A stretch of 6,400 bases of DNA from a virus, in IMG/VR virus record IMGVR_UViG_3300000304_000116, positions 1-6,400 of that record; one strand, written 5' to 3'. Within the stretch, counting starts at the first letter, position 1. Every line of letters begins with the position of its first letter. Shown in pieces: positions 1 through 6,400 of the stretch. The translations under genes were made by a program, and so were the position numbers. The notes below the pieces were generated by a model. The model was given only the letters and a program-made list of their open reading frames with translations, searched no databases and was not told the DNA's origin.

Positions 1-54
1 CTGTCCCTATGTTTATTCTCGTGCCTTGCGGTAAATGTGAATTGTGTCTTGACA
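1..54 (+). repeat. Terminal overlap copy 1 (identical to 6347-6400); signature of a circular genome, unit length 6,346 nt
   Basis: CTGTCCCTATGTTTATTCTCGTGCCTTGCGGTAAATGTGAATTGTGTCTTGACA occurs at both window ends, compared base by base. Confidence 0.95.
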
Positions 55-1199
55 AGAAGAAAAAAGAATGGTCATTTCGTGCTCATTGTGAAAATTCTAC
101 TTCTACTAGCGTTCCTTTATTCCTTACTCTTACATTCGCTCCCAAGAATTTGCCTAAACGTGGTGTTCAGAAGGAAGATGTTCAATTATTCATGAAAAGG
201 CTGCGTATCAGGTTAGACCGTATGGGAATACAGCACAATATCCGTTATTTCTTTTGCGGTGAATATGGTCATAACAGTAAGATGCCTCATTATCATGGCG
301 TTCTATGGAATTTCCCGCGTGAGCAGTTTCCAACTCTACATGCTTGTTTGGATTTTATAGAAAAGTGTTGGTGTCACCCTTTGTATGATCGCTACGGAAA
401 CGCTCTTTACAATAAAGATGGCTCGCCCCTGACCGAGCAGTTAGGATTTTGTTATATCTCCCCTGTACAGTTTGATCCGAAAAGAAACACCGGTCGCGGT
501 GTTATCGGTTATGTTATGAAATATATGGCAAAAAAGGCTGTTGTTCCCTATGGCAAGAATCCAGTGTTTTATTTGTCATCCCGTAAAAATGGTGGTTTAG
601 GTGCAGAATATGCCCGTAAGATGGTATCTTTTTATATAGATAACCCTGATTGTGTTGAGATGTCTGTATATGATCCTTATAGTTGCAAGAATGTTTGTGC
701 GTTTATGCCCCAGTATTTTCGGAACTTATATTTTCCTTCACTCTCACGGATTGTAGGTTCTGAGATTCATAAGGTTTGGCAGAAATACGTCCAGGCAATG
801 CATGACTTGCACTATTTGTGTCGACATACTGGTTATAAGCCTCAGTATATAGGTCTTGATTTGAATTTAGCTCGTAAGTTTTCATTTTTTCCTGAAAAGT
901 TTACCGAACAGTATTTGTTTCCTTCTTGTGAGATTGGAAATATGATTTATCGTGATGCTCCTGACGATTTTATGTTCGGCACTATATATAAATTAGAGGA
1001 AGATTTGGTTTGCCTTCGTCAGCAGCTTTTGGATTTTGAGCCTGACTATAAGCTAATCGACACTTCTCAGAAGTGCAAGGAAATAAGAGAGGCTTTTATG
1101 CTTAGGTATTTTAAGGACAAAAAAGAGATAGATTTAAATAGTGTTAAAAATAGTATAATCTATCAGCAGAATCTTACATATGTTAGAGAAAAGGTGTAA
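1..1199 (+). CDS. VP4: Rolling-circle replication initiation protein (Microviridae VP4 / phiX174 A-like HUH endonuclease), C-terminal 399 codons; continues from 6112..6346 across the circular junction (full protein 477 aa)
   Basis: The reading frame is continuous across 6346|1 (positions 1-2 complete the codon ACT begun at 6346). HUH motifs read directly from the translation: motif I FLTLTF (120-137), motif II HYHGVLW (288-308), and motif III double-Tyr YVMKYMAKK (510-536, with the Y-x-x-K-Y spacing I recall for phiX174 protein A). Cys cluster CGKCELC at 27-47. Stop TAA at 1197-1199. The ATG at 9 is an internal Met. Confidence 0.9.
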   Translation, partial: VPMFILVPCGKCELCLDKKKKEWSFRAHCENSTSTSVPLFLTLTFAPKNLPKRGVQKEDVQLFMKRLRIRLDRMGIQHNIRYFFCGEYGHNSKMPHYHGVLWNFPREQFPTLHACLDFIEKCWCHPLYDRYGNALYNKDGSPLTEQLGFCYISPVQFDPKRNTGRGVIGYVMKYMAKKAVVPYGKNPVFYLSSRKNGGLGAEYARKMVSFYIDNPDCVEMSVYDPYSCKNVCAFMPQYFRNLYFPSLSRIVGSEIHKVWQKYVQAMHDLHYLCRHTGYKPQYIGLDLNLARKFSFFPEKFTEQYLFPSCEIGNMIYRDAPDDFMFGTIYKLEEDLVCLRQQLLDFEPDYKLIDTSQKCKEIREAFMLRYFKDKKEIDLNSVKNSIIYQQNLTYVREKV

Positions 1200-1244
1200 A
1201 CTTGTAGTATAAGAAATAAATATAATAATATTAAACATTACACT

Positions 1245-1457
1245 ATGAAATTTCAAAGATATTTTGTTAGGCTTATTGATTCCGATAAGACGTTTGTTTG
1301 TTCAAAACGTCAGTTATTGAGTTTTATTTTGAATCATTATAACTGGCCGTTGAGGATTATTCCCCTTGATTCGGACGGTAATCTTGTACACGGTTTTTCT
1401 TTTGTTGTTGGTGATGAATATACTATTTCTTTTTTGTTTAATGATAAAAACATTTAG
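1245..1457 (+). CDS. Hypothetical small protein (70 aa)
   Basis: ATG-started ORF in the Rep-to-VP1 gene slot, same strand as all other genes. Its TAG stop (1455-1457) lies 2 nt before the next ATG, giving operon-like packing. AT-rich leader without Shine-Dalgarno. I recognise no motif. Confidence 0.55.
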   Translation: MKFQRYFVRLIDSDKTFVCSKRQLLSFILNHYNWPLRIIPLDSDGNLVHGFSFVVGDEYTISFLFNDKNI

Positions 1458-1459
1458 TT

Positions 1460-1651
1460 ATGAAAAAATTACCTTATCATGCACATCTTGAAGTGTACGA
1501 TGACGACCGTACTACCAAGATTATTGAGTTGGAACTTGGTTCATACGGAAGTATGCGCCAGTTAGAAGATATGCGTGTTCAGTTGCAGAGTTGCAACCCG
1601 CAGTATAGTGTAGTGTTGATCGTGCGTAGTGATGATTTCGAACATGAATAG
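1460..1651 (+). CDS. Hypothetical small acidic protein (63 aa)
   Basis: ATG at 1460, 2 nt after the previous stop. Its 3' end overlaps the next ORF's candidate starts (ATG 1632 and ATG 1644; stop TAG 1649-1651). I recognise no motif. Confidence 0.55.
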   Translation: MKKLPYHAHLEVYDDDRTTKIIELELGSYGSMRQLEDMRVQLQSCNPQYSVVLIVRSDDFEHE

Positions 1652-1832
1652 TTGCGAACGCACACTTAGGTACATCGCCATCATATTGGCGGTGTGCCTT
1701 ACTGCATTATTAGTTACACAATGTACTGTAACAATATGCACAATGAAAAATTCAAAGGACTCTAAATTTCACGTGGAACAGTCCGCAAGCGGCTCGGCTG
1801 ATTCCGCAAGTGTTAACTCAAACGTAAATTAA
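1632..1832 (+). CDS. Small single-pass membrane protein (66 aa from ATG 1632; alternative ATG 1644), candidate lysis or membrane-acting protein
   Basis: Basic N-terminus (CERTLRY), then a ~23-residue hydrophobic stretch YIAIILAVCLTALLVTQCTVTIC (1671-1739), then a hydrophilic Ser-rich tail. Stop TAA at 1830-1832 is 1 nt before the VP1 ATG. The track start at 1629 is GTG; the ATGs at 1632 or 1644 are more plausible. There is no canonical lipobox (Q at position -1 of the Cys). Confidence 0.55.
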   Translation: MISNMNSCERTLRYIAIILAVCLTALLVTQCTVTICTMKNSKDSKFHVEQSASGSADSASVNSNVN

Positions 1833-1833
1833 T

Positions 1834-4038
1834 ATGGCAGATATTTTTTCAGCTACTAATGAAAGACGCAATAGTGTGCCTACAGCCACTTTTGATTGGT
1901 CACACGCTGTTCATACTACTACTGACTTAGGTAGAATTACTCCTGTGTTTTGTGAGCTTGTTCCTGCTAAGACATCCGCTCGTATCAATGCGAAGTTAGG
2001 ATTTCAGTTTATGCCTATGGTATTTCCTCTTCAGTCGAGGATTCGTTACCGCCTGGCATTCTTCAAGTATCCGCTCCGTGCCTTATGGACTGATTACCGT
2101 GATTTTATCGGTAATTTTAGGCAGGATTTGGAAGAGCCTTATATAGATTTTGGTACTACACCTCCCTCTACTGGCTCTTTGTGGGATTATTTAGGTTTGC
2201 CTACTACCTTAGTCGGTGAATATGGTTCGTTTTTTGATACTTCCGCTCTTGTTCAGTCCTCTTACATTCCTTTGTCTGAGTCTTATATGCATTCTGCATA
2301 TAATGATTTGGAGTCTTTTTTTGCTGTAGGTAGGCGTACAAATTCATATATTCGTGGTGCTGGTTCTGATGGTATTCCATGTGCTTGGAGTTTGAATAAC
2401 GGTGGTGTATTTTTGTTTGAGTACGATATCCCTGATGATGCTGATTTGTCGAAGTCTGTCATATTTAAGCCTTCTGTTTCTTCATATTTGAACGATACGG
2501 TATACACATTTGTTGATGATGGAGAAACTATACTCTCAGGTAGTTATCTTGCAGGTGCTAACCAAACATTTACTGTTCTTTTCAAAAATGCTGTAGGTGC
2601 GAAGCGTCTATTTATTGCAATTAGATTCACAACTACTGGTACCTCTTGCCCGCCTTCTATTTCTTCCCCTTATGTTGTTGAGCTTGGTTCTTCCAATTCT
2701 TATTTTATCAGTACTAACAATCTTACTGTTACAGTAACTTTCCCGTTGTCTTCAAGTTCTGGTTCAGTATTGGGTCTTTCTGCTCAATCTAACCCTTACT
2801 ATTCCTCTAATAACCCTCTTAAGGAAAAGCAGGTTAAAATATCTGCATATGCCGCTCGTGCGTATGAAGGCATTTACAACTCTTGGTTCAGAGATAACCG
2901 TAACAATCCGTATTACCTTAATGGCCAGGTAGAGTATAACCGCTGGATCCCTAACTATGAAGGAGGCGCAGACCCTGCAAGCAACTACCAGTTGCGATAC
3001 GCTAACTGGGAGCGTGATTTTCTTTCTACCGCTGTTCAGACTCCGCAGCAAGGTATTGCCCCACTTGTCGGCATTACCACTTATGAGGATACTGTTACGC
3101 TTGAAGACGGTACCGTACGCACTGTTAATAAGCTGGCAATTACTGATGAAGATGGAAAGAGTTATAAGATAGGATTTGATTCTGATGATGACGGATTGAA
3201 AGCTGTTGAGTATCAGCCTTTGAATAATGCTCAGACCGTCAAGCCTACTTCGCTCATTCAGCTTGCTCAAAGCGGTATTAGTATTTCCGACTTGCGAAAT
3301 GTTAACGCATATCAGCGTTATCTTGAAATGAATATTCGTGCAGGATATAGTTATAAGGATATTATAGAACATCGTTTTGATGTAAACATAGGATATAACG
3401 AATTGTTGATGCCTGAGTTTATCGGCGGTACTTCCGACTGGGTTGAAATGCACAGTGTTACCCAGACCGTTATGAAAGAAGATAACGGAACTTATGCTGA
3501 TGCCCTCGGTTCTCAAGCTGGTATAGCTGGCGCTAGAAAAGGCACTGAAACTATTAATGTATTCTGTGACGAAGAAAGTATTATTCTCGGTGTTCTTGTG
3601 TTTACTCCCGTACCTATATATACACAGTTGCTCCCCAAGCATTTCTTGTATCGTGGTCTTCTTGATCATTTCGCGCCTGAGTTTGCCAATATCGGATTCC
3701 AGCCGATTCTTATGCGTGAAGTTGCTCCTGTCCAGCAGTGGAGTGCAGACAAGGACAAGATGCTGGATACGTTCGGATATAACAGACCGTGGTATGAGTA
3801 TTGTCAGAAGCAGGATACCGCCCACGGTCTTTACCGTACGCAGTTGCGAAACTTCATTATGAACCGCGTGTTCAACGAAGCTCCTTCACTTAACCAGTCA
3901 TTTTTGCTGGTTGATCCCAGTCAGGTAAATGACGTGTTTGCGGTTACTGAAACTACCGATAAGATATACGGACAGATATATTTTGATGCGAAGTTCAAGC
4001 TCCCGATCCCGCGTGTCGCTATTCCGCGATTGGAATAA
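1834..4038 (+). CDS. VP1: Major capsid protein (Microviridae VP1 / phiX174 F family), 734 aa
   Basis: Blocks that I recall as conserved in gokushovirus-type VP1 are readable: WDYLGLP (2182-2202), RAYEGIYNSWFRD (2857-2895), NWERDFLSTAVQTPQQG (3004-3054), ISISDLRNVNAYQRYLEMNIRAGYSYKDIIEHRFDV (3277-3384). ATG 1834, TAA 4036-4038. Longest ORF in the genome. Confidence 0.95.
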   Translation: MADIFSATNERRNSVPTATFDWSHAVHTTTDLGRITPVFCELVPAKTSARINAKLGFQFMPMVFPLQSRIRYRLAFFKYPLRALWTDYRDFIGNFRQDLEEPYIDFGTTPPSTGSLWDYLGLPTTLVGEYGSFFDTSALVQSSYIPLSESYMHSAYNDLESFFAVGRRTNSYIRGAGSDGIPCAWSLNNGGVFLFEYDIPDDADLSKSVIFKPSVSSYLNDTVYTFVDDGETILSGSYLAGANQTFTVLFKNAVGAKRLFIAIRFTTTGTSCPPSISSPYVVELGSSNSYFISTNNLTVTVTFPLSSSSGSVLGLSAQSNPYYSSNNPLKEKQVKISAYAARAYEGIYNSWFRDNRNNPYYLNGQVEYNRWIPNYEGGADPASNYQLRYANWERDFLSTAVQTPQQGIAPLVGITTYEDTVTLEDGTVRTVNKLAITDEDGKSYKIGFDSDDDGLKAVEYQPLNNAQTVKPTSLIQLAQSGISISDLRNVNAYQRYLEMNIRAGYSYKDIIEHRFDVNIGYNELLMPEFIGGTSDWVEMHSVTQTVMKEDNGTYADALGSQAGIAGARKGTETINVFCDEESIILGVLVFTPVPIYTQLLPKHFLYRGLLDHFAPEFANIGFQPILMREVAPVQQWSADKDKMLDTFGYNRPWYEYCQKQDTAHGLYRTQLRNFIMNRVFNEAPSLNQSFLLVDPSQVNDVFAVTETTDKIYGQIYFDAKFKLPIPRVAIPRLE

Positions 4039-4098
4039 AACTTACTCGGCACTGGAAGAGCCTCCCCAGCGGAGCGACAAACCAGTAGCGTAAACATT

Positions 4099-4314
4099 CG
4101 GACGGAGCATTTTTTTTTAAAACTCGCTCGTATACTGTTTTCGCCTCATGCAAGCGAATTTACGGTCTGTGAAATTAGACTAAAGTTAAATAGAGTTAGC
4201 GCGCGCGCTTCGCGTGCGTTAATTCTTTTTAACTTTTCGTTTTCACAGAACGATAATAAATTCGCATGAGGTGAGAACAGTATGAGCAGTTTTTAAAAAA
4301 AAGTGCGGAGTCCG
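4099..4314. repeat. Long imperfect inverted repeat forming a ~216-nt bulged hairpin in the VP1-downstream non-coding region
   Basis: Hand alignment of the left arm against the reverse complement of the right arm gives these paired blocks: 4099-4103:4310-4314, 4107-4109:4304-4306, T-run 4110-4117:A-run 4295-4302, 4119-4122:4291-4294, 4132-4139:4276-4283, 4144-4151:4264-4271, 4156-4162:4257-4263, 4166-4174:4241-4249, 4182-4190:4228-4236, 4200-4207:4211-4218. The apex is CTT at 4208-4210. Roughly 84 Watson-Crick pairs plus 5 G.T pairs. Confidence 0.85.
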
Positions 4315-4330
4315 CAAACCACATCCACAA

Positions 4331-4371
4331 GAGTATTAACCGCGTTAGGGATTGCAGGCGAGTATTAGCCG
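4331..4371 (+). repeat. 12-nt direct repeat GAGTATTA(A/G)CCG, two copies (4331-4342 and 4360-4371)
   Basis: Read directly; one mismatch; start-to-start spacing 29 nt; lies in non-coding DNA between the long hairpin and the next ORF. Confidence 0.6.
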
Positions 4372-4381
4372 AAGGCTAATA
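4363..4381 (+). repeat. Small hairpin with GAA triloop (TATTAGCC-GAA-GGCTAATA)
   Basis: An 8-bp perfect stem (4363-4370 pairs with 4374-4381) closes on C-GAA-G. This is the core of the very stable GNA-triloop DNA mini-hairpin class, d(GCGAAGC)-like. It abuts or occludes the ATG at 4381. Confidence 0.6.
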
Positions 4382-4387
4382 TGTTTG
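4380..4387 (+). promoter_or_regulatory. Candidate Bacteroidota-type -7 promoter element (TATGTTTG matches TAnnTTTG)
   Basis: Exact match to the TAnnTTTG consensus described for Bacteroides promoters, in non-coding context about 50 nt upstream of ATG 4438. No good TTTG -33 element at 19-21 nt spacing (only ATTG at 4351-4354). About one or two such 8-mers are expected by chance in 6.4 kb. Confidence 0.25.
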
Positions 4388-4437
4388 AGCCGGAAAGCCC
4401 GACCCGTAAGGGTAACGCCCAAATAAAAATCAAAATT

Positions 4438-4740
4438 ATGGCAAACAGAAAATTAGACGGAAACTGCCGCACATGTGCGACCCCGTGGAAAGACACAGAT
4501 TTCAGAAAGACAATCCCGAATCAGGCTATGACACCTAGCCAGATTAAGGAACTTGCAGATAAAGGCATTCCCGTTAGCGGTCAGAATGCCAGCGCGTTGT
4601 ATGATGAGAAAACCGCCGGCTGGAATCTTGATCCTATCTTTGAACGTGGTGCCGATATTTGTCAGCTTTGGGAAACCGAAAAAGCCGCCCAGCGTCGCGT
4701 CTTAGCCGCCAAGAAGCGCGATGCTATGCGATTCAGATGA
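4438..4740 (+). CDS. Hypothetical protein, 100 aa from ATG 4438 (119 aa if from ATG 4381); by position a possible scaffolding or DNA-binding protein, function not established
   Basis: Same-strand ORF whose stop overlaps the VP2 start (ATGA at 4737-4740), implying translational coupling. Basic C-terminal tail AAQRRVLAAKKRDAMRFR. ATG 4438 has an A-rich leader (AAATAAAAATCAAAATT). ATG 4381 sits inside a hairpin and a candidate promoter motif. I see no family-specific motif I can name with confidence. Confidence 0.6.
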   Translation: MANRKLDGNCRTCATPWKDTDFRKTIPNQAMTPSQIKELADKGIPVSGQNASALYDEKTAGWNLDPIFERGADICQLWETEKAAQRRVLAAKKRDAMRFR

Positions 4741-5936
4741 ACGAAGGTTTAGGCTCTTTCCTTGGCGGCTTAGCTGGCGGTTTCGGCTCGTTTATCGGCA
4801 ACCTTGTTGGCGGACGAAGACAGGAAAAGATTGTTGATAAGCAGATAGCCGCGCAGAAAGAAGAAAACCGCATTGCCCGCGAATGGAACCTGAATTTGGC
4901 TAGGATGCAAAACCAATGGAACATTGATCAATGGAACAGAGAAAACCAGTATAATACACCGATTAATCAGCGTAGGTTATTGCGTGAAGCAGGTTTGAAT
5001 CCTGACTTGTATTATGCAGACGGTGCAGGTTCTTCGCTTTCCGCTGCCTCTCCTGAGATGACGGCTGGCGCAGGAACTTCGCCTACTGATGTCAGCGCGT
5101 ACAGCCAGATGCCCAATAATGCAAGACAGGCGGTTCTTGACGCTGCTGTTATCGCTAATTCTTTTGCTGATTTTTCATTGAAAAAGGCTAATGAAAAGAA
5201 AGTCAATAATGAGAGTGATATTCTTTCTATTGAAGCTTTTTACAAAGCTTCTAGAGAGAAGAGCGAAATAAGGCTTACGAACCTGCGCTGCAATCTTACT
5301 GAAGCCGACACAAAACTTTCAGAGAAAGCTGCAGAGGAGAAAGTCGCTGCAATTAATGAGATTAATGCCCGTATCGGACAGATCCGGCAGGATGTTGTAG
5401 AATCACAGTCACGCGTCAAGGTCAATAATGCGACAGTACATGACATCGAAAATCAAGTCATGTGGCGCAATAGGAAAGGCGACAAGGAGATACAGCGTAT
5501 AGATGCTGAGATAGATCGGTTGGCTGCTGCCGCCGGTCTTGACAAGGAAAAGGCTAAAACCATTGTTATGCTTGCAAATGCGCAGGTTAGACATTGGAAT
5601 GTTTCCGACCAGTTAGCATCTGCTGAAACTCGCTTGACTTACCGTGAAATGCGCCTTAAGGATGCCCTTGTAGACATGTCCAAAGCGAAAACCGAAGGAT
5701 TTGTGCTGGATAATGATTTGGTAGAACGTTTCGGCGGCTATGAGAAGTTCGCTCAGATTGCGACTATGTACGGCAACTGTTTGGCTAATATCGGCAATGC
5801 TGCTGGTAATATTGCAACTCGTGGTTTGTCGGATTTTGCCAAAAATGCATTTAAGAAGTCGCGATCTTCGAATAATGCTGTTCCCAATAATGCTGCCCCG
5901 CAGCAGAACCCTTGGAACGGTATGCCGTTCAATTAA
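4737..5936 (+). CDS. VP2: Minor capsid / DNA pilot protein (Microviridae VP2, functional analogue of phiX174 H), 399 aa
   Basis: Gly-rich N-terminus MNEGLGSFLGGLAGGFGSFIGNLVGG. The block NQYNTPINQRRLLREAGLNPDL (4944-5009) matches the YN(S/T)P..Q...(L/M)..AGLNP signature I recall for VP2 proteins. Long charged, heptad-like central region (about 5190-5560) typical of pilot proteins. The track start at 4659 is TTG; ATG 4737 overlaps the upstream stop. Confidence 0.9.
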   Translation: MNEGLGSFLGGLAGGFGSFIGNLVGGRRQEKIVDKQIAAQKEENRIAREWNLNLARMQNQWNIDQWNRENQYNTPINQRRLLREAGLNPDLYYADGAGSSLSAASPEMTAGAGTSPTDVSAYSQMPNNARQAVLDAAVIANSFADFSLKKANEKKVNNESDILSIEAFYKASREKSEIRLTNLRCNLTEADTKLSEKAAEEKVAAINEINARIGQIRQDVVESQSRVKVNNATVHDIENQVMWRNRKGDKEIQRIDAEIDRLAAAAGLDKEKAKTIVMLANAQVRHWNVSDQLASAETRLTYREMRLKDALVDMSKAKTEGFVLDNDLVERFGGYEKFAQIATMYGNCLANIGNAAGNIATRGLSDFAKNAFKKSRSSNNAVPNNAAPQQNPWNGMPFN

Positions 5937-5938
5937 GG

Positions 5939-5958
5939 GCAACACTATTCAGTGTTGC
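5939..5958 (+). repeat. Hairpin immediately after the VP2 stop (GCAACACT-ATTC-AGTGTTGC)
   Basis: 8-bp perfect stem with a 4-nt loop, starting 3 nt after TAA 5934-5936. Possible terminator or processing signal; no following T-run. Confidence 0.6.
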
Positions 5959-5963
5959 GGATG

Positions 5964-5985
5964 GACTGGAGGATATCCTCCAGTC
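5964..5985. repeat. Perfect 22-nt palindrome GACTGGAGGAT|ATCCTCCAGTC
   Basis: Read directly. It can be extended by CGGA (5958-5961) pairing with TCCG (5987-5990) across small bulges. It could form a hairpin in ssDNA or RNA, or serve as a dimeric protein-binding site in dsDNA. Confidence 0.7.
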
Positions 5986-5990
5986 TTCCG

Positions 5991-6022
5991 TAACTTGACA
6001 ATATTAGAGTAACTGACACACC
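5991..6022 (+). promoter_or_regulatory. Candidate plus-strand replication origin / Rep nick region (resembles the phiX174 origin core)
   Basis: TAACTTGACAATATTAGAGTAACTGACACACC compared with the phiX174 origin as I recall it, CAACTTG^ATATTAATAACACTATAGACCAC. Shared ordered blocks are AACTTGA, ATATTA, TAAC and GAC..CAC. It lies in the non-coding gap directly upstream of Rep, flanked by hairpins. Confidence 0.35.
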
Positions 6023-6024
6023 TC

Positions 6025-6049
6025 TGAAAATCAGATAATTTGATTTTCA
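6025..6049 (+). repeat. Hairpin TGAAAATCA-GATAATT-TGATTTTCA upstream of the Rep start
   Basis: 9-bp perfect AT-rich stem (6025-6033 pairs with 6041-6049) with a 7-nt loop; 63 nt upstream of ATG 6112. Confidence 0.6.
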
Positions 6050-6111
6050 TCAGTCTTGCTGAAGTTACGAGGTTATTTTAGATGGTTTAAAAAGATTTTT
6101 AATTCAACACT

Positions 6112-6400
6112 ATGCAGATATATTGTTCTTCACCTCTTGCTATCAGAAACCCGCGCATATTGTATTATGCTCAGCAGTATCAGTGCTATCATACTGAGGT
6201 TGGTTTTCAGAAAAACCCTTTTTACAAGTTATGCATTACAGATTCTTCAAAGAAAGATTTGTTTGTCAGATTTTCGCCTGTACGTCTTGAAGTTACTCAG
6301 GTAAATATAGATAAGTTCTATTTCTTTGATCCTACTACCGGCGAAACTGTCCCTATGTTTATTCTCGTGCCTTGCGGTAAATGTGAATTGTGTCTTGACA
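6112..6400 (+). CDS. VP4: Replication initiation protein, N-terminal part (runs off the window end; 6347-6400 duplicates 1-54)
   Basis: ATG 6112 is the first start after the in-frame TAA at 6100-6102. Hand translation: MQIYCSSPLAIRNPRILYYAQQYQCYHTEVGFQKNPFYKLCITDSSKKDLFVRFSPVRLEVTQVNIDKFYFFDPTTGETVPMFILVPCGKCELCLD. The C-x-S-P-x-x-I-x-N-P start followed by CGKCxxC is the N-terminal pattern I recall for microvirus Rep proteins. It joins in frame to the ORF listed as 9..1199. Confidence 0.85.
   Translation, partial: MQIYCSSPLAIRNPRILYYAQQYQCYHTEVGFQKNPFYKLCITDSSKKDLFVRFSPVRLEVTQVNIDKFYFFDPTTGETVPMFILVPCGKCELCLD
6347..6400 (+). repeat. Terminal overlap copy 2 (identical to 1-54)
   Basis: Same 54-mer as at 1-54. 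It lies inside the Rep coding sequence, so it is a linearisation or assembly overlap rather than a biological repeat. Confidence 0.95.

Follow-up and report, generated by a model that had tools for sequence, protein, structure and literature searches.

In the filamentous phages of the Ff group (M13, f1, and fd), the hairpins of the minus origin imitate a promoter, at which the primer is synthesized by host RNA polymerase. These hairpins lie in an intergenic region of about 500 nt and act only in the packaged strand. The ssoA and ssoU origins are imperfect hairpins of 130 to 300 nt. They are strand and orientation specific, dispensable, and recognized by host RNA polymerase, and they are exchanged as cassettes between unrelated replicons. 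We know of no mechanism for the complementary-strand start in microviruses outside the phiX174/G4 group. In that group, phiX174 has a primosome assembly site and G4 a complementary-strand origin; both are ssDNA hairpins in the F-G intergenic region, just after gene F, and the complementary strand cannot be started without them. Smaller hairpins have been proposed as minus-strand origins in other microviruses (PMC9865509). Frpo of the F plasmid, one of a group of ssDNA promoters in the leading regions of conjugative plasmids, is presented in PMC9849209, with reference to Masai and Arai (1997), as an established ssDNA promoter that supports both transcription and primer RNA synthesis.

Here we describe a long hairpin in the window, the 6,400-nt stretch of viral DNA that we analyzed (positions 1 to 6,400 of IMG/VR record IMGVR_UViG_3300000304_000116). 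Like Ff, the window is a small circular ssDNA phage with a large non-coding region that contains several imperfect hairpins, and these may likewise act only in the packaged strand. Its Rep matches a Pfam family that includes the Ff gene II protein. However, there is no sequence similarity to Ff, a single rod of about 90 bp stands where Ff has two short hairpins, and the box on this rod is of the Bacteroidetes type. Like Frpo, the window locus is a long stem-loop of the strand that presumably enters the cell, its stem is imperfect close to the melting element, and the rebuilding of a promoter is predicted for it. In contrast, Frpo rebuilds sigma-70 -35 and -10 boxes in enterobacterial plasmids, whereas the window box is TAnnTTTG-like and lies in a phage replicon. 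Hairpins of the window type also have a weak or absent -33 partner, unlike the Frpo boxes.

We likened the window hairpin to ssoA and ssoU on the general traits given above. The RSB and CS-6 (TAGCGT/A) motifs, which define those origins, are absent from it; TAGCGC at 4197 to 4202 is a partial CS-6 match that is not conserved in L019, L007, or L001. Like the phiX174 and G4 sites, the window hairpin is located in an intergenic region just after the capsid gene. However, those sites are about 55 to 140 nt long and are recognized by PriA or DnaG. The window hairpin is much longer, we found no similarity between it and these sites, and it carries a promoter-like box. We regard the Ff, Frpo, ssoA, and phiX174/G4 sites as its nearest functional analogues, and its membership in any of these classes as tentative.

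Results

The window and its intergenic region

The whole window is one complete circular microvirus genome. Positions 6347 to 6400 duplicate positions 1 to 54, so the genome is 6,346 nt long. The + strand carries every gene (Table 1). A large non-coding gap after the capsid gene, about 6% of the genome, had been pointed out in the initial annotation. We set the end of this gap at 4437 because the start of the downstream gene is conserved in relatives, and the gap then makes up 6.3% of the genome. It contains the long hairpin, a small hairpin, and a conserved 80-nt element.

Table 1. Features of the window (coordinates in window positions)
Feature	Position	Strand	Basis
Rep	9-1199	+	Pfam REP_ORF2-G2P, PHROG 942
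Three small ORFs between Rep and capsid gene		+	ORF list
Major capsid protein	1834-4038	+	Pfam Phage_F
Non-coding intergenic region, 399 nt	4039-4437	+	ORF list, Pfam/PHROG flanks, downstream start ATGGCAAA
Long bulged hairpin	4099-4314 (outer 5-bp stem 4099-4103/4310-4314; main stem 4107-4306)	+	MFE fold
A/T-run basal stem, T9-AAAACT	4110-4124, pairs with 4288-4302	+	Inverted repeat; two-arm drawings
GTTAAAT box, 5' arm near apex	4185-4191	+	Alignment A2, columns 101-107; two-arm drawings
Apex 18-mer GCGCGCGCTTCGCGTGCG	4201-4218	+	(CG/TG)n stem, two G.T pairs, CTT loop 4208-4210
3'-arm box: ATAA bulge 4253-4256, then TAAATTCG 4257-4264	4253-4264	+	Fold, box search
Small local hairpin TGCGG-AGT-CCGCA	4304-4316	+	Local fold; relatives have equivalent
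Conserved structured element, 80 nt	4341-4420	+	Blastn, pattern search, covariation
Element helices P1, P2, P3	P1 4342-4346/4414-4418; P2 4348-4353/4395-4400; P3 4357-4359/4389-4391	+	Element helices
Element hairpins hp1 (loop GAA), hp2 (loop GTAA)	hp1 4363-4381; hp2 4402-4413	+	Element hairpins
Small ORF after gap	ATG at 4438	+	Start homology (ATGGCAAA...) with relatives
Pilot-like protein	4659-5936	+	Pfam/PHROG search

Megablast of the whole window against GenBank phages gave no match. The nearest capsids among GenBank phages belong to Alpavirinae-like gut microviruses (47 to 61% identity). Capsid relatives at about 60 to 62% identity were present in IMG/VR, in metagenomes, and in one Bacteroides MAG, and the capsid searches of IMG/VR and metagenomes found none closer than about 62%. 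All hairpin comparisons below rest on relatives with at most about 62% capsid identity to the window. The capsid protein had a single match in 185,579 species genomes, on the Bacteroides-MAG contig, and no contig in the assembly index encodes the exact window capsid protein.

Fold and stability of the long hairpin

The initial annotation had described a bulged hairpin of about 216 nt, with some 84 Watson-Crick pairs aligned by hand. We found the inverted repeat exactly there (arms 4099 to 4132/4281 to 4314, 4132 to 4174/4241 to 4283, and 4182 to 4207/4211 to 4236, the last with a 3-nt gap). In the MFE fold, the region forms one hairpin that contains 86 Watson-Crick pairs and 6 G.T pairs and is closed by the CTT loop that had been placed at its apex. 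The five G.T pairs listed earlier (4140.4275, 4143.4272, 4195.4223, 4199.4219, and 4203.4215) are all in this fold, together with a sixth at 4110.4303. The + strand fold contains no A/C 1x1 mismatch. The small hairpin at its 3' base competes with the outer stem, and relatives have a small hairpin at the equivalent spot, between the long hairpin and the 80-nt element.

When both strands were folded, the + strand was the more stable with either parameter set. With DNA parameters, it reached about -69.0 to -69.7 kcal/mol (z -11.8; dinucleotide shuffles, -27.9 +/- 3.6), against about -58.2 to -59.0 for the complement. With RNA parameters, it reached -114.3 (z -13.9), against -89.1 for the complement. 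An Rfam search of both strands, which had been suggested as a check, brought no family to its gathering threshold: mir-7445 scored 35 bits against a gathering score of 79, and Flavo-1 at 4334 to 4408 scored 22 bits against 42, a match that is absent in relatives.

Hairpins of the same layout in other microviruses

A hairpin of the same layout and different sequence recurs in at least four gut microvirus lineages. In total, homologous hairpins of 128 to 239 nt were found in about 45 distinct microvirus genomes of four lineages. Blastn of the gap against 50,697 phage records left the hairpin unmatched and matched only 4339 to 4438, which holds the 80-nt element; a 17-mer query from the 5' arm gave chance matches only. 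Family members were retrieved with a pattern for the 80-nt element, which occurs in 34 IMG/VR microvirus contigs, and from GenBank hits. In nearly all of these contigs, and in the GenBank hits, the strongest local fold sits directly upstream of the element, read in the element's own direction. The hairpins of lineage A1 (the window and L001, L009, L019, L022, L028, and L035) and lineage A2 (the L007 clade) are 170 to 239 nt long with 62 to 95 pairs, and the genes run the same way as the element. In lineage B, the hairpins of L002 and L003 are 177 to 199 nt and the remaining ones are mostly 77 to 82 nt. Between lineages, hairpin length ranges from 37 to 239 nt.

BLAST cannot align the hairpin sequences of this family. 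Two-arm drawings reveal a shared layout: an A/T-run base, a TGCA(A) box, GTTAAAT near the apex, and a (CG/TG)n apex. The TGCA(A)-type box adjoins an asymmetric internal loop, and the apex loop is T-rich. The A/T-run basal stem of the window is common to the long hairpins of other lineages, and the GTTAAAT box is kept near the apex in all A/T-rich long hairpins. Another 35 IMG/VR contigs contain the exact apex 18-mer. Some 30 of them belong to microviruses of another clade, most of about 5.3 to 5.7 kb (clade C), in which hairpins of 128 to 199 nt surround the 18-mer on the gene strand. This clade lacks the 80-nt element; therefore, the hairpin and the element are separable.

An alignment of eight long hairpins had 88% of its cells paired, compared with 75% in shuffles and about 50% with slid partners. 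In the same alignment, 22 pairs had changed on both sides, above the 12.9 in shuffles (0 of 500 shuffles). These compensatory changes, of the kind that the initial annotation had named as a check, support the predicted hairpin fold.

The nearest capsid relatives (L044 to L060) have only a 46-nt (CG/TG)n hairpin, ten bases past the capsid stop, with an energy of -15.7 against -8.8 on the complement. The window apex is homologous to this short hairpin. The 80-nt element is present in some of these relatives and absent in others, and a gap behind the capsid gene is missing from some of the more distant relatives. In MK765551, an annotated CDS (2206 to 2499) covers a hairpin of this family. Absence from close relatives had been named earlier as a result that would favor a recent insertion. 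Such absence was found in part, in that some relatives have the short apex hairpin only and some are gapless, but the long hairpin recurs elsewhere. From this distribution, the long form is ancestral to several clades but dispensable, and in the window it does not stem from a recent insertion. A MITE-like insertion, one of the earlier candidates, is not supported: the hairpin occupies the same position in relatives with only 43 to 62% capsid identity, and the apex is kept in the nearest ones. A search of the literature on hairpins in Alpavirinae found nothing relevant.

A promoter-like box on the 3' arm

We compared 43 distinct long hairpins, and 41 have the motif ANNTT(T/C)G in their 3' arm. 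It is placed 22 to 60 nt (mostly 38 to 46) from the 3' base, and in nearly all 41 it overlaps an internal loop or bulge. In 17 hairpins the box is TATCTTTG, exactly TAnnTTTG, which is the consensus of the -7 promoter element in Bacteroidetes. In its strict form, TAnnTT[TC]G, the box was found on the 3' arm of 19 hairpins and the 5' arm of 9, and on the complements of these arms in 3 and 1. The window box TAAATTCG has one mismatch to TAnnTTTG and lies in the same place as the box of its relatives. It is fully paired and flanked by the bulges ATAA and GCAA. The box is TACTTTCG in L003 and CA(G/T)TTTTG or AAGGTT(T/C)G in clade C, and the short hairpins of most lineage B genomes are without it. 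The -33 TTTG partner is weak or variable. A sigma-70-type scan of 3800 to 4700 gave one site, TTAACT-17-GATAAT (9/12), no more than shuffles give. Its -35-like TTAACT is at 4229 to 4234, and its -10 hexamer GATAAT, at 4252 to 4257, falls on the same bulge as the box.

Clade C has an additional canonical TTTG-N19-TATATTTG promoter downstream of the hairpin, which is consistent with Bacteroidetes hosts. The presence of this separate promoter argues against reading the hairpin box as a plain dsDNA promoter of the next genes. Because the box lies on the 3' arm, a polymerase that used it in the folded strand would move along the 5' arm to the hairpin base, copying it, and continue into the single strand upstream. 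This is the direction that priming of the complementary strand would require.

The neighboring 80-nt element

The element downstream of the hairpin has an outer helix, P1, that encloses P2-P3-hp1 and a second hairpin, hp2. Unannotated stretches with 77 to 84% identity to it occur in GenBank microviruses whose capsids share 43% identity or no detectable similarity, and its pattern matched none of 185,579 species genomes. Among 27 distinct element sequences, 94.7% of cells were paired, compared with 87.1% in shuffles and 31 to 45% with slid partners. At the fifth pair of P1, 15 sequences have C-G and 12 have T-A, and none is broken; at the sixth pair of P2, 16 have T-A, 10 have A-T, and 1 is broken. 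The hp1 and hp2 sequences vary freely. The hp1 loops are mostly C-GNA-G triloops (GAA, GTA, GGA, or GCA), the extra-stable type of DNA mini-hairpin.

L055 to L057 have the element, and their close relatives L044 to L054 keep only a GAGCGAAGCGGAAAT fragment. The element of L012, L025, and L029 is nearly identical to that of L009, L028, and L035. This distribution suggests that the element behaves as an exchangeable cassette, with at least one transfer across lineages. It may be a second single-strand initiation signal, a Rep nick region, or an RNA; the nick-site reading has to be weighed against the absence of the element as a whole from L044 to L054.

Orientation of the module and strand composition

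In 18 genomes of lineages A1 and A2, the element and hairpin are oriented as all genes are. In 20 genomes of lineage B, both are inverted relative to every gene. The hairpin nevertheless remains upstream of the element in lineage B, and the wobble pairs remain on the element's strand. On that strand, the long hairpins have 4 to 11 G.T pairs, compared with 0 to 2 A/C mismatches. At 4-fold sites of the coding strand, lineages A have 50 to 72% T and 11 to 19% A, and lineage B has 43 to 67% A and 10 to 26% T; mean (T-A)/(T+A) values are +0.56 for lineages A and -0.54 for lineage B. The orientation of the module and the skew flip together. Therefore, the module is always on the T-rich strand and is strand-bound, not gene-bound.

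The coding strands of phiX174, Chp2, and SpV4 are T-rich. In phiX174 this is the packaged strand, and we assumed the same for Chp2 and SpV4. Judging from the T-skew, the T-rich strand is presumably the packaged strand in the genomes studied here as well. The simplest reading would then be that the module is always on the strand that spends time single-stranded, which supports an ssDNA function and argues against an mRNA function. The coding strand of phiMH2K, an isolated gokushovirus, is A-rich at 4-fold sites, so skew alone is no proof of polarity. Lineage B is one broad capsid lineage, and the match between orientation and skew thus rests on few independent events, with two or more insertion sites in B (pilot-module-Rep; Rep-module) and two in A.

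The initial annotation had taken the G.T pairs as a sign of selection on a folded + strand. The comparative data fit such selection, but the G.T asymmetry is weaker evidence than was assumed. All these genomes have a strong T excess on the same strand, and C->T pressure there would suffice to change G-C pairs into G.T pairs on this strand and A.C mismatches on the opposite one, so the asymmetry is not independent of the skew.

Discussion

A candidate complementary-strand origin

We propose, with about even confidence, that the hairpin is a complementary-strand (minus-strand) origin built as an ssDNA promoter and acting in the packaged strand. In this scenario, when the circular ssDNA enters the cell, 4099 to 4314 would fold into a duplex rod of roughly 90 bp that stays free of single-strand-binding protein. 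The rod would display the promoter-like box on its 3' arm (TAAATTCG at 4257 to 4264 by the ATAA bulge in the window, TATCTTTG in relatives), and the adjoining internal loop would partly pre-melt it. Host RNA polymerase (primase or PriA less likely) would bind the box and copy the 5' arm towards the base, and the RNA primer left behind would be extended round the circle by host DNA polymerase. Together, the hairpin, the small hairpin, and the 80-nt element would make up a composite intergenic region of the origin type, as in filamentous phages. That RNA polymerase reads the box, and that priming is the function, we infer from these sequence features.

A complementary-strand origin had been among the candidates of the initial annotation, and it is the best-supported one, although the promoter boxes are present only in part. 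In its favor we count the stability of the fold, conservation of the hairpin without conservation of sequence, the covariation, the shared boxes, and the strand-bound module. The post-capsid position like that of the phiX174 and G4 origins, the Frpo precedent, and the GNA triloops point the same way. Against it we count the G.T asymmetry, which is possibly mutational, and the window box, which departs from TAnnTTTG at one position and is paired throughout. The absence of the long form from some relatives, the lack of the box in the short hairpins of most lineage B genomes, and the likeness of the window apex to a terminator count against it as well. By analogy with the known origins, we class the hairpin as a putative promoter-mimic single-strand origin of Bacteroidales-type microviruses. 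It is most likely the folded ssDNA site at which the host begins to copy the incoming viral strand, and to our knowledge no such site has been reported in these phages.

A further, tentative possibility concerns lineage B. Its skew and module orientation suggest that it may package the strand antisense to the genes, which would make it a group of negative-sense Microviridae, and that a hairpin upstream of Rep may be both ssDNA promoter and primer site. In the L015/L016 type of this lineage, the hairpin is directly upstream of Rep. There, Rep would be transcribed from the incoming strand ahead of all complementary-strand synthesis, and the hairpin would prime this synthesis too. In a positive-sense lineage, like that of the window, the same device would serve solely as a minus-strand origin. 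A literature search for negative-sense or skew-inverted microviruses found nothing relevant.

Alternative explanations

The main rival, and a serious one, is that the hairpin works as RNA: as a terminator or attenuator, as a stabilizer of 3' ends, or as an RNase III site that sets the capsid-to-pilot ratio. The + strand folds much more strongly than its complement with RNA parameters as well, G.U pairs are tolerated in + sense RNA, and the site follows capsid, the most expressed gene, in parallel to the terminator hairpins that follow phiX174 genes. An RNA or transcript-boundary element had been considered from the outset. In its favor, the GC-rich apex at 4192 to 4226 followed by TTTTAACTTT was flagged as terminator-like, and the nearest relatives have their GC-rich hairpin 10 nt after the capsid stop. 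However, this likeness is not conserved in the homologues, because the apexes of L001 and L009 are A/T-rich and the L044-type hairpins have no T-run. A rod of about 90 bp also far exceeds what a terminator needs, and termination offers no role for a box conserved in an internal loop of the 3' arm. In lineage B, moreover, the L002 and L003 hairpins and the element run antisense to all genes, and the wobble pairs are likewise found on the antisense strand. On balance, we consider a function in RNA unlikely. The box could instead be an ordinary dsDNA promoter that expresses the 80-nt element as a small RNA or leader, with the palindrome incidental or regulatory. In all long-hairpin genomes with both box and element, TAnnTTTG does point towards the latter, the covariation of the element is very strong, and a self-contained promoter-plus-RNA cassette could be inserted either way round. 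This explanation leaves unaccounted for both the orientation that always follows the T-rich strand and the embedding of the box in a hairpin of about 200 nt. It also has to face clade C, which has hairpin and box, no element, and a separate canonical promoter downstream, as well as the lack of any Rfam match and the DNA-type GNA triloops in the element. We hold it to be quite improbable.

The extra length of about 150 nt could be functionless, the outcome of a selfish or neutral palindrome expansion, or of a MITE-like cassette, round a small core. The nearest relatives manage with their 46-nt core, hairpin length varies widely between lineages, and the 80-nt element is patchy among close relatives and exchanged between lineages. 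Long forms nevertheless persist in four lineages with compensatory changes and with boxes at fixed distances. The hairpin is present as one copy per genome at a conserved position, it has no match elsewhere in the phage records, and the genomes are otherwise tightly packed. These points make such an expansion improbable. The folded + strand could also be an attP of the CTX-phage type, in which the stem mimics dif for host XerC/D; a folded recombination site had been proposed in the initial annotation. GTTAAAT resembles the outer half of a XerD arm (TTATGTTAAAT), and L019 matches this arm at 10/11 positions. Related microviruses of Bacteroidales are temperate, and dif-like sites flank them (PMC3091885). 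However, the best dif-like match in the window hairpin (16 to 17/28) equals chance matches elsewhere in the window, and the hairpin sequences differ widely between phages, although conservation would be expected of a dif mimic. One prophage in the same capsid clade, L051, lies between gyrA/TPR and a Usp gene; its junctions with the chromosome are dif-like repeats that share the core AATATCGATTAT and are situated between Rep and the small ORFs. These junctions agree with PMC3091885, and the post-capsid non-coding region of the prophage is internal and intact. L051 has only the short hairpin there, so this junction test is indirect. We give an attP role very little weight.

Implications

A strand-bound, promoter-like hairpin provides a concrete candidate for the complementary-strand start in the abundant Bacteroidales microviruses of the gut. 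Large intergenic regions of microviruses have been left unannotated or mis-called as ORFs, as in MK765551, and the 80-nt element beside the hairpin is an undescribed structured motif with textbook covariation. The hairpin module may also serve as a sequence-based marker of the packaged strand. If this marker is right, a whole microvirus lineage would have a polarity opposite to the one that the definition of the family assumes.

Structure and distribution of the conserved elements

The first 54 nt of the window (1-54) are repeated at 6347-6400. This terminal redundancy of 54 nt makes the genome a circle of 6346 nt, and it is the reason that the Rep start codon at 9-11 is seen again at 6355-6357 (MFILVPCGKCELC...).

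The 80-nt element downstream of the long hairpin is 77-84% identical among microviruses that are otherwise very distant, and it is missing from some close relatives. Its hp1 loops are C-GNA-G triloops in most cases. None of the Rfam families matched the element. A rodent-faeces microvirus (L065) carries a diverged copy. This genome (2400-2470) and the related prophage L051 (~7530-7600) have a further conserved non-coding block in common, GGGGTGCTCCCTGTGTAGTT..CCTAAACCCTTAAAG..TCTATGAAAAAATCAATGCAA, in the same post-capsid region. In another microvirus, L074 (MK765551), a hairpin of the long-hairpin family, TCCAAGGGTT...GTTAAAT...GTTCATTGGA, lies at 2287-2370. The annotated CDS that covers it (hypothetical protein, 2206-2499) is probably not a gene.

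Coordinates of features in the window and related genomes
Feature	Genome	Position	Strand	Description
80-nt conserved structured element	window	4341-4420		helices P1, P2, P3, hp1, hp2; clear compensatory changes
Small hairpin	window	4304-4316	-	TGCGGACTCCGCA then T8; terminator-like; at long-hairpin base
dif-like sites bounding prophage	L051	4086-4113 and 10775-10800		common AATATCGATTAT
Module-strand ORF	L016	3533-3988	-
Module-strand ORF	L011	2551-3072	-
Module-strand ORF	L014	327-674	-
Module-strand ORF	L038	3200-3547	-

dif-like sequences

The related microvirus L051 is a prophage within a bacterial contig of 33 kb, with gyrA/TPR on one side and a Usp gene on the other. It is flanked by dif-like sites, and its junction falls between Rep and the small ORFs. 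The conserved 5'-arm box of the long hairpin, (T)GTTAAAT, resembles the outer half of TTATGTTAAAT, a XerD-binding arm of dif. The box lies at window 4185-4191 and at the homologous positions of L019, L001, L010 and L002. The match to the XerD-binding arm reached 10/11 in L019, and no XerC arm to pair with the box was found.

Inversion of the module in lineage B

Throughout one capsid lineage, lineage B, the module of hairpin and element is opposite to all genes of the whole genome (L002, L003, L006, L008, L011, L012, L014-L016, L018, L020, L023-L026, L029, L033, L034, L038 and L039). One of these, the 8618-nt contig L026, has the module twice (1321-1360 and 7224-7263) as well as repeated genes, and is probably a 1.4-unit concatemer that arose in assembly. 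Between its two copies of the element, one P1 pair is changed in a compensating way. On the module strand of several lineage-B genomes, an ORF (115-173 aa) begins just downstream of the 80-nt element and runs antisense to the pilot gene. These ORFs may be due to chance, or may be real genes.

Unlike phiX174, Chp2 and SpV4, the isolated Bdellovibrio gokushovirus phiMH2K (L041, NC_002643) is rich in A at the 4-fold sites of the coding strand (A 0.47, T 0.23, C 0.23, G 0.07).

The 4-fold sites of the lineage-B coding strand are A-rich, not T-rich. Taken with the inverted module, this composition suggests that the packaged strand of lineage B may be antisense to the genes.
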